NCBI RefSeq assembly: GCF_024700885.2 | Contig: NZ_CP117016.1 | Length of the DNA: 64,000 bases | Reading direction: 5' to 3' (one strand) | Source: Escherichia coli | GTDB lineage: Bacteria > Pseudomonadota > Gammaproteobacteria > Enterobacterales > Enterobacteriaceae | Shown here: one piece after another, positions 1 through 64,000 of the stretch | How the letters are laid out: every line of letters begins with the position of its first letter | Position numbering within the stretch: the first letter of the stretch is position 1 | Position numbers and translations under genes: made by a program | The notes under the pieces: generated by a model | What the model saw: only the letters and a program-made list of their open reading frames with translations | Told to the model about the DNA's origin: nothing | The model's database searches: none

Positions 1-809
1 ATGCGCGGCTGTTCCCGCATTACAAAGTGCGTGGCAATCTGCGCTACGGCATGTCGAAAAGTATGGTCGATCAGTTCGATAAGCTGGTGGCGCTTTTAGG
101 CATTGAACCGTTGCTTGACCGTTTACCAGGCAGCCTGTCCGGAGGCGAAAAACAGCGCGTGGCGATTGGTCGGGCTTTGCTGACAGCACCGGAATTGCTG
201 TTGCTGGATGAACCGCTGGCGTCACTGGATATTCCGCGTAAACGCGAACTGTTGCCTTATCTGCAACGGCTGACACGGGAAATCAACATTCCGATGTTGT
301 ATGTCAGCCATTCGCTGGATGAGATCCTCCATCTGGCAGACAGAGTGATGGTACTGGAAAACGGTCAGGTGAAAGCCTTTGGCGTGCTGGAGGAAGTGTG
401 GGGCAGTAGCGTGATGAATCCGTGGCTGCCGAAAGAGCAACAAAGTAGCATTCTGAAAGTGACGGTGCTTGAGCATCATCCGCATTACGCGATGACCGCG
501 CTGGCGCTGGGCGATCAGCATTTGTGGGTCAATAAGCTGGACGAACCGCTGCAAGCTGCGCTACGCATCCGCATTCAGGCTACCGATGTCTCGCTGGTTT
601 TACAACCGCCGCAGCAAACCAGCATTCGTAACGTATTGCGGGCAAAAGTTGTTAATAGTTATGACGACAACGGCCAGGTGGAAGTGGAGCTGGAAGTCGG
701 CGGTAAAACGCTGTGGGCGCGTATCAGCCCGTGGGCCAGGGATGAACTGGCGATCAAACCAGGCTTGTGGCTGTACGCGCAAATTAAAAGTGTGTCGATA
801 ACCGCCTGA
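1..809 (+). CDS. modC: Molybdate ABC transporter ATP-binding subunit (C-terminal part; 5' end outside window)
   Basis: ORF 27..809 translation has ABC signature LSGGEKQR, Walker B LLLDEP and a C-terminal Mop/TOBE-like domain; frame is open to the window start. Confidence 0.9.
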
Positions 810-1628
810 TTAAATCAGGTGGCTATAAATGAACTGGGCAATGCTGTCGGTGGTGTTATCACCAATCACAATGTTGGCGCGCGCTTTTACCGCGTCATCG
901 GCGTTGCCCATCGCCACGCCTGTACCAGCGGCTTCCAGCATACTGATATCATTAAAGTTATCGCCGAATGCCACGACGTTTTCCATCGACCAACCTTGTG
1001 CCTCAACCCATTTCGTCAAACGTTTACCTTTGCTGTTGCCGCCGCGTGCAATATCAACCTGATCGTGCCAGGACCATTCACACTCCAGTCCCAGTTCATG
1101 TTCGACATGCTTACCAAAATGCTGCAATTGCGGCAGGTCATCGTGCGTCAGGGCGAACTTCCATACGGCGTTAACTTGTTGCGCCGTTTCAGCCAGAGAA
1201 GCGACTTGTGTGAAAGTCGGACGCTGTTCCGGCGGCAGGGTTTGCGCCCAGTTAGACGTGCGAATGACATGCCCGGTCGGGTGCTCATAGACCATTGCAT
1301 CATCGACATACATCAGACCGTGAATGTGGTGTTCATTCAGCATCTCAATGAGTTGCAGGGCTTTATTAACGGGCATTGGGTCCGCTTCCAGCACTGTTTT
1401 TGCATGATAATCATACAAATAGGTGCCATTACAGCAAATAGCAGGTGTATCCAGCGCCAGCGCCTGATAAAAAGGATGAATAGCGACGTGATGGCGACCT
1501 GTGACGATGATTAATTGATAGCCTGCTTCGCGAGCGCGGGCCAGGGCTTCTATCGATGATGGAAGCAAGGTCTTTTTCGGGGTCAATAAGGTGCCGTCTA
1601 AGTCGAGAGCAATCACGCGTGTGGTCAT
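810..1628 (-). CDS. ybhA: HAD-family sugar/pyridoxal phosphate phosphatase
   Basis: Minus-strand ORF 810..1730 with HAD motif ALDLDGTLL; start trimmed to ATG at 1628 (MTTRVIALDLDGTLL). Confidence 0.85.
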   Translation of the reverse strand: MTTRVIALDLDGTLLTPKKTLLPSSIEALARAREAGYQLIIVTGRHHVAIHPFYQALALDTPAICCNGTYLYDYHAKTVLEADPMPVNKALQLIEMLNEHHIHGLMYVDDAMVYEHPTGHVIRTSNWAQTLPPEQRPTFTQVASLAETAQQVNAVWKFALTHDDLPQLQHFGKHVEHELGLECEWSWHDQVDIARGGNSKGKRLTKWVEAQGWSMENVVAFGDNFNDISMLEAAGTGVAMGNADDAVKARANIVIGDNTTDSIAQFIYSHLI

Positions 1629-1746
1629 GGCGTATTCCAGATTAAGGTTAAGAATTTTCTTCTGCGCGAATGGTACACCGATACCACTATCGGACAAAAT
1701 TCTGCGTTTTAATTCAGCATTCACCGCCAAAAGCGACTAATTTTAG

Positions 1747-2778
<1,032 letters not shown>

Positions 2779-2818
2779 CCGCTGATTTACCCGGCGCAGT
2801 CTCTTCTGCGCCGGTGTA

Positions 2819-3772
2819 TTAACCTATCTCCTGTAACGCATGTCTCTGGCGTTCGACGATATTGGTCCACAAATTGTCTTTATCGTCAGTCCACAAATTA
2901 ATCAGCAAGGCAAAAAAGCGTTCAGCTGCCGGAGAAAGCACGGCATCTTTGCGGCGAATAATCCCCAATGTCCGACGTATAACCGGTTCCACCAGCGGGA
3001 TACCAATAATCGAAGAATAGGGTGCATGGGGCATTGCCAGACCAGGAAGCGCCGAAATCCCCAGTCCCGCCTCCACCAGTCCTAATGACGTCGAAAGATG
3101 ACGCACTTCGTAAAACCAGTCCAGCTTCCAGGGCTTGTCGGCCAGCTGTTGTTCTATCAACAGTCGGTTGCCGCTGGAGGAGCGTACGCCAATCATTTTG
3201 TAACCCACTAACTCCTGCCATTCTACAAGCTGCTTTTTGGCCAATGGATGGTCACGCCGACAGGCCAGCACGAACGGCTCGTTGACCAGTGGGGTAAAAT
3301 CAATGGATGAATTTGTGACGTTGTTCATGTTTATGCCAAAGTCTGATTCGTTACACAGCACCGATTCCATGCAATTATTCGTGCCTTGTTCCAGAATCCG
3401 CACTTTAATATTGGGATACAGCTCATTAAATTTACCGATTGCCAGCGGTAAAAAATAAAATACCGCGGTCGGAATACACGCTAACGTCACCATACCACGA
3501 TGATAAGCATTCATATCACGAATATTAAAAAGCGTTTCATCGAATTTCTTTATTAATTCCCGCGCCTCCGGGAGCAACCTTTTTCCTGCTTTTGTTAACG
3601 TAACCTTGCGAGTTGTACGCTCAAATAGTTGAATATGTAAATCTTCCTCCATCTTTTTTATTCTTCGCGTTAATGCAGGTTGCGTAATATTGAGTAATTT
3701 AGCGGCATTGTTAAATGAACTGGACTCTGCCAGTATGACAAATGCCTTCATACTTGATAATTCATGCTTCAT
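2819..3772 (-). CDS. ybhD: LysR-family transcriptional regulator
   Basis: Minus ORF with N-terminal HTH (AAKLLNITQPALTRRIKKMEEDL) and LysR substrate-binding domain; start set to ATG at 3772 (MKHELSS). Confidence 0.85.
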   Translation of the reverse strand: MKHELSSMKAFVILAESSSFNNAAKLLNITQPALTRRIKKMEEDLHIQLFERTTRKVTLTKAGKRLLPEARELIKKFDETLFNIRDMNAYHRGMVTLACIPTAVFYFLPLAIGKFNELYPNIKVRILEQGTNNCMESVLCNESDFGINMNNVTNSSIDFTPLVNEPFVLACRRDHPLAKKQLVEWQELVGYKMIGVRSSSGNRLLIEQQLADKPWKLDWFYEVRHLSTSLGLVEAGLGISALPGLAMPHAPYSSIIGIPLVEPVIRRTLGIIRRKDAVLSPAAERFFALLINLWTDDKDNLWTNIVERQRHALQEIG

Positions 3773-3955
3773 TATTACTCCGAAAAATGGAAGCGTCGAT
3801 TTTGGGTGGCTGGCCGTTAAAAATTTTAACTGCATTTAGCCAACTTAAATTAATGAAAAAATGTTATTAATCGTTGAGCTAAAGTCATTAGAGATGCTTT
3901 GCCCTTAATGTAACCATATCGCAATAAGTTATGTTTTTAAATTGAGGGCATTATT

Positions 3956-5008
3956 ATGAAAAAAATACCCTGCGTGATGATGCGAGGTGGAACCTCGAGG
4001 GGCGCGTTCCTGTTAGCGGAACATCTACCCGAAGATCAAACGCAGCGCGATAAAATATTGATGGCAATTATGGGTTCCGGTAACGATCTGGAAATTGACG
4101 GTATTGGCGGCGGTAATCCGCTGACCAGTAAAGTCGCCATTATTAGCCGTTCCAGCGATCCGCGTGCAGATGTCGATTATCTGTTTGCTCAAGTTATCGT
4201 CCATGAGCAACGTGTCGATACCACGCCTAACTGCGGCAATATGCTGTCTGGGGTTGGGGCATTCGCCATTGAAAATGGTTTGATTGCAGCGACTTCGCCA
4301 GTTACCCGCGTACGTATCCGCAACGTCAATACTGGTACGTTCATCGAGGCTGATGTGCAAACGCCAAATGGTGTTGTCGAGTACGAGGGTAGCGCCAGAA
4401 TTGACGGCGTACCGGGTACTGCCGCACCGGTTGCGCTCACTTTCCTGAATGCCGCCGGAACCAAAACCGGAAAAGTCTTCCCGACTGATAATCAGATTGA
4501 TTATTTTGACGATGTCCCGGTGACCTGTATCGATATGGCGATGCCAGTTGTCATTATTCCTGCTGAATATCTGGGAAAAACAGGCTATGAATCACCGGCG
4601 GAGCTGGATGCCGACAAAGCATTATTAGCCCGCATTGAATCTATCCGTCTACAAGCGGGTAAAGCAATGGGCTTAGGCGATGTCAGTAATATGGTTATCC
4701 CTAAACCTGTGCTTATTTCTCCAGCGCAGAAAGGCGGAGCAATTAATGTGCGTTATTTTATGCCGCATTCTTGCCATCGCGCGCTGGCGATAACCGGAGC
4801 TATTGCCATTTCCAGTAGTTGTGCATTGGAAGGCACCGTCACCCGACAAATCGTCCCTTCTGTAGGATACGGCAATATCAATATTGAACACCCCAGTGGT
4901 GCGCTCGACGTTCATTTAAGTAATGAAGGTCAGGATGCCACGACGTTACGCGCATCTGTTATTCGGACAACCAGAAAAATATTTTCCGGTGAAGTTTATC
5001 TTCCCTGA
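3956..5008 (+). CDS. ybhH: PrpF/AcnD-accessory-like putative isomerase
   Basis: 350-aa ORF MKKIPCVMMRGGTSRGAFL..., characteristic of the PrpF family. Confidence 0.8.
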   Translation: MKKIPCVMMRGGTSRGAFLLAEHLPEDQTQRDKILMAIMGSGNDLEIDGIGGGNPLTSKVAIISRSSDPRADVDYLFAQVIVHEQRVDTTPNCGNMLSGVGAFAIENGLIAATSPVTRVRIRNVNTGTFIEADVQTPNGVVEYEGSARIDGVPGTAAPVALTFLNAAGTKTGKVFPTDNQIDYFDDVPVTCIDMAMPVVIIPAEYLGKTGYESPAELDADKALLARIESIRLQAGKAMGLGDVSNMVIPKPVLISPAQKGGAINVRYFMPHSCHRALAITGAIAISSSCALEGTVTRQIVPSVGYGNINIEHPSGALDVHLSNEGQDATTLRASVIRTTRKIFSGEVYLP

Positions 5009-5083
5009 AAAAATTCGTTGTCAGGATAAGGACAATCAATAAAGGACTTCTGTATGAGTCATACAGAAAGAACAGGATTTTAA

Positions 5084-6517
5084 ATGAATAAGAAATCGTT
5101 ATGGAAGCTAATTCTGATATTAGCGATCCCATGTATTATTGGCTTTATGCCAGCTCCGGCAGGATTAAGCGAACTGGCGTGGGTGCTTTTTGGTATTTAC
5201 CTGGCGGCCATTGTGGGGCTGGTTATCAAGCCTTTCCCGGAACCTGTCGTACTGTTAATTGCCGTTGCTGCCTCAATGGTGGTGGTCGGTAACTTATCCG
5301 ACGGTGCGTTTAAGACCACCGCCGTATTAAGCGGTTACTCTTCAGGTACCACCTGGCTGGTGTTCTCGGCGTTTACCTTAAGCGCCGCATTTGTGACCAC
5401 CGGCTTAGGTAAACGTATAGCCTATCTGCTGATTGGTAAAATTGGTAGCACTACCCTGGGTCTGGGTTACGTTACGGTATTTCTCGATCTGGTACTGGCT
5501 CCGGCAACACCGTCTAACACCGCGCGTGCGGGCGGTATTGTGTTACCGATCATCAACAGCGTGGCGGTGGCTTTGGGGTCCGAACCGGAAAAAAGTCCGC
5601 GTCGTGTCGGACATTACCTGATGATGTCCATTTACATGGTCACCAAAACCACCAGCTATATGTTCTTTACCGCAATGGCGGGGAATATTCTGGCGCTGAA
5701 AATGATCAACGACATTCTGCACCTGCAAATTAGCTGGGGTGGATGGGCGCTGGCCGCTGGATTGCCGGGTATCATTATGCTGCTGGTCACCCCGCTGGTG
5801 ATTTACACCATGTATCCGCCAGAAATTAAGAAGGTGGATAACAAAACCATCGCCAAAGCGGGCCTTGCCGAACTGGGACCGATGAAAATCCGCGAAAAAA
5901 TGCTGCTCGGTGTCTTCGTGCTGGCGCTGCTGGGCTGGATTTTCAGTAAGTCACTGGGGGTTGATGAATCCACCGTGGCAATCGTTGTTATGGCGACTAT
6001 GCTGCTGCTGGGTATCGTTACCTGGGAAGACGTGGTTAAAAATAAAGGCGGCTGGAATACCTTAATCTGGTACGGCGGTATTATCGGCTTAAGCTCCTTA
6101 TTATCGAAAGTTAAATTCTTCGAATGGTTAGCTGAAGTCTTTAAAAATAACCTGGCATTTGATGGTCACGGTAACGTTGCTTTCTTCGTTATTATTTTCC
6201 TCAGCATTATCGTGCGTTATTTCTTCGCTTCCGGTAGTGCCTATATCGTTGCCATGTTACCAGTATTTGCCATGCTGGCGAACGTCTCCGGCGCGCCGTT
6301 AATGTTAACCGCGCTGGCACTGTTGTTCTCTAACTCCTATGGCGGCATGGTTACTCACTATGGCGGCGCGGCAGGTCCGGTCATCTTTGGCGTGGGTTAC
6401 AACGATATTAAATCCTGGTGGTTGGTCGGTGCGGTACTGACGATATTAACCTTCCTGGTGCATATCACCCTCGGCGTGTGGTGGTGGAATATGCTGATCG
6501 GCTGGAACATGCTGTAA
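5084..6517 (+). CDS. ybhI: Divalent anion:Na+ symporter (DASS)-family membrane transporter
   Basis: 477-aa highly hydrophobic multi-TM ORF; conserved gene order ybhH-ybhI-ybhJ. Confidence 0.85.
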   Translation: MNKKSLWKLILILAIPCIIGFMPAPAGLSELAWVLFGIYLAAIVGLVIKPFPEPVVLLIAVAASMVVVGNLSDGAFKTTAVLSGYSSGTTWLVFSAFTLSAAFVTTGLGKRIAYLLIGKIGSTTLGLGYVTVFLDLVLAPATPSNTARAGGIVLPIINSVAVALGSEPEKSPRRVGHYLMMSIYMVTKTTSYMFFTAMAGNILALKMINDILHLQISWGGWALAAGLPGIIMLLVTPLVIYTMYPPEIKKVDNKTIAKAGLAELGPMKIREKMLLGVFVLALLGWIFSKSLGVDESTVAIVVMATMLLLGIVTWEDVVKNKGGWNTLIWYGGIIGLSSLLSKVKFFEWLAEVFKNNLAFDGHGNVAFFVIIFLSIIVRYFFASGSAYIVAMLPVFAMLANVSGAPLMLTALALLFSNSYGGMVTHYGGAAGPVIFGVGYNDIKSWWLVGAVLTILTFLVHITLGVWWWNMLIGWNML

Positions 6518-6526
6518 ATATACTCG

Positions 6527-6650
6527 TCATACTTCAAGTTGCATGTGCTGCGTCTGCGTTCGCTCACCCCAGTCACTTACTTATGTAAGCTCCTGGGGAT
6601 TCACTCGCTTGTCGCCTTCCTGCAACTCGAATTATTTAGAGTATATCCAT
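6527..6650. repeat. ERIC (enterobacterial repetitive intergenic consensus) element
   Basis: Intergenic imperfect palindrome containing CGCTCACCCCAGTCACTTACTTATGTAAGCTCCTGGGGATTCAC, the reverse complement of the ERIC core. Confidence 0.6.
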
Positions 6651-6699
6651 TTATTATCTTTCTGCGCACTTTCCGGTGCGCAGATATCTGGAGCATTTG

Positions 6700-8961
6700 A
6701 TGATCAAGTTATCTGAAAAAAGCGTGTTTCTCGCCAGTAATAACGAAATAATTGCCGAAGAACATTTCACCGGCGAAATTAAAAAAGAAGAAGCAAAAAA
6801 AGGCACTATTGCCTGGTCTATTCTCTCTTCTCATAATACGTCCGGAAATATGGATAAACTTAAAATTAAGTTTGATTCATTAGCCTCTCACGATATTACC
6901 TTTGTTGGTATTGTACAGACCGCTAAAGCGTCCGGTATGGAACGTTTCCCGCTGCCGTATGTGCTGACCAACTGCCATAACTCACTCTGCGCCGTCGGCG
7001 GCACCATTAACGGTGATGACCATGTTTTTGGTTTATCGGCAGCGCAGCGTTATGGCGGTATTTTTGTGCCTCCGCATATTGCGGTCATCCATCAATATAT
7101 GCGTGAGATGATGGCAGGCGGCGGCAAAATGATCCTCGGGTCAGACAGCCACACCCGTTACGGTGCATTAGGGACAATGGCAGTCGGTGAGGGTGGCGGT
7201 GAGTTGGTAAAACAGCTGCTTAATGACACCTGGGATATCGACTATCCGGGCGTGGTTGCGGTGCATTTGACCGGAAAACCTGCGCCGCATGTGGGGCCAC
7301 AGGATGTGGCGCTGGCTATCATCGGTGCCGTGTTCAAAAACGGCTACGTCAAAAACAAAGTGATGGAATTCGTAGGTCCCGGTGTTGCTGCGCTCTCTAC
7401 CGATTTCCGTAACAGCGTTGACGTTATGACCACTGAAACGACCTGTTTAAGTTCTGTCTGGCAAACCGATGAAGAAGTCCATAACTGGCTGGCGCTGCAC
7501 GGTCGCGGCCAGGATTACTGCCAGCTTAACCCTCAACCGATGGCGTACTACGATGGCTGCATCAGCGTTGATTTAAGCGCCATCAAACCAATGATTGCGC
7601 TGCCGTTCCACCCGAGCAACGTATATGAAATCGACACACTGAACCAGAACCTGACCGACATTCTGCGTGAGATTGAAATTGAGTCCGAGCGCGTGGCGCA
7701 CGGTAAAGCCAAACTCTCGCTGCTGGATAAAGTCGAAAACGGTCGCCTGAAAGTGCAGCAGGGGATTATCGCGGGCTGTTCTGGCGGTAACTACGAAAAC
7801 GTCATCGCGGCGGCGAATGCACTGCGCGGTCAATCCTGTGGCAATGACACCTTCTCGCTGGCGGTTTATCCGTCATCACAGCCGGTGTTTATGGATCTCG
7901 CCAAAAAAGGTGTGGTAGCAGATTTGATTGGCGCAGGCGCAATCATCAGAACCGCGTTCTGCGGCCCATGCTTTGGCGCGGGCGATACGCCAATCAACAA
8001 CGGTTTGAGCATTCGCCACACCACGCGTAACTTCCCGAACCGCGAAGGCTCTAAGCCAGCCAATGGGCAGATGTCAGCGGTGGCGTTGATGGACGCTCGT
8101 TCTATCGCTGCGACTGCGGCAAACGGTGGCTATTTAACTTCTGCCAGCGAACTCGATTGCTGGGACAACGTGCCGGAGTACGCCTTCGATGTAACGCCGT
8201 ATAAAAACCGTGTTTATCAGGGCTTTGTGAAAGGGGCAACTCAGCAACCGCTGATTTACGGACCGAACATTAAAGACTGGCCGGAATTAGGTGCGCTGAC
8301 TGACAATATCGTCCTCAAAGTGTGCTCGAAGATCCTCGACGAAGTGACCACCACCGACGAACTGATCCCTTCCGGTGAAACCTCTTCTTATCGTTCAAAT
8401 CCGATTGGTCTGGCGGAGTTTACCCTGTCACGCCGCGATCCAGGTTATGTTGGCAGAAGTAAAGCGACTGCTGAGCTGGAAAATCAGCGTCTGGCGGGGA
8501 ATGTCAGCGAGCTGACAGAGGTGTTTGCGCGCATTAAGCAGATTGCTGGTCAGGAGCATATTGATCCGCTGCAAACTGAAATTGGCAGCATGGTCTATGC
8601 GGTGAAACCAGGCGATGGTTCTGCGCGTGAGCAGGCGGCGAGCTGCCAGCGTGTGATTGGCGGTCTGGCGAATATTGCCGAGGAGTACGCGACTAAACGC
8701 TACCGTTCTAACGTCATCAACTGGGGGATGTTACCGCTGCAAATGGCGGAAGCACCGAACTTTGACGTAGGTGATTACATTTACATCCCAGGCATTAAAG
8801 CGGCGCTGGATAATCCGGGTACGACGTTTAAAGGTTATGTGATCCATGAAGATGCGCCAGTAACAGAGATTACGCTCTATATGGAAAGTCTGACTGCTGA
8901 AGAGCGCGAGATTATCAAGGCGGGTAGTTTGATTAACTTCAATAAAAACCGTCAGATGTAA
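6700..8961 (+). CDS. ybhJ: Aconitase-family protein
   Basis: Long ORF (track 6676..8961) with aconitase-like architecture; ATG at 6700 (MIKLSEKS) chosen as start. Confidence 0.8.
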
Positions 8962-8965
8962 AAAA

Positions 8966-9033
8966 AGGCGCTATGAAATATAGCGCCCAGTTTCATTAAC
9001 CCGATGGTTCAGACTATCGGGTTTTCTTTTTTA
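8966..9033. terminator. Bidirectional intrinsic terminator region between convergent ybhJ and ybhC
   Basis: Two GC hairpins (GGCGCTAT..ATAGCGCC and CCCGATGG..CTATCGGG) flanked by A/T runs. Confidence 0.5.
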
Positions 9034-10314
9034 CTTCTTCGCCTCTGCAACCACTTTGCTACCCACGCCGCGGTTATTGTATTCCCACATGCGGTTGTAG
9101 TTAGTGTCATTCAGATTGCGTTGTATTTCGTCGCTATCGTCAACGCTGCCGGTGTTACCTGCGAATGGACGATTGGAAATCACCGCATCGGCCCACGGTT
9201 TCGCCGTGTTAAAACCTTCGTTGATGGCGCTATCACGGATCACCACCTGACCGTTGGTATTGGCATCAACATCCAGCGAGCGGCCCAGTTGCGCCACGCC
9301 ATCACCGGAAGCATTGAAACGGCTGTTTACGGCGAGGAAACCGTAATAGATGTTAGACAGCGTAGCCGGTGCAAACACATACGCTTCTTGCTGAGTACGT
9401 GAGTTCACCACGCGGAATTCGGTATTATCGAACACCACTGCGCCGCGACCAGAAACGATATCCACATCCCCTTCAATATAGCTGTTGGTCACCAGAGTAC
9501 GCGGCTGACGGTTGGTTTCCAGACGGTTTTGCACACCACTGTTGGTGACAAAGAAGGTATTCTGACGACCGAGAATGTTGACGTTATTGATCTGCACTTT
9601 GTCGCCATCAGTACGCAGTGCCACCGCCGGATGGTTACCCGCATCTACGCTATCGCCCAGCGTGTTTTCGATGGTCAGGTTTTGCAGTTGCAGGCCATTG
9701 TTTTGTGACCAGAAGACCGCAGAGCAGAGAACGCCGATACTGTCGCTGCGTTTGCTCTGGCAGCTATCGTACATATACCACGCTGGTTTACCTGGCATAT
9801 ATTTGCCGCGCGGGTTGACGTCATGACGCCAGTCGGCAGGGCTCATGCCCCCATCAAGGGAAAGCCCAATCTTCACATCAATCGGTTTTTCACCTGTACC
9901 GTACAGAGTAATTCCACCCGGAGCGGCAGGGACATATACCGTTCCCTGATACTCACCAGGCATCACGGCAATATACTGGCGCTTGTTGGTGCGCTTGATA
10001 ATTGCCGCATCTACCGCCGCCTGAATCGTGGTATGCGTTACACCTTGAGTACCCGCCGGGCCGACAACAAAGTCAGGTTGCGCAGGCAGGGTAATCGGGG
10101 AAGGATTCCACGCTGCCGCACCTGGTGTCAGGGATGCAAAATAGTGTTGAGCATCGAAATTCTGCGCTTCTTTTGCCGACAGAATCGGGCGAGAAGAGGT
10201 ACCAGGCGCGGTTTGATCAGAAGGACGTTGATCGGGCGGTGTTGAGCTACAGGCGGTCAGCGTCACGCCAAAAGCCAATGCCAGCGCCAGACGGGAAACT
10301 GAAAATGTGTTCAC
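9031..10314 (-). CDS. ybhC: Pectinesterase-like outer-membrane lipoprotein
   Basis: 427-aa minus ORF with signal peptide plus lipobox (LTACSS) and a pectin-methylesterase-like beta-helix. Confidence 0.85.
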   Translation of the reverse strand: MNTFSVSRLALALAFGVTLTACSSTPPDQRPSDQTAPGTSSRPILSAKEAQNFDAQHYFASLTPGAAAWNPSPITLPAQPDFVVGPAGTQGVTHTTIQAAVDAAIIKRTNKRQYIAVMPGEYQGTVYVPAAPGGITLYGTGEKPIDVKIGLSLDGGMSPADWRHDVNPRGKYMPGKPAWYMYDSCQSKRSDSIGVLCSAVFWSQNNGLQLQNLTIENTLGDSVDAGNHPAVALRTDGDKVQINNVNILGRQNTFFVTNSGVQNRLETNRQPRTLVTNSYIEGDVDIVSGRGAVVFDNTEFRVVNSRTQQEAYVFAPATLSNIYYGFLAVNSRFNASGDGVAQLGRSLDVDANTNGQVVIRDSAINEGFNTAKPWADAVISNRPFAGNTGSVDDSDEIQRNLNDTNYNRMWEYNNRGVGSKVVAEAKK

Positions 10315-10360
10315 AGGTTGCTCCGGGCTATGAAATAGAAAAATGAATCCGTTGAAGCCT

Positions 10361-10375
10361 GCTTTTTTATACTAA
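10361..10375. other. attL: attL core (GCTTTTTTATACTAA), followed by the lambda-like P' arm
   Basis: Core is followed by GTTGGCATTATAAAAAAGCATTGCTTATCAATTTGTTGCAACGAACAGGTCACTATCAGTCAAAATAAAATCATTATTTG, lambda attP P'-arm sequence. Confidence 0.9.
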
Positions 10376-10448
10376 GTTGGCATTATAAAAAAGCATTGCT
10401 TATCAATTTGTTGCAACGAACAGGTCACTATCAGTCAAAATAAAATCA

Positions 10449-11519
10449 TTATTTGATTTCAATTTTGTCCCACTCCCTGCCTCTGTCATCACGATACTGT
10501 GATGCCATGGTGTCCGACTTATGCCCGAGAAGATGTTGAGCAAACTTATCGCTTATCTGCTTCTCATAGAGTCTTGCAGACAAACTGCGCAACTCGTGAA
10601 AGGTTGGCGGATCCCCTTCGAAGGAAAGACCTGATGCTTTTCGTGCGCGCATAAAATACCTTGATACTGTGCCGGATGAAAGCGGTTCACGACGAGTAGA
10701 TGCAATTATGGTTTCTCCGCCAAGAATCTCTTTGCATTTACCAAGTGTTTCCTTCATTGATATCCCGAGAGCATCAACATGCAATGTTGTAGGGATGGCA
10801 ATTTTTACGCCTGTTTTGCTTTGCTCGACATAAAGATATCCATCTACGATATCAGACCACTTCATTTCGCATAAATCACCAACTCGCTGCCCGGTAACAA
10901 CAGCCAGTTCCATTGCAAGTCTGAGCCAACATGGTGATGATTCTGCTGCTTGATAAATTTTCAGGTATTCGTCAGCCGTAAGTCTTGATCTCCTTACCTC
11001 TGATTTTGCTGCGCGAGTGGCAGCGACCGGGTTTGTTGTTATATGGCCTTCAGCTATTGCCTCTCGGAATGCATCGCTCAGTGTTGATCTGATTAACTTG
11101 GCTGACGCCGCCTTGCCCTCGTCTATGTATCCATTGAGCATTGCCGCAATTTCTTTTGTGGTGATGTCTTCAAGTGAAACATCAGGCAGACCCCTCCTTA
11201 TTGCTTTAATTTTGCTCATGTAATTTATGAGTGTCTTCTGCTTGATTCCTCTGCTGGCGAGGATTTTTTCGTAGCGATCAAGCCATGAATGTAACGTAAC
11301 AGAATTATCACTGTTGATTCTCGCTGTCAGAGGCTTGTGTTTGTGTCCTGAAAATAACTCAATATTGGCCTGTATTGCTTCAGTAATTGCTATCCTCCTG
11401 TCTCTGCCTAATCCGAACTCTTTACCCGTCCTTGGGTCCCTGTAGCAGTAATATCCATTGTTTCTTATATAAAGGTTAGGGGGTAAATCCCGGCGCTCAT
11501 GACTTCGCCTTCTTCCCAT
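10449..11519 (-). CDS. int: Lambda-type integrase (tyrosine recombinase)
   Basis: 356-aa ORF MGRRRSHERRDLPPNLYIRNNGYYCYRDPRTGKEF..., recognised as lambda Int; adjacent to attL. Confidence 0.95.
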   Translation of the reverse strand: MGRRRSHERRDLPPNLYIRNNGYYCYRDPRTGKEFGLGRDRRIAITEAIQANIELFSGHKHKPLTARINSDNSVTLHSWLDRYEKILASRGIKQKTLINYMSKIKAIRRGLPDVSLEDITTKEIAAMLNGYIDEGKAASAKLIRSTLSDAFREAIAEGHITTNPVAATRAAKSEVRRSRLTADEYLKIYQAAESSPCWLRLAMELAVVTGQRVGDLCEMKWSDIVDGYLYVEQSKTGVKIAIPTTLHVDALGISMKETLGKCKEILGGETIIASTRREPLSSGTVSRYFMRARKASGLSFEGDPPTFHELRSLSARLYEKQISDKFAQHLLGHKSDTMASQYRDDRGREWDKIEIK

Positions 11520-11715
11520 TTCTGATCCTCTTCAAAAGGCTACCTGTTACTGGTCGATTTAAGTCAACCTTTACCGCTGATTCGTGGAACAGATACTCTC
11601 TTCCATCCTTAACCGGAGGAGGGAATATCCTGCATTCGCGCACCCATCGACGAACTGTTTCAAGGCTTCTTGGGCGTCGCTGGCGTGCGTTCCACTCCTG
11701 AAGTGTCAAGTACAT
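11497..11715 (-). CDS. xis: Excisionase
   Basis: 72-aa ORF MYLTLQEWNARQRRPRSLETVRRWVRECRIFPPP..., lambda Xis; overlaps the int start as in lambda. Confidence 0.9.
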   Translation of the reverse strand: MYLTLQEWNARQRRPRSLETVRRWVRECRIFPPPVKDGREYLFHESAVKVDLNRPVTGSLLKRIRNGKKAKS

Positions 11716-11754
11716 CGCAAAGTCTCCGCAATTACACGCAAGAAAAAGCCGCCA

Positions 11755-11922
11755 TCAGGCGGATTGGTGTTCTTTCAGTTCTTCAATTCGAATATTGGTT
11801 ACGTCTGCATGCGCTATCTGCGCCCATATCATCCAGTGGTTATAGCAGTCGTTGATGTCCTCTGCTTCGATAACCCTGTCGAATGGCTCTCCATTCCATT
11901 CACCTGTGACTCGGAAGTGCAT
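11755..11922 (-). CDS. Small hypothetical protein (~55 aa), not in ORF track
   Basis: Hand translation of the minus strand from ATG at 11922: MHFRVTGEWNGEPFDRVIEAEDINDCYNHWMIWAQIAHADVTNIRIEELKEHQSA; sits where lambda has a small orf after xis. Confidence 0.35.
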   Translation of the reverse strand: MHFRVTGEWNGEPFDRVIEAEDINDCYNHWMIWAQIAHADVTNIRIEELKEHQSA

Positions 11923-12040
11923 TTATCATCTCCATAAAACAAAACTCGCCGTAGCGAGTTCAGATAAAAGAAATCCCCGCGAGTTCGAGGATTGTTATTC
12001 ATTGCCGATATTCACCTTTATCGCGAACACCTTTACCGGT

Positions 12041-12283
12041 TTATCTCCTTTGCATAGCACGTAATTTTTTCAGATGGTTCTCCTGTTCTGTTTCAGCCAG
12101 GATCTGGTGATATTCTCTGTGATCAATGTGTTCGAATAAATTATTGAATTTTCTGATGCACACTCTTCCAGGATAGCCATCCATCCTCTTGAAGAATACT
12201 GAGTGATCAGTACTACGAATGATTTTTACTGGATAGCCAGCGCTATCGGTGTATATCTGACCACGTTGAATCAGAGAGAACAT
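12041..12283 (-). CDS. Hypothetical early-left protein (80 aa)
   Basis: ORF in the leftward early operon; no recognised domain. Confidence 0.5.
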   Translation of the reverse strand: MFSLIQRGQIYTDSAGYPVKIIRSTDHSVFFKRMDGYPGRVCIRKFNNLFEHIDHREYHQILAETEQENHLKKLRAMQRR

Positions 12284-12349
12284 TCGTTTATCCCCAGATA
12301 AAAATATAGCAATACCAATTACATAAAATACTTCAGGCCAAGCATCATT

Positions 12350-13006
12350 TCACCCCTGGGGCGGTTCTGGTAGCGGCATCCAGTGGGTTACCTCCATGCG
12401 GCACCCATCATCCGACGTAAACCACGAACGATCGTCCGCACTGAACCAGCCAATCCGGATATAACCCCACACATCGAAGAAAAGTACGTCGTGATTATTA
12501 TCCGGCATTCGATCACTACAGCTTATCCAACCATCAGGAGTTACCGGAGAGTTGCCACCGGGAATATTTTCCGGAATATTTTGTTGTGCGTTTTGTGGTT
12601 GTTCGGATTTACCCTGAAGCATGGCGGCGCGGCAGGCGTTCCAGCCAGCTGTTCGCCCAAGCGCGTAAACTTCAGATGGCTCAAGATAATCAATGTCATG
12701 CCCATCCTCATCGTCGTTCTCAGGTAATGCAGCAGGTACTACCGGTACTGGCGGAGCGGCGTAGACTTCAATAATCCCATTATCAATAGGCCATTCCCCA
12801 TCCTTGATGTAGTCACTTGTGCCGTCAACTTGCTGTTCTGCAATGTGGAATGCGCCAATAGGCTCTGCTTCCAGCGATGCCAGTGCAATACGCAGGGCAG
12901 CCAGGATATTCCCCTGGTAATCATCAAGCCCGAAAGGAAGCTCATCACGAATGCTTTCATAATCGTTGATAGCCTGCTGCAGCCATTCTCTTGTGATAGT
13001 GCTCAT
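12350..13006 (-). CDS. Early-left accessory protein with C-terminal DUF551-like domain
   Basis: 218-aa ORF; C-terminus WISCSDRMPD...THWMPLPEPP is typical of prophage DUF551 proteins; stop overlaps the next gene start. Confidence 0.6.
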   Translation of the reverse strand: MSTITREWLQQAINDYESIRDELPFGLDDYQGNILAALRIALASLEAEPIGAFHIAEQQVDGTSDYIKDGEWPIDNGIIEVYAAPPVPVVPAALPENDDEDGHDIDYLEPSEVYALGRTAGWNACRAAMLQGKSEQPQNAQQNIPENIPGGNSPVTPDGWISCSDRMPDNNHDVLFFDVWGYIRIGWFSADDRSWFTSDDGCRMEVTHWMPLPEPPQG

Positions 13007-13671
13007 GATGCCTCTCCTTTACATGCTTCGGTGACGTTTATTCCAGCGTTGTGCAGTGCCTCAAGAACCTGATGCTGCCTGTAAACCATTTCAGTGTGGT
13101 AAGGCTCGTCAAAATCGACGCGATGCAACATGCTATAGCATTGCGGAAGCACAACCTCCCGCAACTCCAGCTCAGCAATGCGCTTCTCTGCGGCTTCCAG
13201 CTTCTCGCGCATATCGTCAACGTACTCGACCAGAGATCCGCCAGCAGGAATTTCGCACTCCTCGACCAGTTGGAAGTAGATATCAGCTGCGGCCCGTGTG
13301 TTGCTATGCCTAGCGTCGCCCATCTCACCTTCACGAAGAGCACCGCGTTCGGCGGTAAGATTGGCTATTTTGCTGTCTTTGCCTTCAAGCTCAACGCGCA
13401 GCTTCCCTACCGTTAGCGCAATATCCTCGTTCTCCTGGTCACGGCGTTTGATGTATTGCTGGTTTCTTTCCCGTTCATCCAGTAGTGCCAGCACGGTTTC
13501 TGGTCCGGCCAGAAATTTGAAGGCGTTGAGCGCATCAATATCCACACCGTAATCTTTAAGTTCCTGTTCACTTAACAAATCATCATCAGCTGGCAACATT
13601 AACAGGCGTTCCATTGCTGGAATTGCACGTTTCGCCGCCTCACGCAGTGCCTGATAGTCAATCTTGCTCAC
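13003..13671 (-). CDS. Ead/Ea22-like hypothetical protein, paralog A
   Basis: 222-aa ORF with N-terminal MSKIDYQALREAA motif shared with the adjacent gene; overlapping start/stop. Confidence 0.6.
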   Translation of the reverse strand: MSKIDYQALREAAKRAIPAMERLLMLPADDDLLSEQELKDYGVDIDALNAFKFLAGPETVLALLDERERNQQYIKRRDQENEDIALTVGKLRVELEGKDSKIANLTAERGALREGEMGDARHSNTRAAADIYFQLVEECEIPAGGSLVEYVDDMREKLEAAEKRIAELELREVVLPQCYSMLHRVDFDEPYHTEMVYRQHQVLEALHNAGINVTEACKGEAS

Positions 13672-14264
13672 TGGTTGCCTCCTTTTCGAAGCTGGGCGGC
13701 GATATCTTCGAGAACGCCATCAGAGAATGAGCGGTCAAAATCGCCTTCCGGCGCATTAGCCATAAACTCAGTAGAGGTAAGAATCATCCGGGCAATATCC
13801 GCGGCGTTCTTCGCAGTATCATCAATAAAACCAGCTTCCCAGGCAGCCAGCATTCTGTTCGCCACAAAATAAGCGCCTTCCTTGCGTGCTTCAGTCTTCA
13901 CTTCAGCTAGAAAAGCATCGGTAGCTGGAGTTTCGCTGTGGTGCAGGGCATCGTTGATAATCATTGCAGCAACTCCGGCCTGCCCTGCATCCGTGACCGA
14001 CACATGCTCAAGAGTTACGGCCATTGCGTGTTTCAGCCCGGCGTTCTCTGCCACCAGCGCCGCGAGATTAGTCTCAAGCTCTGCAATACGGCACATAGCA
14101 TCAATATTTGTGTCTTCCAGCCGCTTAATTTCATCCAGTAGAGCCAGTGCCACCGATGGCGTGAACGCCATACGAAACGCCACAAAATTTTGATGCATAG
14201 GTTCTGTTTCTACTGCAACTGCCGCATCTCGCAGTGCCTGATAGTCAATTGTCATTCTCGCCAT
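13668..14264 (-). CDS. Ead/Ea22-like hypothetical protein, paralog B
   Basis: 198-aa ORF with N-terminal [12 protein letters not shown] motif (compare paralog A). Confidence 0.6.
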   Translation of the reverse strand: MARMTIDYQALRDAAVAVETEPMHQNFVAFRMAFTPSVALALLDEIKRLEDTNIDAMCRIAELETNLAALVAENAGLKHAMAVTLEHVSVTDAGQAGVAAMIINDALHHSETPATDAFLAEVKTEARKEGAYFVANRMLAAWEAGFIDDTAKNAADIARMILTSTEFMANAPEGDFDRSFSDGVLEDIAAQLRKGGNQ

Positions 14265-14896
14265 CCTTCACAGTTGTAATCACGACAGCCTTCAAAATCA
14301 TATGGGCTGTACTGCCAGGTAATTTTTCCGCAATGCGGACAATTCCAACGCACCTTCCCGCTTCGCGACTTCTTTCTTCTGTTCTGCTTTTTCAACCAGT
14401 CAGGCATGACCAAACCTGCGCCCTGAACCATTGTTCTGCGGTTAAAGTTATTGATATTGAACGTCCGGCGCTTTGCTGAATCAGCAATGGAAAATGGCAA
14501 CCAAACTATTCCTGGTTCGTTTTTGTTGGCGACGCTAAAGATGGTCGCTTTACTGAAGTCATCTGTTGGCAATCCACCGTGTTGAAGCCAGTAAACATCG
14601 TTGCCGTTCCAGCTACCTTTTTTGTAGGCCACATACGCAGTGCAATCTGACTCAATCAGGCTTTCTGTAGGGATGTACTGGCAATCAACGTGCCACACTG
14701 CCATTGCATCCACGCTATCCGCGCAAACAGGCTGATCGATATCTCGCCCACAATTCCAGGCTTTTTGGGCTTCTTCCAGCGTGTAAACATGAGCGCGATC
14801 GATATCAGAACTGTAACCATTGCCGTTATGGCAATGGAATGAAGCGTTATTGCCCACAGTTTCACGCGAGCACATCATGTAAAAACGGTTAGTCAC
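14252..14896 (-). CDS. Hypothetical Cys-rich early protein
   Basis: Track ORF 14252..14917; C-terminal CPHCG...CRDYNCEGW Cys cluster; start moved to a GTG at 14896 that is preceded by AGGAGG. Confidence 0.5.
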
Positions 14897-15076
14897 TGGC
14901 TGCCTCCTTTGCGCCACATCGCATTCAGATATTTGTTTTCATTCACTGATGGAAAAGAATTTCTCTTAAGTAATTCCTCTCTCGATGGCATTGGCTTTAC
15001 GCGTTGGCGAATAATCATTTCTGCCGGAAGAATGCCGGGATTGTATGCAAGTCCTCTCATGGTAAATTACTCTTTG

Positions 15077-15391
15077 TTAATTTATTTGTATGCCTGCTCT
15101 TTCTTCATCGAGTTTTTTTAGCTTGTATCGCATAGCTCTTACTGAATAAATTGAGCGGCAGGTTGCAATTGCTATTTCTTCTGCGGAGAACTTACCGAAA
15201 AGTGATACTTCGGCTCTTGTCCATCGTCTTCCACGAAGTCGGCTAACAATGTCAGCGCCAATCCTTGTTGCTTTCGCCATTACTGCTTTTTCAGTCCTTT
15301 CCAGTTTTTCAGCGATAACTTCAACTGGCATTGTCGCCGCCACTTCGCGCAAGAAATCGACTTCCCATTTCTCCCATGGAGTCTTTTTCAT
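15077..15391 (-). CDS. Hypothetical protein with two internal Myb/SANT-like repeats
   Basis: 104-aa ORF with internal duplication (WEKWEVDFLREVAATMPVEVIAEKL / WTRAEVSLFGKFSAEEIAIATCRS). Confidence 0.55.
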   Translation of the reverse strand: MKKTPWEKWEVDFLREVAATMPVEVIAEKLERTEKAVMAKATRIGADIVSRLRGRRWTRAEVSLFGKFSAEEIAIATCRSIYSVRAMRYKLKKLDEERAGIQIN

Positions 15392-15402
15392 AGGCGATAC
15401 CG

Positions 15403-15891
15403 TTATTTGATAAGAAGTGAAGGTTTCCCAACTTTGAGTTGAGCACCGGGGATATTTATTCCTGCTTTTAGTTGGTGTTTGATTGCCAGTTTGTCGGCTT
15501 TAATTGTCGTTTCAAACTCAACGTATTCAGGAGGAAGGGTGCTTGAGTCGATGATTTCTACAGTTTCTGACGGTTTGCGGATTGTTACCTGGTGAATACC
15601 TGCTCGAATCTTTTTCTTGCCAACCATTTCAAGCGATGACGCTATATACGCCATAATGCTGTCAATCTTATTTTGAATTACTGCGGCTCGCTCATTTAGT
15701 GACTTTGCCTCGTCCTTGAGGCGTTCAGCATAACCAGATTCATTTTTAATAATGGCAAGAAGTTGCTCTATTTTATCGGTAAATTCTCCTTCCATGCCTT
15801 CTATTGTGTCAGCAATCATCTCTGGCTCTAAATCTGAATCCATCAATTTTGCGTATTCATTGGCTATTTCATATAGTTTGCTCACTGGCAA
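15403..15891 (-). CDS. Gp157-like phage protein
   Basis: 162-aa coiled-coil-rich ORF immediately downstream of RecT; resembles Siphovirus Gp157 family. Confidence 0.55.
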   Translation of the reverse strand: MPVSKLYEIANEYAKLMDSDLEPEMIADTIEGMEGEFTDKIEQLLAIIKNESGYAERLKDEAKSLNERAAVIQNKIDSIMAYIASSLEMVGKKKIRAGIHQVTIRKPSETVEIIDSSTLPPEYVEFETTIKADKLAIKHQLKAGINIPGAQLKVGKPSLLIK

Positions 15892-16771
15892 CCTCCAGTT
15901 TCGCTTTGCATTCTATGTAAATGGCTTGTACGTTCTGCTGCAATTTCATTCCAGATGTCAGGCGATATGCTTCTGCAAAATATCGCTTCAAATCATCCAT
16001 GTTTTCTGCCTGAGCCATTTCATCACAAAGAAGTTGTGCTTTTTCCATAATTTCCTGCTGGCGTTTCCGTTCATCTTCGCGGATATATTCCTCTGATTTG
16101 TGCGGCATAACTGGTTCAGTCCACACACCTTCTTCTTCGTTTAGTACGTGAATAGCACTATCAAGACGTGATGCCTTAGGCCAATACTTGCTTGCACGCT
16201 TTACGACCGTCTTTCGCGCCATCTCTTCCCAGAATGTTTTCCACGGTCCATTCTTTGCCTTGCTCGTTGCTTCCACAGCTTTAATTTCTGCCAGACTCAT
16301 TTCTTCAGTCAGGTAGTCACCATCTGCTGTTTTAACCGTGCAATAACCACCAACAATAGAGCCTCGCTCACCAAATGCGTTGTATTTGTGGGTTGGTGCT
16401 GAATCAAGACCGTTTGATTCATAGGTGTCGTTTGAGTACACCAGTTTGCATTGCCCCCACTTAATTGATCCTGTCGACTGTGCAAGGTGAAGTAATCCCA
16501 TGTAACTGATATCAAGGCACACCATGCCGTCGCGAGGAACCAGATAAGCCAGTTTGCTGGCCGGGTTTAAGGTGATGCCGATCGCCGCAACGTTGATGAT
16601 AGCGTTCTGTGCGCTGGTCGGATTTGCCAGTGCCGTTTTAGCCAGGTAATCATTTTTCTGGAAATACTGAATTGCAAACTGGCTTTCCTTAGCCCATGTC
16701 ACCGTCTGTTCAGTCAATGCTCCGCAGAATAACTGCTCCTGCTGTTTAACGAATTCAACGATATTGCTCAT
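15869..16771 (-). CDS. recT: RecT-family single-strand annealing recombinase
   Basis: 300-aa ORF with RecT-like core (GYCTVKTADGDY...EEMARKTVVKRASKYWP); occupies the lambda bet position. Confidence 0.8.
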   Translation of the reverse strand: MSNIVEFVKQQEQLFCGALTEQTVTWAKESQFAIQYFQKNDYLAKTALANPTSAQNAIINVAAIGITLNPASKLAYLVPRDGMVCLDISYMGLLHLAQSTGSIKWGQCKLVYSNDTYESNGLDSAPTHKYNAFGERGSIVGGYCTVKTADGDYLTEEMSLAEIKAVEATSKAKNGPWKTFWEEMARKTVVKRASKYWPKASRLDSAIHVLNEEEGVWTEPVMPHKSEEYIREDERKRQQEIMEKAQLLCDEMAQAENMDDLKRYFAEAYRLTSGMKLQQNVQAIYIECKAKLEVASEQTI

Positions 16772-17079
16772 GCTGCTTCTCCATAAATGTGTCTGCGTTT
16801 GAATATTGCGAAGGCATATTCAGCCTTAACTCTTTCGGTTATTGCATCCCAGAACCATTCAGCGGCTTTTTCCTGATAGTTACAGTCATCATCTTCCAGC
16901 CAGTCGATAGCGTCCTTAGTGTGTTCATCTGGTTTATATGAGCGAAGCATTTCGCTTATTGGGTCGCAACGTTTGCAGAGGCGATCAACTTCACTGTTGA
17001 TTCGTTCGTAATCTTCATCAGTAAAACTTGCGATTATTTGCGATATTTCACGCTTATCATTCAGAGTCAGAATCATCAT
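16768..17079 (-). CDS. Hypothetical early protein (103 aa)
   Basis: ORF with overlapping stop/start to recT. Confidence 0.5.
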   Translation of the reverse strand: MMILTLNDKREISQIIASFTDEDYERINSEVDRLCKRCDPISEMLRSYKPDEHTKDAIDWLEDDDCNYQEKAAEWFWDAITERVKAEYAFAIFKRRHIYGEAA

Positions 17080-17160
17080 CTTTCTCCTGTTCTTTGTGCT
17101 GATTGAGCATTTTGTTCATCTGACGAATGAATTCTTCGTCTGACCAGTTATCTGTAAAAC

Positions 17161-17313
17161 TCATTTCCTGCGATACCACGGAAGGTTGATAGCTGATTTC
17201 ATCTCTTTATTTGCTTCAAGCCACATTTTGGAATCACCAATAAATCTGGCTATTACTGCTTTGTTTTGTGCCGCACGAAGCATCTGGTGATTGATGGCTA
17301 TTTCATTGCGCAT
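17161..17313 (-). CDS. Kil-like small protein (50 aa), not in ORF track
   Basis: Hand translation MRNEIAINHQMLRAAQNKAVIARFIGDSKMWLEANKEMKSAINLPWYRRK; FIGD-containing small protein adjacent to the cIII-like gene, as kil is in lambda. Confidence 0.4.
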   Translation of the reverse strand: MRNEIAINHQMLRAAQNKAVIARFIGDSKMWLEANKEMKSAINLPWYRRK

Positions 17314-17432
17314 AACGCCTCCAGTTGTTTCTTTGCTGCTCTGATTAATTGTTTAACTCGGCGTGATAATTCAGATTCGTGCGGGTAGAAAGCGGACATG
17401 ACGCCGCTACCCGCGAGCTGAAAGTGCATCAT
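17298..17432 (-). CDS. cIII-like protease inhibitor (short)
   Basis: Internal start of ORF 17298..17537: MMHFQLAGSGVMSAFYPHESELSRRVKQLIRAAKKQLEALCAMK, pattern-similar to lambda CIII; preceded by GGAG. Confidence 0.45.
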   Translation of the reverse strand: MMHFQLAGSGVMSAFYPHESELSRRVKQLIRAAKKQLEALCAMK

Positions 17433-17496
17433 GGGTAACTCCTTATATTTGATTGCATAACGAAAACGCCTCGAGTGAAGCGTTATTGGTATGCAT

Positions 17497-17520
17497 ATAA
17501 AAAGGCCCTCACACTGGAGG
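17497..17520 (-). terminator. Putative leftward intrinsic terminator (tL-like)
   Basis: Hairpin GCCCTC-ACACTG-GAGGGC followed on the minus strand by a U-run. Confidence 0.35.
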
Positions 17521-17605
17521 GCAAAGAAGAGTTCCAATAATCAGAACAAGTCGGCTCCTGTTTAGTTACGAGCGACATTGCTCACATAGCAGACTCGTAA
17601 ATCTG

Positions 17606-17767
17606 CTATAGGCGCTTATTCGCATCGCATGACAACATCAAATTTTTCGAGATTACTTTGTCGCAACAATCCTTCTTCTACGCGGTCAGCTTTTCTATAA
17701 TTATCAAATTCGAAATGTTTAATTACTTCTTTTGTTTCTCGCTCTATAACTTCAACAATGTATTTCT
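17606..17767 (-). CDS. Small hypothetical protein (53 aa), not in ORF track
   Basis: Hand translation from ATG at 17767: MMNKKYIVEVIERETKEVIKHFEFDNYRKADRVEEGLLRQSNLEKFDVVMRCE; fills an otherwise unexplained gap; AT-rich. Confidence 0.3.
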
Positions 17768-17773
17768 TATTCA

Positions 17774-18070
17774 TCATTCTTCCCCAAGAGCTTTTCTGAT
17801 TGCTGCAAGACCTTTATTAACAGCTCCATACCATTCTGGATATGTTGTCGTTGTTCTATTTTTGGTTTGCTTAAGTAATAACTGAAGTGCTTCGAGAAGG
17901 TCAGGTGCTGCCGCTATTAGATTGGCATCTTCAATGCATTGAACTTCCTCACAGATTGCAATATACGAACGCCAGCCTGCGCCATTTTCAAGTGAGTCTG
18001 CCTGGATGATTTTAATCTCATCGCCATCCATCATTATTTCCCACTTACCTTCAGTACCTTTAAATTCCAT
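17774..18070 (-). CDS. Hypothetical early protein (98 aa)
   Basis: ORF between N and the cIII-like gene. Confidence 0.5.
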   Translation of the reverse strand: MEFKGTEGKWEIMMDGDEIKIIQADSLENGAGWRSYIAICEEVQCIEDANLIAAAPDLLEALQLLLKQTKNRTTTTYPEWYGAVNKGLAAIRKALGEE

Positions 18071-18109
18071 GTTAGCCTCTGTTGTTTATGCCAAAAATGA
18101 AGGCCACCA

Positions 18110-18361
18110 TCAGGCAGCCTTGTTGTAAATGTTGCAGGTATCAAGTAAGTAATTAGATGGAGCGCCATAAATTATGAATTCATCGTTTGTCGGGTCCATC
18201 TCCATCTCTTGGCCTATTGCCATTCTTGCGTCAGTGTCATCAGCGGCGAAACATAAAACAGCCCACGCACCCATTGTTTTAAAAAGAACTGCAATTGGCT
18301 GTGGTTTTACTGAATTTGCGTTAGCGCGAAAATCACAAATCGCACTTTCATGAAATTCCAT
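18110..18361 (-). CDS. Hypothetical early protein (83 aa), Ral position
   Basis: ORF immediately downstream of N in the leftward operon. Confidence 0.5.
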   Translation of the reverse strand: MEFHESAICDFRANANSVKPQPIAVLFKTMGAWAVLCFAADDTDARMAIGQEMEMDPTNDEFIIYGAPSNYLLDTCNIYNKAA

Positions 18362-18369
18362 ATCTCACC

Positions 18370-18696
18370 TCAAATAAGTGGTTTGCTGCCTAATTTCATT
18401 TTCTGGCGACCAACACAAGTCACGCCCATTTCACTGCGTGGCTTGCTGTACCATGTGCGCTGATTCTTGCGCTCAATACGTTGCAGGTTGCTTTCAATCT
18501 GTTCGTGGTATTCAGCCAGCGCCGTAAGGTCTATCGGATTCAGTGCGCTTTCTACTCGTGATTTCGGTTTGCGATTCAGCGAGAGAATAGGGCGGCTAAC
18601 TGGTTTTGCGCTTACCCCAACCAACAGGGGATTTGCTGCTTTCCATTGAGCCTGTTTCTCTGCGCGACGTTCGCGGCGGCGTGTTTGTGCATCCAT
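18370..18696 (-). CDS. N: Antitermination protein N
   Basis: Internal start of track ORF: MDAQTRRRERRAEKQAQWKAANPLLVGVSAKPV..., the arginine-rich motif of lambda/434 N. Confidence 0.9.
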   Translation of the reverse strand: MDAQTRRRERRAEKQAQWKAANPLLVGVSAKPVSRPILSLNRKPKSRVESALNPIDLTALAEYHEQIESNLQRIERKNQRTWYSKPRSEMGVTCVGRQKMKLGSKPLI

Positions 18697-18858
18697 CTGG
18701 ATTCTCCTGTCAGTTAGCTTTGGTGGTGTGGTAGGTGGGAGACCCATTTCGACCTGCTTCGGCCGACTTCAATTCGGCAATAGTTCCGCAGGCCTCGCCG
18801 CTTTACGTGCGACATATTCCCATCCATGAACCCTTCACCACACCCCAAAGCCTTCTGC

Positions 18859-18889
18859 TTTGAATGCTGCCCTTCTTCAGGGCTAAATT
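18859..18889 (-). promoter_or_regulatory. nutL: nutL (boxB hairpin GCCCTGAAGAAGGGC on the transcribed strand, plus boxA-like element)
   Basis: Plus strand shows GCCCTTCTTCAGGGC at 18859..18873, upstream of N in the leftward transcript. Confidence 0.6.
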
Positions 18890-18944
18890 TTTAAGAGCCT
18901 CACCTTCAATGGTGGTTAGTGCGTCCTGCTGATGGCTTAAAATT

Positions 18945-19012
18945 ACAAGAAAGATTGTATGTTGTAAACAAGAAATATTGTAAAAATGGGCGTGAAAAAC
19001 AAACTCCATTGT
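18945..19012. promoter_or_regulatory. OL operator cluster / pL region (three 434-type ACAA-N6-TTGT sites)
   Basis: ACAAGAAAGATTGT (18945..18958), ACAAGAAATATTGT (18968..18981), ACAAACTCCATTGT (18999..19012). Confidence 0.6.
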
Positions 19013-19062
19013 TTTTAAACGGAAAATAGTTTGTTTTTTGGTTGTCGAAATTGAGGTGAGGA

Positions 19063-20415
<1,353 letters not shown>

Positions 20416-20424
20416 GACATTCCC

Positions 20425-20456
20425 GCTCTTACACATCCCAGCCCTGAAAAAGGGCA
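20425..20456 (+). promoter_or_regulatory. nutR: nutR (boxA CGCTCTTA, boxB GCCCTGAAAAAGGGC)
   Basis: boxA at 20425..20432 and boxB hairpin at 20442..20456 downstream of cro. Confidence 0.7.
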
Positions 20457-20534
20457 TCAAATTAAACCACACCTATGGTGTATGCATTTATTTGCATACA
20501 TTCAATCAATTGTTATCTAAGGAAATACTTACAT

Positions 20535-20813
20535 ATGCAACTTACAAGTACTCGCAAGAAAGCGAATGCAATTACAAGCAACATCCTGAATCGAATTGCT
20601 GTACGTGGTCAGCGAAAGGTTGCCGACGCGTTAGGGGTTAATGAATCGCAAATTTCGCGATGGAAAGACAGCTTCATCCCCAAAATGGGAATGCTTCTGG
20701 CTGTTCTTGAATGGGGTGTTGAAGACGAGGAGTTGGCGGAACTGGCTAAGAAAGTAGCCAGAATGCTGACAAAAGAAAAAGCCCCGAAGAACGGCGAATT
20801 CTTCGAGGCCTAA
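20535..20813 (+). CDS. cII: cII-like transcriptional activator
   Basis: Internal start MQLTSTRKKANAITSNILNRIAVRGQRKVADALGVNESQISRWKDSFIPKMGMLLAVLEWGV, similar to lambda CII (SQISRWK...LLAVLEWGV). Confidence 0.8.
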   Translation: MQLTSTRKKANAITSNILNRIAVRGQRKVADALGVNESQISRWKDSFIPKMGMLLAVLEWGVEDEELAELAKKVARMLTKEKAPKNGEFFEA

Positions 20814-20847
20814 TGTAGAAAGACTGGATCAATCCACGGGAGTAATT

Positions 20848-21009
20848 ATGACAAAACGTCGTAAGAAATACCAGGAAAAAGAAGAGATTCGACACCCTGA
20901 TTCACCTGAGGGATTAGTGGTAGCCGCAGCAAATAACAGGGCGTTCGCAGAGCGCCTTGTTGGTGTTTACAGACTAGCCAAAGCAGGAGTGAAACATGGG
21001 CGTCGTTAA
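20848..21009 (+). CDS. Small basic hypothetical protein (53 aa), not in ORF track
   Basis: ATG at 20848 preceded by GGGAG; MTKRRKKYQEKEEIRHPDSPEGLVVAAANNRAFAERLVGVYRLAKAGVKHGRR; overlaps start of the O-like gene. Confidence 0.3.
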   Translation: MTKRRKKYQEKEEIRHPDSPEGLVVAAANNRAFAERLVGVYRLAKAGVKHGRR

Positions 21010-21886
21010 GTTAGCTGATTACAGGCATAACCCTGTACAACATCAGGAGGCATCCAGTATGGGGTATGTCTCTATACACCGCCAGTTTATGGACAGCAGG
21101 CTCTATAAGGACTCTCAGGCAGTACATCTTTGGCTTCACTTAATCCTCAAGGCTAATCACGAATCTACTGTCGTCAATACGGTTATCGGGCCGATAACTG
21201 TTGATCGCGGTCAGATGATAACTGGACGCCCGTCGCTGGTCAGAGAAACATTCATCCCCGACAACAAAGTTAGGAGCTTATTGCGGACTTTTGAGTCGAA
21301 AGGGATGCTTAATATTTGCTCGATGGGGAAGAAATTTAGCCTGTTTACAATCGTTAAATATGACGATTTTCAGGCAAAAAATTGTCCAACGGTTGTCCAA
21401 CGGTTGTCCAACGCAAACACCAGTAATGGCGCGGCTCTCAGCGGAGATTGTCCAACGGTTGTCCAACGGTTGTCCATAAACAATAATATAAATAATATCT
21501 CTAATACTGACGTATTAGAGAGTACCGCAGCAGACAAAAAGTCTGACAAGAAAAAACCTTCCGTCAGCTGTCAGGATGTTGTCGATGCTTACCACGAAAT
21601 CCTTCCTGAAGCGCCAAGAATCCGCGCACTGAATGACAAGCGTAAAAACCAGATCCGAACGTTCTGGCGCAAAGCCGGAGTGATAACCCGACAGCTTGAC
21701 GGGCATGGGTTCACGATGCAGGACTGGAGAAATTATTTGAGCTACGTAGGCGAAAATTGCCGATGGATGTTCGAAGAACGCCCAAACCATCAACGCGGAA
21801 CCGTCTGGCACAAAAAGGGATTTGATTTCCTGCTTAACGACAATACCTACCTGAAAGTTCGTGAGGGTGAACATGATGACCGATAA
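20996..21886 (+). CDS. Replication initiator (lambda O-like) with internal origin
   Basis: 296-aa ORF preceding the DnaB-like helicase; contains iteron array and AT-rich tract within the coding sequence, as for ori-lambda in O. Start codon uncertain. Confidence 0.65.
   Translation: MGVVKLADYRHNPVQHQEASSMGYVSIHRQFMDSRLYKDSQAVHLWLHLILKANHESTVVNTVIGPITVDRGQMITGRPSLVRETFIPDNKVRSLLRTFESKGMLNICSMGKKFSLFTIVKYDDFQAKNCPTVVQRLSNANTSNGAALSGDCPTVVQRLSINNNINNISNTDVLESTAADKKSDKKKPSVSCQDVVDAYHEILPEAPRIRALNDKRKNQIRTFWRKAGVITRQLDGHGFTMQDWRNYLSYVGENCRWMFEERPNHQRGTVWHKKGFDFLLNDNTYLKVREGEHDDR
21382..21479. repeat. ori: Origin iterons: six direct repeats of TTGTCCAACGG in two triplets, followed by AT-rich tract
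   Basis: Repeats at 21382, 21393, 21404 and 21448, 21459, 21470; AT-rich segment 21477..21520. Confidence 0.8.
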
Positions 21887-23312
21887 TTTTTATGCGCCGC
21901 CCCATAGCATCGAGGCAGAGCAGGCGGTGATTGGTGGATTGCTTCTGGATGATGACAGCAGTGAGCGCGTCCAGAAAGTTCTGGCGATGCTGAAGCCCGA
22001 TTCATTTTACAGCCGACCACACAAAATCCTTTTCGAAGAAATAACCAGAATGCACCGGGAGCAAAAGCCAGTAGATGGCCTGACGCTTTTCGATGAACTG
22101 GAGCGTAAATCGTTAACGGTGTCTGTTGGCGGTTTTGCTTATATCGCTGAGATCGCAAAGAACACGCCAAGCGCAGCAAACATCGTTGCCTATGCAATGC
22201 AGGTTCGTGAAACCGCAATGGAACGCTACGCCATCAACCGCATGACTGAAGCGACGGAATTGCTCTATTCCCGCAACGGAATGACTGCAACGCAGAAGTA
22301 CGAAGCTATTCAGGCGATTTTCACGCAACTGACAGACCATGCAAAAACCGGATCGCGTCGCGGCCTTCGCTCATTTGGTGAGGTCATGGAAGACTGGGTT
22401 AGCGACCTTGAGAAGCGATCTGACCCGTCAGGCGAACAACGAGGAATGAGCACAGGGATCCCATCTCTGGACAGGATGCTGTCACCGAAAGGTCTGGTGA
22501 AAGGCTCTCTGTTCGTCATTGGCGCTCGCCCTAAGATGGGGAAAACGACGCTATACAGCCAGATGGCAATCAACTGCGCAGTGCATGAGAAAAAGCCAGC
22601 TCTGATGTTCAGCCTTGAAATGCCAGGTGACCAGATACTGGAAAAACTGGTAGGGCAGAAGTCTGGTGTTAACCCGAATATTTTTTACCTTCCGGCGACA
22701 AATGACGCTGATGACGGCTATCAGGGTGATTACGATGGTGACTTCAACAGGGCGATCGAAACAGCAAATCGCTTGAGTGAAATCGACCTGCTTTACATCG
22801 ACGACACGCCGGGATTATCTCTGGCTCAAATCGTCAGCGAAAGCCGTCGAATCAAGCGAGAAAAAGGATGTGTTGGCATGATTCTGGTCGATTACCTGAC
22901 ACTAATGACCGCTGAAAAGGCCGATCGCAACGACCTTGCTTACGGCATGATCACCAAAGGACTGAAGAACCTTGCCAAAGAGCTTGATTGCGTTGTTGTG
23001 CTTCTGACACAGCTTAACCGCGCACTGGAAAGCCGAACCAATAAACGCCCATTACCAAGTGACTCACGAGATACAGGGCAGATTGAACAGGATTGCGATT
23101 ATTGGGTGGGGATCCATCGTGAAGGTGCTTTTGATGACAGCGTTCCTCCTGGTGAAACCGAACTAATCCTTCGTCTCAATCGTCATGGCAATACCGGCAC
23201 GGTGTATTGCATTCAGGTAAATGGCGCTATTTATGACACAGACCAACAGTCTGCTGAAATGCGCCGACGTGAACGCGAGGAACCGCAGTCCAAGAAGAAA
23301 GGAGGATTCTGA
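21873..23312 (+). CDS. DnaB-like replicative helicase (P22 gene 12-like)
   Basis: N-terminal DnaB domain (SIEAEQAVIGGLLLD) and Walker A GARPKMGKT; start taken at ATG 21873. Confidence 0.85.
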   Translation: MMTDNFYAPPHSIEAEQAVIGGLLLDDDSSERVQKVLAMLKPDSFYSRPHKILFEEITRMHREQKPVDGLTLFDELERKSLTVSVGGFAYIAEIAKNTPSAANIVAYAMQVRETAMERYAINRMTEATELLYSRNGMTATQKYEAIQAIFTQLTDHAKTGSRRGLRSFGEVMEDWVSDLEKRSDPSGEQRGMSTGIPSLDRMLSPKGLVKGSLFVIGARPKMGKTTLYSQMAINCAVHEKKPALMFSLEMPGDQILEKLVGQKSGVNPNIFYLPATNDADDGYQGDYDGDFNRAIETANRLSEIDLLYIDDTPGLSLAQIVSESRRIKREKGCVGMILVDYLTLMTAEKADRNDLAYGMITKGLKNLAKELDCVVVLLTQLNRALESRTNKRPLPSDSRDTGQIEQDCDYWVGIHREGAFDDSVPPGETELILRLNRHGNTGTVYCIQVNGAIYDTDQQSAEMRRREREEPQSKKKGGF

Positions 23313-23387
23313 TGACCATCTACATCACTGAGCTAATAACAGGCCTGCTGGTAATCGCAGGCCTTTTTATTTGGGGGAGAGGGAGTC

Positions 23388-23828
23388 ATGAAAAAACTAA
23401 CCTTTGAAATTCGATCTCCAGCACATCAGCAAAACGCTATTCACGCAGTACAGCAAATTCTTCCAGACCCAACCAAACCAATCGTAGTAACCATTCAGGA
23501 ACGCAACCGCAGCTTAGACCAAAACCGAAAGCTTTGGGCCTGCTTAGGTGACGTCTCTCGTCAGGTTGAATGGCATGGTCGCTGGCTGGATGCAGAAAGC
23601 TGGAAGTGTGTGTTTACCGCAGCATTAAAGCAGCAGGATGTTGTTCCTAACCTTGCCGGGAATGGCTTTGTGGTAATAGGCCAGTCAACCAGCAGGATGC
23701 GTGTAAGCGAATTTGCGGAGCTATTAGAGCTTATACAGGCATTCGGTACAGAGCGTGGCGTTAAGTGGTCAGACGAAGCGCGACTGGCTCTCGAATGGAA
23801 AGCGCGATGGGGAGACAGGGCGGCATGA
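23388..23828 (+). CDS. ninB: NinB (Orf family recombination mediator)
   Basis: 146-aa [62 protein letters not shown]..., recognised as lambda NinB. Confidence 0.9.
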
Positions 23829-24001
23829 GACGACAGCGACGAAGTATCACCGACATAATCTGCGAAAACTGCAAATACCTTCCAACGAAACGCTCCAGAA
23901 ATAAACGCAAGCCAATCCCAAAAGAATCTGACGTAAAAACCTTCAATTACACAGCTCACCTGTGGGATATCCGGTGGCTAAGAAATCGTGCGAGGAAATG
24001 A
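23825..24001 (+). CDS. ninD: NinD-like small zinc-finger protein
   Basis: Internal start [34 protein letters not shown]...; lambda nin-region small protein. Confidence 0.7.
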
Positions 24002-24381
24002 CAATGGATTATTCACAGTTAAGTGATTTTGAAATTAACAAGCGAGTGGCAATCGCAAATGGACTTTTGGTTCAGGGCATTGATGATAGTAAAGCCACTG
24101 GAATGACTAGCAAATATCACGAACTCCGGCCGCACACTGTTTGGGTGAGTGATGGTAAAAACCCATGGGTGCAATATGCACCAACTCTTTGCTGGGAGGA
24201 TGCTGGACCTGTCATCTTGAAGAATCGCATCAGTCTTGTTTGGGATTGCGCTGAAGATGGCAGTTCTGAATGGTGGAATTCTGTTGATCAGTTCGATTCT
24301 TGCCGAGTTCAGTACCAGTCTAATCCCCTCCGCGCCGCCATGATTGTATTTCTCATGATGCAGGACGCCAATAATGCTTAG
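23998..24381 (+). CDS. nin-region hypothetical protein
   Basis: ORF starting [26 protein letters not shown]...; no recognised domain. Confidence 0.5.
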
Positions 24382-24559
24382 CCCATCCCAATCCCTTCAA
24401 TACCAGAAAGAAAGCGTCGAGCGGGCTTTAACGTGCGCTAACTGCGGTCAGAAGCTGCATGTGCTGGAAGTTCACGTGTGTGAGCGTTGTATATATGAAT
24501 GCTTAAATATGGTGGAACATAATGAGAAATATAAGCAACATAGACGAATTAAGAAATAA
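24374..24559 (+). CDS. ninF: NinF-like protein with 3' end displaced by an insertion
   Basis: N-terminal 35 aa ([37 protein letters not shown]) match lambda NinF as recalled; the remainder is unrelated, and the expected NinF C-terminus (CAELMSDPNSSMYEEEDDE) is encoded at 25030..25086 in another frame. Confidence 0.6.
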   Translation: MLSPSQSLQYQKESVERALTCANCGQKLHVLEVHVCERCIYECLNMVEHNEKYKQHRRIKK

Positions 24560-25031
24560 ATTATCATATGATGATGTTTTAGGTGTGCTTAGATGGAAAG
24601 TGTCTCCTTCTAATAATGTTAAGGTTGGCAGTGTTGCTGGTTACATTAGGAGTGATGGTTATAGGATGTTAACTATCGATGGTGTAATTACTTATGCTCA
24701 CCACGTTATATGGATGATAAATAATGGTGAGATTCCATTAGGGTATAAAATTGATCATATAAATGGAGTAAGGTCAGATAATAGGCTATCTAATCTTCGA
24801 TTGGTTACACACCAACAGAATGCACAGAACCAAAAGAGAAAAATAACCAATTCGTCAGGAGTGACTGGAGTATATTTCAATAAAGAGAGATGTAAGTGGA
24901 TTGCGAATATATGCGTAGATGGGCGCACCAAATATCTTGGAATATTTGCAAGCATCATTGACGCTATTGCAGAAAGGAAGAGGGCAGAAAAAGAACTGGG
25001 TTTTCATGAAAACCATGGCAGACCATAACTG
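24487..25031 (+). mobile_element. Inserted free-standing HNH endonuclease cassette inside ninF (approximate boundaries)
   Basis: AT-rich ~0.55-kb segment with its own RBS and ORF, flanked by the two halves of ninF. Confidence 0.5.
24522..25028 (+). CDS. HNH homing-type endonuclease
   Basis: 168-aa ORF with HNH motif (YKIDHINGVRSDNRLSNLRLVTHQQN) and AP2-like segment (GVTGVYFNKERCKWIANI). Confidence 0.8.
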   Translation: MRNISNIDELRNKLSYDDVLGVLRWKVSPSNNVKVGSVAGYIRSDGYRMLTIDGVITYAHHVIWMINNGEIPLGYKIDHINGVRSDNRLSNLRLVTHQQNAQNQKRKITNSSGVTGVYFNKERCKWIANICVDGRTKYLGIFASIIDAIAERKRAEKELGFHENHGRP

Positions 25032-25081
25032 CGCAGAACTGATGAGCGATCCGAATAGCTCAATGTACGAGGAAGAAGACG

Positions 25082-25351
25082 ATGAGTGATTTCTCTGAGC
25101 TTATTTCCTTCAAAAAAGACAGAGAAGAAATGCGGACTGAATCTGTCTATTACGTTCAACACCGGAATAAACGCTCTGTGCTTGATCAGGAGCTGGTTAT
25201 TACCGGAGACCTGGCATTCAGAACATATAAGGCCAGCATGGAAATGAAGGATTTCCCTAAATGTGGTTCTGAAAGAGAAGCCGCGTTAAAGCTGGCAGAG
25301 TGGATGCAGAGAATGGCTGCTGCAATTGAGAATTACTGGAGCGAACCATAA
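25082..25351 (+). CDS. nin-region hypothetical protein (89 aa)
   Basis: ORF with ATGA overlap to the ninF remnant stop. Confidence 0.5.
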   Translation: MSDFSELISFKKDREEMRTESVYYVQHRNKRSVLDQELVITGDLAFRTYKASMEMKDFPKCGSEREAALKLAEWMQRMAAAIENYWSEP

Positions 25352-25641
25352 TGGCTAACCTACGCAAAGAAGCACGCGGCAGAGAATGCCAGGTACGTAT
25401 TTACGGCGTATGCAATGGCAATCCTGAAACTACAGTTCTGGCACATTACCGGATGGCTGGAATTTGCGGAACGGGAATGAAACCTGACGACCTGATCGGT
25501 GCATGGGCTTGTAGCGCGTGTCACGATGAAATCGACCGACGTACCCATAACCTCGACAACAAAGACGCCAGACTTTACCACCTCGAAGGCGTGATCAGGA
25601 CGCAGGCGATACTGCTGAGGGAGGGGAAGATTAAGCCATGA
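25351..25641 (+). CDS. nin-region Cys-rich hypothetical protein (96 aa)
   Basis: ORF with Cys/His cluster (CQVRIYGVC...CSACHDEID). Confidence 0.55.
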   Translation: MANLRKEARGRECQVRIYGVCNGNPETTVLAHYRMAGICGTGMKPDDLIGAWACSACHDEIDRRTHNLDNKDARLYHLEGVIRTQAILLREGKIKP

Positions 25642-26000
25642 ACGAATATCAGTTTGTGCTTCCATACCCGCCGTCGGTGAATACCTACTGGCGAAGACGG
25701 GGAAGCCAATACTACATCAGCGATAAAGGCCAGAAATACCGAAAAGATGTACAGCAAATAATCCGCCAACTCAAGTTAGACATTTTCACCAAATCACGAC
25801 TCCGCATCAAAGTCATCGCAGACGTTCCAGACTCCCGCCGCCGCGACCTCGATAACATCCTGAAAGGTTTACTCGATTCCCTTATCCACGCCGGATTTGC
25901 GGAAGACGACGAGCAATTCGATGACATTCGCGTAATTCGTGGTGTGAAAGTACCAGGCGGACGGCTTGGAATAAAAATCACCGAACTGGAGAACGCATGA
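25638..26000 (+). CDS. rusA: RusA-type Holliday-junction resolvase
   Basis: 120-aa ORF with LPYPPSVNTYWRR and DLDNILKGLLDSL motifs typical of RusA. Confidence 0.85.
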   Translation: MNEYQFVLPYPPSVNTYWRRRGSQYYISDKGQKYRKDVQQIIRQLKLDIFTKSRLRIKVIADVPDSRRRDLDNILKGLLDSLIHAGFAEDDEQFDDIRVIRGVKVPGGRLGIKITELENA

Positions 26001-26185
26001 ACGCCACAATTCAAACGATACCAGAGCTTCTTATTCAGACACGAGGCAATCAGACCGAAGTGGCGAGGATGCTTTCCTGCGCAAGAGGAACAGTGCTCAA
26101 GTACAACCGAGACAGCAAAGGCGAGCGTCACGTAATAGTTAACGGCGTCCTGATGGTCAAACAGGGCAAGAGGGGTAGACCATGA
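25997..26185 (+). CDS. ninH: NinH-like protein
   Basis: 62-aa ORF containing GNQTEVARMLSCARGTV, matching lambda NinH. Confidence 0.75.
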   Translation: MNATIQTIPELLIQTRGNQTEVARMLSCARGTVLKYNRDSKGERHVIVNGVLMVKQGKRGRP

Positions 26186-26805
26186 GACTCGAAAGTGTAG
26201 CTAAATTTCATTCGCCAAAAAGCCCGATGATGAGCGACTCACCACGGGCCACGGCTTCTGACTCTCTTTCCGGTACTGATGTGATGGCTGCTATGGGGAT
26301 GGCGCAATCACAAGCCGGATTCGGAATGGCTGCATTCTGCGGTAAGCATGAACTCAGCCAGAACGACAAACAAAAGGCTATCAACTATCTGATGCAATTT
26401 GCACACAAGGTATCGGGGAAATACCGTGGCGTGGCAAAACTCGAAGGAAATACTAAGGCAAAGGTACTGCAAGTGCTCGCAACATTCGCTTATGCGGATT
26501 ATTGCCGTAGTGCCGCGACGCCGGGCGCAAGATGCAGAGATTGCCACGGTACAGGCCGTGCGGTTGATATAGCAAAAACAGAGCAGTGGGGGAGAGTTGT
26601 CGAGAAAGAGTGCGGAAGATGCAAAGGCGTCGGCTATTCAAGGATGCCAGCAAGCGCAGCATATCGCGCTGTGACGATGCTAATCCCAAACCTTACCCAA
26701 CCCACCTGGTCACGCACCGTTAAGCCGCTGTATGACGCTCTGGTGGTGCAATGCCACAAAGAAGAGTCAATCGCAGATAACATTTTGAATGCGGTCACAC
26801 GTTAG
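26182..26805 (+). CDS. Q: Late-gene antiterminator Q (lambda type)
   Basis: 207-aa ORF MRLESVAKFHSPKSPMMSDSPRATASDSLSGTDVMAAMGMAQSQAG..., recognised as lambda Q including the Zn finger CRDCHGTG...CGRCKG. Confidence 0.95.
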   Translation: MRLESVAKFHSPKSPMMSDSPRATASDSLSGTDVMAAMGMAQSQAGFGMAAFCGKHELSQNDKQKAINYLMQFAHKVSGKYRGVAKLEGNTKAKVLQVLATFAYADYCRSAATPGARCRDCHGTGRAVDIAKTEQWGRVVEKECGRCKGVGYSRMPASAAYRAVTMLIPNLTQPTWSRTVKPLYDALVVQCHKEESIADNILNAVTR

Positions 26806-26847
26806 CGGCATGATTGCCACGGATGGCAACATCTTTACGGCATGATA

Positions 26848-26876
26848 TTGACTTTTTGAATAAAGTTGGGTAAATT
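26848..26876 (+). promoter_or_regulatory. Late promoter pR' with qut site
   Basis: TTGACT (26848) ... TAAATT (26871) directly downstream of Q, matching the lambda pR' region. Confidence 0.7.
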
Positions 26877-26882
26877 TGACCC

Positions 26883-27076
26883 AACGATGGGTTAATTCGC
26901 TCGTTGTGGTAGTGAGATGAAAAGAGGCGGCGCTTACTACCGATTCCGCCTAGTTGGTCACTTCGACGTATCGTCTGGAACTCCAACCATCGCAGGCTGA
27001 GAGGTCTGTAAAATGCAATCCCGAAACAGTTCGCAGGTAATAGTTAGATCCTGCATAACGGTTTCGGGATTTTTTA
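26883..27076 (+). ncRNA. 6S-like pR' leader transcript ending at tR'
   Basis: Lambda-like leader sequence ending in hairpin AATCCCGAAAC...GTTTCGGGATTTTTTAT (tR', ~27018..27076). Confidence 0.5.
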
Positions 27077-27079
27077 TTT

Positions 27080-27154
27080 GGGTCAGTCGTATAAAGGTCA
27101 TTACGGAAGGCTGTTAACCTTCTTATCGTGGTTCGAGTCCACGCTGTCCCGCCA
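27080..27154 (+). tRNA. tRNA-like gene, anticodon GTT (Asn-like)
   Basis: Hand-folded cloverleaf: acceptor GGGTCAG/CTGTCCC (one mismatch), anticodon stem GAAGG/CCTTC with loop CTGTTAA, T-arm CGTGG-TTCGAGT-CCACG, discriminator G and CCA. Confidence 0.5.
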
Positions 27155-27159
27155 AATAT

Positions 27160-27235
27160 GCTGGTTTAGCTCCAATGGTAGAGCAGTCGCCTTGTAAACG
27201 AATGGGTAGCGGTTCAAGTCCGTTAACCAGCACCA
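27160..27235 (+). tRNA. tRNA-like gene, anticodon TGT (Thr-like)
   Basis: Acceptor GCTGGTT/AACCAGC, canonical D-arm GCTC-CAATGGTA-GAGC, T-arm AGCGG-TTCAAGT-CCGTT, CCA end; anticodon stem has two mismatches. Confidence 0.5.
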
Positions 27236-27477
27236 TAACTGAGCCGTAGCCACTGACTATCCTGAATTCATCAGTGATAGTTACGCTGCGGCCTTCTACA
27301 CATGATATTCGTGAAAGCGGGTGGCAGGAGGTTGCGCTAACAACCTCATGCCGTTTTGCCCGTGCATATCGGTCACGAACAAATCTGATTACTAAACACA
27401 GTAGCCTGGATTTGTTCTATCAGTAATCGACCTTATTCCTAATTAAATAGAGCAAATCCCCTTATTGGGGGTAAGAC

Positions 27478-27801
27478 ATGAAGATGCCAGAAAAACATGA
27501 CCTGTTAGCCGCCATTCTCGCGGCAAAGGAACAAGGCATCGGGGCAATCCTTGCGTTTGCAATGGCGTACCTTCGCGGCAGATATAATGGCGGTGCGTTT
27601 ACAAAAACAGTAATCGACGCAACGATGTGCGCCATTATCGCCTGGTTCATTCGTGACCTTCTCGACTTCGCCGGACTAAGTAGCAACCTCGCTTATATAA
27701 CGAGCGTGTTCATCGGCTATATCGGTACTGACTCGATTGGTTCGCTTATCAAACGCTTCGCTGCTAAAAAAGCCGGAGTAGAAGATGGTGGAAATCAATA
27801 A
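27478..27801 (+). CDS. S: Holin S (class I, dual-start)
   Basis: [34 protein letters not shown]..., lambda S. Confidence 0.95.
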
Positions 27802-28261
27802 TCAACGTAAGGCGTTCCTCGATATGCTGGCGTGGTCAGAGGGGACTGATAACGGACGTCAGAAAACCAGAAATCATGGTTATGACGTCATTGTAGGCGG
27901 AGAGCTATTCACTGATTACTCCGATCACCCTCGCAAACTTGTCACGCTAAACCCCAAACTCAAATCAACAGCCGCCGGACGCTACCAGCTTCTTTCCCGT
28001 TGGTGGGATGCCTATCGTAAGCAGCTTGGCCTGAAAGACTTCTCTCCGAAAAGCCAGGACGCTGTGGCACTGCAACAGATTAAAGAGCGTGGCGCTTTAC
28101 CGATGATTGATCGCGGTGATATCCGTCAGGCAATCGACCGTTGCAGCAATATCTGGGCTTCACTGCCGGGGGCTGGTTATGGTCAGTTCGAGCATAAGGC
28201 TGACAGCCTGATTGCAAAATTCAAAGAAGCTGGCGGAACGGTCAGAGAGATTGAGGTATGA
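27785..28261 (+). CDS. R: Endolysin R (lytic transglycosylase)
   Basis: [42 protein letters not shown]..., lambda R. Confidence 0.95.
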
Positions 28262-28725
28262 GCAGAGTAACCGCGATTATCTCCGCTCTGGTTATCTGCA
28301 TCATCGCCTGTCTGTCATGGGCGGTTAATCATTACCGTGATAACGCCATCGCCTACAAAGAACAGCGAGATAAAAAAGTCAGTGAGCTGAAGCAGGCGAC
28401 CGCCACCATTACTGACATGCAGCAGCGCCAGCGTGCTGCTGATGCACTCGATGCTAAATACACGAAGGAGTTAGCTGATGCGAAAGCTGAAAATGATGCT
28501 CTTCGGCGCAAGCTTGATAATGGTGGTCGGGTGTTCGTCAAAGGAAAATGCCCTATGCCATCCTCAGCCGAAACCTCCAGCGCCTCCGGCATGGGCAATG
28601 ATGCCACCGTCGAACTCTCTCCAGTTGCTGGACGAAACGTTCTCGGTATCCGGGACGGAATCATCAGCGACCAAACAGCACTGAGAACGCTTCAGGAATA
28701 CATCAGGACGCAATGCCTTCGATGA
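28258..28725 (+). CDS. Rz: Spanin inner-membrane subunit Rz
   Basis: N-terminal TM segment plus coiled coil; lambda Rz-like. Confidence 0.9.
28478..28684 (+). CDS. Rz1: Spanin outer-membrane lipoprotein Rz1 (embedded in Rz, +1 frame)
   Basis: [21 protein letters not shown]... lipobox followed by a proline-rich segment, nested in Rz. Confidence 0.7.
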
Positions 28726-28899
28726 TAGCGATAATTTTACTCATCATCCTTCACATCTGGCTCTGTAGACAGGGTGGTGATCACTTCTGGAGTGAATCCA
28801 GATTAAACATCTCATTGCTGATGCTTGATATTGAGCATCTTGCGCGCGGTAAGGGGCTGCGTTGAGATAAGAGCCAGTTCATTACAAATACCAGGATTT

Positions 28900-28928
28900 A
28901 GCCTCGCATTCGCGGGGTTTTTTATTCC
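28900..28928 (+). terminator. Putative intrinsic terminator after lysis genes
   Basis: Hairpin CCTCGCATTCGCGGGG followed by TTTTTTATT. Confidence 0.4.
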
Positions 28929-28947
28929 CAACTCCATAGGTAATTTT

Positions 28948-29427
28948 ATGACCCAGCATATTGGCGTAAAACTGATTAACGCCTTTCCGATGACGAGACA
29001 GGCATATAACGATTTTCGTGGCTGGCAGCTTCCTGCCGGAGAAAACGGCGAGGACGAAGGCTATCTGGTTGAATATCTGGATGGCGGAAAACCTAACACC
29101 GATCGCTTTGATGGCTACGTTAGCTGGAGTCCAAAAGAAGTATTCGAAAAGGCTTATCGTCCGGTATCAGGACTAAGTTTCGGCCTTGCCATGGAAGCGT
29201 TAAAACAGGGCAAAAGTTTGCAGCGGGCAGGATGGAATGGGAAAGACCAGTTTGTTTATCTCGTGAAAGGGGAAAAATTAGCGTCTGCGTTGGGTTATGG
29301 CTTTGGCGAATATGTTGGCGAGCCAACTTTCAATGACACGCTTGTATTGAAAAACTCACAGAACCGCCTTGCTACATGGGTTCCATCCATTGGCGACCTG
29401 ATGGCTGAAGACTGGCAAATCATTTAA
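28948..29427 (+). CDS. Hypothetical late-region protein (DUF2829-like?)
   Basis: Track ORF 28825..29427; start moved to ATG at 28948 (MTQHIGVKL...) downstream of the terminator hairpin; C-terminal WNGK...YLV...TW.PS..DLMAEDW motif. Confidence 0.5.
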   Translation: MTQHIGVKLINAFPMTRQAYNDFRGWQLPAGENGEDEGYLVEYLDGGKPNTDRFDGYVSWSPKEVFEKAYRPVSGLSFGLAMEALKQGKSLQRAGWNGKDQFVYLVKGEKLASALGYGFGEYVGEPTFNDTLVLKNSQNRLATWVPSIGDLMAEDWQII

Positions 29428-29660
29428 CCATGTAGGCATTACAAAGCCTATCTACGGGTGGGCTTGATAATGAAACCGGAATTTATTCTGGGCAACCAGT
29501 TACGGCAGTACAGCGAAGCAACCCAAGCCAGAAAGTGGGGAAATAACACTGGCAGCCACTGAAAGATGAACCTCCTGCCTTATGGCAAAAAAGATTCTTT
29601 GTGGTGGCGGACTGATGGAAAGACATCCTAATCAAGCAACCACTCCACAGGGTCATAATT

Positions 29661-30032
29661 ATGAACGACCAGCAAATCGAAAAAGAAATCGTTGAGAAAG
29701 GCAAAACGGCACCGCGCGTTACGCCAGACCATATCGAAGGAATTATTGCTCAGGAGGCATATTTCACAGCAGAGGATGGTGCCTTTGGCAAAGCCATAAA
29801 AGATAAACATACTGGCGGAGAGGTAAACTACCAGCCGCACGAATCACTTTCTCTGCTGACGTTCTGCGTCCTGGTGCTGCGCAACGGCTTCACCGTCACC
29901 GGAGAGAGTGCCTGTGCAAGTCCGGAAAATTTTGATGCAGAAATTGGTCGGAAGATTGCCCGGCAGAATGCTGTAAACAAAATCTGGATGCTCGAAGGTT
30001 ACTTGCTGAAGCAGAAGCTAAGCGAACAGTAG
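29661..30032 (+). CDS. Hypothetical late-region protein (123 aa)
   Basis: ORF with RBS; no confidently recognised domain. Confidence 0.5.
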   Translation: MNDQQIEKEIVEKGKTAPRVTPDHIEGIIAQEAYFTAEDGAFGKAIKDKHTGGEVNYQPHESLSLLTFCVLVLRNGFTVTGESACASPENFDAEIGRKIARQNAVNKIWMLEGYLLKQKLSEQ

Positions 30033-30135
30033 TTATTACAAAAGCCATTCCCTACAGAGTGGCTTTGATAATGGCTTATACCCTACACGGGATAACTTAA
30101 CTGATATCCCTTTTAACGGATAAACGGAGCCAACA

Positions 30136-30378
30136 ATGGCAGAGATTATTCCCATGACTGAAGAACAGAAATTCCAGTTAGAGATTTACAAACTGGTCAT
30201 GAACCAGAACGCAGCCGCAGAAGAAGCATTTCAATTCATTGGCACTGACGAACTGAAGCTTGAGCTATTCAAAATTCACTTCCAGTCAGGCGGCGCTAAT
30301 TCGGATATCACGACCCGCACTATCGAAGCGGTGCGTAAATCGAAGGAAGCGTTAGACCTGTTCACTACCGGAGCATGA
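30136..30378 (+). CDS. Hypothetical small acidic protein (80 aa)
   Basis: ORF immediately upstream of the small terminase. Confidence 0.5.
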   Translation: MAEIIPMTEEQKFQLEIYKLVMNQNAAAEEAFQFIGTDELKLELFKIHFQSGGANSDITTRTIEAVRKSKEALDLFTTGA

Positions 30379-30407
30379 TGCTCAACCTGAAATAACAAAT
30401 AAGTGAG

Positions 30408-30902
30408 ATGAATATGGCAGCACCAAAGGGCAACCGATTTTGGGAGGCCCGCAGTAGTCATGGGCGAAATCCTAAATTCGAATCGCCCGAGGCGCTGTGG
30501 GCTGCTTGTTGTGAATACTTCGAGTGGGCTGATGATAACCCGCTATGGGAGGGTAAGGTATTTTCATATCAGGGAGAAATAATTAAGGCTAACGTTCCTA
30601 AGATGCGAGCCATGACTATTTCAGGATTGTGTACCTTCCTTGATATCACCAGGCAAACATGGGGAACCTTCCGGTCAATGGAAGGTTTTTCTGACGTCAC
30701 ATCACGAGCGGAAGACATCATCTACGACCAGAAATTCTCTGGCGCAGCCGCTGACCTTCTCAACGCTAACATCATCGCCCGTGATTTGGGCCTCAAAGAG
30801 CAGTCGCAAGTTGAAGACGTGACACCTGATAAGGGAGATCGCGATAAGCGGCGCTCTCGTATCAAGGAGCTATTCAACCGTGGAACTGGACGCGATTCTT
30901 GA
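30408..30902 (+). CDS. Terminase small subunit (P22 gp3-like)
   Basis: [38 protein letters not shown]..., P22 gp3 family; pac site expected within the gene. Confidence 0.85.
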
Positions 30903-32376
30903 TAACCTGAGCGACGAAGAGCAAATCGAATTGCTCGAGCTACTTGAAGAAGAAGAGAACTACCGTAACACACACCTGCTATATGAATTTACGCCATACA
31001 GCAAACAGCGTGAGTTCATCGACGCCGGACATGACTATCCAGAGCGATGTTTTATGGCTGGTAACCAGCTTGGTAAGTCATTTACTGGTGCTGCTGAAGT
31101 CGCGTTTCACCTTACAGGGCGTTATCCGGGCACAAAAGGCTATCCTGCTGATGGTAAATATGGCGGTGAGTGGAAAGGTAAGCGTTTCTATGAGCCTGTT
31201 GTCTTCTGGATTGGCGGCGAGACAAACGAGACGGTAACCAAAACGACTCAACGCATCCTGTGCGGTCGTATCGAAGAGAATGACGAGCCAGGCTACGGTT
31301 CCATACCTAAAGAAGACATCATTAGCTGGAAGAAGTCTCCTTTCTTTCCGAACCTTGTTGATCATCTTCTGGTTAAGCATCACACGGCTGATGGCGTTGA
31401 AGATGGCATTTCAATCTGCTACTTCAAGCCATACTCGCAAGGCCGTGCTCGCTGGCAGGGTGACACAATCCACGGCGTGTGGTTTGACGAAGAGCCACCA
31501 TACAGCATTTATGGCGAAGGTCTTACCCGTACCAACAAATACGGGCAATTCTCAATTCTGACGTTTACCCCGCTGATGGGGATGTCTGACGTTGTTACCA
31601 AGTTCCTGAAGAATCCCAGCAAGTCGCAGAAAGTGGTCAACATGACCATCTATGACGCTGAGCACTACACAGACGAACAGAAAGAGCAAATCATCGCATC
31701 CTATCCCGAACATGAGAGAGAGGCGCGTGCTCGCGGTATTCCTACGATGGGTAGCGGTCGAATCTTCCAGATACCGGAAGAGACGATTAAGTGTCAGCCG
31801 TTCGAGTGTCCTGATCACTTCTACGTCATCAACGCAATGGACTTCGGATGGGATCACCCACAGGCACATATCCAGCTTTGGTGGGATAAAGACGAGGACG
31901 TGATTTATCTTTCTCGCGTCTGGAAGGCCAAACAGAAGAAGGCGACAGAGGCATGGAGTGCTGTTAAAGCATGGAGCAAAAACACCCCTACGGCTTGGCC
32001 TCATGACGGGCATCAGCACGAAAAGGGAGGTGGCGCTCAGCTCAAGGAACAATACGCCGACGCTGGGTTCGACATGTTGCCAGATCATGCAACATGGCCT
32101 GATGGAGGTAATGCGGTCGAACCCGGGATAGCAGAGATACGCGACATGATGCTCGACGGTCGTTTCAAGGTATTTAACACCTGCGAGCCATTCTTTGAAG
32201 AGTTTCGCCTGTATCACCGCGATGAGAACGGGAAGATCGTCAAGCTAAACGACGACATCCTTTCTGCTGTTCGCTATGGCTACATGATGAGGCGTTTTGC
32301 AATACAGATGCGAGACATCAAAGATCCTAAAGAGATTGATTACTCAAGCTACAACATACCTTGCGGAGTTGGATGA
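30880..32376 (+). CDS. Terminase large subunit (P22 gp2-like)
   Basis: 498-aa ORF with Walker A-like GNQLGKS and a C-terminal nuclease domain; overlaps small subunit and portal genes. Confidence 0.9.
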
Positions 32377-34577
32377 TGGCTGATGATAGAAAGATGACTG
32401 ACTGGCATCGCAAGGTGCTGTGCAACTTTGATAATGCCTGGTCAGCAACGCAGGATATGCGAGAGCAGATTATTGAGGCTCAACGTTTCGTCCGGGTGTC
32501 CGGCGCACAGTGGGAAGGCAGCACAAACGCTGGTTACTCATTTGATGAAGGCAGGTTTGAGCATTACCCGCGTTTTGAACTGAATAAGATTGCCCGTGAA
32601 TGTGATCGCATCATTGGCGAGTATCGACAGAATCGCATCAGCGTTAAATTCAGGCCGAAGGACGATAAGGCATCGGAAGCGTTAGCCGAAAAGATGAACG
32701 GCAAATTCCGCGCTGACTATCAGGAAACATCCGGTGGCGAAGCGTGTGATAACGCATTTGATGATGCTGTAACGGGCGGATTCGGTTGTTTCCGCATGTG
32801 TGCAGATTACGAAGATGAAATGGATCCGAGTAACGAGCAGCGACGCATCAGCCTTCTTCCTGTTTACGACCCAGCGACATGCGTTTTCTTCGATCAGGAC
32901 AGCAAGCAATATGACCGCTCTGATGCTATGTGGGCTATGGAAATGTTCTCCATGACGCCTAAAGCGTTCGAGGCTGAATACCCTGATTCCATCGCGGCAA
33001 GCCTTCCTCGTGATGACACTGGTACTCAGTATGACTGGTCAACGCCCGATGCCATCTATGTTGGACGCTACTACGAAGTTCGCATAGAGAAGGTGAAGCT
33101 CACGGCGTGGCGCAATCCTGTCAGCGGAGAAACGGCAATCTATGATGAAGAGCAAATCAAAGATATTGTCGACGAGCTGACCGATGGTGCATTCGAACTG
33201 ATTGGCGAGCGAACGGTGAAGAAGCGCCGCGTTTATTGCGGTCTTCTGTCTGGCGCTGAATGGCTGGAAGAACCGAAGCGTATTCCGGGCGAACATATTC
33301 CTCTCATCCCGGTATATGGGCGTCGCTCATTTGTTGATAATCAGGAGCGAATAGAAGGCCACGCAGCAAAAGCGATGGATGCACAGCGTCTTGAGAACCT
33401 GATGGTTTCCATGATTGCAGATAACGCTACTCAGGCTGGCGGTGATGGCATTCCTATCGTGGATGTTGATTTCATTCCCGGTCCATTAATGAATCACTGG
33501 GCAGAGAGGAATAAGAAAAGACCTGCAGTTCTTCCCATGACCAGCAAGAAGGACAAAAACGGAACGGTCATTTCAGAGGCTCAGGTTGCTGGCTGGACAC
33601 CTCCGACACAAATGCCTCCTGCTCTTGCCGGGCTATTGCAGTACACCGGAACGGCTATTCAGCAAATTACAGGTGCGTCGCAGCTTGAGAACATGCCGAG
33701 CAACGTCGCTACCGATACCGTTGATAGCATCTTTAACCGGATGGACACGCAGTCCTATATCTACATGGACAACATGGCTAAATCCATGCGCCGTGCTGGC
33801 GTCGTGTGGCTTTCTATGGCTCGTGAAGTCTATGGCAGCGATACGCCAATGCGCATCGTTAATGAGGATGGAAGCGATGACGTGGCGCTGATGACTGGTG
33901 AAGTGGTTGACCGTCAGACAGGGCAGGTTATCGCGCTTAACGACCTTTCGCAGGGTAACTATGAAGTGACTGTCGATGTCGGTCAGTCGTTCGCTACTCG
34001 CCGTGATGCAACGGTTAAGTCGTTACTTTCCATGCTGGCACTTATCCCGCCAGGAACGCCGAAGCATGACCTTGTATCGTCGATGATTCTCGACAATATG
34101 GACGGCGAAGGGATGGACGACCTGAAAGAATACAACCGCAATCAGTTGCTTCTGTCTGGCGTTATCAAGCCGAGAACGCCTGAAGAACAGCAAATGGTTG
34201 AGCAGGCGAAACAACAACAGGCCAGTCAGCCAGATCCGGCTATGGTTGCTGCGCAAGGTCAGCTTCTTGCTGGTCAGGCTGAATTGCAGAAAGCGCAGAA
34301 CGAACAAGCAGCCATTCAGGTTAAAGCATTCCAGGCACAGACGGATGCTCAGGTTGCTGCGGCAAATGTTGTGAAAATCCTCGCATCTGCCGATAGCCAG
34401 CAAAAATCTGATATCCGTGAGGCGCTGAAACTGCTCGGACAGTTCCAGCAACAGCAAGGAGATAATGCCCGTGCTGATGCAGAGCTTGTCCTGAAAAGTC
34501 AGGCACAGGGCCATGCGCAGCGCATGGACATCAGCAGCATCCTGCAAAAATCAACTCAGCAACAACCACAGCAGTAA
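32373..34577 (+). CDS. Portal protein (P22 gp1-like)
   Basis: C-terminal barrel region PEEQQMVEQAKQQQASQPDPAMVAAQGQLLAGQAELQKAQNEQ closely matches the P22 portal; ATGA overlap with terL stop. Confidence 0.9.
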   Translation: MMADDRKMTDWHRKVLCNFDNAWSATQDMREQIIEAQRFVRVSGAQWEGSTNAGYSFDEGRFEHYPRFELNKIARECDRIIGEYRQNRISVKFRPKDDKASEALAEKMNGKFRADYQETSGGEACDNAFDDAVTGGFGCFRMCADYEDEMDPSNEQRRISLLPVYDPATCVFFDQDSKQYDRSDAMWAMEMFSMTPKAFEAEYPDSIAASLPRDDTGTQYDWSTPDAIYVGRYYEVRIEKVKLTAWRNPVSGETAIYDEEQIKDIVDELTDGAFELIGERTVKKRRVYCGLLSGAEWLEEPKRIPGEHIPLIPVYGRRSFVDNQERIEGHAAKAMDAQRLENLMVSMIADNATQAGGDGIPIVDVDFIPGPLMNHWAERNKKRPAVLPMTSKKDKNGTVISEAQVAGWTPPTQMPPALAGLLQYTGTAIQQITGASQLENMPSNVATDTVDSIFNRMDTQSYIYMDNMAKSMRRAGVVWLSMAREVYGSDTPMRIVNEDGSDDVALMTGEVVDRQTGQVIALNDLSQGNYEVTVDVGQSFATRRDATVKSLLSMLALIPPGTPKHDLVSSMILDNMDGEGMDDLKEYNRNQLLLSGVIKPRTPEEQQMVEQAKQQQASQPDPAMVAAQGQLLAGQAELQKAQNEQAAIQVKAFQAQTDAQVAAANVVKILASADSQQKSDIREALKLLGQFQQQQGDNARADAELVLKSQAQGHAQRMDISSILQKSTQQQPQQ

Positions 34578-34667
34578 TTAACCCATAACGTGCAATGGCT
34601 GTCTTTATGAGGCCTGGCACCCTATTGCCTTCCGATGGGCTGAACATCGAGTAAACAGGGGTAACAA

Positions 34668-35561
34668 ATGGACCAGATGGCAGAAAACAAACCAGAAGTT
34701 GAAATCGAAACCGACGCGTCAGAGCAGATTCCTGATGATGTCGAACTGGCTGAAGAAGTCGAAACAGAAGATGGCAGTGAGTCCTCTGGCAATTATGCAG
34801 AGGAAGCTACTGAAACTGATGACGACGAATCAGAACAGGAATTCTACTTTGGTGACGAAAAGCTGGATTCGCCAACCAGCGAAGATAGCGCAGAGCATGG
34901 ACTGGTAAAACACCTGCGCAAGACGATTAAAGAGAAAGACCGTGAGCTGAAAGAGCTGATGCGTCAGTCTCAGAAACCCGTCGAGCAGCAGCCGGTAATC
35001 ACTCAACCACCGCGAATGCCAAAACTGGATGATGAGGACATCGGTTTCGATGAAGAAATCTATCAGCAACGCATGGCTAAGTGGGCAGAGGATAACGGAA
35101 AGTACCAGCAACAGGAGATGGCTCGCAAGCAGAAGGAGCAGGAGCTTCAGGCTGCCTATCAAGAGCGATTATCCAAATATCAGCAACGTGTTAAGGCTCT
35201 CAAGGTTCCTGGCTATCAGGAAGCAGAACAGGCCGTACTCGAGGAAATCCCCATCGAGACACAAAACGCGATCCTGTTTGAGTCAGAGAAGCCGGAAATC
35301 GTTGTTCTGGCGCTTGGTCGCAACGCTGAACTGCGCAAGCAACTGGCAGAAGCTACCAACCCCGTAGCAATTGGTCGTCTGCTGGAACGTATCGAATCTA
35401 AGGCCAGAATCATGCCAAAAGCAAAAACCACGGCAGCCACAACCCCGACAGTTAAGGGGAGCAACGGCGCAGTAATCAATAACCTCGACAAACTGAAAGC
35501 CAAGGCGCTGGAAACTGGTGACTGGACGCCGTATTTCGCCGCTAAAAAGGCAAAAAAATAA
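34668..35561 (+). CDS. Scaffolding protein (P22 gp8-like)
   Basis: 297-aa acidic, coiled-coil-rich protein between portal and coat genes. Confidence 0.8.
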   Translation: MDQMAENKPEVEIETDASEQIPDDVELAEEVETEDGSESSGNYAEEATETDDDESEQEFYFGDEKLDSPTSEDSAEHGLVKHLRKTIKEKDRELKELMRQSQKPVEQQPVITQPPRMPKLDDEDIGFDEEIYQQRMAKWAEDNGKYQQQEMARKQKEQELQAAYQERLSKYQQRVKALKVPGYQEAEQAVLEEIPIETQNAILFESEKPEIVVLALGRNAELRKQLAEATNPVAIGRLLERIESKARIMPKAKTTAATTPTVKGSNGAVINNLDKLKAKALETGDWTPYFAAKKAKK

Positions 35562-35579
35562 CCTATCGGAGCATTAAGC

Positions 35580-36833
35580 ATGGCTAACCAATTAGCAAAA
35601 GACCTTGAAATCATGTTCGAAAACTACGTTGAAGGCTTTGAGGCCGCCTGCGTAGTTTCCCGTAACGCTAAAAAATTCCGTCCCGGTGATACAGCAATGC
35701 AGCGAGCAGGTGATGTTCTGTATCGTCCGCAGCATTACCACATGAACATTGAGGAAGGCCTCGATCTCAGCAGCAAAACGCCAACAGCACTGGTTCAGCG
35801 CCTTGTTCCTTCTGTGTTCAAGGAGCCGAAAAACATTCTGTACACTCTGGATGCGCGTGAAATGCGTGACCCGGAACATAAAACTGAAGCTGGTCGCGCC
35901 GCAGGTATGCGCCTTGCTGCACAGATTGACTCTGACCTGATTTCCATGGTTACGCAGCGTGCTACTAACGTGATCACCATGTCTGACTCAACCACAGGTT
36001 CACAGGGCCGTGATTTGTGGAACTGTGCGGCAGGTATTGATGCCACCATGACGGCGATTGGTGTACCTCAGGGTATCAACCGTCGCTCTTTCTGGAACCC
36101 CTTCAACTACAAAGACCTTGCTGGCGAGCTTGGTCACCGAGCCTACGCTCAGGGCGCAACCCTGACAGCATACGAAAAAGCGCAGATCCCTCCGGTTGCT
36201 TCCTTTGATAGCTACAAGACCGATATTTCTGGTCGATTACCGAAAGGAAGCACTGAATCCTTGACAGTATCAGGCCAACCTGAACACAAGGTTGAAGCGA
36301 AAGATTCAAATGGTATGCCAGTTGATAACCGACAGGGGACTATTACGGTATCTGCATCTGGCTTGCAGGTTGGTGATGCGTTCACCATTGCCGGTGTGAA
36401 TTCCGTACACCAGATCACAAAAGATACCACCGGTCAACCGCAGGTATTCCGTGTTCTGGCTGTTAGCGGAACTACCGTAACAATTTCTCCAAAGATTCTC
36501 CCTGTTGAAAATACTGATGTTGCGAGTCGTCCATATGCAAACGTCGATGCCAAACCGGCAGAATCAGCAGCAATCACCATTCTCAACAAGAACGCAGCAC
36601 CTGCTAACCTGTTCTGGGCTGATGGTTCTGTTGAGCTGATGTACGGCAAACTGGCGTTCCCGACTGGTCAGGGTCCACAGGTAATGACAGCAACCACCGA
36701 GCAGGGCGCTACGCTGATCATGTCTTACGCCTTCGACCACATCAAAGGCGTAACCACTGCTCGTTTCACCACTCTGTACGGTTGCTCTGTACTTGTTCCT
36801 GAATATACGGGCATCGTTATTGCCGGGCAGTAA
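35580..36833 (+). CDS. Major coat protein (P22 gp5-like)
   Basis: 417-aa ORF in the coat position, followed by a strong intrinsic terminator. Confidence 0.85.
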   Translation: MANQLAKDLEIMFENYVEGFEAACVVSRNAKKFRPGDTAMQRAGDVLYRPQHYHMNIEEGLDLSSKTPTALVQRLVPSVFKEPKNILYTLDAREMRDPEHKTEAGRAAGMRLAAQIDSDLISMVTQRATNVITMSDSTTGSQGRDLWNCAAGIDATMTAIGVPQGINRRSFWNPFNYKDLAGELGHRAYAQGATLTAYEKAQIPPVASFDSYKTDISGRLPKGSTESLTVSGQPEHKVEAKDSNGMPVDNRQGTITVSASGLQVGDAFTIAGVNSVHQITKDTTGQPQVFRVLAVSGTTVTISPKILPVENTDVASRPYANVDAKPAESAAITILNKNAAPANLFWADGSVELMYGKLAFPTGQGPQVMTATTEQGATLIMSYAFDHIKGVTTARFTTLYGCSVLVPEYTGIVIAGQ

Positions 36834-36840
36834 TTTTGGT

Positions 36841-36862
36841 GGGGCTTCGGCCCCATTTTTAT
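36841..36862 (+). terminator. Intrinsic terminator after coat gene
   Basis: GGGGCTTCGGCCCC hairpin plus ATTTTTATT. Confidence 0.6.
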
Positions 36863-36874
36863 TGGGAGAAGACA

Positions 36875-37063
36875 ATGGCACGAACAATGCTCTATAAGCC
36901 TGGCAACATGATCACCTGCGGTCAGTTTGCTGTCGATTACATCATTGTTGATGACGAAGAAGTTAAATCTCACCTGAAAAAAGGTTGGGTAAAAACTCCT
37001 GAAGAAACCGCAACGAAGCAAAAAGTGGCTAAGGCGGAAGAAGATGGCGAAAACGAAGGGTGA
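36875..37063 (+). CDS. Small hypothetical protein between coat and gp4 genes
   Basis: ATG at 36875 (MARTMLYKPGN...) with GGGAGAAG RBS, after the terminator. Confidence 0.4.
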   Translation: MARTMLYKPGNMITCGQFAVDYIIVDDEEVKSHLKKGWVKTPEETATKQKVAKAEEDGENEG

Positions 37064-37505
37064 TCTCGTTCTAAAGGCTTTACGAAAAGCCGGGCTGTAT
37101 TCCAATGCCACGTTGACAGATGCTGACCCTCAGGCAATTGAAGATGCCATTAATGACCTCGAAGACATGATGGCAGCATGGCAGGCTAAAGGTATCGAGC
37201 TTGGGTATCAGTTTGCTGATACAGAAAACGGCATCATGCCGTTACCGGACGATGATTCAGGTATCCCTGCATGGGCAAATGATGGCGTCGCTTTGAAACT
37301 CGCTGTGCAAGTGTGCATGGATAACGTCATTCAGCCGTCAGACGCTCTCCTTACCGCTGCTGACAGTGCATATCAGACAATCTGTATCGCTTTAACCAAA
37401 ATACCACCACTTGAGCGGCGAAATGACATGCCTCGCGGTAGTGGTAACAAAAGCGCGTTTACGTGGAATCGGTTTTACATCGAGAAAGATGATCCGAGTA
37501 CGTGA
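37044..37505 (+). CDS. Head completion / tail accessory protein (P22 gp4-like)
   Basis: 153-aa ORF in the conserved position. Confidence 0.65.
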   Translation: MAKTKGDLVLKALRKAGLYSNATLTDADPQAIEDAINDLEDMMAAWQAKGIELGYQFADTENGIMPLPDDDSGIPAWANDGVALKLAVQVCMDNVIQPSDALLTAADSAYQTICIALTKIPPLERRNDMPRGSGNKSAFTWNRFYIEKDDPST

Positions 37506-37514
37506 GGTGAATAA

Positions 37515-38933
37515 ATGCCGATTCAGCAACTTCCGCTTATGAAAGGCGTCGGCAAAGACTTTCGAAACGCCGACTATATCGACTATCTGCCAGTGAATAT
37601 GCTGGCTACACCCAAAGAAATCCTGAACAGCAGCGGATATCTTCGCTCATTCCCGGGCATTGCCAAACGTTCTGATGTGAACGGTATATCGCGCGGCGTC
37701 GAGTACAACATGGCGCAGAATGCTGTCTATCGTGTGTGTGGCGGCAAGCTCTACAAAGGCGAAAGCGAGGTCGGTGACGTCGCCGGAAGTGGTCGTGTAT
37801 CAATGGCGCATGGTCGGACATCACAGGCGGTAGGGGTTAAAGGGAAACTGGTCGAGTATCGCTATGATGGCACGGTTAAAACCGTCTCAAACTGGCCTAC
37901 AGACAGCGGATTCACTCAGTATGAGTTAGGTTCAGTTCGCGACATTACGCGCTTGCGTGGGCGTTATGCGTGGTCAAAAGACGGCACTGATTCATGGTTT
38001 ATCACTGACCTTGAAGACGAATCGCATCCTGACCGTTACAGCGCACAATATCGCGCAGAATCGCAGCCGGACGGCATCATCGGCATCGGCACATGGCGAG
38101 ACTTCATCGTCTGCTTTGGTTCATCGACGATTGAATATTTCTCCCTGACTGGTGCAACCACCGTTGGTGCCGCTTTGTATGTCGCACAGCCATCGCTGAT
38201 GGTGCAGAAAGGTATTGCCGGGACTTACTGCAAAACGCCGTTTGCTGATTCGTATGCGTTCATCAGCAATCCGGCAACGGGTGCGCCGTCTGTATACATC
38301 ATCGGCTCCGGTCAGGTATCACCAATCGCCAGCGCGAGCATTGAGAAAATCCTCCGCTCCTACACTGCTGATGAACTGGCTGATGGCGTGATGGAATCAT
38401 TGCGGTTTGATGCTCATGAATTGCTGATTATCCACCTTCCGCGCCATGTTCTTGTTTACGACGCATCTTCAAGCGCCAATGGTCCGCAATGGTGTGTGCT
38501 GAAAACAGGCTTATATGACGATGTGTACCGCGCTATCGACTTCATTTACGAAGGCAATCAGATAACGTGCGGCGATAAGCTGGAATCTGTTACCGGGAAA
38601 TTGCAATTCGATATCAGCAGCCAGTACGACAAGCAACAGGAACATCTGCTGTTTACTCCGCTGTTCAAAGCGGATAACGCAAGAGTGTTCGACCTTGAGG
38701 TTGAATCTTCAACTGGTGTTGCGCAGTACGCCGACCGCCTGTTCCTTTCTGCAACCACTGACGGCATCAATTACGGACGTGAGCAGATGATTGAGCAGAA
38801 TGAACCTTTCGTTTACGACAAACGTGTTTTGTGGAAGCGAGTCGGGCGCATCAGGAAAAATGTCGGCTTCAAATTGCGCGTTATCACGAAGTCACCTGTC
38901 ACTCTGTCTGGCTGCCAGATAAGGATTGAGTAA
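37515..38933 (+). CDS. Tail accessory protein (P22 gp10-like)
   Basis: 472-aa ORF, same length and position as P22 gp10. Confidence 0.7.
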
Positions 38934-39886
38934 TGGCTGATTCGAATCTCAATGAGCCGGTAATCATTCAGGCTACACGACTCGACACATCAGTCCTTCC
39001 ACGCAATATCTTCTCGCAGTCATATCTGCTGTACATTATTGCACAGGGTACTGATGTTGGTAACGTGGCAAACAAGGCCAACGAAGCAGGGAAGGGGGCT
39101 TATGATGCACAGGTGAAGAATGATGAGCAGGATGTCACCCTTGCAAACCATGAATCCAGAATTGAAGCTGCTGAAGCAACTCTCATCAATCATGAACATA
39201 GAATCGCAGAAGCGGAAATCACTCTTGCAGATCATGAAACAAGGATTACGGCTGCCGAAACAGAGCTTGCTGATCACGAGACGCGAATTGCTACCAATGA
39301 ATCTGAGTTAGCAAACCATGATGCGCGAATAACTCAGAATACAACCGATATCGACGCACTTGATACCAGGCTCACAGCGGCAGAGGGAAGTATTTCGACG
39401 CTACAAAGCACAGTTGGTGATCACTCAACAAGAATATCTGCGCTTGAGTATGCCACCACGCGCAAGAAATCAGAGGTTGTTTACTCAGGAGTATCTGTAA
39501 CCATCCCGACAGCGCCGACCAACCTTGTTAGCCTGCTGAAAACGCTCACGCCGTCATCCGGCACATTGGCACCATTCTTCGACACTGTTAACAACAAGAT
39601 GGTTGTGTTCAACGAGAACAAAACCTTGTTCTTCAAGCTGTCGATCGTCGGGACGTGGCCCAGCGGAACCGCCAACAGGTCAATGCAGCTAACCTTTTCC
39701 GGCTCTGTTCCTGACACGTTGGTCAGCAGTCGTAATGCGGCGACAACAACCGACAACATCCTGTTAGCTACGTTCTTCAGCGTGGATAAAGACGGCTTTC
39801 TTGCCACAAATGGCAGCACGTTAACCATTCAGTCGAATGGTGCGGCGTTTACTGCCACAACCATCAAAATCATTGCGGAGCAGTGA
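38933..39886 (+). CDS. Tail needle (P22 gp26-like) with extended coiled coil and C-terminal knob
   Basis: N-terminus [43 protein letters not shown] matches gp26; repeated heptads ([39 protein letters not shown]...); extra ~150-aa C-terminal domain. Confidence 0.8.
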
Positions 39887-40365
39887 TGGAAATAAAGCTC
39901 ATCGATAATCCGGTGAAGCTTGCAGAATTCCTCAACAATCCGGCAAACACGGGAAATATCGTAGACAGTGGAGATAAATACTACATCAAGCCTGATGCGG
40001 TATACCTCGGCATCTACGAAGGATTAGTGCTGGCTGGCGTTCATGAAGTGCGTAACTTCTGGCATAGCGTTGTTGAATGCCATGCGGTGTACGACCCCGG
40101 ATTCCGTGGTGAATATGCACTGCAAGGGCATCGATTATTCTGCAAATGGCTTCTCGAAAACTCACCATTCCTTAACAGCATCACTATGGTTCCTGACACC
40201 ACGAAATACGGACGGGCAATTATCCGTTTGCTTGGCGCTACCCGTGTTGGTCACCTTGATGATGCTTATACCAGCAATGGAAAGCCTGTAGGCATCACGA
40301 TTTATCAGTTACCGCGCTCAAAATACGAGGAGCTAAAGAATGTTAATTTTCCAGATTGCCAATAA
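39883..40365 (+). CDS. Head assembly protein (P22 gp14-like)
   Basis: 160-aa ORF in the conserved position. Confidence 0.55.
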
Positions 40366-41017
40366 GCACCTCAGCAAAACTGTTTACTGCAAAGGTAGCA
40401 GTGATGGCGGTTCAAAAGCCCAGGCACGCGCAACTGAAAAGGGCATCGAATTGCAGCGCGAAATGTGGCAGACGAACATGCAAAACCTTGCACCGTTCAC
40501 GCCACTTGCTCAGCAGTATGTATCAGAGTTGCAGAATCTTTCCTCTCTTCAGGGGCAAGGTCAGGCTCTTAACCAGTATTACAACTCTCAGCAGTACAAA
40601 GACCTTGCAGGTCAGGCGCGCTATCAGAGTCTGGCAGCAGCAGAGGCAACGGGTGGATTAGGCTCTACAGCAACCGGAAACCAGCTGGCAGCAATCGCAC
40701 CTACACTCGGTCAAAACTGGCTATCTGGACAAATGAACAACTACCAGAATCTGGCAAATATTGGTCTTGGCGCGCTTCAGGGACAGGCAAACGCCGGGCA
40801 GACATATGCCAACAACATGAGCCAGATTTCACAGCAAAGCGCAGCACTGGCGGCGGCAAACGCTAACAGACCTTCCGGCCTTCAATCTGCAATAGGCGGG
40901 GCTGCCTCTGGAGCAATTGCTGGAGCACAGCTTGGCAGCATTGTTCCCGGTATTGGTACTGGTATTGGTGCCGCTGTTGGCGGCGGTCTTGGTCTTCTTG
41001 GTTCACTACTTTATTAA
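40340..41017 (+). CDS. Ejection protein (P22 gp7-like)
   Basis: Gly/Ala/Gln-rich 225-aa protein with hydrophobic C-terminus. Confidence 0.6.
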   Translation: MLIFQIANKHLSKTVYCKGSSDGGSKAQARATEKGIELQREMWQTNMQNLAPFTPLAQQYVSELQNLSSLQGQGQALNQYYNSQQYKDLAGQARYQSLAAAEATGGLGSTATGNQLAAIAPTLGQNWLSGQMNNYQNLANIGLGALQGQANAGQTYANNMSQISQQSAALAAANANRPSGLQSAIGGAASGAIAGAQLGSIVPGIGTGIGAAVGGGLGLLGSLLY

Positions 41018-41027
41018 GGGGTAATCA

Positions 41028-42371
41028 ATGACTACGTGGCAACAGGGTATTAATTCTGGTGGTTTTCTGGCTGGCATTGGTGCGCAAAACGAGAATGCGC
41101 CAAAGGCAAGCGACATTAACGCAACGCTTGGTCTGATCCGCGAAAACAATGAACTGGCTCGCTCAGGTGCAAATAACGTTGGTCTGACCGCGTTACGTGG
41201 TCTGGCTGGAGTTGCTGATATTTATAAGCAGGAACAGCAACAGAAAGCGATTAGTGCGTTCAATAAGGTTCACGCTGATGCATGGGCTTCTGGTGATCCA
41301 TCGGGACTATTTAAGTTTGCCAAGGAAAATCCAGCGTTTGTTGCGCAGGCACAACAGGCGTTTTCCGGTCTTAATGAGCAGCAACGCAACGATATGGGCG
41401 ATTTAGCCATGAGAGCTAACGTCGCTCTTTCTCAGGGACCGGAAGCCTACAGTAAATTCATTACTGACAACAAGGACAGGTTAAATCGCGTTGGTGCTAA
41501 TGCTGACTGGATGATTCAGACAGGTATCCAGAATCCAGAGCAGCTATCACACATGCTGACTACTATGACGCTAGGGGCTGTTGGTCCGGATAAAATGCTG
41601 GATTATCAGGATAAGATGGTTGGTCGCCAACTAGAGAAAGGGCGATTGGATGAAAGCATCCGTCAGGCTGATATGGAGAATGCGAGAGGATGGGCAAATA
41701 TCCAGAACGCTCAACTAGACAGGGCTCAGCGGGCACAAATGCACTCAGATGAGATGGGATTGAAGCTAATGGAGCTGGGGCAAAAAGGTAAGCCGTCAGC
41801 AGACTTAATTAAGGGATTAAATTCTGATATTACCAATTTTGGCAAAAATTATAACTCTGTCAGAGCGGCGGCAAACTCTCTGCAAGCCCTTAGCAAGGTA
41901 AATACTGGCGCTGCCCAACTTGGGATTATCTTTAATTACATGAAGTCTCTCGACCCTCAGTCAGTTGTTCGCGAAGGTGAACAGGTTCAGGTCATGCGCT
42001 CTGATGGCATATGGGGGCAGATAAAAGGATATGTAGACCAGCTTAATGCAGGGAATGGCTTGTCACAGGAAGCGAGGGATAACATTGTTAACGCAGCCAA
42101 AATTAACGCCAACGCTATGGGGCAGCAGTTTAACCAGCAGGTAGACGAATATCTGGATACGTATGGAGATACTATTCCTCAAGGGCTGAAAAAAAGCTTA
42201 GGGAGAAGGAAGGCCAAGCTATTTGACGATGTCCCAGCGCAGCCTACACCACAAGGTGGTAATGGGCAGACAAAAGCTGCGCCAAGTGGGATATCAGAAG
42301 GCGCGACGGCAACGAACCCTAAAACTGGTCAGAAACTCATTTATAGGAACGGACAATGGCAACCGATGTAG
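41028..42371 (+). CDS. Ejection protein (P22 gp20-like)
   Basis: 447-aa ORF in the conserved position. Confidence 0.6.
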
Positions 42372-44479
42372 GTTTACCCGAAGGATTTGTTCTCGATAAT
42401 CAGCCTGATAACTCACAGCTTCCTGATGGTTTTGTGCTTGATTCCCAACCAGAGCAGCAGCAATCACCTTTGGTTTCACCAGAGGAAAATTCCAGACAGG
42501 AAAATGTTGTTAATAATGCTAACGGCTTCGACCGTTTTATGTATGGCGTTCTCAGTGGATTGATGGATGTTGGTAAAGGTGTTGGTCTATTTCAGGATAT
42601 GACACCAGAAGAGCAAGCCGCAATTCAGTCTCTACAGCAGAAGTTAGCGGCAAAACCATCAACCGCACAAGATGTTGGTGAGTTCGTTGGACAAGCAGCA
42701 CCATTTGTTAGTGGTGGTGGGATTATTTCTCAGGTTCCGAAAGGGGCGGCAAGGCTGGCTGCCGCCGCAGGGCTTGGTGCTGGAGAAGGGGCTATTGTAG
42801 CCAATGGAACAAATAGCGATGTTGCTTCTGGAGCTGCTATTGGCGCTGTGGCTGGCCCTGTAGCAGAGATTGTTGGTCCAGCGCTTGGGAAGATTGCAGG
42901 AAAAATTAAAAATAGTGCCGGAGATATTTATCGCTCATCCGTAGGGATGGGTAGTAAATCATCTAAAGCAACGTTAAAGAAAGCTGCTGGCGCAATGGAC
43001 AATAAATTTATCGGCGGGCAACGAGCTATTCAAGATTTCGCCGATGAAGTTAATCCTGATTTTAACGCGATAAATGCTATTCGTGAGCTAGAACTGGAAA
43101 ATTATGCCACTCCAGGCATGATCTCTAATAATCCTGCTGTCAGGGCTCTTGATAATGCAGTGGCAAGTCTCCCTGGAACAGAGATTAGTGAGGCGCATAA
43201 GCGTTTTATTACTGAATTAGGAAGAAAAGCTGATGAAATGATAACTTCATTTGGGGGAAGCCTTGATAAGCAACTGGTTTCTGACAGGCTTGCAGATAAT
43301 TTTGATAAAACCATTTCATCATTACAAAATCAGTCAGATAACATCTACAACAAAATTGCCGAAAAGGTTCCTGTAAGAGACCGGATTGAGGCAACTAATA
43401 CATTGAATTTTTTAGAGGATTTTGCTGATGATATAGGTGGAATTGATGAATTATCTCCAATAATGAAGCGGACATTGAACCGACTTGATCCAAACACCTT
43501 GCCAACGTATGGGCGTTTAGATCTCGCTAGAAAGCAGGTTGGACAAGCTATTGGCAAAGGCTCTGGTCCATTCAAGGATGAAGAAACAGGTGTTCTTAAA
43601 AAGTTATATGCGGCTATAACAGATGACCAACAGGCTGTCGCAGAAAAATATGGCGCAGGGGAGTTATGGACGCTTGGTAAGGAGTTGGTAAAAACACGAA
43701 AATCCATTGAAGATGATGCCGTAACCGTTTTGGGTAGAAAACTTCAGCAATCAGCAATTCCAAAAGTTGAAAGTGCCGTTGTTAATATGGCAAAAGGAAA
43801 CGGTGGTGACTTTAGGCAATTAATGAAGTCAATTCCAAAGGATATGCGGCAGGAAGTTGCGCTCACCTCAATGAATAAAGCATTTACCAGCTATGCTAAA
43901 TCACCAGGTCAGCAATTAGGGGTTGATGGATTTGTAAAATGGTATAACGGAATGTCACGCAATGGGGCCAATATGAAGGCTCTCCGTGATGCTATTGGCA
44001 CAGATGCATCAAAGCGCCTTGATACGATTTATCAAGCAGCCAAAGCTATGAATAGACTCAATACTGGTAAGCAGTATGCTAGCAGCCTTGTGGATCAGCA
44101 AGTTAATAACTTCCTGAAAGAAAAGGGTAGTCTCGCAAAAATTTATGGAATAGCCTCAAAAGCTGCTGCGGCGGAAGGTATTACAAGCTTATCTGGTCTT
44201 CCTGGTGTAGGTGCAACAGGGGTGATAACGTCAGCATTGATGTCAGGGAAAACAAGCAGGATAAAGGCTGCTGATGCTCTACTGTCTTCTCCTGAGTTTA
44301 AATCAATGCTATTTCGCCTGCAAAACGCACCAGTAGACAGAGCAGAAGTGAGACGCGTAATAGAAAGGAAACTGATGCAATCTGGGGCATTTAAGAGATG
44401 GGAGAAAACCTTATCAACAGATGAAGCAAAAACCATTGCCCGCACGGGGATTATTACATGGCTCGCTAGTGACAGTTAG
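42356..44479 (+). CDS. Ejection protein (P22 gp16-like), enlarged
   Basis: 707-aa ORF at the end of the rightward morphogenesis operon. Confidence 0.6.
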
Positions 44480-44766
44480 TCAACTTTGGTTATTTTGCCT
44501 TCTTTTTCTTGATGAACTTTGCATCCATCATCTTTTGATAGCCAAACTAAAAACTTTAAAACCTTAAACACAAGTACGGCTACTGCAATGAAAGCACCAA
44601 TTGCAATTATTGCTAGCGAAATTATTTGCATTGGTGCTTTTAATGCAGGGAAAATAGTGTAAATGATCGCGAAAACAGTAATTATGAGGAACCATCGCTT
44701 CACACCAACCTCCTTAGTTTTGAGCAGGATACCAGATGGTTTGGAGTGAGATAAAGGTTTGTCCAC
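44476..44766 (-). CDS. Small membrane protein (96 aa, two predicted TM helices)
   Basis: Hydrophobic segments WFLIITVFAIIYTIF and IISLAIIAIGAFIAVAVLVF; AT-rich; distal gene of the leftward cassette. Confidence 0.5.
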   Translation of the reverse strand: MDKPLSHSKPSGILLKTKEVGVKRWFLIITVFAIIYTIFPALKAPMQIISLAIIAIGAFIAVAVLVFKVLKFLVWLSKDDGCKVHQEKEGKITKVD

Positions 44767-44830
44767 TTTTGGCTATAGCTTTATGTATCCGTGACGGATG
44801 TAATTATCACGGATGCATAAAAATTATATT

Positions 44831-45379
44831 TTAGTGTAATCTCTGATCGTCTGAATCGTGTAAGAACTCCATGAGACTTTGAACCGGAATTGGTTCTATT
44901 GATGATAATGTGAACACAGGAATATTGAGACTTTTGCAACGCTCAAACACTCCCTTATCATGAGTCCATACCTCGTCAGCATTAATTGCTCTTGCAATTG
45001 CTATTATTTGTCTGTCAAACTTAATTTTGTTTGCTGTACCTTCTGTGCTAATTTTCCTTAATTCTTTTAATGTTGGTATCGATGCGCATTCAATAGCAGC
45101 CAACTCATCAAATGATACAGTTTCGAAGCACGATAACGATTTGATAACATTCAGTTTTTCTTGTTGGTAATCTTTATGGATTCCAACTAAAAACTCCGCC
45201 AATACAGGAGTTGGAACGATGATTGTCCCGTTCTTGTTATCTATTCGATCAACAAGAGCTTCTGCTCTTCTTTTGGCATCTGGAATCTCAGAACCAAGTA
45301 TAGGGTCAGATAATCTATAATCGTGTTCTATATCTGATAGTAGGTATACCAGAATATTGGTATCTAAAATTACTCGCAA
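44831..45379 (-). CDS. PIN-domain nuclease-like protein
   Basis: 182-aa ORF MRVILDTNILVYLL... with acidic residues spaced as in PIN domains (D6, E~62, D~122, WTHDKG); start overlaps the upstream gene. Confidence 0.7.
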   Translation of the reverse strand: MRVILDTNILVYLLSDIEHDYRLSDPILGSEIPDAKRRAEALVDRIDNKNGTIIVPTPVLAEFLVGIHKDYQQEKLNVIKSLSCFETVSFDELAAIECASIPTLKELRKISTEGTANKIKFDRQIIAIARAINADEVWTHDKGVFERCKSLNIPVFTLSSIEPIPVQSLMEFLHDSDDQRLH

Positions 45380-46089
45380 TTTATCTTCCTCAGAGTCCTA
45401 AGGATTGAATCAACATCGCGTTCCTCGGACCACTGATCTCCAGGAACTTGCTTGATAGCATTAATAGCATCCTTGAGTGATGATTTTTTGAGCAATACAA
45501 ATGAAGTTATTTTTAGTTTCTTTAGCTCCCATTTGTTGTTCTTTTTTTCCCAGCACCCATCTCCTTTAACCCTAATATATTTGAATAGATGGGACCCAAG
45601 AGCTGCCGCCAAATCAGGGGTTGCCTCGCACTTGAATGTTTCACCGTTGGCTCCCTCAATACGCACAGGTATTGAGTTGTCTTTTCCGCCAACACTGTAT
45701 AGCCTTCCTTGAACTTCTGACGTTTTTGTTATGAGTAAAGGGATTGGCTCCTTTTTTACTCGCGGGAATGCGATAATGGTTGAGTGGTTTCGTCCGAGTA
45801 GTTTCGCTGAAAAACCATCATGCTCCAGTAAATTAACAATTTTTTGATACGCGGGTGATTTCTCTTTGGCTGAGAGAGAGGCCCTTGCTATGACAGCGTT
45901 ATAACAAATATCATTATCGACCCATGCATTTAAGTCAGCCGATCCTTCACTTACACAGTCGAAGTGAACAGAATCTGCAGAACCGTATAGATCTACGAGA
46001 GCAGACATATACTTGACCAACTTAGCCATTGACAGCTGGCCAGGGGTGGTTCCGTCAAGTTTTAATGTGAGTCCATTGCTTTTTTTCAT
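45370..46089 (-). CDS. Hypothetical protein (239 aa), partner of the PIN-domain gene
   Basis: ORF directly downstream of mnt on the same strand, overlapping the PIN gene by 10 nt; no recognised domain. Confidence 0.6.
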   Translation of the reverse strand: MKKSNGLTLKLDGTTPGQLSMAKLVKYMSALVDLYGSADSVHFDCVSEGSADLNAWVDNDICYNAVIARASLSAKEKSPAYQKIVNLLEHDGFSAKLLGRNHSTIIAFPRVKKEPIPLLITKTSEVQGRLYSVGGKDNSIPVRIEGANGETFKCEATPDLAAALGSHLFKYIRVKGDGCWEKKNNKWELKKLKITSFVLLKKSSLKDAINAIKQVPGDQWSEERDVDSILRTLRKINCE

Positions 46090-46138
46090 TTGTCATCACG
46101 CGAGCCAATATCGATATGGTTAACTGTACGTCATAAGC

Positions 46139-46393
46139 CTATAACTTACTTTTGCTATAAATATTTTTCAGCGTTTCAAAGACCATCTTCTTAACAACGT
46201 CAGATTGCTCATCCGCGACTCGCTCAGCTTCGTCTCGATGGCCTACAATTGATGATGGCTTTGAGAGAGCATCCTGAACGATTTGTAATAACTCAGAGTT
46301 CATTGACCTTCCGTTAGCCTCTGCTCTTAATTTCAATTTTTCTCTTACTTCCAAAGGCATACGGAAGTTAAAGTGCGGATCGTCTCTAGCCAT
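46139..46393 (-). CDS. mnt: Mnt repressor (P22 immI)
   Basis: MARDDPHFNFRMPLEVREKLKLRAEANGRSMNSELLQIVQDALSKP..., ribbon-helix-helix; matches P22 Mnt. Confidence 0.9.
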   Translation of the reverse strand: MARDDPHFNFRMPLEVREKLKLRAEANGRSMNSELLQIVQDALSKPSSIVGHRDEAERVADEQSDVVKKMVFETLKNIYSKSKL

Positions 46394-46420
46394 GCCATCA
46401 CCCCAAGTTAGTGTATTGAC

Positions 46421-46468
46421 ATGATAGAAGCACTCTACTATATTCTCAATAGGTCCACCGTGGACCTA
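46421..46468. promoter_or_regulatory. Oarc and Omnt operators with divergent Pant/Pmnt promoters
   Basis: ATGATAGAAGCACTCTACTAT (46421..46441) and near-palindrome TAGGTCCACCGTGGACCTA (46450..46468), matching P22 immI operators. Confidence 0.75.
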
Positions 46469-46483
46469 TATTGTGAGGTAAAT

Positions 46484-46642
46484 ATGAAAGGAATGAGCAA
46501 AATGCCGCAGTTCAATTTGCGGTGGCCTAAAGAAGTATTGGATTTGGTGCGCAAGGTAGCTGAAGAGAACGGGCGATCTGTTAACTCTGAGATTTATAAG
46601 CGAGTGATGGACAGCCTGAAGAGAGAGGGGATAACGGTATGA
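46484..46642 (+). CDS. arc: Arc repressor (P22 immI)
   Basis: MKGMSKMPQFNLRWPKEVLDLVRKVAEENGRSVNSEIYKRVMDSLKREG..., matches P22 Arc. Confidence 0.9.
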   Translation: MKGMSKMPQFNLRWPKEVLDLVRKVAEENGRSVNSEIYKRVMDSLKREGITV

Positions 46643-46860
46643 AGTTTATTGAGGTTGATGAGATTGGCTATGAGAATGCACTTGGTAGAGGTAAATCTTT
46701 AGTTAACGTTAATGGCATTGAGTCGATAAGGAGCGGTGAATTTACGGAGATCAGAATGATGTCAGGTGGAATCATTCCTTGCCGTGATTCAGTAGAGTCA
46801 ATCAAAGCAAGAATGAGTGGTCAGTGGCTTTATAACTACAGTGACTTACAAAAACAGTGA
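46639..46860 (+). CDS. Hypothetical protein (73 aa) between arc and ant
   Basis: ORF with overlapping start/stop to arc and to the ant upstream frame. Confidence 0.45.
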
Positions 46861-46922
46861 AGCCCCAACTGCGGGAACAGTCAGGGCTTCGGGTGTCAGT
46901 AAATCCGTGGAGAAAAACCAAC

Positions 46923-47825
46923 ATGAATAGTATAGCAATTTTAGAAGCAGTGAACACCTCTTACGTGCCTTTCAATGGTCAGCAAATTATCACCGCCATG
47001 GCTGCCGGAGTTGCATATGTTGCGATGAAGCCAATCGTTGAAAACCTTGGAATGAGCTGGTCAACGCAGCAAACAAAACTCATGAAGCAGATTAGCAAAT
47101 TCAACTGTGTTCATATGAACATGGTTGCCGCTGATGGGAAGCTTCGTAAGCTACTCTGCCTTCCTTTGAAGAAGTTAAATGGATGGCTGTTCAGCATCAA
47201 CCCTGAGAAAGTTCGTGCTGACATCCGCGATAAACTGATTCAGTACCAGGAAGAATGCTTTACTGTGCTGCATGACTACTGGACAAAGGGAAAGGCAGAA
47301 AATGCACGTAAGAAAACATCTGTTGATGACAGGACTCCGCTTCGTGATGCTGTAAATATGCTGGTCAGCAAAAAGCATCTAATGTACCCAGAAGCTTATG
47401 CAATGATTCATCAGCGTTTCAATGTGGAAAGTATTGAAGAGCTTGATGCATCTCAGATACCGCAAGCCGTAGAGTACATCCACAGGGTAGTACTTGAAGG
47501 CGAGTTAATCGGCAAACAAGAGAAGAAAGCAAACGAGCTTTCTGCAAAAGAAGCAAACAGCCTTGTATGGTTATGGGATTATGCCAACCGCTCACAGGCA
47601 TTATTCCGCGAACTGTATCTGGCGCTAAAACAAATTCAATCGAACTATTCCGGCAGATGCTACGACTACGGTCATGAATTCTCGTATGTTATCGGAATGG
47701 CGAGAGACGTTTTAATAAACCACACACGAGATGTTGATATTAATGAGCCAGACGGACCAACGAATCTTTCCGCATGGATGAGACTTAAGAATAAAGAATT
47801 ACCTCCTTCAGTACATAACTACTGA
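46923..47825 (+). CDS. ant: Antirepressor Ant (P22 immI)
   Basis: Internal start [47 protein letters not shown]..., matches P22 Ant (300 aa). Confidence 0.85.
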
Positions 47826-47844
47826 CAGATAACCAACGCAACGA

Positions 47845-47872
47845 CCTAGCTTCGGCTGGGTTTTTTTATGCC
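47845..47872 (+). terminator. Putative intrinsic terminator after ant
   Basis: Hairpin CCTAGCTTCGGCTGGG followed by TTTTTTTAT. Confidence 0.4.
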
Positions 47873-48209
47873 CAAAATTCACCGTAGCCATGCTGCGGCG
47901 ATTCCTTGTATTTGGAGCAAATTAAATGACAGATATTATAAATAGGAATTGTTATTTAATAATGTTTGAAAATAAAAATCATGGACGATAGGAATAAAGG
48001 TATTACTTGTTTTTATTTTTGTAAGTGACGCATTAAGCGCATAAATAATATGCCTGTTGATCAAGATTCTTGAGTATTGTAAAATAATCGTTTTGTTCAT
48101 GTTGCATGGTTTTTAAATGAATAGAAGGTTATTTTTCAAAACAATTGCATCGTTGTCTGCAGTCATTCCGTTTTCTTCAATATCTAAATCTTCAAACAGG
48201 ATGACTAAT

Positions 48210-50795
48210 ATGCCTGATATAACCCCAAATGTTGTGATAGGTATGCCATCGCAACTCTTCACAATGGCTAGCTCTTTTAAAACCGTAGCAAATGGAAAAA
48301 TTTATATCGGTAAGATTGACACAGATCCGGTAAATCCAGAAAACCAGATTCCAGTATATCTGGAACGAGAAGATGGTACTTATGTTCAGGTGCCACAGCC
48401 AATCGTTATCAATGCTGCTGGATACCCGGTATACAACGGACAGATTTCCAAATTCGTTACCGTGCAAGGCCATTCTATGGCTGTTTACGATGCATATGGT
48501 ACGCAGCAGTTCTATTTTCCGAATGTGCTTAAGTACGATCCTGACCAATTAAGACAACAATTAGAAGACCCGGAAGGTGCTAAAAAATATCATGAATTGC
48601 AGATGTCTCGGTGGCGTGATGACGCTGACCCTCGCGGATGGGGAGCAAAAGGTGATGGCATCACCGATGACACATTATCTTTTCAAGAGTTAGAAAAACA
48701 AATCACAGGAAGGATTGTTGATCTAAGGGGTAATACATATATAACAGATCAAGTTTTTGATGGAAATAAGTATATAAATGGCTATTTTCGCACAGAGAAT
48801 CGATTACTGCCAGATGCTGATTTTACTGAAAAAAGAATACAAACTATAAAAAAGGGGATGTATACAGGTTTCAGACCTTCTACTCCTAATCATGTTAAGT
48901 CAGGGTTGCGACTGGCAACAATTAAAAATACTGTCATACAGGGTGCTGTTCTTGATTATTATGACAGTGTTCTTTATTGCTTGGTAAATGTGAGTGGCAG
49001 CGTTAGTTCTGGTGACGAAGTTAATAAAGTTGTTGCTTATAATTGGTTTGGGAATGAAGAGTTAACTCCTCTTTGGGAGACTAAAGGTAGTAGAGAATTA
49101 GGACATCAATGTCTTGGTTTAACCATAGGGCGCGTTGGTTTTCGTAACACAAGAGGCCAGTTACAGATATGGGGGTTAGCTGGCACAGCTAAAGGAGAGG
49201 ATCGCGCAAAGTATATCACCAGATTCACCCCTACTGATGGTGGTGAAATTGAACCAGAGTTTTTTCTCATATGGGAAGATGGTTACGAGAATCAGGTAAA
49301 TGTTTTATGCACCGACCCTATGAGTCGATGGCTGATTACTACAGCAAAACGTTATGTTGGCCCTGGTGAGAGCCCATCAACACCAGATCAAATTCGCTAT
49401 TATGTAAAAGTATTTGATACCAGCAAATTTATTAACCCGCAGGCGTACAATTACGATTATCGTAATGAAGCAACTTTTGAATTTGAAATTGCCGATTTTG
49501 TGAGGGATATGCAAACAGTTGCGTGTGACGGTACTGCTATTTATTTTTGTCAGGCTGGATCTGCATATTCTTCAACCAGAAAATATTTGCATCAGTACAC
49601 ACTTGATGGTGTTTATCTTGGGGTGCAGCAAATACAGGCAGGTGCAGGAAGAGCCTATGAAATAGCAGATCCAAATGATACCGGAACGCCAGATGTTAGC
49701 AATCTTACATATGAACCAGAAGCAATGTTTTTCCGTATGATTGCAGGTGGGTATGACCTTGTAATGGGGAATACAAATGGCATACCAGATGGTGATAGTG
49801 GGCGAGAAACTACATTTTACACATTAATGCCACAACAGGTAATGCATGTAAAAACAACATCAAGAAATCAGCCTGGTATTATCATTGATTCAACCCATGA
49901 TATTGTCACTAACTCTGGTTTGTTAAGCCTTGGTAAAATTATGCCTGGTGGTGAAGTCATAGAGCAGGCAAACCTTGATGACAAAGGATTCACTGTTTCG
50001 AGGGCAACAACACAAGCCGCCCGTTATGATGCAAAGAATACGTTACGGAATGTAACTTTTCATGTTAGTGAAAAAGGTGATACCGGTATTTATGACTTTA
50101 CCAATGCTCAATGGATATTTAAATCTCCCTTATCAACATCTTCATATTCGTATATCGGTCAGTCAGCGGAGGTTAATGGCTATATAAGTGCTAATAAAGA
50201 TAATACGTCATCATGTGGGACATCATCTAAACGGTGGACGCAAGTATATGCAACTAATGGGGCAATAAATACTTCAGACCAGACATTGAAAACAAAGCCA
50301 CTGACAGTAGAGCAACTTTCAGAAATCATGGAGGTGGATCAGGATGCAATTCTTGACGCATGGGGTGACGTAAATATTATCGTTTACCAGTGGTTGTCCG
50401 ATATTAAGGCTAAAGGTTCGGATACTGCTCGTTGGCATTTCGGAGCAATTGCACAGCAGGTAAGAGATGCGTTTCTTGCAAAGGGGATAGATGGAACAAG
50501 ATTTGGCTTGCTATGTCATGATAAATGGGATGATGAGTACCAACCTGTAATGGCACAGCGCAAGGTGTCATTTATAGCTAAATCCCCTGAAGGGGAAGAC
50601 ATCGTTCGCGAATACTTTGAAGAATACGATACTGGTGACACGGAACTGGTTGTACATGCTGGTGAGCGTTGGGGATTGCGTCCAGATGAATGTTTGTGGT
50701 TGGAGGCTGCATTCCAGCGAAGAAGGTGTGAACGCATTGAGTCTCGTTTAACAGAGCTTGAATTGATAATTAAAAAAGCAAAAGAGATAGAGTAG
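48210..50795 (+). CDS. Tailspike: P22-like head-binding N-domain, distinct beta-helix-like receptor-binding body, C-terminal chaperone-like domain
   Basis: Start at ATG 48210 ([50 protein letters not shown]...); [11 protein letters not shown] motif; C-terminal segment ([10 protein letters not shown]...[13 protein letters not shown]...[11 protein letters not shown]) resembles auto-cleaving intramolecular chaperone domains. Confidence 0.85.
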
Positions 50796-51083
50796 ATGGA
50801 TAAAACCCCAATTCATCACGCACTTTGCGCTGTGGTCGCACAGGTACTGGTTGGTCTTTTTACCGGAAACTGGGCTTACGGTGCGATAGCCGGTTGTACG
50901 TTCTTCATTGCTCGTGAACACACCCAGGCAGAATATCGCTGGATTGAAATGTTCGGGCATGGCAAGCGGATTAACATGCCGTGGTGGGGCGGTTTTGATC
51001 CGCGTGCATGGGATGTGGCAAGCCTGATGGATTTTTCTTTCCCAATTATCGGATGCTTATTGGTATGGATTCTTGCATCGTAG
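50796..51083 (+). CDS. Hypothetical small membrane protein (95 aa)
   Basis: ATG overlapping tailspike stop; hydrophobic segments; last gene before the attP P arm. Confidence 0.45.
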   Translation: MDKTPIHHALCAVVAQVLVGLFTGNWAYGAIAGCTFFIAREHTQAEYRWIEMFGHGKRINMPWWGGFDPRAWDVASLMDFSFPIIGCLLVWILAS

Positions 51084-51370
51084 TTAACACAGAGTTACCT
51101 ATGAGACAAAACTAAGGTACACAAAGCTTTGCACTGGATTGCAAGGCTTTGTTCTTCTCTGGAGTGTGACATGTTTTTATGACAAAAAATTAGCGCAAGA
51201 AGACAAAAAATCACCTTGCGCTAATGCTCTGTTACAGGTCACTAATACTATCTAAGTGGTTGATTCATAGTGACTGGATATGTTGTGTTTTGTAGCATTA
51301 TGTAGTCTATTTTTTAGACCAAAGATATTGTAACACATTGATATTAATGGATTTTAATGTTTCACGTTCA

Positions 51371-51385
51371 GCTTTTTTATACTAA
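51371..51385. other. attR: attR core (GCTTTTTTATACTAA), preceded by the lambda-like P arm
   Basis: P-arm sequence (CTGTTACAGGTCACTAATAC...TTGATTCATAGTGACTG...) upstream; bacterial flank CTTGAGCGAAACGGGAAGG downstream. Confidence 0.9.
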
Positions 51386-51475
51386 CTTGAGCGAAACGGG
51401 AAGGTAAAAAGACAAAAAGTTGTTTTTAATACCTTTAAGTGATACCAGATGGCATAGCGCCATCTGGCAGAGTGA

Positions 51476-51952
51476 TTAACTAAACATCGCAGTAATCGAG
51501 GCGCTTGCCAGAGAATGGAAATGGACGTTAAACCCGACCATCGCGCCGCTGGCACCTTCATCGACATCAATACGTTCTACATCCAGCGCGTGAACGGTAA
51601 AAATGTAGCGATGGGTTTCGCCTTTCGGCGGCGCTGCACCATCGTACCCGGTTTTACCAAAGTCGGTACGCGTCTGCAAAACGCCGTCTGGCATTGCTAC
51701 CAGACCAGAGCCAAACCCTTGCGGTAATACGCGGGTATCCGCGGGTAAATTAACAACTACCCAGTGCCACCAGCCGGAGCCAGTTGGCGCATCCGGGTCG
51801 TAGCAGGTGACAACAAAACTTTTCGTTCCCACAGGAACATCATCCCACGCCAGATGCGGTGAAATATTATCGCCATCGTAACCCATGCCGTTAAAGACAT
51901 GACGATGCGGCAACTTATCGCCATCGCGCAGATCATTACTGATGAGTTTCAT
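51476..51952 (-). CDS. ybhB: PEBP/YbhB-family protein
   Basis: 158-aa ORF MKLISNDLRDGDKLPHRHVFNGMGYDGDNISPHLAWDDVP..., PEBP family. Confidence 0.85.
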   Translation of the reverse strand: MKLISNDLRDGDKLPHRHVFNGMGYDGDNISPHLAWDDVPVGTKSFVVTCYDPDAPTGSGWWHWVVVNLPADTRVLPQGFGSGLVAMPDGVLQTRTDFGKTGYDGAAPPKGETHRYIFTVHALDVERIDVDEGASGAMVGFNVHFHSLASASITAMFS

Positions 51953-52010
51953 GAACCCTCCTTTCTAGTTTGCAGAAAGTGTAGCCAGAAACCCTCACGC
52001 TGACTTCCCG

Positions 52011-53300
52011 TTATTGGCAAAAAAATGTTTCATCCTGCACCGCACGATTAACCGCTGCGGTCAGACGCTGCAACTGTTGCGGGAGAATAATATAGGGCGG
52101 CATCAGGTAAATCAGTTTGCCAAAAGGCCGGATCCAGACACCCTGTTCGACAAAGAATTTTTGCAGCGCTGCCATATTCACCGGACGAGTGGTTTCGACC
52201 ACGCCGATTGCCCCCAGTACGCGCACATCGGCAACCATTTCGGCGTCACAGGCGGGGGCAAGTTGCTCGCGTAGCTGCCCTTCAATAGCCGCCACCTGAT
52301 GCTGCCAGTCGCCAGATTCGAGAATCGCCAGGCTGGCGTTTGCTGCTGCGCAGGCCAGCGGATTGCCCATAAAAGTTGGCCCATGCATAAAGCAGCCGGC
52401 TTCGCCGTTACTGATGGTTTCCGCAACCTCGCGCGTGGTGAGCGTGGCGGAAAGGGTCATTGTGCCGCCGGTTAAGGCTTTACCGAGACATAAAATATCC
52501 GGCGCGATTTCTGCATGTTCACAGGCAAACAGTTTGCCGGTACGACCAAATCCGGTGGCGATCTCGTCGGCAATCAGCAAGATACCTTCGCGATCGCACA
52601 TTTTGCGGATTCGTTTTAACCATTCCGGATGGTACATGCGCATCCCGCCTGCGCCCTGGACAATCGGTTCAATGATCACCGCCGCGATTTCATGACGATG
52701 CGCCGCCATCAGGCGGGCAAAGCCCACCATATCGCGCTCATCCCATTCGCCATCCATGCGGCTTTGCGGGGCGGGAGCAAACAAGTTTTCTGGCAGATAG
52801 CCTTTCCACAGGCTGTGCATTGAGTTGTCCGGATCGCACACCGACATCGCGCCAAAGGTATCGCCATGATAACCATTGCGGAAGGTCAGAAAACGCTGGC
52901 GCGCTTCGCCTTTGGCCTGCCAGTACTGCAACGCCATTTTCATCGCCACTTCTACCGCTACGGAGCCGGAGTCCGCGAGAAAAACGCATTCCAGCGGTTG
53001 CGGCGTCATCGCCACCAGTTTGTGGCACAGCTCAATGGCTGGCGCATGAGTGATACCGCCAAACATCACATGCGACATGGCATCAATTTGCGACTTCATC
53101 GCCGCATTAAGCTGCGGGTGATTGTAACCGTGGATCGCCGCCCACCAGGACGACATACCGTCAACCAGGCGTCTGCCGTCAGACAAAATTAGCTCGCAAC
53201 CTTCGGCGCTCGCCACCGGATAAACCGGTAGCGGGGAGGTCATGGATGTGTATGGGTGCCAGATATGGCGTTGGTCAAAGGCAAGATCGTCCGTTGTCAT
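52011..53300 (-). CDS. bioA: Adenosylmethionine-8-amino-7-oxononanoate aminotransferase
   Basis: Start trimmed to [20 protein letters not shown]...; class III PLP aminotransferase. Confidence 0.9.
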
Positions 53301-53307
53301 AATCGAC

Positions 53308-53347
53308 TTGTAAACCAAATTGAAAAGATTTAGGTTTACGAGTCTAC
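53308..53347. promoter_or_regulatory. bioO: bio operator (BirA site) with divergent bioA/bioBFCD promoters
   Basis: Imperfect palindrome TTGTAAACCAAATTGAAAAGATTTAGGTTTACGAGTC between divergent bioA and bioB. Confidence 0.7.
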
Positions 53348-53386
53348 ACCGAATTAACAACAAAAAACACGTTTTGGAGAAGCCCC

Positions 53387-54427
53387 ATGGCTCACCGCCC
53401 ACGCTGGACATTGTCGCAAGTCACAGAATTATTTGAAAAACCGTTGCTGGATCTGCTGTTTGAAGCGCAGCAGGTGCATCGTCAGCATTTCGATCCACGT
53501 CAGGTGCAGGTCAGCACGTTGCTGTCAATTAAGACCGGAGCTTGTCCGGAAGATTGCAAATACTGCCCGCAAAGCTCGCGCTACAAAACCGGGCTGGAAG
53601 CCGAGCGGTTGATGGAAGTTGAACAGGTGCTGGAGTCGGCGCGCAAAGCGAAAGCGGCGGGATCGACGCGTTTCTGTATGGGCGCGGCGTGGAAGAATCC
53701 CCACGAACGCGATATGCCGTACCTGGAACAAATGGTGCAGGGAGTAAAAGCGATGGGGCTGGAGGCGTGTATGACGCTGGGTACGTTGAGTGAATCTCAG
53801 GCGCAGCGCCTTGCGAATGCCGGGCTGGATTACTACAACCATAACCTCGACACCTCGCCGGAGTTTTACGGCAATATCATCACCACACGTACTTATCAGG
53901 AACGCCTTGATACGCTGGAAAAAGTGCGCGATGCCGGGATCAAAGTCTGCTCAGGTGGCATTGTGGGTTTAGGCGAAACGGTAAAAGATCGCGCCGGATT
54001 ATTACTGCAACTGGCAAACCTGCCGACGCCGCCGGAAAGCGTGCCAATCAACATGCTCGTGAAGGTGAAAGGTACTCCACTGGCAGATAACGATGATGTC
54101 GATGCCTTTGATTTTATTCGCACCATTGCCGTAGCGCGGATCATGATGCCGACCTCTTACGTGCGCCTTTCTGCCGGACGCGAGCAGATGAACGAACAGA
54201 CTCAGGCGATGTGCTTTATGGCCGGGGCTAACTCAATTTTCTACGGTTGCAAACTGCTAACCACGCCGAATCCGGAAGAAGATAAAGACCTGCAACTGTT
54301 CCGCAAACTGGGGCTAAATCCGCAGCAAACTGCCGTGCTGGCAGGGGATAACGAACAACAGCAGCGTCTGGAGCAGGCACTGATGACCCCGGACACTGAC
54401 GAATATTACAACGCGGCAGCGCTATGA
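53387..54427 (+). CDS. bioB: Biotin synthase (radical SAM)
   Basis: 346-aa ORF with CPEDCKYC radical-SAM cysteine motif. Confidence 0.95.
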
Positions 54428-55578
54428 GCTGGCAGGATAAAATCAACGCGGCGCTCGATGCGCGGCGTGCTGCCGACGCCCTGCGTCGCCGTTATCCAGT
54501 GGCGCAAGGAGCCGGACGCTGGCTGGTGGCGGACGATCGCCAGTATCTGAACTTTTCCAGTAACGATTATTTAGGTTTAAGCCATCATCCGCAAATTATC
54601 CGTGCCTGGAAGCAGAGTGCGGAGCAATTTGGCGTCGGTAGCGGCGGCTCCGGTCACGTCAGCGGTTATAGCGTGGCACATCAGGCGCTGGAAGAAGAAC
54701 TGGCCGAGTGGCTGGGCTATTCGCGGGCACTGCTGTTTATCTCTGGTTTTGCCGCTAATCAGGCAGTCATTGCCGCGATGATGGCGAAAGAGGACCGTAT
54801 TGTTGCCGATCGGCTGAGTCACGCCTCATTGCTGGAAGCTGCCAGTTTAAGCCCGGCGCAGCTTCGCCGTTTTACCCATAACGATGTCACTCATCTGGCG
54901 CGACTGCTTGCTTCCCCCTGTCCGGGGCAGCAACTGGTGGTGACAGAAGGCGTGTTCAGCATGGACGGCGATAGTGCGCCACTGGCGGAAATCCAGAAAG
55001 TAACGCAACAGCACAATGGCTGGTTGATGGTCGATGATGCCCACGGCACGGGCGTTATCGGGGAGCAGGGGCGTGGCAGCTGCTGGCTGCAAAAGGTAAA
55101 ACCAGAATTGCTGGTGGTGACTTTTGGCAAAGGATTTGGCGTCAGTGGGGCAGCGGTGCTTTGCTCCGATACGGTGGCGGATTATCTGCTGCAATTCGCC
55201 CGCCATCTTATCTACAGCACCAGTATGCCGCCCGCTCAGGCGCAGGCATTACGTGCATCGCTGGCGGTCATTCGCAGTGATGAGGGTGATGCACGGCGCG
55301 AAAAACTGGCGGCACTCATTACGCGTTTTCGTGCCGGAGTACAGGATTTGCCGTTTACGCTGGCTGATTCATGCAGCGCCATCCAGCCATTGATTGTTGG
55401 TGATAACAGCCGTGCGTTACAACTGGCAGAAAAACTGCGCCAGCAAGGCTGCTGGGTCACGGCGATTCGCCCGCCAACCGTACCTGCTGGTACTGCGCGA
55501 CTGCGCTTAACACTAACCGCCGCGCATGAAATGCAGGATATCGACCGTCTGCTGGAGGTGCTGCATGGCAACGGTTAA
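54424..55578 (+). CDS. bioF: 8-amino-7-oxononanoate synthase
   Basis: 384-aa PLP-dependent ORF in the conserved position. Confidence 0.9.
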
Positions 55579-56320
55579 TAAACAAGCCATTGCAGCGGCA
55601 TTTGGTCGGGCAGCCGCGCACTATGAGCAACATGCGGATCTACAGCGCCAGAGTGCTGACGTCTTACTGGCAATGCTCCCACAGCGTAAATACACCCACG
55701 TACTGGACGCGGGTTGTGGACCTGGCTGGATGAGCCGCCACTGGCGGGAACGTCACGCGCAGGTGACGGCGTTAGATCTCTCGCCGCCAATGCTTGTTCA
55801 GGCACGCCAGAAGGATGCCGCAGACCATTATCTGGCGGGAGATATCGAATCCCTGCCGTTAGCGACTGCAACCTTCGATCTTGCATGGAGCAATCTCGCG
55901 GTACAGTGGTGCGGTAATTTATCCACGGCACTCCGCGAGCTATACAGGGTGGTGCGCCCCGGAGGCGTGGTCGCGTTTACCACGCTGGTGCAGGGATCGC
56001 TCCCTGAATTACATCAGGCGTGGCAGGCGGTGGACGAGCGCCCGCATGCTAATCGCTTTTTACCGCCAGATGAAATCGAACAGTCGCTGAACGGCGTGCA
56101 TTATCAACATCATATTCAGCCCATCACGCTGTGGTTTGATGATGCGCTCAGTGCCATGCGTTCGCTGAAAGGCATCGGTGCCACGCATCTTCATGAAGGG
56201 CGCGACCCGCGAATATTAACGCGTTCGCAGTTGCAGCGATTACAACTGGCCTGGCCGCAACAACAGGGGCGATATCCTCTGACGTATCATCTTTTTTTGG
56301 GAGTAATTGCTCGTGAGTAA
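55568..56320 (+). CDS. bioC: Malonyl-ACP O-methyltransferase
   Basis: Start at [23 protein letters not shown]...; SAM-binding motif LDAGCGPG. Confidence 0.85.
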
Positions 56321-56990
56321 ACGTTATTTTGTCACCGGAACGGATACCGAAGTGGGGAAAACTGTCGCCAGTTGTGCACTTTTACAAGCCGCGAAGGCAG
56401 CAGGTTATCGGACGGCAGGTTATAAACCGGTCGCCTCTGGCAGCGAAAAGACCCCGGAAGGCTTACGTAATAGTGACGCGCTGGCGTTACAGCACAACAG
56501 CAGCCTGCAGCTGGATTACGCAACGGTAAATCCTTACACCTTCGCAGAACCCACTTCGCCGCACATCATCAGCGCACAAGAGGGCAGGCCGATAGAATCA
56601 TTGGTAATGAGTGCCGGATTACGCGCGCTTGAACAACAGGCTGACTGGGTGTTAGTGGAAGGTGCTGGCGGCTGGTTTACGCCGCTTTCTGACACTTTCA
56701 CTTTTGCGGATTGGGTAACACAGGAACAACTGCCGGTGATACTGGTAGTTGGTGTGAAACTCGGCTGTATTAATCACGCGATGTTGACGGCACAGGCAAT
56801 ACAACACGCCGGACTGACTCTGGCGGGTTGGGTGGCGAATGATGTCACGCCTCCTGGAAAACGTCACGCTGAATATATGACCACGCTCACCCGCATGATT
56901 CCCGCGCCGCTGGTGGGCGAAATTCCCTGGCTTGCAGAAAATCCAGAAAATGCGGCAACCGGAAAGTACATAAACCTTGCCTTGTTGTAG
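56313..56990 (+). CDS. bioD: Dethiobiotin synthetase
   Basis: GTG start ([18 protein letters not shown]-loop); overlaps bioC end. Confidence 0.85.
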
Positions 56991-57477
56991 CCATCCTGTA
57001 TTTGGTTAAATTGCGAGCGAGATCGCGTCTTCGATTGACTGCAATTTAACCAATTAAATTCTAAAATAATCACGAAAAAAATTTTACTTCCGCATCATGC
57101 GATGAATGTGGGAATTGCCCAGGCGGCGGGGGATAGGGGCTGCAGACAGTTATCCACTATTCCTGTGGATAACCATGTGTATTAGAGTTAGAAAACACGA
57201 GGCAAGCGAGAGAATACGCGGCTTGCACGCGAATTGGCGTTAAAGACGGCTCAAAGAAATATCTTTTATTTTTTAACTGGTTAGATAATTGCAATGGCAG
57301 TCACTGAAGAGGCATCTCTTGCCATAAAACTGTCATCACTCATCTTGACAAATGTTAAAAAAGCCGTTGCTTTGGGGATAACCCGGTAAGGCCGGAGTTT
57401 TATCTCGCCACAGAGTAAATTTTGCTCATGATTGACAGCGGAGTTTACGCTGTAACAGAAATATTATGGTGAGGAAC

Positions 57478-57493
57478 TGTTTTTTTATCCAGT
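57478..57493 (+). promoter_or_regulatory. LexA (SOS) box upstream of uvrB
   Basis: CTGTTTTTTTATCCAG (CTG-N10-CAG) about 75 bp upstream of the uvrB start. Confidence 0.6.
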
Positions 57494-57568
57494 ATAATTT
57501 GTTGGCATAATTAAGTACGACGAGTAAAATTACATACCTGCCCGCCCAACTCCTTCAGGTAGCGACTC

Positions 57569-59590
57569 ATGAGTAAACCGTTCAAACTGAATTCCGCTTT
57601 TAAACCTTCTGGCGATCAGCCAGAGGCGATTCGACGTCTCGAAGAGGGGCTGGAAGATGGCCTGGCGCACCAGACGTTACTTGGCGTGACTGGCTCCGGG
57701 AAAACCTTCACCATTGCCAATGTCATTGCTGACCTTCAGCGCCCAACCATGGTACTTGCGCCCAACAAAACTCTGGCGGCCCAGCTGTATGGCGAAATGA
57801 AAGAGTTCTTCCCGGAAAACGCGGTGGAGTATTTCGTCTCCTACTACGACTACTATCAGCCGGAAGCCTATGTACCGAGTTCCGACACCTTCATTGAGAA
57901 AGATGCCTCGGTTAACGAACATATTGAGCAGATGCGTTTGTCCGCTACCAAAGCGATGCTGGAGCGGCGTGATGTGGTTGTGGTGGCGTCTGTTTCCGCG
58001 ATTTATGGTCTGGGCGATCCTGATTTATATCTCAAAATGATGCTCCATCTCACGGTCGGTATGATTATCGATCAGCGCGCGATCCTGCGCCGACTGGCGG
58101 AGCTGCAATACGCTCGTAATGATCAAGCATTCCAGCGTGGTACTTTCCGCGTTCGTGGTGAGGTGATTGATATCTTCCCGGCAGAATCGGATGACATTGC
58201 ACTTCGCGTGGAGCTGTTTGACGAGGAAGTGGAACGATTGTCGTTATTTGACCCGCTCACCGGGCAGATTGTTTCCACTATTCCACGTTTTACCATCTAT
58301 CCGAAAACGCACTACGTCACGCCGCGCGAGCGCATCGTACAGGCGATGGAAGAGATCAAAGAAGAACTGGCCGCCAGACGCAAAGTGCTGTTGGAGAATA
58401 ACAAACTGCTGGAAGAGCAGCGGCTGACCCAGCGTACCCAGTTTGATCTGGAGATGATGAACGAGCTGGGCTACTGTTCCGGGATTGAGAATTACTCGCG
58501 CTTCCTCTCCGGTCGTGGACCGGGTGAGCCACCGCCGACGCTGTTTGATTACCTGCCTGCCGATGGGCTGCTGGTGGTTGATGAATCTCACGTTACCATT
58601 CCGCAAATTGGCGGCATGTATCGCGGTGACCGGGCGCGTAAAGAGACGCTGGTGGAGTACGGCTTCCGCCTGCCATCAGCGCTGGATAACCGTCCGCTGA
58701 AATTTGAAGAGTTCGAAGCATTAGCGCCGCAAACCATCTATGTTTCGGCGACGCCGGGTAATTACGAGCTGGAAAAATCCGGCGGCGATGTGGTGGATCA
58801 GGTGGTGCGTCCAACCGGATTGCTTGATCCGATTATCGAAGTGCGGCCAGTGGCGACACAGGTCGATGATCTTCTATCGGAGATTCGTCAGCGAGCGGCA
58901 ATTAACGAACGCGTACTGGTCACCACACTGACCAAGCGAATGGCGGAAGATCTCACGGAATATCTCGAAGAACACGGCGAGCGCGTGCGTTATCTTCACT
59001 CAGATATCGACACCGTCGAACGTATGGAGATTATCCGCGACTTGCGTCTGGGCGAGTTCGACGTGCTGGTGGGGATCAACTTACTGCGCGAAGGTCTGGA
59101 TATGCCGGAAGTGTCGCTGGTGGCGATCCTCGACGCTGACAAAGAAGGCTTCCTGCGTTCCGAACGTTCGTTGATCCAGACTATTGGTCGTGCGGCGCGT
59201 AACGTTAACGGTAAAGCGATTCTCTACGGCGATAAGATCACCCCGTCAATGGCGAAAGCGATTGGCGAAACCGAACGTCGTCGCGAGAAACAGCAGAAGT
59301 ACAACGAGGAACACGGTATTACGCCGCAAGGCTTGAACAAGAAAGTGGTCGATATCCTGGCGCTGGGGCAGAACATTGCTAAAACCAAAGCGAAGGGCAG
59401 AGGAAAATCGCGCCCGATTGTTGAGCCGGATAATGTGCCGATGGATATGTCGCCTAAAGCGTTGCAGCAGAAGATCCATGAACTCGAAGGGTTGATGATG
59501 CAACACGCGCAGAATCTGGAGTTCGAAGAAGCGGCACAAATTCGTGACCAGTTGCATCAGCTGCGTGAGCTGTTTATTGCCGCGTCGTGA
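57569..59590 (+). CDS. uvrB: Excinuclease ABC subunit B
   Basis: 673-aa ORF with Walker A GVTGSGKT and helicase motifs. Confidence 0.95.
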
Positions 59591-59650
59591 CAAGATGAAA
59601 AAGCCGGAATGTTCTTCCGGTTCAGATTAACGATCAAGTCAAAAAAGTGC

Positions 59651-59695
59651 TCGAACGTTCCCCTCGCCCCTCCGGGGAGAGGGTGAGGGGAACAG
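59651..59695. repeat. GC-rich palindromic element (REP-like) between uvrB and ybhK
   Basis: TTCCCCTCGCCCCTCCGGGGAGAGGGTGAGGGGAA, near-perfect inverted repeat. Confidence 0.4.
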
Positions 59696-59736
59696 GTCGC
59701 ATTGCACCAGAAGCCTGGTCAGCAATCTCGGCCACA

Positions 59737-60705
<969 letters not shown>

Positions 60706-60889
60706 TTAACCTGCCAATATTGAGGATACAAACTATTTTCTTCTACCTCTAAAGGATGATGTACGCTATGCCTCTCTGATGATGTATATCAAAGTAAAAC
60801 CGCCATTTTCCCTTATTCTGTAGCGAAATAGCACGATCATGACGCTATATACATGATTACATAGCGAAAGTGTGGATGGTAAAAATCTC

Positions 60890-61040
60890 ATTTACACGCT
60901 AGTATCGGCTTAACCACTAAACACTCTAGCCTCTGCACCTGGGTCAACTGATACGGTGCTTTGGCCGTGACAATGCTCGTAAAGATTGCCACCAGGGCGA
61001 AGAAAGAAATGACTTCGCCTCCCGTATCTGGAAAGGTGTA
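60890..61040 (+). ncRNA. Molybdenum-cofactor (Moco) riboswitch in the moaA leader (approximate bounds)
   Basis: Structured leader upstream of moaA; placement from established knowledge of the moa operon, not folded here. Confidence 0.45.
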
Positions 61041-61041
61041 C

Positions 61042-62031
61042 ATGGCTTCACAACTGACTGATGCATTTGCGCGTAAGTTTTACTACTTGCGCCTGTCGAT
61101 TACCGATGTGTGTAACTTTCGTTGCACCTACTGCCTGCCGGATGGCTACAAACCGAGCGGCGTCACCAATAAAGGCTTTCTTACCGTCGATGAAATTCGC
61201 CGGGTTACGCGCGCCTTCGCCAGTCTGGGCACCGAAAAAGTCCGTCTGACGGGCGGTGAGCCATCTTTACGCCGCGACTTTACCGATATCATCGCCGCTG
61301 TGCGGGAAAACGACGCTATCCGCCAGATTGCGGTCACCACCAATGGTTACCGTCTGGAACGCGATGTGGCGAACTGGCGCGATGCGGGACTTACTGGCAT
61401 CAACGTCAGCGTTGATAGCCTTGACGCTCGCCAGTTTCATGCCATTACCGGGCAGGATAAATTCAACCAGGTCATGGCAGGGATCGATGCTGCATTTGAG
61501 GCCGGTTTTGAGAAGGTCAAAGTCAATACCGTGCTGATGCGTGATGTTAATCATCATCAGCTCGACACCTTTCTGAACTGGATCCAGCATCGCCCTATCC
61601 AGCTGCGTTTCATCGAATTGATGGAAACGGGTGAGGGCAGCGAGCTCTTCCGTAAGCATCACATCTCTGGTCAGGTTCTGCGTGACGAGCTACTGCGTCG
61701 CGGCTGGATCCACCAATTACGTCAACGCAGCGACGGTCCCGCGCAAGTCTTTTGTCATCCGGATTACGCCGGAGAGATTGGCCTTATCATGCCGTATGAA
61801 AAAGACTTCTGCGCCACTTGCAACCGCCTGCGCGTTTCCTCCATTGGTAAACTCCATCTCTGCCTGTTTGGTGAAGGCGGCGTTAACCTGCGCGATCTGC
61901 TGGAAGACGATACCCAGCAACAGGCGCTGGAAGCGCGTATTTCAGCGGCGCTGCGGGAGAAGAAACAGACCCATTTCCTGCATCAAAACAACACCGGTAT
62001 TACGCAAAACTTATCGTACATTGGCGGCTAA
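61042..62031 (+). CDS. moaA: GTP 3',8-cyclase (radical SAM)
   Basis: Start at [33 protein letters not shown] (CxxxCxxC radical SAM motif). Confidence 0.9.
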
Positions 62032-62052
62032 AACGTCAAAAGGAGAGATCAG

Positions 62053-62565
62053 ATGAGTCAGGTAAGCACTGAATTTATCCCGACCCGTATTGCTATTCTT
62101 ACGGTTTCTAATCGTCGTGGTGAAGAAGACGATACCTCCGGTCACTATCTGCGCGATTCGGCGCAGGAAGCGGGCCATCACGTTGTCGATAAAGCCATTG
62201 TGAAAGAAAACCGCTACGCTATTCGCGCTCAGGTATCTGCGTGGATCGCCAGCGACGATGTACAAGTGGTATTGATTACGGGGGGTACTGGCCTGACGGA
62301 AGGTGATCAGGCTCCCGAAGCGCTGCTGCCGTTGTTCGACCGTGAAGTTGAAGGTTTTGGTGAAGTGTTCCGGATGTTGTCGTTTGAAGAGATTGGCACC
62401 TCAACGTTGCAATCTCGTGCGGTAGCGGGCGTCGCTAACAAAACGCTGATTTTCGCCATGCCGGGTTCGACCAAAGCGTGCCGCACCGCGTGGGAAAATA
62501 TCATCGCGCCGCAGCTCGATGCCCGTACACGTCCATGCAATTTCCATCCACATTTGAAGAAATAA
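62053..62565 (+). CDS. moaB: Molybdenum cofactor biosynthesis protein B
   Basis: 170-aa MoaB/MogA-fold ORF. Confidence 0.9.
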
Positions 62566-62567
62566 GT

Positions 62568-63053
62568 ATGTCGCAACTGACCCATATCAACGCCGCTGGC
62601 GAAGCACACATGGTGGATGTCTCCGCCAAAGCGGAAACCGTGCGTGAAGCGCGGGCGGAAGCCTTTGTCACCATGCGCAGCGAGACGCTGGCGATGATTA
62701 TTGATGGTCGCCACCACAAAGGCGACGTATTTGCCACTGCGCGTATCGCCGGTATTCAGGCGGCAAAACGCACCTGGGATCTGATCCCGCTCTGTCACCC
62801 GCTGATGCTCAGCAAAGTTGAAGTCAATTTACAGGCCGAGCCGGAGCACAATCGGGTACGTATAGAAACCTTATGCCGCCTGACCGGGAAAACCGGTGTC
62901 GAAATGGAAGCGTTAACCGCGGCCTCCGTGGCGGCGCTGACCATTTATGACATGTGCAAAGCGGTGCAAAAAGATATGGTAATTGGTCCGGTACGTTTGC
63001 TGGCGAAGAGCGGCGGCAAGTCGGGTGACTTTAAGGTGGAAGCGGATGATTAA
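62568..63053 (+). CDS. moaC: Cyclic pyranopterin monophosphate synthase
   Basis: Start at [24 protein letters not shown]... Confidence 0.9.
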
Positions 63054-63291
63054 AGTTCTTTTTTTCGCCCAGGTGCGCGAGTTGGTGGGAACAGATGCAA
63101 CCGAAGTGGCTGCGGATTTCCCAACCGTTGAAGCGTTACGCCAGCACCTGGCTGCGCAGAGCGATCGCTGGGCGCTGGCGCTGGAAGATGGCAAATTGCT
63201 GGCTGCCGTCAACCAGACGCTGGTGAGTCTTGACCATCCGCTGACTGACGGCGACGAAGTGGCTTTCTTCCCGCCGGTAACCGGAGGTTAA
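63046..63291 (+). CDS. moaD: Molybdopterin synthase sulfur-carrier subunit
   Basis: Start [15 protein letters not shown]...; C-terminal GG. Confidence 0.9.
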
Positions 63292-63292
63292 G

Positions 63293-63745
63293 ATGGCAGA
63301 AACCAAAATTGTTGTCGGCCCGCAGCCATTCAGCGTAGGAGAAGAGTATCCGTGGCTGGCGGAGCGTGATGAAGACGGTGCGGTAGTCACCTTTACCGGT
63401 AAGGTGCGCAACCATAACCTTGGCGACAGCGTCAAAGCATTAACCCTCGAACACTATCCGGGGATGACTGAAAAAGCACTGGCAGAAATTGTCGATGAAG
63501 CGCGTAACCGCTGGCCGCTGGGGCGCGTCACGGTGATTCACCGCATCGGGGAATTATGGCCGGGAGATGAAATCGTTTTTGTCGGTGTCACCAGTGCGCA
63601 TCGCAGCAGTGCGTTTGAAGCCGGGCAGTTTATTATGGATTATCTCAAAACCCGCGCACCGTTCTGGAAGCGTGAAGCCACGCCGGAAGGCGACCGCTGG
63701 GTTGAAGCTCGGGAGAGCGATCAGCAGGCGGCAAAACGCTGGTAG
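63293..63745 (+). CDS. moaE: Molybdopterin synthase catalytic subunit
   Basis: 150-aa ORF immediately after moaD. Confidence 0.9.
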   Translation: MAETKIVVGPQPFSVGEEYPWLAERDEDGAVVTFTGKVRNHNLGDSVKALTLEHYPGMTEKALAEIVDEARNRWPLGRVTVIHRIGELWPGDEIVFVGVTSAHRSSAFEAGQFIMDYLKTRAPFWKREATPEGDRWVEARESDQQAAKRW

Positions 63746-63881
63746 TTTTTTGTTAGCCGGATAAGGCACCGCTGCGTCCGGCAATTTCACCGCTCAGTAC
63801 ATGCGTTTACGCTGCGTCGATGCACAGCCTCATCATTTTGCAGTATCCTTAAGATATTCCTTATATCTTCAGGAGATCGTC

Positions 63882-64000
63882 ATGGACAGATTCCCACGTT
63901 CTGATTCAATTGTACACCCCCGGGCTGGCTTGCAAACTTATATGGCGCAAGTCTATGGCTGGATGACCGTTGGCTTGTTGCTGACCGCATTTGTTGCCTG
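63882..64000 (+). CDS. ybhL: Bax-inhibitor-1-family membrane protein (5' part; continues beyond window)
   Basis: ATG at 63882 with GGAG RBS; MDRFPRSDSIVHPRAGLQTYMAQVYGWMTVGLLLTAFVA. Confidence 0.6.
   Translation, partial: MDRFPRSDSIVHPRAGLQTYMAQVYGWMTVGLLLTAFVA

Follow-up and report, generated by a model that had tools for sequence, protein, structure and literature searches.

The window, that is, the whole 64,000-nucleotide stretch of Escherichia coli DNA analyzed here, contains a P22-like prophage of ~41 kb with an integrase at one end and a tailspike at the other. The lambda att core GCTTTTTTATACTAA was detected in two exact copies that bound the prophage (Table 1), where zero chance matches were expected, and the prophage was located between ybhC and ybhB, which we take to be the classical lambda attB site. 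Judged by its sequence, the prophage is intact and integrated at the lambda attB site, and so pairs lambda-site integration with a virion module of Lederbergvirus type.

Table 1. Features of the tail needle gene, its neighbors and other parts of the prophage (window positions).
Feature	Position	Strand	Remarks
Lambda att core, first copy	10361-10375		
ninF	24374-25089		
HNH_3 endonuclease gene	24522-25028	+	PF13392, E = 1e-19
tRNA-Asn(GTT)	27080-27154	+	
tRNA-Thr(TGT)	27160-27235	+	
gp10 homologue (tail hub / head closure Hc3)	37515-38933	+	probable docking partner of the needle; PHROG 578, E = 2e-228
Tail needle gene (gp26/gp9 homologue, HS1 type)	38933-39886	+	ATG to TGA; 317 codons
Conserved N-terminal domain, residues 1-60	38933-39112	+	would plug the tail-hub (gp10) channel, as in Sf6
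Coiled-coil shaft (probably trimeric), 16 heptads, residues 63-174	39119-39454	+	register analysis; AlphaFold2 helix
Five copies of a 14-residue (two-heptad) repeat, residues 69-138	39137-39346	+	identity autocorrelation
C-terminal knob, TNF-like jellyroll, residues 175-317	39455-39883	+	PF16532; PDB 4k6b, 3rwn
gp14 homologue (DUF2824)	39886-40365	+	PHROG 651, E = 5e-74
Minus-strand gene pair	44834-45379 and 45373-46089	-	PIN domain in one protein: PF01850, E = 4e-10
Tailspike, 861 aa	48210-50795	+	
ORF of 95 aa	50796-51083		adjoins the tailspike
Lambda att core, second copy	51371-51385		

According to PGAP and PHROG, the late-operon genes followed the P22-type order gp4, gp10, needle, gp14, gp7, gp20 and gp16. 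The gp10 homologue, named 'packaged DNA stabilization protein gp10' by PGAP, ended in a TAA stop that overlapped the needle ATG (TAATG). Similarly, the TGA stop of the needle gene overlapped the ATG of the gp14 homologue (TGATG), and GGAG was found 5 nt upstream of this ATG, an arrangement which suggests that needle and gp14 may be translationally coupled.

Several other parts of the prophage are described here for completeness. An HNH_3 endonuclease gene was located inside ninF; the upstream ORF had a NinF match (PF05810, residues 20-44), the downstream PGAP NinF fragment was labeled 'missing N-terminus', and the two pieces gave no alignment with one another. It thus appears that ninF has been split by the insertion of a homing-endonuclease gene. 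The two tRNA genes lay between the Q-like antiterminator and holin genes. P22 carries sieA between gp16 and the Arc/Mnt region; in the window this slot, following the gp16 homologue, was occupied by a pair of minus-strand genes, one encoding a PIN-domain protein and the other, overlapping and upstream, a protein of 239 aa without a Pfam match. PADLOC gave zero matches for this pair (44834-46089), which could be toxin-antitoxin or superinfection-exclusion cargo.

The needle protein was named 'tail needle knob protein' by PGAP (WP_228356255.1, from a 100%-identical CDS of E. coli MLI114, NZ_CP117013.1); identity to the MLI114 chromosome was 100% across the window. It matched PHROG 1030, 'tail needle knob' (E = 7e-135), and its residues 1-111 were spanned by PHROG 1219, 'tail needle protein' (E = 5e-57). 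The Pfam family PF16532, 'Sf6-type phage tail needle knob', was detected on residues 136-317 with a score of 354 bits (E = 1e-106; the cutoff is 27). Among NCBIfam profiles there was no dedicated model for the needle, only sub-threshold coiled-coil matches (e.g., SMC and PspA). Weak matches to MscS_porin, ATG16 and tropomyosin in Pfam, and to reovirus sigma-1 in the PDB, were set aside as reflecting coiled-coil composition.

The first-pass annotation had proposed that the N-terminal 60 residues match P22 gp26 and that the protein is ~85 residues longer, with an extended coiled coil and an added C-terminal domain. The first two points agreed well with our comparison: 47 of the 60 N-terminal residues (78%) were identical to P22 gp26, and the needle, at 317 aa versus 233 aa, was 84 residues longer. 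Identity in this domain was 57/60 to each of Sf6, HS1 and HK620, and the N-terminal half of the protein matched gp26 N-terminal chains in the PDB (e.g., 8eap_B, E = 2e-27). The similarity to P22 at the N-terminus, along with a coiled coil that aligned up to P22 residue 138, might be taken to mean that this is a plain P22-type needle that runs colinear with its P22 counterpart and differs in length alone. However, BLASTP homology stopped at query residue 159 (P22 residue 138); no alignment was obtained between query residues 160-317 and P22 residues 139-233, the sole other BLASTP alignment having an E value of 0.30, and the C-terminus matched PF16532 and solved knob structures instead. Neither did the needle protein show homology to the P22-type tip (P22 gp26 residues 141-233). 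A plain P22-type needle is thus hardly conceivable. As full-length colinearity was absent, with homology ending at about residue 159 of 317, the reading of an extra domain stands.

The architecture proposed for this extra part needed to be revised. Gaps of 14+7 residues relative to P22 gp26 were found in the shaft. Relative to Sf6 gp9, gaps of 14+14+7 residues accounted for all 35 extra residues; all were in the shaft and mapped to the repeat region and just downstream of it. All gaps in both comparisons were multiples of 7 residues. From these alignments, the 84 extra residues over P22 appear to be made up of about five heptads (~33-35 residues) and a different, larger tip (~50 more). Using the fusion points of Leavitt 2013, the tip replacement amounts to 144 residues in place of 93 (PMC3741392). 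The C-termini do not align, and the knob takes the place of the unrelated ~93-residue tip of P22 instead of being appended to it. The core of the earlier reading, a needle of the gp26 family with a lengthened heptad coiled coil and a knob of Sf6 type at the C-terminus, is supported.

Analysis of the shaft revealed a heptad register that was unbroken over 16 heptads. The 'a' positions were N63, L70 ... I168 and the 'd' positions Q66, H73, A80 ... L171, and one register was aliphatic in 15/16 heptads (L70 to I168). When the segment was shuffled, none of 20,000 shuffles equalled the observed aliphatic filling. The AlphaFold2 monomer contained a single helix at residues 42-175 with pLDDT >90 over roughly residues 70-160. 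Besides, the identity autocorrelation of the needle peaked at lag 14 (0.40) and lag 28 (0.36), which corresponded to five copies of a two-heptad repeat with the approximate consensus [TE]-L-x-[DN]-H-[ED]-x-R-I-x-x-x-E-x. The copies were 36-71% identical in protein and 40-74% identical in DNA (42-nt units), and Tandem Repeats Finder reported zero DNA-level tandem repeats in positions 38800-40000; the units are too diverged in DNA for the repeat to show up outside the protein sequence. A run of near-identical heptads had been reported for this region. Heptads and the motifs were indeed present (ADHETRI at residues 99-105 and 113-119, ANHESRI once at 71-77), but the repeat unit spans 14 residues and its copies show moderate similarity, so that 'near-identical' is an overstatement.

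Six core 'd' positions were occupied by histidine (residues 73, 87, 101, 115, 129 and 164; window positions 39149-39424), alternating with Ala or Asn. The identical pattern of six was found in HS1, compared to four such histidines in Sf6 and two in P22. If stacked in layers in a trimeric core, these histidines could render the stability of the shaft dependent on pH or metal ions. Work by Bhardwaj and colleagues (2009, J Mol Biol 391:227), going by its title, reportedly linked needle stability to coiled-coil length.

With regard to the C-terminus, strands were predicted at residues 179-316, after the helix, in the AlphaFold2 monomer, and this, together with the PF16532 match, bore out an earlier description of the segment as beta-rich. 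Since the model is a monomer whose confidence is low at residues 1-40 and in some stretches of the knob (mean pLDDT 73), it backs secondary structure only. Compared to solved knobs, residues 165-317 had 2 differences to HS1 (4k6b, E = 3e-90) and 4 to Sf6 (3rwn). In the 1.1 A structure of the HS1 knob (4K6B), three L-glutamates are bound and the tip holds a phosphate (PMC3741392). In the window needle, all L-glutamate-contact residues (E181, K235, S283, D285, L290 and K312) were conserved, as was the phosphate triad S266-R267-N268 at the knob tip; the other residues named by Leavitt, S169 and A305, were also present, so that every one of them occurred with the same numbering. By its likeness to HS1, the knob of the window needle may bind the same kinds of ligand.

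The closest well-characterized relative was the needle of prophage HS1 (EcHS_A0316 / WP_000785558.1), which is also 317 aa long and aligned without gaps with 305/317 identical residues (96%). It was previously described as having 16 heptads, versus 11 in Sf6 and P22, and a predicted shaft of ~210 A, and as sharing 98% identity with Sf6 in the N-terminal domain and 99% in the knob (PMC3741392). The window needle has the same 16 heptads, the same knob and all glutamate and phosphate contacts. The twelve substitutions relative to HS1 were V8E, V35I, Q54K, R62K, D72N, A93E, S96I, E100D, D107A, A121T, A138T and S269A. A single one, S269A, fell in the knob, where it adjoins the phosphate triad; the needle of phage 720R6 also has alanine at 269. 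The other eleven lay in the N-terminal domain or the shaft. The integration sites were different, the lambda attB for the window prophage and a site next to tRNA-Thr/proA in strain HS for HS1.

The gene for gp9 of Shigella phage Sf6 (282 aa; knob PDB 3RWN) occupies the same slot between gp10 and gp14 homologues, and its knob is about 99% identical to that of the window needle. This protein is 35 residues shorter, with 11 heptads versus 16, and its shaft is far less conserved than its ends. Salmonella phage P22 gp26 (PDB 2POH, 3C9I) is encoded at the same gene position and shares the trimeric coiled-coil principle and the plug and envelope-contacting role; it also has 11 heptads, and its tip (residues 141-233) shows no sequence relationship to the window knob. 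The needle had previously been likened to knob-bearing needles of an 'Sf6/HK620-type'. The Sf6 half of this comparison was correct. HK620 gp26 was excluded as a knobbed relative: it is a 233-aa protein whose alignment with P22 gp26 extends through the final residue, and because it has a P22-type tip without a knob, this grouping is wrong.

Phages vB_EcoP-720R6 and JEP4 had 317-aa needles (954-bp genes) that were 97% identical to the window needle, and the needle of phage Gally (317 aa; 954 bp) was 96.7% identical over the aligned part. In these three phages the needles differed by few point substitutions, and the tailspikes and integration modules were different. The 'partial genome' record of vB_EcoP-720R6 included the adjacent host genes ybhB and bioA, and because of these genes it is probably a prophage at the same site.

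Based on these comparisons, we consider it almost certain that this is the needle gene of a P22-like (Lederbergvirus) prophage and that its product belongs to the HS1 type, with a long shaft and a knob tip; none of the results contradicted this. The internal repetitiveness of the shaft, with its 14-residue period, raises the question of whether the five extra heptads arose by recent tandem duplication or are an assembly artefact of this genome. The low identity of the 42-nt units and the lack of any report by Tandem Repeats Finder (see above) argue against such an origin. Furthermore, of 5,426 complete E. coli genomes, 163 carried the 954-bp form (93-98% identity), as did the three isolated phages and E. 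coli HS; the 849-bp, Sf6-length form was the other class among hits sampled down the list. The gene family as a whole occurs in ~940 E. coli prophages. Because the 954-bp form is widespread and its repeat units have diverged, the long allele is old and a recent duplication is refuted, leaving this explanation with next to no likelihood.

By analogy with P22, Sf6 and HS1, the needle would function as a trimer, with residues ~63-174 making up a parallel coiled coil of three strands. In cryo-EM of Sf6, the helical hairpins of the N-terminus were seen to build a quasi-sixfold plug inside the channel of the hexameric hub (PMC9728967). In the same way, the helical plug formed by residues 1-60 would seal the channel of the hexameric gp10 hub after packaging and retain the DNA. 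P22 gene 26 mutants yield particles that leak DNA and are not infectious. The coiled coil would project the knob beyond the tailspikes and place the tip for first contact; at ~1.5 A per residue, which is our own estimate, five extra heptads should make it roughly 50 A longer. During infection, the tailspikes would draw the virion down to the outer membrane. Contact with this membrane would then release the needle and open the channel for the DNA and for the ejection proteins, that is, the homologues of gp7, gp20 and gp16, which are encoded just downstream of the needle. It is from experiments on these relatives that the needle is predicted to trimerize, plug the channel, bind ligands and be released on infection.

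It had been suggested that the C-terminal segment may influence host range. In its strong form, this would mean that the knob is a receptor-binding domain which sets host range and that the needle is a second adhesin. In its TNF-like fold the knob resembles the fibre knobs of adenovirus and PRD1, and no part of the tail lies further out (PMC3741392); Sf6, moreover, requires OmpA/OmpC as secondary receptors (PMC9728967). Both points would fit such a role. However, chimeric P22 phages given the HS1 knob, or both the shaft and the knob of Sf6, infected Salmonella normally, with normal yields and plaques (Leavitt 2013, PMC3741392), and this argues against the suggested influence. In the same study, mutations of the glutamate site were without apparent effect on virion function, and changes of the needle tip affected only how fast K+ was released and DNA delivered (PMC3741392). 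Besides, a Shigella phage and many E. coli prophages with different tailspikes share a knob of about 99% identity; such near-invariance is not what is expected of a specificity determinant. We therefore regard a receptor-binding knob that sets host range as improbable, and on the published chimera data a host-range role was set aside as the main function of the needle.

The tailspike of the window prophage had a P22 head-binding domain at residues 1-113 and, towards the C-terminus, a Peptidase_S74 intramolecular-chaperone domain at residues 689-755. For its central part (~160-640), none of 50,697 phage records gave a match covering >=80%; the best matches were to the endosialidase tailspikes of CUS-3 and 720R6, which aligned at the ends only.

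One possible explanation for the two needle lengths is that the 11- or 16-heptad polymorphism is adaptive, being matched to the size of the co-resident tailspike and keeping the position of the needle tip relative to the tailspike tips. We compared tailspike lengths in annotated records of 23 phages and prophages, a small sample in which shared ancestry was not corrected for and in which the length of a protein says little about its physical length. The median was 799 aa with the 317-aa needle (n=11) versus 673 aa with other needles (n=12; Mann-Whitney p = 0.011). When each distinct length was counted once, the p value was 0.034, and for knob-type needles only, it was 0.053. A first sample of 11 had given p = 0.13, compared to about 0.01-0.05 in the enlarged sample of 23. 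The ranges also overlapped. For example, the long needle of HS1 occurred with a tailspike of 636 aa, and short needles were found beside the long tailspikes of Z142-1 (823 aa) and Kapi1 (791 aa). This adaptive reading is therefore offered tentatively, and we think it rather unlikely to be correct.

The needle protein itself is of little novelty, as its type, the 16-heptad shaft and the knob structure have been published for prophage HS1; such proteins are already described and annotated and are common in E. coli prophages. The value of this gene is accordingly little more than support for a correct annotation. The one biological question it bears on is why two unrelated tips and two discrete lengths of shaft persist among P22-like phages; chimeras in the literature point to an effect on the kinetics of DNA delivery and not on host specificity. 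E. coli prophages with near-identical needles (loci L015-L026 and that of HS) were found at the lambda attB at ybhB, at tRNA-Arg/yfdC with IntS, near dacD, near torT and at tRNA-Thr/proA; in L015-L026, tailspikes ranged from 634 to 981 aa, and the O-antigen-modifying cargo varied (GtrAB-like glycosyltransferases, an acyltransferase and an O-antigen polymerase). Such varied sites, tailspikes and cargo beside a conserved needle illustrate the mosaicism of modules in these prophages.

Follow-up and report, generated by a model that had tools for sequence, protein, structure and literature searches.

The locus analyzed here raises the question of what a P22-like prophage of Escherichia coli carries directly behind its repressor gene mnt, and of how many of these genes form one functional unit. 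The window, i.e. the whole stretch of 64,000 nucleotides that was analyzed (contig NZ_CP117016.1), contains three minus-strand open reading frames directly 3' of mnt, all of them present as reported by a first-pass annotation: a gene for a 239-aa protein (gene A), a gene for a 182-aa PIN-domain protein (gene B, hereafter the PIN gene) and a gene for a small membrane protein. We propose that the functional unit would be a two-gene operon, A then PIN, which the prophage bears as cargo within its mnt transcript. The features of the locus are the following.

44476-44703, minus strand: membrane gene, 75 aa, two hydrophobic segments (96 aa, 44476-44766, if started from the GTG at 44766)
44701-44734, minus strand: conserved mosaic junction TGGTATCCTGCTCAAAACTAAGGAGGTTGGTGTG, comprising a ribosome binding site (RBS) and a GTG start (epsilon34 alignment, P22 sequence)
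44780-44821, minus strand: RNA hairpin of 16 bp at the P22 t_mnt position, about 9 nt beyond the stop codon of PIN
44831-45379, minus strand: gene B (PIN), 182 aa, TTG start; proposed RNase toxin/effector
45370-46089, minus strand: gene A, 239 aa; proposed antitoxin/sensor
46139-46393, minus strand: mnt, 84 aa, repressor of the Arc/Mnt family, opening the operon (Arc-like matches to phrog_795/phrog_3178)
46416-46444, plus strand: Pant, TTGACA-17-TATATT, divergent from and overlapping the Pmnt-like promoter (consensus scan)
46421-46449, minus strand: Pmnt-like promoter, TTGAGA-17-TATCAT (consensus scan; layout as annotated in P22)
46449-46469, strand unassigned: perfect palindrome 10+1+10, ATAGGTCCAC-G-GTGGACCTAT (inverted-repeat scan)

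The surroundings of mnt, which shares 85% nucleotide identity with its P22 counterpart, confirm the earlier view of this region as the side of a P22-like immI region that is expressed in lysogens. The Pmnt-like and Pant promoters (10/12 and 11/12 consensus matches, respectively), the palindrome and the sar RNA were all found at the locus. The palindrome lies where P22 has its Mnt operator (P22 annotation, adjoining Pmnt/Pant), with which we take it to be identical in sequence. The Pmnt-like element is the presumed promoter of an mnt-A-PIN transcript, and scanning revealed no terminator in the 49-nt gap between mnt and gene A; cargo located inside the mnt transcript would for that reason be made in lysogens. 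On the P22 map, the cassette lies within the variable region extending from gene 16 to mnt, and the A-PIN pair takes the place of orf59a, which P22 has between mnt and t_mnt. The sieA-equivalent location first attributed to the whole trio consequently holds for the membrane gene only. P22 itself lacks the pair, according to nucleotide, tblastn and annotation comparison. The AT-richness pointed out earlier is real when compared with the structural genes (GC of 0.39 for the cassette, 0.366 for the PIN gene and 0.346 for the membrane gene vs 0.489), but it is no peculiarity of the cassette since the whole immI/tailspike region lies at about 0.40-0.43.

The membrane gene was initially described as encoding a 96-aa protein with two transmembrane segments. 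Hydropathy supports the two hydrophobic segments, but the length is probably 75 aa: the most likely start is the GTG at 44703, because of its AAGGAGG RBS, the RefSeq call and the match of the 75-aa family phrog_7294 to residues 22-96 of the longer form. This 75-aa gene has the translation-start junction of P22 sieA, GGTATCCTGC(A/T)CAAAACTAAGGAGGTTGGTGTG, and its position between gene 16 and mnt. The junction at 44701-44734 is common to P22 sieA and epsilon34 gene 14 and delimits the pair from the module that follows. A relationship of the product to a short SieA was rejected (BLASTP vs P22 SieA, E=3.6), and its only PADLOC match, 4TM, is at chance level (E=0.1).

A three-gene system, with the small membrane protein acting together with A and PIN, could be suggested by the adjacency and common strand of the three genes, a configuration that the window shares with a minority of E. 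coli prophages closely related to it. The comparative data largely refute this reading, which we regard as hardly credible. The membrane gene is absent from all A-PIN loci of other lineages, and in IMG/VR prophage contigs having the same A protein four other ORFs, of 83, 130, 150 and 161 aa, stand in its place. Homology with many other E. coli genomes ends at the shared junction (in prophages, at window positions 44698-44701, query position 299-302), the phages EC.P3 and E212 have the membrane gene without the A-PIN pair, and a hairpin or terminator lies between it and the PIN gene. The trio can thus not be maintained as a single cassette, since the pair travels alone, the membrane gene occurs alone and a mosaic junction lies between them; from these alignments, the membrane gene is best described as an independent mosaic module outside the conserved pair.

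The near-palindrome previously noticed ahead of the membrane gene could be verified and exceeds its first description in strength. The two arms (44780-44794 and 44807-44821) are 15 nt each and 93% complementary, and the minus-strand hairpin has a folding energy of -17.1 kcal/mol (z=-5.3), a value reached by 0/200 shuffles. A canonical intrinsic terminator finds no support, as the U tract is missing and the terminator scan made no call here, and an operator shared with the downstream gene was discarded, the epsilon34 homology spanning only the 34-nt RBS junction. The hairpin is probably the 3' end or a stabiliser of the mnt-A-PIN transcript. Among 48 distinct relative sequences, 32 have a terminator-like hairpin of the canonical kind at this same place, right behind PIN.

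Identification of the 182-aa protein as a PIN nuclease was corroborated in three ways: it matches the Pfam PIN family (PF01850, E=2e-7), the acidic residues D6, E62, D122 and D141 are invariant in an alignment of 39 PIN homologues, and the best Foldseek matches of its predicted fold are VapC toxins of Shigella, Salmonella, the F plasmid and M. tuberculosis (TM 0.65-0.68). The alignment places the last catalytic aspartate at D141 and not at D140 as initially given. The NCBIfam VapC models all score below their thresholds (NF047863, 27.1 bits vs a cut-off of 140; TIGR00028, 19.9 vs 73.6; NF047959, 14.8 vs 80), and a PIN-family profile searched against PDB sequences retrieved no solved PIN within E=0.01. 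Several NCBI records name PIN homologues ‘type II toxin-antitoxin system VapC family toxin’. Taken together, sequence and modelled fold suggest a VapC-like RNase. The 10-nt overlap of the PIN gene with gene A (TTGCGAGTAA), also reported in the first-pass annotation, is present, with an AGGAAG Shine-Dalgarno 5 nt upstream of the PIN start and an identical start in the RefSeq call.

Protein A, formerly described as having no recognisable domain, indeed gave no Pfam match even at E<=10; in its predicted structure, an OB fold (118-199) lies between an N-terminal alpha/beta domain (1-107) and a helical C-terminal tail (205-238). Pfam scans of 56 diverse members of the A family found no consistent domain, and an A profile retrieved nothing from PDB sequences. 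The “CYTH” and “DUF3223” labels automatically attached in UniProt to a few structural neighbours of A are unsupported by the family scans. Conservation peaks in the OB domain rather than in the tail, and the most conserved motif of the family, QGRLYxVGGKD..PV, is located in the larger body of the protein. Within the tail, R234 is near-invariant (96% among 147 family representatives). Both A and PIN are soluble-type proteins.

The association of the two genes is strict. Gene A is directly followed by the PIN gene in 67/67 loci having both gene calls, among them pairs only 25-35% identical from Marinobacterium, Binatia and Providencia. The two genes are spaced by -14 to +9 nt. Among 56 distinct versions of the PIN gene, the start codon is TTG in 42, GTG in 11 and ATG in 3, i.e. 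non-ATG in 53/56. By analogy, the partner-first order, the close spacing, the weak PIN start and the terminator after PIN compose an architecture typical of toxin-antitoxin pairs. At two loci, the only ones seen, the PIN gene has decayed while A is intact (frameshifted in L008, truncated in L019). At 50% identity, the A-PIN family falls into about 1,800 protein clusters, distributed in gamma-, beta- and alpha-proteobacteria and beyond. Among the phages of INPHARED, megablast detected the pair in none of those sequenced from E. coli or Salmonella, and a tblastn search with A matched only two Pseudomonas phages.

The same-strand gene directly upstream of the pair encodes a prophage repressor in 31/66 loci (17 CI-like, 4 small HTH and 10 Mnt), these repressors belonging to unrelated phage lineages; a Providencia locus (L073), beyond those 66, provides a further repressor-downstream context. 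Elsewhere, the pair neighbours defence-island genes, namely Wadjet (JetABC), a type I R-M system with SoFic and PDC-M66B, an Mrr-like nuclease and ShosA, and it is also found in chromosomal islands and satellites devoid of an immI region. The relatives P0210 and P0326 are on short contigs only, with little context. Over about 70 related loci, the genomic context agrees with a defence or a toxin-antitoxin role.

We consider it somewhat more probable than its converse that A-PIN is a lysogen-expressed, VapBC-like abortive-infection or exclusion module. A selfish type II VapBC-like addiction module, stabilising the host prophage or island and having no role against incoming phages, would share the same operon logic (overlap, weak PIN start, terminator), would account for loci where PIN decays and A is retained, and agrees with the VapC family names given to several PIN homologues by NCBI. 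Such a module would however bring little gain to an integrated prophage, and the repeated slots behind the repressors of unrelated phages and beside Wadjet, R-M and ShosTA resemble those of exclusion or defence genes. Moreover, the partner A has three times the size of VapB and lacks a DNA-binding domain for autoregulation. We thus hold pure addiction to be an unlikely explanation. The location of the pair inside the mnt operon, adjoining the arc-ant-sar regulatory region, could also point to a role in the life cycle of the prophage itself, through RNA processing tuning immI/antirepressor expression or through host takeover after induction. Since P22 does without the pair, and since it also occurs in islands and satellites without immI and behind CI-type repressors of unrelated phages, this role seems very improbable.

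Structure prediction suggests how a VapBC-like exclusion module could operate. When A was modelled with PIN as a linker fusion from a paired alignment, the pLDDT of its tail (residues 201-240, in four 10-residue blocks) rose from 72/54/48/49 alone to 94/93/85/65, and the pTM from 0.52 to 0.65; these are changes in model confidence only. We propose that PIN would be a VapC-like Mg2+-dependent RNase kept inactive by the C-terminal helical tail of A folding on it, Arg234 being the candidate residue to reach the PIN acidic active site. Tight translational coupling together with the weak TTG/GTG start of PIN would hold A in excess. The body of A (N-terminal alpha/beta domain and OB fold) may act as a sensor of superinfecting phage, via nucleic acid or a phage protein, or may itself be the labile part. 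With inhibition lifted, PIN would cut tRNA, rRNA or mRNA, translation would stop and the infection would abort. The VapCs closest to this PIN cleave initiator tRNA. The RNase activity, its inhibition by A, the trigger and the resulting phage protection are inferred, going beyond the gene structure, the PIN fold with its catalytic residues, the OB fold, the strict synteny and the genomic contexts that the analysis shows.

Another possibility is a defence system that is not of the toxin-antitoxin kind, in which PIN would depend on A as an obligatory co-factor or sensor that activates or targets it, for example through binding of RNA or ssDNA by its OB fold. The E. coli system DS-5, composed of the PIN ribonuclease WP_021513009.1 and a 166-aa DUF5830/AcrIF4-like partner, has validated anti-phage activity that needs both the PIN catalytic residues and the partner, the latter being no antitoxin (PMC13092281). 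This precedent implies that a neutralisation logic may not apply to A-PIN either, and it is joined by the conservation of A, strongest in the OB domain rather than in the tail, and by the capacity of OB folds like that of A to bind ssDNA, ssRNA or tRNA anticodons. The partner-first order, the weak PIN start and the decay of PIN only are nevertheless better suited to neutralisation, and the confidence gain of the A tail arises only with PIN present in the fusion model. An obligatory co-factor is accordingly judged distinctly unlikely. Loss of A would, under a co-factor arrangement, abolish defence without causing toxicity.

No named system was recognised in the first-pass annotation, and a search of PADLOC-DB v2.0.0 with four proteins of the locus agreed with this, no family matching A or PIN at E<=1. 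A literature search retrieved no paper naming the accessions or PHROG ids in its main text, and studies of defence discovery by metagenomic selection or by a domain-centric approach make no mention of such a pair. This very PIN protein is nonetheless listed in Table S10 of the independent published classifier DefensePredictor as a “predicted novel defense gene”, with a mean log-odds of 6.8 for a cut-off of 4. It stands there in a cluster of its own (WP_001263856.1), without homologues among known defence proteins; it was not experimentally validated in that study, whose overall validation rate is 45% (PMC13092281).

A more specific form of the defence reading, which we advance tentatively and with less than even confidence, is that A-PIN represents a widespread unnamed anti-phage family in which a new OB-fold sensor of a phage replication product releases a VapC-like RNase, the pair having been wired behind the lysogeny repressors of temperate phages from several unrelated lineages as a functional analogue of rexAB. 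Candidate products would be ssDNA, RNA or an SSB-like protein of the phage. If validated, a common two-gene family would join the list of prophage-encoded immunity, a function would be defined for a large protein family lacking a Pfam model, and a clean case would be given of a large OB-fold partner sensing infection and controlling a PIN RNase. The candidate is directly testable, the cassette being only 1.3 kb and its catalytic residues known. The comparative data also resolve the mnt-orf59a-sieA stretch of P22-like phages into two separately exchangeable cargo slots, and in lambdoid and Pseudomonas phages the same cassette (partner, PIN, terminator) has come to lie in the slot downstream of the repressor. 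In practice, this offers a rule by which other defence genes expressed in lysogens can be located.

Among known systems, VapBC shares with A-PIN the PIN fold with its D-E-D-D acidic set and a partner gene placed first, overlapping or abutting the toxin gene. The best structural matches of PIN are VapC toxins, including that of M. tuberculosis VapBC15. In VapBC, the C-terminus of the antitoxin occludes the active site of the toxin to which it binds; a comparable folding of the C-terminal region of A on PIN is a possibility raised by the tail confidence in the fusion model and by the conservation of R234. A-PIN differs by its 239-aa partner with an OB fold and an unassigned N-domain, whereas VapB is an AbrB/RHH/Phd/HTH antitoxin of 70-100 aa, and by the lack in A of the DNA-binding domains typical of VapB (no Pfam domain among 56 members). 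Its 182-aa PIN presents an insertion at about 12-35 with a conserved DPxTG, plus a C-terminal extension, and remains below the NCBIfam VapC cut-offs (27 vs 140 bits), and the pair would usually be transcribed behind a prophage repressor. DS-5, from E. coli as well, similarly consists of two genes, the partner preceding a PIN effector; A is nevertheless longer (239 vs about 166 aa) and lacks DUF5830 or any other Pfam match, a distinction drawn from the description of the DS-5 partner in DefensePredictor Table S8. Mokosh type II and the HEC candidates of PADLOC-DB v2 also employ a PIN effector, and no PADLOC model matches A or PIN. The exclusion proteins of lambda rexAB and P22 sieA/sieB are of membrane or ion-channel type, with no sequence or fold relation to A-PIN; P22 SieA in particular is an inner-membrane protein of about 164 aa (types A-C), which neither the 75-aa protein nor A-PIN resembles. 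What they have in common with A-PIN is a genomic logic, that of cargo co-transcribed with, or adjoining, the lysogeny repressor and expected to be expressed in the prophage state; judging from gene order, A-PIN adopts a rexAB-like arrangement, co-oriented with the maintenance repressor and directly downstream of it.

Downstream of mnt in the P22-like prophage, a 239-aa protein (A) and a 182-aa VapC-like protein (PIN) are encoded by a real, widespread and unnamed two-gene module. The first-pass annotation had proposed a cassette of three consecutive minus-strand genes, all of which were recovered by an ORF scan where it had placed them:

44476-44766, minus strand: membrane ORF in its longest form, 96 aa (ORF scan)
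44831-45379, minus strand: PIN gene, 182 aa (ORF scan)
45370-46089, minus strand: gene A, 239 aa (ORF scan)
46139-46393, minus strand: mnt homologue, 84 aa (ORF scan)
46416-46449, both strands: Pant/Pmnt divergent promoters (promoter scan)
46449-46469, unstranded: perfect palindrome at the Mnt-operator position (inverted-repeat search)
46856-46922, minus strand: sar RNA (83.6 bits)

The immI landmarks are complete in the window (Pant/Pmnt, operator-position palindrome, arc, ant and sar RNA), and the mnt-to-membrane-gene stretch is 100% identical to that of a complete P22-like prophage of E. coli MLI114, in which RefSeq annotates the same genes. In MLI114 the prophage occupies the interval between ybhC and ybhB/bioA; the whole P22-like prophage (window ~10450-51400; loci L001 and L077) has ybhC on its integrase side and ybhB/bioA on its tailspike side, an interval belonging to the lambda attachment-site region. 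The AT-richness attributed to the cassette holds relative to the structural genes (GC 0.39 vs 0.489) but extends to the whole immI/tailspike region (0.40-0.43).

Several other genes of the prophage deserve mention. An extra 73-aa gene (46639-46860, plus strand), its end overlapped by the sar RNA, separates arc from ant, which have no gene between them in P22; since related E. coli prophages carry there either the same protein or an unrelated 74-aa one, this interval is a further exchangeable immI slot. Downstream of a LexA-family (c2-like) repressor (19464-20096, minus strand), an ORF with a signal-peptide-like N-terminus (19063-19539, minus strand; 103 aa in RefSeq, 158 aa as longest ORF) occupies the prophage's other repressor-downstream slot and is a candidate second lysogen-expressed cargo gene. 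In the nin region, a full ninF and a NinF pseudogene fragment adjoin an HNH endonuclease gene (~24522-25028, plus strand), an arrangement suggestive of the insertion of a homing endonuclease; the coordinates of the HNH gene were mapped from the MLI114 RefSeq annotation, a mapping that gives those of the tRNA genes exactly. The latter, tRNA-Asn(GTT) and tRNA-Thr(TGT) (27080-27235, plus strand), lie just upstream of the lysis genes. VapC-like RNases often cut tRNAs, and these genes may deserve attention because the prophage also encodes such an enzyme.

The P22 gene order is gene 16, sieA (with its own promoter), t_mnt, orf59a and mnt, and in the window the pair thus stands in place of orf59a within the mnt transcript. 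The sieA-equivalent slot, first assigned to all three genes, is filled by the membrane gene but not by the pair. This gene, P22 sieA and epsilon34 gene 14 share the junction GGTATCCTGC(A/T)CAAAACTAAGGAGGTTGGTGTG, and its product displays no similarity to SieA. In the mBio 2024 SieA paper, sieA is placed between genes 16 and 9, and no PIN protein is mentioned. Described as a 96-aa two-TM protein, the product does contain two hydrophobic segments but most likely measures 75 aa, from GTG 44703, a start favoured by an AAGGAGG RBS, the RefSeq call and the length of phrog_7294 (75 aa), which aligns with residues 22-96 of the ORF. A 29-nt inverted repeat (79% complementary, 8-nt spacer; 44583-44648) lies within its coding region and spans the second hydrophobic segment. 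The near-palindrome noticed between the PIN and membrane genes corresponds to a 16-bp hairpin (44780-44821; -17.1 kcal/mol, z=-5.3) at the t_mnt position, with no U tract. The 49-nt mnt-A gap has no terminator-like site, which makes expression of the pair from Pmnt in the lysogen likely.

The conserved unit was delimited from one genome scan (17 loci), one viral-contig scan (45 loci), two Pseudomonas phages and look-ups of distant PIN homologues (Marinobacterium, Binatia, Providencia and a 2.7-Mb metagenomic contig). PIN directly follows A in all 67 loci with both gene calls, the distance from A stop to PIN start ranging from -14 to +9 nt and being -10 in 30 of 56 distinct versions. The window has this 10-nt overlap, as initially reported, with an AGGAAG Shine-Dalgarno before the TTG start at 45379. 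Among the 56 versions (window and loci L002-L071) PIN starts with TTG in 42, GTG in 11 and ATG in 3, and this near-absence of ATG looks like a conserved way of holding the nuclease below its partner. A GC-rich stem and T run begins 2-40 nt past the PIN stop in 32/48 distinct downstream sequences. Two very distant pairs (L070, 1627-3722; L071, 3441-4711), with 25-28% identity to A, retain a 4-nt overlap and a strong terminator; the A homologue of L070 lies in a 534-aa ORF, explained either by an N-terminal fusion or by an artefact of ORF calling. The membrane gene, by contrast, is separable, and the trio does not stand as one cassette: only among the closest relatives of the window is this gene found with the pair, IMG/VR prophage contigs with the same A protein continue past the junction with four other ORFs (83, 130, 150 and 161 aa), homology of many other E. 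coli genomes to the window ends at this junction, and phages EC.P3 and E212 possess the membrane gene with A absent.

The PIN assignment is supported: the protein matches Pfam PIN (E=2e-7), and all 39 homologues compared, some as little as 28% identical, share D6, E62, D122 and D141. NCBIfam VapC models match only far below their cut-offs and a sequence search found no solved chain within E=0.01. The predicted PIN half superposes (TM 0.65-0.68) on VapC toxins of Shigella (5ecd/3tnd), F plasmid (9h6a), Salmonella (6ifc) and M. tuberculosis (VapC15, 4chg). Protein A, as first stated, has no domain recognisable by sequence, neither a Pfam scan of A and 56 diverse family members nor a PDB sequence search giving a match. 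Its family comprises 1,799 clusters at 50% identity (profile search, E<=1e-3), nearly all of 235-255 aa, and its full-length AFDB50 matches, labelled "uncharacterized protein", number in the hundreds and come from gamma-, beta- and alpha-proteobacteria. The AlphaFold model (pLDDT 83) consists of an N-terminal alpha/beta domain (1-107), an OB fold (118-199) bearing the most conserved segment, QGRLYxVGGKD..PV, and two C-terminal helices; R234 in the tail is 96% conserved.

A repressor lies directly upstream of the pair, co-oriented, in 31/66 loci (CI-like, phrog_4, in 17; small HTH in 4; Mnt in 10), from enterobacterial lambdoid, P22-like, Pseudomonas and Halomonas prophages, with one further case in Providencia (L073). 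This is the position of rexAB in lambda. Other contexts are DinI-like genes at the ends of prophages, a tail-fibre gene resembling lambda J and apparent P4-type primases (recognised by eye, without profile). The DinI-like-gene neighbourhood is a third recurrent insertion context: phrog_189 precedes the pair in enterobacterial prophages L004, L037-L040, L043 and L051, with an unannotated 77-79-aa gene between them in L004, L040 and L051, and a putative UmuC-type polymerase gene (by eye) nearby in L004, L040 and L043. In non-prophage loci, the pair has defence genes as neighbours:

L012, 9344-14927: JetA/B/C (Wadjet) immediately downstream of the pair
L013, 7021-13505: PDC-M66B (candidate), type I HsdS/HsdM and SoFic beside the pair
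L022: Mrr-like nuclease as a neighbour of the pair
L005, 10296-11231: ShosA ~1 kb from the pair

These neighbours and a VapBC-like architecture agree with the toxin/abortive-infection style of module first suggested, but for two genes instead of three. As in VapBC, the partner comes first, translation is coupled, the nuclease has a weak start codon, the unit has its own terminator, and the nuclease gene decays with the partner retained (PIN frameshifted in L008 and truncated in L019, A intact). A purely selfish toxin-antitoxin module is one main alternative, and a part in the phage's own regulation is another. A fusion model (A, 30-aa linker, PIN; paired alignment of 23 pairs) reached pLDDT 82 and pTM 0.65, and confidence over the A tail (201-240, four 10-residue blocks) rose from 72/54/48/49 alone to 94/93/85/65. 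These confidence values suggest that the tail packs onto PIN in the way VapB tails fold on VapC. Given this gain and the VapBC-like architecture, we propose that A would neutralise PIN through its C-terminal tail, with R234 as candidate active-site residue; the N-domain and OB fold might sense infection or render A labile, and PIN, once released, would cut RNA.

The pairing matches no named system in PADLOC-DB v2, which has no model for A or PIN, but its PIN protein has already been flagged computationally. Table S10 of DefensePredictor (Science 2026, PMC13092281), covering 1,041 clusters that contain an uncharacterised predicted defence protein, includes exactly WP_001263856.1, the window PIN protein (mean log-odds 6.81, cut-off 4; no known defence protein homologous in sequence or fold), which was outside the set of systems cloned. 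That study validated two other PIN systems: DS-3, a single protein, and DS-5, a PIN whose 166-aa DUF5830/AcrIF4-like partner does not act as an antitoxin but is required for protection; A belongs to a different family. A DS-5-like system, with A as required co-factor, is the third main alternative. The A-PIN pair looks like a variant of the PIN toxin-antitoxin/abortive-infection kind.

Follow-up and report, generated by a model that had tools for sequence, protein, structure and literature searches.

The prophage pairs a 434-type immC with a complete P22-type immI

The stretch of DNA analysed here (the window, 64,000 nucleotides of an Escherichia coli genome) contains a P22-like prophage, sited at the lambda attachment site. 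Its primary immunity region, immC, is of the 434 type. The repressor gene cI lies on the minus strand at 19464..20096, and residues 2-70 of its product match residues 1-69 of the 434 repressor in the PDB (E 9.1e-38); cro, on the plus strand at 20200..20415, encodes a protein whose residues 1-71 match the PDB entry for 434 Cro (E 1.4e-42). Repressor and Cro are both of 434 specificity. A motif scan combined with reading of the sequence placed the OR operators at 20129..20186 (OR1, ACAAGAAAGTTTGT; OR2, ACAAGATACATTGT; OR3, ACAAGAAAAACTGT), with OR3, at 20129, being read directly off the sequence. The OL sites, at 18945..19012, were recognised as matches to ACAA-N6-TTGT. This motif has five exact matches in the whole window, where 1.5 would be expected by chance, and all five fall at OL (18945-19012) or OR (20151-20186). 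The arrangement is that of 434 immC, with the 14-bp ACAA-N6-TTGT operator in triplicate at both OR and OL.

The prophage additionally carries a complete P22-type immI, consisting of mnt, the Pant and Pmnt promoters, the operators Oarc and Omnt, arc, the antisense RNA sar, and ant. The bipartite immunity proposed in the initial annotation, a 434-type immC together with a complete P22-type immI, is thus borne out by the matches of cI, Cro and their operators on the one hand and of Mnt, Arc, Ant and sar on the other. P22 Ant acts on several lambdoid repressors, and the 434-type cI is presumed to be its target here.

At the left end of immI, mnt (46139..46393, minus strand) encodes the maintenance repressor, a protein of 84 amino acids with Pfam matches to Arc (5.8e-27) and Repressor_Mnt (4.8e-13). 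It shares 82% identity with P22 Mnt, the N-terminal arm that reads the operator being unchanged, and its gene is transcribed divergently from arc, as is typical of a P22-type immI. The promoter scan identified Pant (TTGACA-17-TATATT, 11/12 matches) on the plus strand at 46416..46444, collinear with the annotated P22 promoter and driving arc, orf73 and ant. The same scan found Pmnt (TTGAGA-17-TATCAT) on the minus strand at 46421..46449, the position annotated in P22, so that the two promoters overlap face-to-face in the P22 manner. The operators had been called recognisable, and indeed Oarc (46421..46441) agrees at 21/21 positions with the arc operator annotated in P22, and Omnt (46445..46467) at 22/23 with the mnt operator, differing solely in the base at the centre of the palindrome. 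The Pant operon begins with arc (46484..46642, plus strand; 52 amino acids; Pfam Arc, 1.7e-27), whose product is 85% identical to P22 Arc and ends in ...REGITV, where P22 Arc ends in ...KEGRIGA. A mechanical ORF call for arc begins upstream, at 46421.

An additional cistron lies between arc and sar

In a three-gene immI, arc is followed by the sar/ant spacer with no further cistron. Here a gene of 73 codons, orf73 (46639..46860, plus strand; predicted pI 5.3), is inserted between arc and sar/ant. Its ATG overlaps the arc stop codon (ATGA), a Shine-Dalgarno sequence, GAGGGG, precedes it by 8 nt, and the promoter scan detected no sigma-70-like promoter between Pant and orf73. Alignment confirmed that this is an extra cistron relative to P22: about 210 bp containing orf73, between approximately codon 48 of arc and the sar terminator, are missing from both P22 and epsilon34. 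The final ~45 nt of arc form part of the conserved orf73 module. A 5-bp direct repeat (TGAAG) at the borders of the insertion was considered as a target duplication and rejected, being too short and lacking conservation in Emek-type copies.

Downstream, ant (46923..47825, plus strand) encodes an antirepressor of 300 amino acids with the P22_AR_N (2.9e-45) and P22_AR_C (1.2e-27) domains expected of Ant, sharing 86% identity with P22 Ant across 300/300 residues. The initial annotation described orf73 as overlapping its neighbours at both start and stop. The overlap at the start, with the arc stop, is real; that with ant was an artefact of a longest-ORF call that used GTG 46857. This codon is used as the ant start neither by PGAP or GenBank annotations nor by P22 homology, and we prefer ATG 46923, at the equivalent of which the RefSeq and GenBank homologues of ant begin. 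The true gap between orf73 and ant is 62 nt; it is occupied by sar, and ant has its own Shine-Dalgarno sequence.

The RNA gene had been overlooked in the earlier statement that ant directly follows arc in P22, where a 68-nt spacer between the two in fact encodes sar. In the prophage, sar occupies 46856..46922 on the minus strand and matches Rfam RF00262 over its full length (83.6 bits where the gathering score is 43; E 3.6e-17). The 5' portion of the RNA complements the ribosome-binding site of ant, the antisense arrangement of a P22-type immI, and the 3' end runs over the stop codon of orf73. A terminator scan placed the sar terminator, a 14-bp hairpin followed by the tail ACTGTTTTTG, at 46849..46890 (minus strand), such that the tail lies antisense to codons 70-73 of orf73 and to its stop; the final codons of orf73 (...CAA AAA CAG TGA) provide the A-run that becomes the U-tail on the opposite strand. 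Psar lies within the 5' end of ant (46929..46957, minus strand) and is identical to the annotated P22 Psar at 28/29 positions; a generic sigma-70 scan did not detect it. All seven other orf73 loci scanned also had a sar match directly 3' of orf73 (58-88 bits). Finally, the terminator scan found a hairpin followed by TTTTTAT after ant (47843..47872, plus strand), positioned as in the P22 and Emek annotations.

orf73 is a real gene found in a single genetic slot

We found orf73 in 50 of 5,426 complete E. coli genomes. Every one of the 50 carries a single copy, which is adjacent to arc by annotation among the matches listed, and no copy outside the arc-sar slot was found among these 50 or the 22 loci examined. 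The slot is identical in 22/22 of those loci, including that of a homologue only 60% identical. In all 22 the orf73 start overlaps the arc stop (as ATGA or GTGA) and ant starts 61-63 nt past orf73, and in 21 of the 22 the sar hairpin follows orf73 with the exact pattern. The loci span at least four Arc/operator types and at least six Ant N-terminal types, and the Ant types represented do not share any one segment across the whole set. What all orf73 loci have in common is confined to the 3' end of arc, orf73 itself and the sar hairpin.

The sequence of orf73 is already known. It matches PHROG 11805 end to end (E 4.5e-52; residues 1-73 aligned to positions 1-73 of the profile) and is annotated as 'hypothetical' in phages Emek (there also as orf73) and vB_EcoP-611R6. 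The initial annotation had proposed an alignment with P22 and its relatives, in which an equivalent ORF would count against an extra gene. P22 and epsilon34 indeed lack the ORF, but Emek, vB_EcoP-611R6 and the 50 E. coli genomes have it. Its distribution is mosaic, a minority of related phages carrying the gene. The family is small, comprising eight clusters at 90% identity, and an exhaustive phmmer search of 1.84 billion representatives returned one true divergent homologue; a further candidate, P0009, was discarded as a repetitive artefact resulting from a low-complexity match (GQWSYSY). Truncated or frameshifted copies occur occasionally (P0004, P0007, P0008). The plasmid collection held no copy, the PADLOC-DB defence models gave no match at E <= 1, and NCBIfam gave none. 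We found no discussion of the gene in the literature on immI/arc/ant, Emek or phage FlbD.

Comparison of orf73 with the 60%-identical homologue (P0006/L005) gave a dN/dS of 0.17 at a dS of 1.3, which is saturated, and the homologue keeps the reading frame across an 11-codon insertion. At the sequence level orf73 is thus under purifying selection. Together with the conserved frame, overlapping start and location, this ratio marks orf73 as a real gene rather than a chance ORF.

The orf73 product is predicted to resemble SwrD/FlbD and RemA

The AF2 model of the orf73 protein has a pLDDT of 78.8, rising to about 91 in the core, and could be over-interpreted because the underlying alignment holds eight sequences. 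The model has five strands, joined by loops of 3-4 residues, and a C-terminal helix, the predicted fold being that common to SwrD/FlbD and RemA. Its BFVD matches were small proteins of phages that take their name from Pfam FlbD (TM 0.65-0.8). The Pfam FlbD profile itself (PF06289) scored 12.7 bits against orf73, under its gathering score of 24.7 bits, and similarly weak matches were obtained with all eight members of the family (best E 0.007). The closest solved structure was RemA, followed by the LytTR domains of AgrA and ComE. A Foldseek search of the PDB gave nothing significant (best E 0.2). A sequence search of the PDB with the orf73 family profile returned FAIM1 as its sole result (E 0.089), which we regard as a chance match.

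SwrD, of the FlbD family, and RemA share a fold, with SwrD lacking the beta3-beta4 helical insertion through which RemA binds DNA, using Arg51 and Arg53 (PMC13232269). This insertion is also absent from the orf73 model, and hhalign of orf73 against an approximate RemA sequence gave no signal (probability 0.8%). With 9 K/R against 10 D/E residues, the predicted product is a small (8.2 kDa), acidic, soluble and beta-rich protein that resembles the SwrD/FlbD-RemA type. A GS-linked concatemer of six copies did not yield a confident oligomer in AF2 (pTM 0.23, pLDDT 46), a weak method when the alignment contains eight sequences.

Discussion

On balance, we lean towards a view of orf73 as a genuine fourth cistron of immI, encoding an accessory protein that is co-made with Arc from Pant and works independently of Ant. 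The Pant transcript would carry orf73 together with arc and ant, and its translation would be coupled to that of arc through the ATGA overlap, in addition to having its own GAGGGG Shine-Dalgarno sequence. Given this co-transcription and coupling, and by analogy with the biology of P22, we infer that the protein appears alongside Arc during the short spell in which Pant fires once the DNA has entered, and a second time with late read-through. In the lysogen, Mnt would keep orf73 silent. The block imposed by sar should spare it, acting as it would at the ant ribosome-binding site 62 nt downstream. The insertion leaves the circuit otherwise whole, with sar, Psar and the terminator hairpin all retained and the upstream frame still stopping at the foot of the sar hairpin. 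Since the predicted protein lacks the basic DNA-binding helical insertion of RemA, its most likely mode of action is through protein-protein contacts with a host or competitor target. It would do so irrespective of the accompanying Ant or Arc allele, as an accessory gene nested in the 'ant moron', the immI block that in P22 lies between gene 16 and the tailspike gene (PMC2629481).

The association of orf73 with several unrelated Arc and Ant alleles favours such an Ant-independent accessory over an Ant-specific modulator. Confinement to the arc-sar slot could instead point to a function bound up with the immI circuit. The protein might then be a dedicated modulator, binding Ant as a chaperone or inhibitor, binding Arc, or altering the pairing of sar with ant mRNA, as the invariant position between arc and sar/ant, even in the 60%-identical homologue, would suggest. 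Translational coupling to arc, by which orf73 would be made in proportion to Arc, is also in keeping with this idea, and there is a precedent in P1 icd, a small gene 5' of ant annotated as needed for ant expression. However, a modulator would have to serve all of the Ant and Arc/operator types found with orf73, which have no Ant segment in common, and in P22 and epsilon34 the circuit is whole without orf73. Termination-reinitiation coupling from orf73 to ant is unavailable, because ant has its own Shine-Dalgarno sequence beyond a 62-nt gap, and the invariant slot can also be accounted for by recombination joints in the two conserved flanks, namely the terminal ~45 nt of arc and the hairpin of the sar terminator. 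We therefore regard a dedicated modulator as unlikely.

Icd of P1 also invites the idea of a host-takeover factor that transiently disturbs some host process, for example cell division, flagellar-motor function or motility. P1 icd is likewise 73 codons long and occupies the same relative place in an ant operon controlled by an antisense RNA; furthermore, the predicted fold and the weak Pfam matches of orf73 recall FlbD/SwrD, and SwrD affects motor output, with a contact to MotA having been predicted (PMC13232269). Yet despite equal length and similar position, orf73 shows no sequence similarity to Icd (BLASTP E 14), and we rejected it as a homologue. The SwrD/FlbD system is absent from E. coli, biochemical validation of the SwrD-MotA interaction failed (PMC13232269), and the fold is generic among many small phage proteins, all of which make a role of this kind distinctly improbable. 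We hold a similarly doubtful opinion of a more ambitious proposal, that orf73 is a ring protein of the SwrD/RemA fold serving as a fourth component of P22-type secondary immunity, perhaps gating Ant or the sar-ant mRNA interaction, and could be the first of the widespread 'FlbD-like' small phage proteins with a defined regulatory context.

That RemA, and then LytTR of AgrA and ComE, are the closest solved structures raises the prospect of a third DNA-binding protein in immI, beside Mnt and Arc. This we judge very improbable, given that the model lacks the RemA insertion with its two arginines, that the protein is acidic, that hhalign found no relationship to the approximate RemA sequence, and that no further conserved operator-like repeat is evident across the orf73 loci. 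It is scarcely credible that the ORF is non-functional as a protein gene, with its DNA acting in cis as a spacer or sar terminator tail or being simply junk: the tiny size of the family, with its one divergent relative, and the occasional broken copies would fit, but the low dN/dS at saturated dS, the frame kept over an 11-codon indel, the conserved start overlap and Shine-Dalgarno sequence, a confident fold prediction from a shallow alignment and the termination of P22 sar without orf73 DNA all argue against it.

The P22 immI of Mnt, Arc, sar and Ant is a textbook regulatory circuit, and the locus described here is a modest variant of it. With orf73 coupled to arc and ending exactly at the sar terminator, the locus shows that the circuit can take on cargo with its antisense control undisturbed, and that some phages, a minority, keep such cargo. 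If orf73 does influence antirepression, or acts on the host in the first minutes of infection, then a classic switch gains a component and many small FlbD/SwrD-like phage proteins a first role. The ring-protein reading, if true, would likewise give a handle on the role of the phage FlbD-like class. Should orf73 be a mere passenger, it would represent an ordinary case of lambdoid mosaicism.

Comparison with known systems

SwrD/FlbD (PF06289) and RemA (DUF370) are small ring-forming beta-proteins, which the orf73 product resembles in predicted fold, with a sub-threshold Pfam FlbD score. Their setting is different: orf73 lies in a prophage immI, with no flagellar or biofilm genes around it, rather than in a fla-che operon as for SwrD/FlbD, and its hosts are E. 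coli and Salmonella, in contrast to the Firmicutes and spirochaetes that harbour SwrD/FlbD and RemA.

A closer parallel in organisation is the immI of P1 (c4 antisense RNA, icd, ant1/ant2), where a gene of 73 codons again lies just 5' of the antirepressor gene and ant translation is under the control of a small antisense RNA (record NC_005856). However, icd of P1 runs to 48691, past the ant1 start at 48688, so that the two overlap, and the record describes translation of icd as 'apparently required for expression of ant' (NC_005856), whereas here 62 nt and a separate ant Shine-Dalgarno sequence intervene. The antisense RNA also lies downstream of orf73 but upstream of icd.

The immI of P22 and epsilon34 has the same gene order and orientation as that of the prophage (mnt, Pmnt/Pant, arc, sar, ant). 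Identity between the proteins is 82-86%, conservation extends to sar, Psar and the two terminators, and the block likewise lies between an ejection-protein gene and the tailspike gene (PMC2629481). The differences are that P22 and epsilon34 lack the ~210 bp containing orf73, with Arc ending in RIGA there and ITV here, and that primary immunity in P22 is c2/cro rather than 434-type. In P22 it is arc that ends at the foot of the sar hairpin. Finally, Salmonella phage vB_SemP_Emek (AFM54340.1) and Escherichia phage vB_EcoP-611R6 (URC09203.1) carry the same gene as the prophage (92-96% amino acid identity), with the ATGA overlap with arc and the sar hairpin past the stop just as here, but set in different flanks: Emek has other operators and another Ant, and 611R6 another Arc and operator set.

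Results

The window is E. coli chromosome, its 601 queried bases being 100% identical to strain MLI114, and contains a lambdoid prophage at the lambda attachment site (attB), flanked by ybhC (pectinesterase) on one side and ybhB/bioA on the other. The attB-related features, namely the ybhC and ybhB/bioA flanks and a lambda-type integrase with an Arm-DNA-binding domain, occupy 10449..11519, 9031..10314 and 51476..53411 (minus strand). A lambda-N-like antiterminator lies at 18370..18747 and the virion genes are P22-like. The prophage is a mosaic in which lambda int/N and a 434 immC are combined with virion and immI genes of P22. It also encodes two neighbouring tRNAs, Asn-GTT and Thr-TGT (27080..27235, plus strand).

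The initial annotation described the immunity as bipartite, combining a 434-type immC with a P22-type immI, and this proved correct. The cI protein matched the solved 434 repressor at 9e-38 and Cro matched 434 Cro at 1e-42; every ACAA-N6-TTGT site in the window falls in the OL and OR clusters, and mnt, arc, sar and ant are all present. Directly downstream of cI is a 158-aa ORF (19063..19539, minus strand), which as a longest-ORF call overlaps the 3' end of cI. It has a signal-peptide-like segment of 20 residues and no match in a Pfam search; it may occupy the rex/sieB position and encode a secreted protein or lipoprotein expressed in the lysogen.

The immI segment, which separates the last ejection-protein gene from the tailspike gene, is named the "ant moron" in the epsilon34 genome paper and is highly variable among P22-like phages (PMC2629481; PMC8022706). 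It comprises mnt (46139..46393, minus strand; Pfam Arc and Repressor_Mnt domains), arc (46484..46642, plus strand; Pfam Arc domain), the additional 73-aa ORF, here orf73 (46639..46860, plus strand), and ant (46923..47825, plus strand; Pfam P22_AR_N and P22_AR_C domains). Mnt, Arc and Ant are 82%, 85% and 86% identical to their P22 counterparts, and the P22 cis sites are retained in Oarc (21/21 identical), Omnt (22/23) and Psar (28/29). A promoter scan recovered Pant and Pmnt, face-to-face, and a terminator follows ant, with a second, minus-strand one immediately beyond orf73. Rfam identified a full-length sar RNA, absent from the initial annotation, at 46856..46922 (minus strand; 83.6 bits, gathering score 43). 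By every defining feature tested, save the canonical three-gene layout, the region belongs to the P22 immI family. The longest-ORF call for arc (46421..46642, plus strand) is likewise 73 aa and is not orf73; it arises from an in-frame ATG inside Oarc, the real start by homology being ATG 46484.

On either side of immI, two features merit mention. The tailspike (48117..50795, plus strand; 892 aa) combines the P22 head-binding domain with a C-terminal Peptidase_S74 intramolecular-chaperone domain and a sub-threshold match to an endosialidase N-terminal extension; translation probably begins at the internal MTNMPDIT... methionine, not at 48117. The slot of P22 sieA is filled by two overlapping genes (44831..46089, minus strand), encoding a 239-aa protein of unknown function (45370..46089; PHROG 19868) and a 182-aa PIN-domain protein (44831..45379; Pfam PIN 4e-10, with weak VapC-like NCBIfam matches). 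The same pair adjoins mnt in E. coli 19AR1724. Neither gene had a PADLOC match; together they may form a toxin-antitoxin or superinfection-exclusion/defence module.

Alignment with P22 and epsilon34 revealed about 210 bp missing from both, extending from arc codon ~48 to base 1 of the sar terminator hairpin; because of this, Arc ends in ...REGITV rather than ...KEGRIGA. The ATG of orf73 and the stop codon of arc overlap in ATGA, with a Shine-Dalgarno sequence (GAGGGG) 8 nt upstream; the orf73 TGA opens GAAGCCCC, which forms the foot of the sar hairpin. Of the overlaps originally proposed at both ends of the ORF, the one at the start is therefore real, whereas the stop is separated from ant by 62 nt. 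The supposed overlap came from a longest-ORF start for ant at GTG 46857; P22 homology, the ant Shine-Dalgarno sequence and all GenBank/RefSeq annotations of homologous loci support ATG 46923 instead. The sar terminator has a 3' tail (minus strand, ACTGTTTTTG) that is antisense to the final codons of orf73, and so the insertion provides the terminator U-run; in P22, by contrast, this tail lies opposite the end of arc.

Although missing from P22 and epsilon34, the ORF is annotated in Salmonella phage vB_SemP_Emek, as orf73, and in Escherichia phage vB_EcoP-611R6. It has been deposited and clustered previously, though never discussed: public records label it "hypothetical protein", it constitutes PHROG 11805 (function unknown), and a literature search found no discussion of it. 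It occurs in 50 of 5,426 complete E. coli genomes, once in each, always on the chromosome and at DNA identity of at least 95%, and is present in Salmonella too; a search of a plasmid collection found none. We compared 22 loci (the window, three from phages or metagenomes, four from E. coli and 14 from IMG/VR, one of which duplicates Emek). The overlap of arc stop and orf73 start and an orf73-to-ant spacer of 61-63 nt were found in all 22, and the exact sar hairpin pattern in 21. The flanks are mosaic, with at least four Arc/operator types and at least six Ant N-terminal types in many combinations, and no Ant segment was common to all the Ant types. The conserved block consists of the last ~45 nt of arc, orf73 and the sar terminator hairpin, and both its flanks look like recombination joints. 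The hairpin GAAGCCCCAACTGCGGGAACAGTCAGGGCTTC (46859..46890; loci L001-L024) is nearly invariant despite completely different ant genes, while the 5' halves of sar also differ. In every locus scanned sar directly follows orf73 and exceeds the Rfam threshold (98 down to 59 bits). The hairpin looks like a fixed recombination joint, and each ant type appears to come with a sar 5' stem that matches it.

Discussion

In P22, Pant is active briefly after infection until Arc turns it off, Mnt holds it off in lysogens, and sar blocks ant translation (PMC2629481; P22 record annotation). On this precedent, orf73 would be made alongside Arc, outside sar control, and would be silent in the lysogen. All cis elements of the immI circuit are preserved despite the insertion, and orf73 occurs with unrelated Arc and Ant alleles; we therefore lean towards an early accessory protein that would work by protein-protein contacts and whose target would not be Ant. 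The main rival, that orf73 is a true modulator of immI, draws on its strictly invariant position, but with such varied partners we consider it rather improbable. Less likely still are an Icd-like or SwrD-like host effector and a RemA-like DNA binder.

No curated family matched the orf73 protein at threshold; Pfam FlbD, whose gathering score is 24.7 bits, reached 12.7, although eight of eight family members hit it over the same region. An AlphaFold2 model (mean pLDDT 78.8; ~91 for residues 20-60) has five short strands and a C-terminal helix. Foldseek found nothing significant in the PDB, and among viral models dozens of small phage proteins, in many cases with FlbD-derived names (TM 0.65-0.8). 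SwrD, an FlbD-family protein, assembles into hexameric rings, has a RemA-like fold and is without the beta3-beta4 helical insertion that in RemA bears the DNA-binding arginines (2026 preprint, PMC13232269). The inter-strand loops of the orf73 model are all short, as in SwrD and unlike RemA, and the protein is acidic (pI 5.3). A six-copy linker-concatenated model, a weak approach to ring formation, gave a pTM of 0.23.

That orf73 is a non-functional ORF is also less likely, since sequence comparison shows that it is a real gene. Its sole divergent relative found anywhere, P0006 (84 aa, 60-69% identical), occupies the same slot, where its start overlaps a preceding arc-like gene (GTGA) and the same hairpin and a different ant follow. 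The reading frame is kept across an 11-codon insertion placed in a low-confidence loop, and dN/dS is 0.17 (Nei-Gojobori), with dS saturated at 1.3; close copies give 0.14-0.7, from very few substitutions. Three altered database copies (P0004, P0007 and P0008), one running on into the sar region (90-aa read-through), one truncated (48 aa) and one with a 45-aa internal deletion, reflect either occasional gene decay or assembly errors.

The closest functional analogy to the extra cistron is the P1 immI (c4-icd-ant), in which a 73-codon ORF also precedes ant under antisense-RNA control. The two ORFs share no homology, and the geometry of their coupling is different.

What the first reader, a model, noticed from the sequence alone, without database searches (positions are those of the whole stretch)
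48210..50795. Chimeric tailspike: P22-type head-binding domain, different receptor-binding body, C-terminal chaperone-like domain
The first ~110 residues match the P22/HK620-type tailspike head-binding domain. The central ~550 residues are unrelated to the P22 body and begin with a [11 protein letters not shown] motif typical of beta-helix glycosidases/depolymerases. The last ~150 residues ([10 protein letters not shown] ... [13 protein letters not shown] ... [11 protein letters not shown]) resemble auto-cleaving intramolecular chaperone domains of tail fibres and endosialidases. Host receptor specificity is therefore likely different from P22/HK620 and may involve capsule or O-antigen depolymerase activity.
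Basis: partly seen in the sequence, partly recalled or inferred. Interest (0 to 1): 0.6.

Follow-up and report, generated by a model that had tools for sequence, protein, structure and literature searches.

The report
Mosaic P22-type tailspike with propeller body
This E. coli prophage gene encodes a patchwork tailspike whose host-recognition body is not the expected beta-helix enzyme but a five-bladed beta-propeller, so far structurally characterised only in the receptor-binding proteins of phages of Gram-positive bacteria (Staphylococcus, Brochothrix); it is an uncommon but explicable module swap.

Summary
Window 48210-50795 (+) is an intact 861-aa tailspike gene at the end of a complete P22-like prophage. 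Residues 1-113 are a P22-type head-binding domain (Pfam E 4e-61). Residues 689-861 are a Peptidase_S74 self-cleaving chaperone domain, with the Ser689/Lys694 pair aligned to the catalytic pair of endosialidase NF.

The polar residues conserved across the family align with the pocket proposed to bind GlcNAc in phi11. Depolymerase activity is neither shown nor excluded. The receptor is unknown: nearly identical copies sit in O15 and O7 strains at three attachment sites.

The core is rare, with 22 clusters in 1.84 billion representatives and no BLAST-level match in sequenced phages. It is a new variant of a known modular design.

The parts
48197..48200 (+). Shine-Dalgarno-like AGGA, 9 nt upstream of the start codon
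   Evidence: Read directly from the sequence. It supports ATG 48210 over the in-frame ATGs at 48201 and 48117.
48210..50795 (+). Tailspike coding sequence, 861 aa plus stop
   Evidence: ORF list. Same coordinates as RefSeq CDS WP_257843061.1 'phage tailspike protein'.
48210..48548 (+). Residues 1-113: P22-type head-binding domain, which attaches the spike to the tail hub
   Evidence: Pfam PF09008, E 4.2e-61. Sf6 and P22 tailspike N-termini in the PDB, E 1e-41 to 2e-58.
48549..48800 (+). Residues 114-197: conserved joint ([42 protein letters not shown]) and small cap domain of the endosialidase N-terminal-extension type
   Evidence: Pfam End_N_terminal at residues 146-193, E 1.9e-4. 69% identity to the CUS-3 tailspike over residues 1-197. 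The joint matches tailspike 9vvr_A residues 214-257, E 7e-14, and Dpo31 residues 223-287. DNA similarity to hundreds of other E. coli tailspike genes ends at nt ~465, which is residue 155.
48822..49829 (+). Residues ~205-540: five-bladed beta-propeller, the predicted receptor-binding platform. Conserved pocket residues are Q244, H299, Q300, Q435, D440, Y445, E502 and E504.
49830..50273 (+). Residues 541-688: beta-rich stalk with the tail-fibre motif [23 protein letters not shown], ending at the cleavage site
   Evidence: Strands at model pLDDT 63-80, lower towards the end. phrog_1171 tail spike covers residues 587-851. Weak End_tail_spike match at residues 658-688. Matches stalk regions of endosialidase NF, the T5 L-shaped tail fibre and other fibres.
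50274..50792 (+). Residues 689-861: Peptidase_S74 intramolecular chaperone domain. The predicted nucleophile is Ser689 (50274-50276) and the general base is Lys694 (50289-50291).
   Evidence: Pfam PF13884, E 2e-9. 3gw6, E 4e-33, with Ser and Lys aligned. Aligned to SDGTLK of CUS-3.
50796..51083 (+). 95-aa predicted small membrane protein that starts immediately after the tailspike stop. It accompanies the tailspike in all four genomic contexts examined, but it is a general lambdoid gene and probably not part of the spike.
   Evidence: phrog_1443, function unknown. No NCBIfam match. 84-88% identical copies in phage 21, lambda-like phages, Gally and JEP4. Contexts.
51121..51152 (+). Terminator-like hairpin that closes the tailspike-plus-ORF unit before the prophage/host junction next to ybhB
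   Evidence: Consensus scan only.

Best explanation
The gene encodes the receptor-recognising tailspike of a complete P22-like (Lederbergvirus-type) prophage. It is built from five exchangeable modules.

(1) The N-terminal head-binding domain docks the trimer on the tail hub (shown by homology).

(2) A conserved ~45-residue joint plus a small cap containing [11 protein letters not shown] is the recombination seam. DNA similarity to other tailspike genes stops at this point (shown).

(3) A five-bladed beta-propeller, homologous to the 'platform' of Staphylococcus phage receptor-binding proteins, presents a polar pocket at the propeller axis. The pocket is formed by Q244, H299/Q300, Q435 and E502/E504, with D440 and Y445 nearby in the same blade motif. 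I infer that this pocket binds a sugar unit of a host surface glycan, possibly one containing GlcNAc. The basis is that the aligned residues line the pocket proposed to hold GlcNAc in phi11 Gp45.

(4) A beta-rich stalk follows the propeller.

(5) An S74 chaperone domain drives trimer folding and then cuts itself off at Ser689, using Lys694 (inferred from conserved residues and from the endosialidase NF and CUS-3 precedents).

In design it is a CUS-3-type endosialidase tailspike in which the six-bladed sialidase propeller has been replaced by a five-bladed one.

I commit to glycan recognition by the propeller as the function. I consider backbone cleavage possible but less likely than not, at about 35%. 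The receptor is probably not a single O-antigen type, because near-identical spikes occur in O15 and O7 strains.
For: Architecture:
- Pfam, PDB and PHROG hits for the two ends.
- The CUS-3 tailspike aligns only to residues 1-197 (69% identity) and 656-851 (35% identity).

Central fold:
- The query core alone has no Pfam, PHROG or PDB match.
- A profile of 24 family members hits the P68 fibre, the 80alpha RBP and the phi11 RBP by sequence.
- 7 of 24 members hit PF21311, the phage five-bladed propeller platform family.
- The AF2 model has pLDDT 77.8.

Pocket:
- Family-invariant residues are G298, H299, Q300, D440, Y445, E502 and E504; Q244 and Q435 are near-invariant.
- Q244 and M434-Q435 align to 80alpha M164-Q165 and M329-Q330. 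The GHQ loop aligns to the loop that carries T211.
- These are the residues reported to line the modelled GlcNAc cavity of phi11 Gp45 (PMC4901313).

Context:
- The prophage has terminase, portal, coat, gp4-like and gp10-like proteins, a knobbed tail needle and ejection proteins upstream, and an integrase.

Portability:
- 60-70% identical cores sit behind other adaptors: a T7 tail-fibre N-terminus, a TSP1/gp66-type N-terminus, and others.

Lysogens:
- O15 in MLI114. O7 in EC0026B, E100341, H1827/12, AST19 and AST205.
- Three attachment sites.
Against: - The fold rests on a monomer AlphaFold model built from only 24 sequences. Trimer geometry, pocket geometry and blade closure could not be inspected.
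- The query itself does not reach the PF21311 threshold. hhalign to the 80alpha platform gives only 87% probability.
- GlcNAc binding in phi11 is itself a modelling proposal; soaking failed (PMC4901313).
- All characterised P22-type tailspikes I know of are enzymes (my own knowledge). That argues against a purely lectin-like spike.
- In the O7 lineage the gene lies in a 15-kb prophage remnant, so those hosts say little about the receptor.
Confidence: 0.72

Rival explanations
1. The propeller is a genuine enzyme: a depolymerase or glycan-modifying hydrolase, lyase or phosphodiesterase. It would use the invariant His299, Glu502/Glu504 and Asp440 at the propeller axis to cut or edit a capsule, O-antigen or other surface polymer, so that the short P22-type tail can reach the outer membrane.
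For: - Strictly invariant acid/base residues persist across a family only 19-26% identical at its distant end, drawn from phages of evidently different hosts.
- After the phage receptor-binding proteins, the nearest structural neighbours are largely five-bladed enzymes: glutaminyl cyclases and GH68, GH32 and GH43 hydrolases.
- The phi11 authors made the same observation.
- The architectural template, the CUS-3/K1F endosialidase, is an enzyme at the same position.
- Podovirus tailspikes characterised so far are enzymes (my own knowledge).
Against: - The same residue constellation (Q, H, Q, D, Y, E-x-E) is kept in the Staphylococcus receptor-binding proteins. Only wall-teichoic-acid binding has been described for those, not catalysis.
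- There is no sequence match to any CAZy-type family in Pfam or NCBIfam.
- D440 and Y445 belong to a repeated blade motif (Q..D..Y also occurs at residues 244-256), so they may be structural.
Confidence: 0.35
2. The body is a right-handed parallel beta-helix glycosidase or lyase, as in P22, Sf6 and HK620 and most depolymerases.
For: The [11 protein letters not shown] motif matches the first turns or cap of beta-helix proteins: Dpo31, glucan 1,3-beta-glucosidase 3eqn, beta-1,3-glucanase 5m5z, the phiAB6 tailspike and the Sf6 tailspike. One of the 24 family members hits PF12708 over this cap.
Against: - The model shows 20 antiparallel strands in five four-stranded sheets, not helical coils.
- Matches to beta-helix proteins end within about 60 residues of the motif.
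- In Dpo31 that segment straddles the end of the coiled coil and the first turns only.
Confidence: 0.02
3. The body is a highly diverged endosialidase (GH58) six-bladed sialidase propeller, so the spike still degrades polysialic acid or a related acidic capsule.
For: - The flanking modules are endosialidase-like: End_N_terminal, a weak End_tail_spike match, and S74.
- The best phage-genome matches are K1-type tailspikes.
- Foldseek lists endosialidase NF at E 3e-9, and K1E and K1F-like spikes appear in BFVD.
Against: - There is no significant sequence similarity between residues 198-655 and the CUS-3 endosialidase.
- There is no End_beta_propel hit.
- The family profile hits five-bladed phage platforms, not sialidases.
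- TM-scores to endosialidase NF are about 0.25.
Confidence: 0.04

Closest known systems
CUS-3 endosialidase tailspike (E. coli K1 P22-like prophage; ABQ88383.1) and K1F endosialidase NF
   Same: Same order of modules: P22 head-binding domain, conserved joint and GxxGDGxxDDT cap, a propeller body, a stalk, and an S74 self-cleaving chaperone. Identity is 69% over residues 1-197 and 35% over residues 656-851. The gene position after the immI/ant region is also the same.
   Different: The catalytic six-bladed sialidase propeller, with its inserted barrel, is replaced by an unrelated five-bladed propeller. There is no significant similarity over residues 198-655. No sialidase function can be assumed.
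Receptor-binding proteins of Staphylococcus phages phi11 (Gp45, 5efv), 80alpha (gp61, 6v8i) and P68 (gp17, 6iab), and Brochothrix phage NF5 (9m7x); Pfam PF21311 Phage_RBD_prop
   Different: Those proteins have coiled-coil stems and C-terminal 'tower' domains. They lack a head-binding domain, an endosialidase-type cap and an S74 domain. They infect Gram-positive hosts and bind wall teichoic acid. Sequence identity is only 12-14%.
Bacillus phage GA-1 neck appendage protein (Q9FZW3; its chaperone domain is PDB 3gud)
   Same: Best match among predicted viral structures (Foldseek E 2.5e-20 over 545 columns). Its S74 domain also matches by sequence (3gud, E 1e-12 to 4e-14). It appears to share the cap, propeller, stalk and chaperone layout on a podovirus.
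   Different: Gram-positive phi29-like phage with a different N-terminal anchor and 16% identity. The comparison is with a predicted structure, and I did not inspect it in detail.
Tail spike protein gp76 of E. coli N4-like phage Pollock (AIX12435.1, 1085 aa)
   Same: A distant member of the same family in an isolated coliphage. hhalign against the family profile gives probability 99.85%, E 1e-30, over 507 columns covering the cap, the propeller (LGHQ and ESEG motifs), the stalk and S74.
   Different: About 23% identity, with an N4-type N-terminal region of ~380 residues. Its receptor and activity are uncharacterised; the only annotation is 'endosialidase N-terminal extension'.
Sf6, P22 and HK620 tailspikes
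   Same: Head-binding domain (Sf6 residues 1-118, near-identical) and the same role and gene position in a P22-like virion.
   Different: Their bodies are right-handed beta-helix endoglycosidases without a cleaved chaperone domain.

Membership tests
P22-like (Lederbergvirus) tailspike | N-terminal head-binding domain (PF09008) | tested here: met
   E 4.2e-61 over residues 1-113. PDB matches to Sf6 and P22 N-termini.
P22-like (Lederbergvirus) tailspike | Encoded downstream of the ejection-protein and immI genes of a P22-like morphogenetic module | tested here: met
   RefSeq context. PHROG assignments of portal, coat, gp4-like and gp10-like proteins, tail needle and ejection proteins.
P22-like (Lederbergvirus) tailspike | Right-handed parallel beta-helix catalytic body, as in P22, Sf6 and HK620 | tested here: not met
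   P22 and Sf6 similarity ends at residue ~118. The model and fold searches give a five-bladed propeller.
Bacteriophage endosialidase tailspike (GH58; CUS-3, K1F, K1E) | N-terminal extension or cap (PF12218) | tested here: met
   E 1.9e-4 at residues 146-193. 69% identity to CUS-3 over residues 1-197.
Bacteriophage endosialidase tailspike (GH58; CUS-3, K1F, K1E) | Six-bladed sialidase beta-propeller catalytic domain (PF12217) | tested here: not met
Bacteriophage endosialidase tailspike (GH58; CUS-3, K1F, K1E) | Stalk domain (PF12219 End_tail_spike) | tested here: inconclusive
   Only the last ~30 positions match, at E 0.14-0.23. phmmer to 3gw6 begins at residue 648.
Phage five-bladed propeller receptor-binding platform (PF21311, phi11 Gp45 type) | Match to the family HMM | tested here: inconclusive
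   The query alone gives no hit. 7 of 24 homologues hit at E<=1e-3, best 1.7e-9. The family profile hits 6iab, 6v8i and 5efv at E 5e-7 to 5e-4. hhalign to the 80alpha platform gives 87% probability, E 4e-6.
Phage five-bladed propeller receptor-binding platform (PF21311, phi11 Gp45 type) | Five-bladed, four-stranded-blade propeller fold closest to the solved phage platforms | tested here: met
Phage five-bladed propeller receptor-binding platform (PF21311, phi11 Gp45 type) | Conserved axial pocket residues (phi11 Gln165, Thr211 loop, Gln330) | tested here: met
   Q244 aligns to Q165, M434-Q435 to M329-Q330, and the GHQ loop to the GGHGTH loop. Residue roles are from PMC4901313.
Phage five-bladed propeller receptor-binding platform (PF21311, phi11 Gp45 type) | Binds a host cell-wall glycan (GlcNAc on teichoic acid in the type members) | not testable with these tools
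   Needs binding assays. Lysogen serotypes O15 and O7 give no consistent clue.
Peptidase S74 intramolecular chaperone domain | Sequence match to the domain | tested here: met
   PF13884, E 2e-9. 3gw6, E 4e-33. Also GA-1 3gud and T5 LTF 4uw8.
Peptidase S74 intramolecular chaperone domain | Catalytic Ser and Lys five residues apart at the domain start | tested here: met
   S689-D-Q-T-L-K694 aligns with A911(S911A)...K916 of 3gw6 and with SDGTLK of CUS-3.
Peptidase S74 intramolecular chaperone domain | Autoproteolytic release after trimer assembly | not testable with these tools
   Requires expression and SDS-PAGE or mass spectrometry.
Beta-helix depolymerase (Pectate_lyase_3-like) | GxxGDGxTDDT cap motif followed by stacked parallel beta-helix coils | tested here: not met
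   The motif is present. What follows is a propeller.

The most novel reading that the evidence does not exclude
The phi11/P68-type five-bladed 'platform' is not a passive lectin. On this reading it is an unrecognised family of phage glycan-processing enzymes with an invariant His / Glu-x-Glu / Asp centre, shared by phages of Gram-positive and Gram-negative hosts. The E. coli clade would act on a serotype-independent polymer such as ECA, PNAG or the LPS core, which would explain why the same spike occurs in O7 and O15 strains and on at least five different virion adaptors.
Probability: 0.2. Interest if true: 0.7.

Novelty: new variant of a known kind. Interest (0 to 1): 0.42.

Why it matters
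Tailspike bodies decide which bacteria a phage or an engineered phage-derived tool can attack.

This gene shows that the endosialidase-style chassis (head-binding adaptor, conserved joint, stalk, self-cleaving chaperone) can carry a completely different propeller. That propeller was previously characterised structurally only in receptor-binding proteins of Staphylococcus and Brochothrix phages.

It also defines a small, uncharacterised enterobacterial clade of that propeller with a conserved pocket. The clade includes the tail spike of the isolated coliphage Pollock. This gives concrete residues and constructs for finding the receptor, and for testing whether this propeller family is catalytic.

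It is also a caution for annotation: the GDGxTDD motif does not by itself predict a beta-helix.

Tried and rejected
Structure prediction and searches:
- Full-length AlphaFold with a 3-sequence alignment gave an unusable model (pLDDT 35). It was replaced by a module model built from 24 homologues.
- Searches with the query core alone found nothing in Pfam, PHROGs, NCBIfam, PDB sequences or 50,697 phage genomes. The weak antibody hits are chance.
- The word-indexed protein search with the family alignment added only close relatives.

Inferring the receptor from lysogen serotype:
- MLI114 is O15.
- EC0026B, E100341, H1827/12, AST19 and AST205 are O7, but there the gene lies in a prophage remnant.
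- The O type of SW070919 was not found; two calls landed in prophage or IS regions.
- A3 and A26 were not checked.
- No receptor could be assigned.

Strain papers gave ST484 for EC0026B but no serotype or phage data.

Considered and rejected:
- A beta-helix body.
- A diverged sialidase propeller.
- The longer ORF from 48117. Its signal-peptide-like extension has no ribosome-binding site and precedes the position homologous to the P22 gp9 start.
- A functional link between the spike and the downstream 95-aa ORF, which is widespread in lambdoid phages with other fibres.
Full report
**What is there**

The window is E. coli chromosome, 100% identical over the gene to strain MLI114. It carries a roughly 40-kb P22-like prophage at the lambda attachment site, between ybhC and ybhB-bioA.

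The prophage has an integrase, terminase, portal, coat, gp4-like and gp10-like connector proteins, a knobbed tail needle and ejection proteins. An immI-like region with Arc-family repressors and an antirepressor follows.

The last structural gene is the finding: 48210-50795 (+), 861 aa, which RefSeq also calls a phage tailspike protein. The ATG at 48210 has an AGGA 9 nt upstream and corresponds to the start of P22 and Sf6 tailspikes. The longer ORF from 48117 is unlikely to be used.

- Residues 1-113 are a head-binding domain (PF09008, E 4e-61). They are almost identical to the Sf6 tailspike N-terminus (7sg7, E 2e-58). Similarity to P22 and Sf6 stops at about residue 118.
- Residues 689-861 are a Peptidase_S74 intramolecular chaperone domain (PF13884, E 2e-9).
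- Residues 648-851 match the crystal structure of the endosialidase NF chaperone domain at E 4e-33.
- S689-D-Q-T-L-K694 sits on the S911(A)/K916 catalytic positions of that structure. It also sits on SDGTLK of the CUS-3 tailspike.

**The joint**

The [11 protein letters not shown] motif (residues 145-155) lies inside a conserved segment, [42 protein letters not shown].

- The segment recurs almost verbatim in another solved tailspike (9vvr_A residues 214-257, E 7e-14).
- It recurs in CUS-3, which is 69% identical over residues 1-197.
- It recurs in a 789-aa homologue that has a different N-terminus (P0002).
- Pfam assigns residues 146-193 to the endosialidase N-terminal extension.
- The same motif opens beta-helix domains in Dpo31, fungal glucanases and the phiAB6 tailspike. 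In Dpo31 the matched stretch spans the end of the coiled coil and the first helix turns.

So the motif marks a cap that can precede either a helix or a propeller.

Megablast similarity of this gene to about 460 other E. coli tailspike genes ends at nt ~465, which is residue 155. That makes this cap the recombination seam.

**The body**

Residues ~198-655 have no significant similarity to CUS-3. The core (195-560) matches nothing in Pfam, PHROGs or the PDB when searched alone, and nothing in 50,697 phage genomes at tblastn E<=0.01.

An exhaustive HMM search of 1.84 billion cluster representatives found only 22 proteins at E<=1e-3 and six at E<=1e-30. All are tail-fibre or tailspike-like proteins with varied ends.

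An alignment of 24 family modules (A3) changed the picture:

- Its profile hits the P68 tail fibre (E 5e-7), the 80alpha receptor-binding protein (4e-5) and the phi11 receptor-binding protein (5e-4).
- Seven of the 24 members individually match PF21311, the phage five-bladed propeller receptor-binding platform.
- AlphaFold2 with this alignment gave a usable model: mean pLDDT 77.8, core mostly 85-95, with twenty strands in five four-stranded blades.
- The top eight Foldseek hits are the same phage platforms.
- Among predicted viral structures the best match is the Bacillus phage GA-1 neck appendage (E 2.5e-20). Its S74 domain also matches by sequence.

The body is therefore a five-bladed propeller. 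It is neither a beta-helix nor a sialidase-type six-bladed propeller.

**The pocket**

The invariant columns of the family are G298-H299-Q300, D440, Y445, G467, E502 and E504. Q244, W321, D416 and Q435 are nearly invariant.

In both the HMMER and the hhalign alignments:

- Q244 and M434-Q435 fall on 80alpha/phi11 M164-Q165 and M329-Q330.
- The GHQ loop falls on the loop that carries T211.
- E502-x-E504 falls on E-A-E in 80alpha and E-P-E in P68.

Gln165, Thr211, Gln330, Met164 and Met329 are the residues that the phi11 structure paper describes as lining a cavity the size of a GlcNAc. GlcNAc is the wall-teichoic-acid component that phage needs. The authors note that soaking failed (PMC4901313). 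The P68 and 80alpha papers also treat the platform as the receptor-binding site and report no catalysis.

I conclude that the E. coli propeller recognises a surface glycan through the homologous pocket. Whether it also cleaves the glycan is open.

- For catalysis: the invariant acid/base residues, the enzyme-rich set of structural neighbours, and the enzymatic nature of characterised podovirus spikes (the last from my own knowledge).
- Against catalysis: the same residues are retained in the Staphylococcus proteins, which are described only as binders, and no glycosidase family matches by sequence.

**Distribution and receptor**

The gene is present in 13 of 5,426 complete E. coli genomes at 99.5% identity or more. 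Its 90% cluster has 147 member sequences in read-set assemblies.

It sits at three attachment sites:

- attLambda in MLI114.
- sbcB|dacD in EC0026B and E100341, where the prophage is a ~15-kb remnant about 40 kb from the O-antigen locus.
- torS|torT in SW070919.

MLI114 has an O15 gene cluster. EC0026B, E100341, H1827/12, AST19 and AST205 have O7. No common O type emerges. By the logic used in PMC10408124, that argues against strict O-antigen specificity, although the remnant status of the O7 copies weakens the argument.

Cores 60-70% identical to this one are fused to other anchors:

- A T7 tail-fibre N-terminus (P0029).
- TSP1/gp66-type N-termini (P0027, P0028).
- A 923-aa E. coli prophage protein (P0026).
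- A spike in a multi-spike phage contig (P0002).

The 1085-aa tail spike of the isolated N4-like coliphage Pollock is a distant member (hhalign probability 99.85%, E 1e-30). Its function is not known.

**Verdict**

The protein is a new variant of a well-known modular design: a CUS-3-style chassis carrying a phi11/P68-type five-bladed propeller.

The architecture is well supported by independent sequence-profile and predicted-structure evidence. The ligand, the possible catalytic activity and the autoprocessing are inferred and need experiments.

Noticed in passing
window 44831-46089 (- strand): A PIN-domain protein (182 aa) overlaps by a few codons with an upstream 239-aa hypothetical protein. 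The pair is inserted between the ejection-protein genes and the Arc/Mnt-like immI genes. It may be a toxin-antitoxin or defence moron.
   Followed up: no
window 50796-51083 (+): A 95-aa predicted small membrane protein starts at the base after the tailspike stop codon. It follows this tailspike in all four contexts examined. It is also found (84-88% identical) in phage 21, lambda-like phages, Gally and JEP4. PHROG 1443, function unknown.
   Followed up: partly
window 48117-48209 (+): The in-frame upstream extension of the tailspike ORF would encode a signal-peptide-like sequence ([21 protein letters not shown]...). It is probably untranslated leader: a terminator-like hairpin lies at 47843-47862 and a promoter-like site at 48057-48085.
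   Followed up: partly
window 27080-27235 (+): The prophage carries tandem tRNA-Asn(GTT) and tRNA-Thr(TGT) genes.
   Followed up: no
window 38933-39886 (+): The tail needle protein has a C-terminal knob domain (PHROG 'tail needle knob'), as in Sf6-type rather than P22-type needles. It may contribute to secondary receptor contact.
   Followed up: no
L010 (NZ_OX460336.1 1844055-1859517): In the O7/ST484 lineage the tailspike is intact (99.8% identical) inside a ~15-kb deleted P22-like prophage remnant between sbcB and dacD. All head genes are gone, yet the ejection-protein genes, the spike and the 95-aa ORF remain. Why the spike stays intact is unexplained.
   Followed up: partly
L008 20236-22469 (NZ_CP117013.1 1998235-2000468): In MLI114, two ISAs1-family transposase genes (one partial) sit between galF and the O15 wzx gene. 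They might affect O-antigen expression in the strain that carries the intact prophage.
   Followed up: no
L009 21440-33232 (NZ_OX460336.1 3141439-3153231): In EC0026B the lambda attachment site (ybhC|ybhB) is occupied by a different, degraded prophage. It carries two acyltransferase-family genes and a truncated Acb1 (anti-CBASS) gene.
   Followed up: no

Follow-up and report, generated by a model that had tools for sequence, protein, structure and literature searches.

The 95-codon gene that lies behind the tailspike gene of a P22-like prophage in Escherichia coli, here called ORF95, is a genuine, selected gene and more than a chance open reading frame. It belongs to PHROG 1443, a family that has been catalogued without a described function. 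In phages of different morphotypes, and in hosts of different classes, its members are systematically coupled to receptor-binding genes. We tentatively propose that the ORF95 product is an accessory inner-membrane factor of the exclusion type, carried as a 3′ passenger of receptor-binding cassettes; we infer both the exclusion activity and the topology of the protein. Roles in O-antigen conversion, as a holin or as a fibre chaperone are less supported than exclusion. The coupling of the family to receptor-binding genes is undescribed in the literature that we searched: the family was absent from papers retrieved by its PHROG identifier and from those on small membrane proteins near tail-fibre or receptor-binding genes, and ORF95 was absent from papers on Tai systems, SieA, V22 gp27 and an LF82 CRISPRi screen.

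Results

The window, by which we mean the whole 64,000-nucleotide stretch of DNA analysed here, is E. coli chromosome carrying a P22-like prophage at the lambda attachment site. The prophage genes comprise a P22-type terminase, portal and coat, gp4, gp10 and gp26, ejection proteins, an immI-like region with Arc and antirepressor, and a tailspike. The 15-bp lambda core GCTTTTTTATACTAA occurs twice in the window, as attL (10361-10375), which adjoins the integrase gene (10449-11519), and as attR (51371-51385), which adjoins ybhB and bioA. The tailspike gene (48210-50795, + strand) encodes a P22-type head-binding domain (Pfam Head_binding, E = 4.5e-61) and a C-terminal Peptidase_S74 domain, an intramolecular chaperone (E = 4.5e-10). 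The product also matches PHROG tail-spike families, and RefSeq calls the gene in strain MLI114, to which the window is 100% identical in the region tested; the longest open reading frame runs from 48117, and the annotated start is 48210. ORF95 follows on the + strand (50796-51083), from an ATG at 50796-50798 to a TAG at 51081-51083, and is called in MLI114 as WP_032202022.1, where it is annotated merely as a 'hypothetical protein'.

The sequence-only reading of this DNA had described a 95-aa hydrophobic ORF at 50796-51083 that starts on the tailspike stop codon. Its coordinates are exact, and the product is hydrophobic (GRAVY +0.44) with three helices in an AlphaFold2 model. The two genes are indeed immediately adjacent, but they do not overlap, as the ATG directly follows the tailspike TAG (50793-50795) with a 0-nt spacer. 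The junction (50782-50795, + strand) consists of a purine-rich, weakly Shine-Dalgarno-like stretch, AAGAGATAGAG, in the 3′ end of the tailspike gene, and then the stop codon. This stretch and the abutting stop and start codons suggest translational coupling, and ORF95 is probably coupled to the tailspike in this way.

A sequence scan of the interval between the tailspike and ORF95 found neither a terminator nor a convincing promoter. The nearest promoter-like match lies 415 nt upstream, at 50353-50380, and such matches are rarer near ORF95 than in shuffled sequence. Downstream, an intrinsic-terminator-like hairpin (13 pairs, 51121-51152) is followed by TCTTCTCT, the whole element spanning 51121-51160 on the + strand. 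With a terminator at its end and no promoter of its own, ORF95 should be made whenever the tailspike is, co-transcribed with it on a message ending at the 51121-51152 hairpin. Judged as an autonomous moron unit, ORF95 has the terminator, and a promoter of its own was not found. Rfam gave no match across 50000-52000. The span 51116-51385 contains lambda-type sib/tI sequence and the attP P arm and has the 15-bp att core at its end, and the segment 51116-51389 is 88% identical to lambda 27471-27742. Because this region directly succeeds ORF95, the gene is the last one before the P arm, as the sequence-only reading had stated. The sib/attP region bounds the prophage and has no part in ORF95 function.

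Membership of ORF95 in PHROG 1443 is full-length and significant (E = 9.7e-55, residues 1-94 aligned to profile positions 1-94 of 97). We found 569 homologues in a database clustered at 90% identity, and the family forms 523 clusters in a library at 50% identity, all of them stand-alone proteins of about 90-110 aa. Across 64 distinct E. coli alleles, dN/dS was 0.17 overall and 0.067 in the loop described below. The family is present in 2067 of 5426 complete E. coli genomes (38%), with a median of two copies and a maximum of eight, and its carriers include LF82, ST131, NC101 and E. coli B derivatives. Conservation in related prophages, the absence of which would have counted against the sequence-only reading, is therefore extensive. 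Beyond E. coli, members were found in Aeromonas, Halomonas and Comamonas phages as well as in many uncultured viruses. Abundant as it is in E. coli, the family has as yet no name and no Pfam entry.

Homology searches pointed to no characterized relative. When ORF95 and 95 diverse family members were compared with Pfam and NCBIfam, the only matches were sub-threshold noise of the transmembrane type (PhoR N-terminus, DoxA; best E = 0.0013), and none of these proteins fell into the O-antigen modification families represented there (GtrA, GtrB, GtrC and Oac-type acyltransferases). Four diverse members matched 0 families in PADLOC-DB at E values up to 1, a PDB profile search with ORF95 gave no match, and no fold relative of its product was found. 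Of the two kinds of cargo that had been suggested for this position, O-antigen modification finds no support in Pfam or NCBIfam families or in the fold, and for known exclusion factors no similarity to any family was detected in Pfam, NCBIfam or PADLOC.

Hydropathy analysis of the ORF95 product marks residues 8-24 and 79-95 as strongly hydrophobic and a Gly/Ala-rich segment, residues 25-39, as moderately so. This agrees with the AlphaFold2 model, built from a 22-sequence alignment, in which helices span residues 4-23, 26-53 and 74-94 (mean pLDDT 93). On the basis of the model, hydropathy and conservation, codons 4-39 (50805-50912, + strand) encode a TM1-TM2 hairpin composed of TM1 (residues 4-23), a turn at G24-N25 and the membrane-embedded portion of helix 2 (residues 26-39); this segment includes the near-invariant H8. 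Codons 40-73 (50913-51014, + strand) encode the polar extension of helix 2 and an aromatic loop (REHTQAEYRWIEMFGHGKRINMPWWGGFDPRAW), delimited by the alignments and the low loop dN/dS. TM3, with D79 and P83, is encoded by codons 74-94 (51015-51077, + strand) and was assigned from the model, conservation and hydropathy.

The distribution of conserved residues was assessed in 95 family members whose identity to the window protein is 28-60%. All of them have R40 and E41, whereas H8, Q44, E46, W72 and P83 are conserved in 95-98% of members (P83 in 97%), and D79 is conserved in 87%. The loop FIAREHTQAEYRW...MPWWGGFD is nearly invariant; across the family, it is the membrane segments that vary, and the polar extension of helix 2 and the aromatic loop hardly change. 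Lysine and arginine number 5.3 in the loop, compared with about 0.5 per terminus. By the positive-inside rule, this excess predicts a cytoplasmic N-terminus, a cytoplasmic loop and a C-terminus on the outer side of the inner membrane. Helix geometry in the model would bring H8, R40/E41 and D79 to about the same depth, close to the inner leaflet, and the polar cluster formed by H8, R40, E41, Q44, E46, W72, D79 and P83 is predicted to lie at the cytoplasmic face of the inner membrane. The N-terminus, MDKTPIHHALC, has neither an n/h-region nor a lipobox, and C11 is not conserved, with isoleucine in its place in 47% of members.

Longer family members were also considered as a guide to topology and set aside, as the N-terminal extensions of three of them (P0166, P0180 and P0241) contradict one another or resemble artefacts of gene calling. 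The extension of P0166 is lipobox-like and that of P0180 forms an extra transmembrane segment; both may be gene-calling artefacts.

At 83 E. coli loci, the gene directly upstream of the ORF95 homologue encodes a tailspike or tail fibre. These partners belong to at least eight PHROG types, among them at least five P22-type tailspike bodies (PHROGs 1171, 20231, 18162, 14558 and 5662). In lambda-type side-fibre cassettes the order is stf, a gene for a 93-aa acidic protein, a gene for a 234- or 346-aa fibre tip, and then the homologue. Comparable arrangements were seen in other hosts. In Halomonas phiHAP-1, whose tail module is P2-like, the homologue lies ahead of the sheath gene and overlaps the stop codon of the gene for tail-fibre assembly; an Aeromonas salmonicida prophage has it overlapping a Phage_tail_fib gene; in Comamonas it comes after the gene for a 2520-aa J-like fibre; and in the Aeromonas jumbo phage ACP1 (about 236 kb) an intact homologue stands just before a tail-spike-like gene. 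For more divergent loci, 80 environmental viral contigs were fetched with the motif GREH[AS]QAE (7-sequence alignment). On these contigs, 46 of 79 family genes overlap, or lie no more than 15 nt from, a large upstream ORF (median 499 aa), and of the 25 PHROGs that those ORFs hit most often, all are tail or virion families save three that have no description.

The downstream neighbours, by contrast, are mixed, and include endolysin/holin cassettes, scaffold-like proteins, the DGR protein Avd, tail proteins, a sheath gene and an att site. Since the upstream partner is constant and the downstream neighbours are heterogeneous, the constant partner of the family is the receptor-binding gene and not the att site or a lysis cassette. 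Mosaic junctions at the edges of ORF95 support this assignment: many prophages at the lambda att site are 89-96% identical to the window from within ~20 nt of the ORF95 start, and their upstream tail genes are unrelated. We also considered ORF95 as cargo of the lambda att/int module, and rejected this because the homologue of the LF82 prophage Gally lies at the torS/torT site and distant members lie inside structural operons. An exclusive linkage to S74-type tailspikes was likewise discarded, as most partner types at the examined loci have other C-termini.

Three regulatory layouts occur in the family. In the window, the gene abuts the receptor-binding gene. In the type represented by the prophage Tritos, a GC-rich terminator lies between the two genes in a 42-nt spacer (5965-5979 at locus L028). 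In Gally, a terminator comes after the tailspike gene, then an AT-rich spacer of 180 nt that contains a promoter-like site, a strong Shine-Dalgarno sequence (AAGGAG) and finally the homologue. The three homologues of strain LF82 were confirmed as family members and are 84-88% identical to the window protein; that of Gally is 88% identical and occupies the same position. Their expression was taken from published RNA-seq data (S1 Table of PMC9928086; log2(fpkm+5), two replicates). According to the Fig 7 legend of that study, MB6 denotes bacteria in macrophages at 6 h and BLB denotes LB stationary phase (PMC9928086), and we took the B1 and B6 samples as bacteria-only at 1 h and 6 h.

The Gally homologue GALLYPH_17 was at background in LB (3.75/4.53), rose to 6.0-6.1 in B1 and 7.0 in B6, and reached 8.4/8.7 in macrophages at 6 h (PMC9928086). 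Its level in macrophages, where phage production is blocked, exceeded that of the tailspike gene (7.8), with portal, terminase and injection genes at about 3-4 (PMC9928086). PERCE_24 of Perceval measured 3.2/3.8 in LB and about 6 in macrophages, and TRITO_22 of Tritos was never expressed (2.8/3.8 in LB and 3-3.8 otherwise), with the adjacent fibre gene at 7.0 (PMC9928086). A silent homologue beside a transcribed fibre gene is what the intervening terminator in Tritos would lead one to expect. The same study described Gally as 'devoid of any moron' in LB (PMC9928086). All three LF82 homologues were therefore at background in LB in the repressed prophage, two of the three were up in macrophages without late genes, and one was never expressed. 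Expression of homologues in lysogens, the absence of which would likewise have counted against the sequence-only reading, is accordingly conditional: the Gally homologue is on in macrophages while the late genes are silent, but stays at background in LB. Overall, the family appears to consist basically of late-operon genes that have been rewired in some prophages for conditional expression in the lysogen.

Discussion

We propose that ORF95 would be transcribed with the tailspike gene, and probably translationally coupled to it, and that its product might insert into the inner membrane as a three-helix bundle formed by the TM1-TM2 hairpin, the conserved loop and TM3. The protein would be useful late in infection and also in the lysogen, where a promoter of its own has been acquired. 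It could block the productive entry of further phage genomes, or make the producer cell a poor sink for progeny, and it would act through a conserved host membrane component or ligand, not through a particular surface receptor. The presence of the family in late operons, together with its rewiring for prophage expression without lysis, fits exclusion or protection better than lysis or assembly. Superinfection exclusion (Sie) proteins have been assigned such a progeny-protecting, 'anti-Kronos' role (10.1101/2024.03.05.583538).

The family is likely to participate in the biology of adsorption, entry or progeny protection. Its strict position behind unrelated receptor-binding genes makes it a useful marker for finding such genes in metagenomic phages. 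Tail-fibre cassettes used in engineering usually carry a family gene along unnoticed. Should ORF95 turn out to be an envelope effector or a general exclusion factor, this would bear on tail-fibre cassette engineering and on which phages are chosen for therapy against lysogens.

Small envelope proteins encoded beside a receptor-binding gene are familiar from Cor of phi80, N15 and T1 and from Llp of T5, which protect the producer cell or the progeny. Both are lipoproteins of the outer membrane with specificity for FhuA, and their occurrence follows that of FhuA-binding phages. ORF95 resembles Cor (cited in PMC10883804) and Llp in being a small envelope protein encoded next to a receptor-binding gene. 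It differs from them in lacking the lipobox that characterizes the Cor/Llp type, in its predicted polytopic inner-membrane character and in remaining nearly constant beside unrelated receptor-binding domains, and it shares no sequence similarity with either. A family that hardly changes next to such widely varying receptor-binding domains cannot be receptor-specific, unlike Cor and Llp.

A closer functional parallel might be found in T4 Imm, P22 SieA and HK97 gp15. These too are small inner-membrane proteins, and by analogy genome entry would be the most likely step at which ORF95 acts. Imm, SieA and gp15 are encoded elsewhere in their genomes, and the prophage-borne ones are expressed in lysogens. 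ORF95, in contrast, is fused to a late tailspike operon, and it has no sequence or fold similarity to these three proteins.

Several observations speak against exclusion. ORF95 has no sequence or fold similarity to known exclusion proteins; homologues are silent in LB lysogens, and the gene in the window lacks a promoter of its own. In the predicted topology, hardly any of the protein would reach into the periplasm. Furthermore, invariant polar residues in such number suggest a catalytic or ligand-binding site more than a simple plug. They would also be compatible with a small enzyme or with ligand binding, including an effect on glycans linked to a carrier lipid.

The nearest rival of an exclusion function is lysogenic conversion in the strict sense, in which ORF95 would modify or inhibit O-antigen, LPS or capsule synthesis, for example through an undecaprenyl-phosphate-linked intermediate or a conserved pathway enzyme, and thereby alter the surface recognized by the tailspike or fibre. 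ORF95 lies in the slot between the tailspike gene and attP-int, the slot that gtrABC occupies in P22 and oac in Sf6. The sequence-only reading had regarded this slot as a site for conversion cargo, and to this extent it holds: in one prophage (L052), an O-acetyltransferase gene is inserted between the tailspike gene and the ORF95 homologue. The broader notion of accessory cargo at this position is partly borne out, also by the prophage expression of some homologues. The family is embedded in the structural operons of many phages, including Aeromonas jumbo phages of about 235 kb, and is also found deep within such operons with no att site nearby; it is thus not simply attachment-site cargo of lambdoid prophages. 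ORF95 has no homology to GtrA (a 4-TM flippase-like protein), GtrB, GtrC or acyltransferases, nor to Wzy or any Pfam or NCBIfam family, and an enzyme of 95 aa would be very small. The H/R/E/Q/E/D cluster, invariant and placed at the membrane interface, nevertheless resembles an active or ligand-binding site, most upstream partners are polysaccharide-specific tailspikes, and two LF82 homologues are conditionally expressed from their prophages. Silence in LB lysogens weighs on the other side, as does the retention of the family across hosts with unrelated O-antigens and beside fibres that do not necessarily bind polysaccharide. On balance, we regard conversion as unlikely.

The conserved polar site also permits a bolder formulation, which we offer as a long shot. 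The family would be a hitherto overlooked, near-universal companion of receptor-binding genes, encoding a minimal membrane enzyme or effector (about 95 aa, three TM helices) that binds a metal or lipid phosphate through an H/RE/Q/E/D site at the inner leaflet. It might disable a conserved envelope process, such as carrier-lipid-dependent glycan export or a generic route of genome entry, so that producing or carrying cells would stop being progeny sinks, and it would then constitute a morphotype-independent 'anti-Kronos' module of podo-, sipho-, myo- and jumbo phages.

A role in lysis, with ORF95 acting as a holin, antiholin or regulator of lysis timing at the end of the late operon, seems to us quite improbable. 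Class I holins such as lambda S and P22 gp13 share with ORF95 a length of about 100 aa, three TM helices and late expression, and some family members do lie by lysis cassettes. In Comamonas, the homologue sits between the fibre gene and two genes for multi-TM proteins, a lytic-transglycosylase-like protein and spanin-like ORFs; at one locus (L094) a holin/antiholin gene of phrog_126 overlaps the homologue's stop codon, at another (L096) the homologue adjoins an endolysin gene, and endolysins are among the commonest downstream neighbours of the family. However, other holin candidates accompany the homologue at every locus where it lies next to a lysis cassette. In the window, ORF95 is about 22 kb from the putative lysis cluster (27785-29427), which was assigned by position only, and the Gally homologue is likewise far from the genes annotated there as holin, lysin and Rz. 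The protein itself departs from the class I holins in its predicted topology, which is opposite to theirs (N-in, C-out), in its highly conserved polar loop and in the absence of a charged C-terminal tail, the C-terminus ending in TM3. Neither adjacency to lysis genes nor a holin family match was found for ORF95, and in Pfam only one of the 95 members touched a holin family, at a non-significant E value of 0.0036. In addition, homologues are expressed in lysogens that do not lyse, with the Gally homologue at a log2 value of about 8.5 in macrophages, where phage production is blocked (PMC9928086).

We consider it very unlikely that ORF95 serves the receptor-binding protein directly, as a membrane-anchored assembly or maturation factor or as a minor virion component of the fibre or spike. 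The partners of the family are structurally unrelated, ranging from beta-helix tailspikes to gp37-like tips and J-like fibres, which makes a common chaperone implausible. The tailspike in the window is self-chaperoned by its own Peptidase_S74 domain, and in contrast to Tfa and gp38 chaperones the ORF95 product is an integral membrane protein with no match to the Tfa family, whereas fibre folding is cytoplasmic. The idea draws on the tight, often overlapping linkage of the two genes, a position classic for fibre chaperones, and on the lambda-like cassettes with an ORF95 homologue, which show no Tfa annotation. Yet phage HC6 carries an intact fibre gene with a window-type S74 C-terminus followed by a frameshifted ORF95 remnant, from which it appears that ORF95 is dispensable for the fibre and accessory, not essential. 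In Tritos, moreover, the fibre genes are transcribed without the ORF95 homologue.

Finally, it is highly improbable that ORF95 is a hitch-hiker with little function of its own, its DNA being conserved as the downstream homology flank for recombination of receptor-binding cassettes: the mosaic junctions at its edges and its GC content (49.7%, compared with 40.9% for the tailspike gene) would suit such a flank, but the protein is under purifying selection (dN/dS 0.17; loop 0.067) and its key residues are invariant from Halomonas to Comamonas in relatives just 30-40% identical, a conservation of amino acids that a mere DNA flank does not explain.

Results and Discussion

In lambda-like Jouyvirus phages, the next neighbour downstream of the ORF95 homologue is sitABCD, a manganese/iron transporter operon read from the opposite strand (6386-9835 in L002, the Lambda_ev203 locus, and likewise in the LF82 prophage Perceval), which places the true cargo slot in the region beyond the ORF95 homologue. 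The small gene itself keeps company with the fibre. In phage HC6 (L091, OL362274), a coliphage with recombinase and SSB genes, the tail fibre (1355-4138) ends in an S74 module closely resembling the C-terminus of the window tailspike, which is a Peptidase_S74 intramolecular chaperone. The HC6 fibre is followed by a frameshifted ORF95-family remnant, absent from the annotation (...RRRANIPWWGGFDWRAWDLPSLLD). This pairing is evidence that the small gene travels with the fibre tip and can itself decay.

Lambda-like cassettes contain a further small gene, placed after the long side-fibre gene and before the fibre-tip and ORF95 genes. Its product, a very acidic, soluble protein of 92-93 aa, belongs to PHROG 1361, a group of unknown function (5710-5988 in L002; 4995-5276 in L020, another locus with an ORF95 homologue). 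In Perceval and Tritos of LF82 this gene is induced in macrophages along with the fibre genes, and the protein may be a fibre chaperone. In a Comamonas testosteroni prophage (L005, 6300-8033), a stop/start overlap joins the ORF95-family gene to a run of genes for two small multi-TM proteins, a protein resembling a lytic transglycosylase and a spanin-like pair, in that order; a complete lysis cassette thus stands behind the tail fibre and the family gene.

Three family members of 140-146 aa (P0139, P0203 and P0250) form a subfamily with an insertion of about 45 aa in the conserved loop. The insertion is acidic and aromatic-rich (…FGKPF-QTPADYAEWHY…-RANMPWWGGF), indicating that the loop tolerates a soluble insert; the conserved loop may be a docking surface. 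Genetically tractable model phages exist for testing the function of the family, since members annotated 'putative membrane protein' occur in the classical lambdoid phage 21 (OL657228.1, 21618-21851) and in mEp460 (LR595868.1).

Genomic setting of the window prophage

The segment at 51116-51389 is 88% identical to lambda 27471-27742 and covers the attP P arm and the lambda-type sib/tI hairpin (about 51190-51225). Its presence inside a P22-like prophage shows a lambda int/att/sib module joined to a P22-type virion module.

The longest tailspike ORF (48117-50795) opens with a peptide resembling a Tat signal (MNRRLFF...), and its head-binding domain begins at residue 32. RefSeq starts the gene at 48210, and the N-terminal extension from 48117 is probably untranslated. 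The tailspike gene is immediately preceded by a strong terminator-like hairpin (47843-47862), and 48057-48085 resembles a promoter. This hairpin closes an immI-like region (46139-47862) comprising two divergent Arc-family genes (46139-46393, minus strand; 46484-46642, plus strand), one small ORF and an antirepressor gene (46923-47825). Between this region and the ejection-protein genes, in the slot where P22 carries sieA, lies a minus-strand cluster (44476-46089) of a PIN-domain gene (44831-45379), an overlapping gene for a 239-aa hypothetical protein (45370-46089) and, beside them, a 75-aa gene; the cluster may be toxin-antitoxin or defence cargo.
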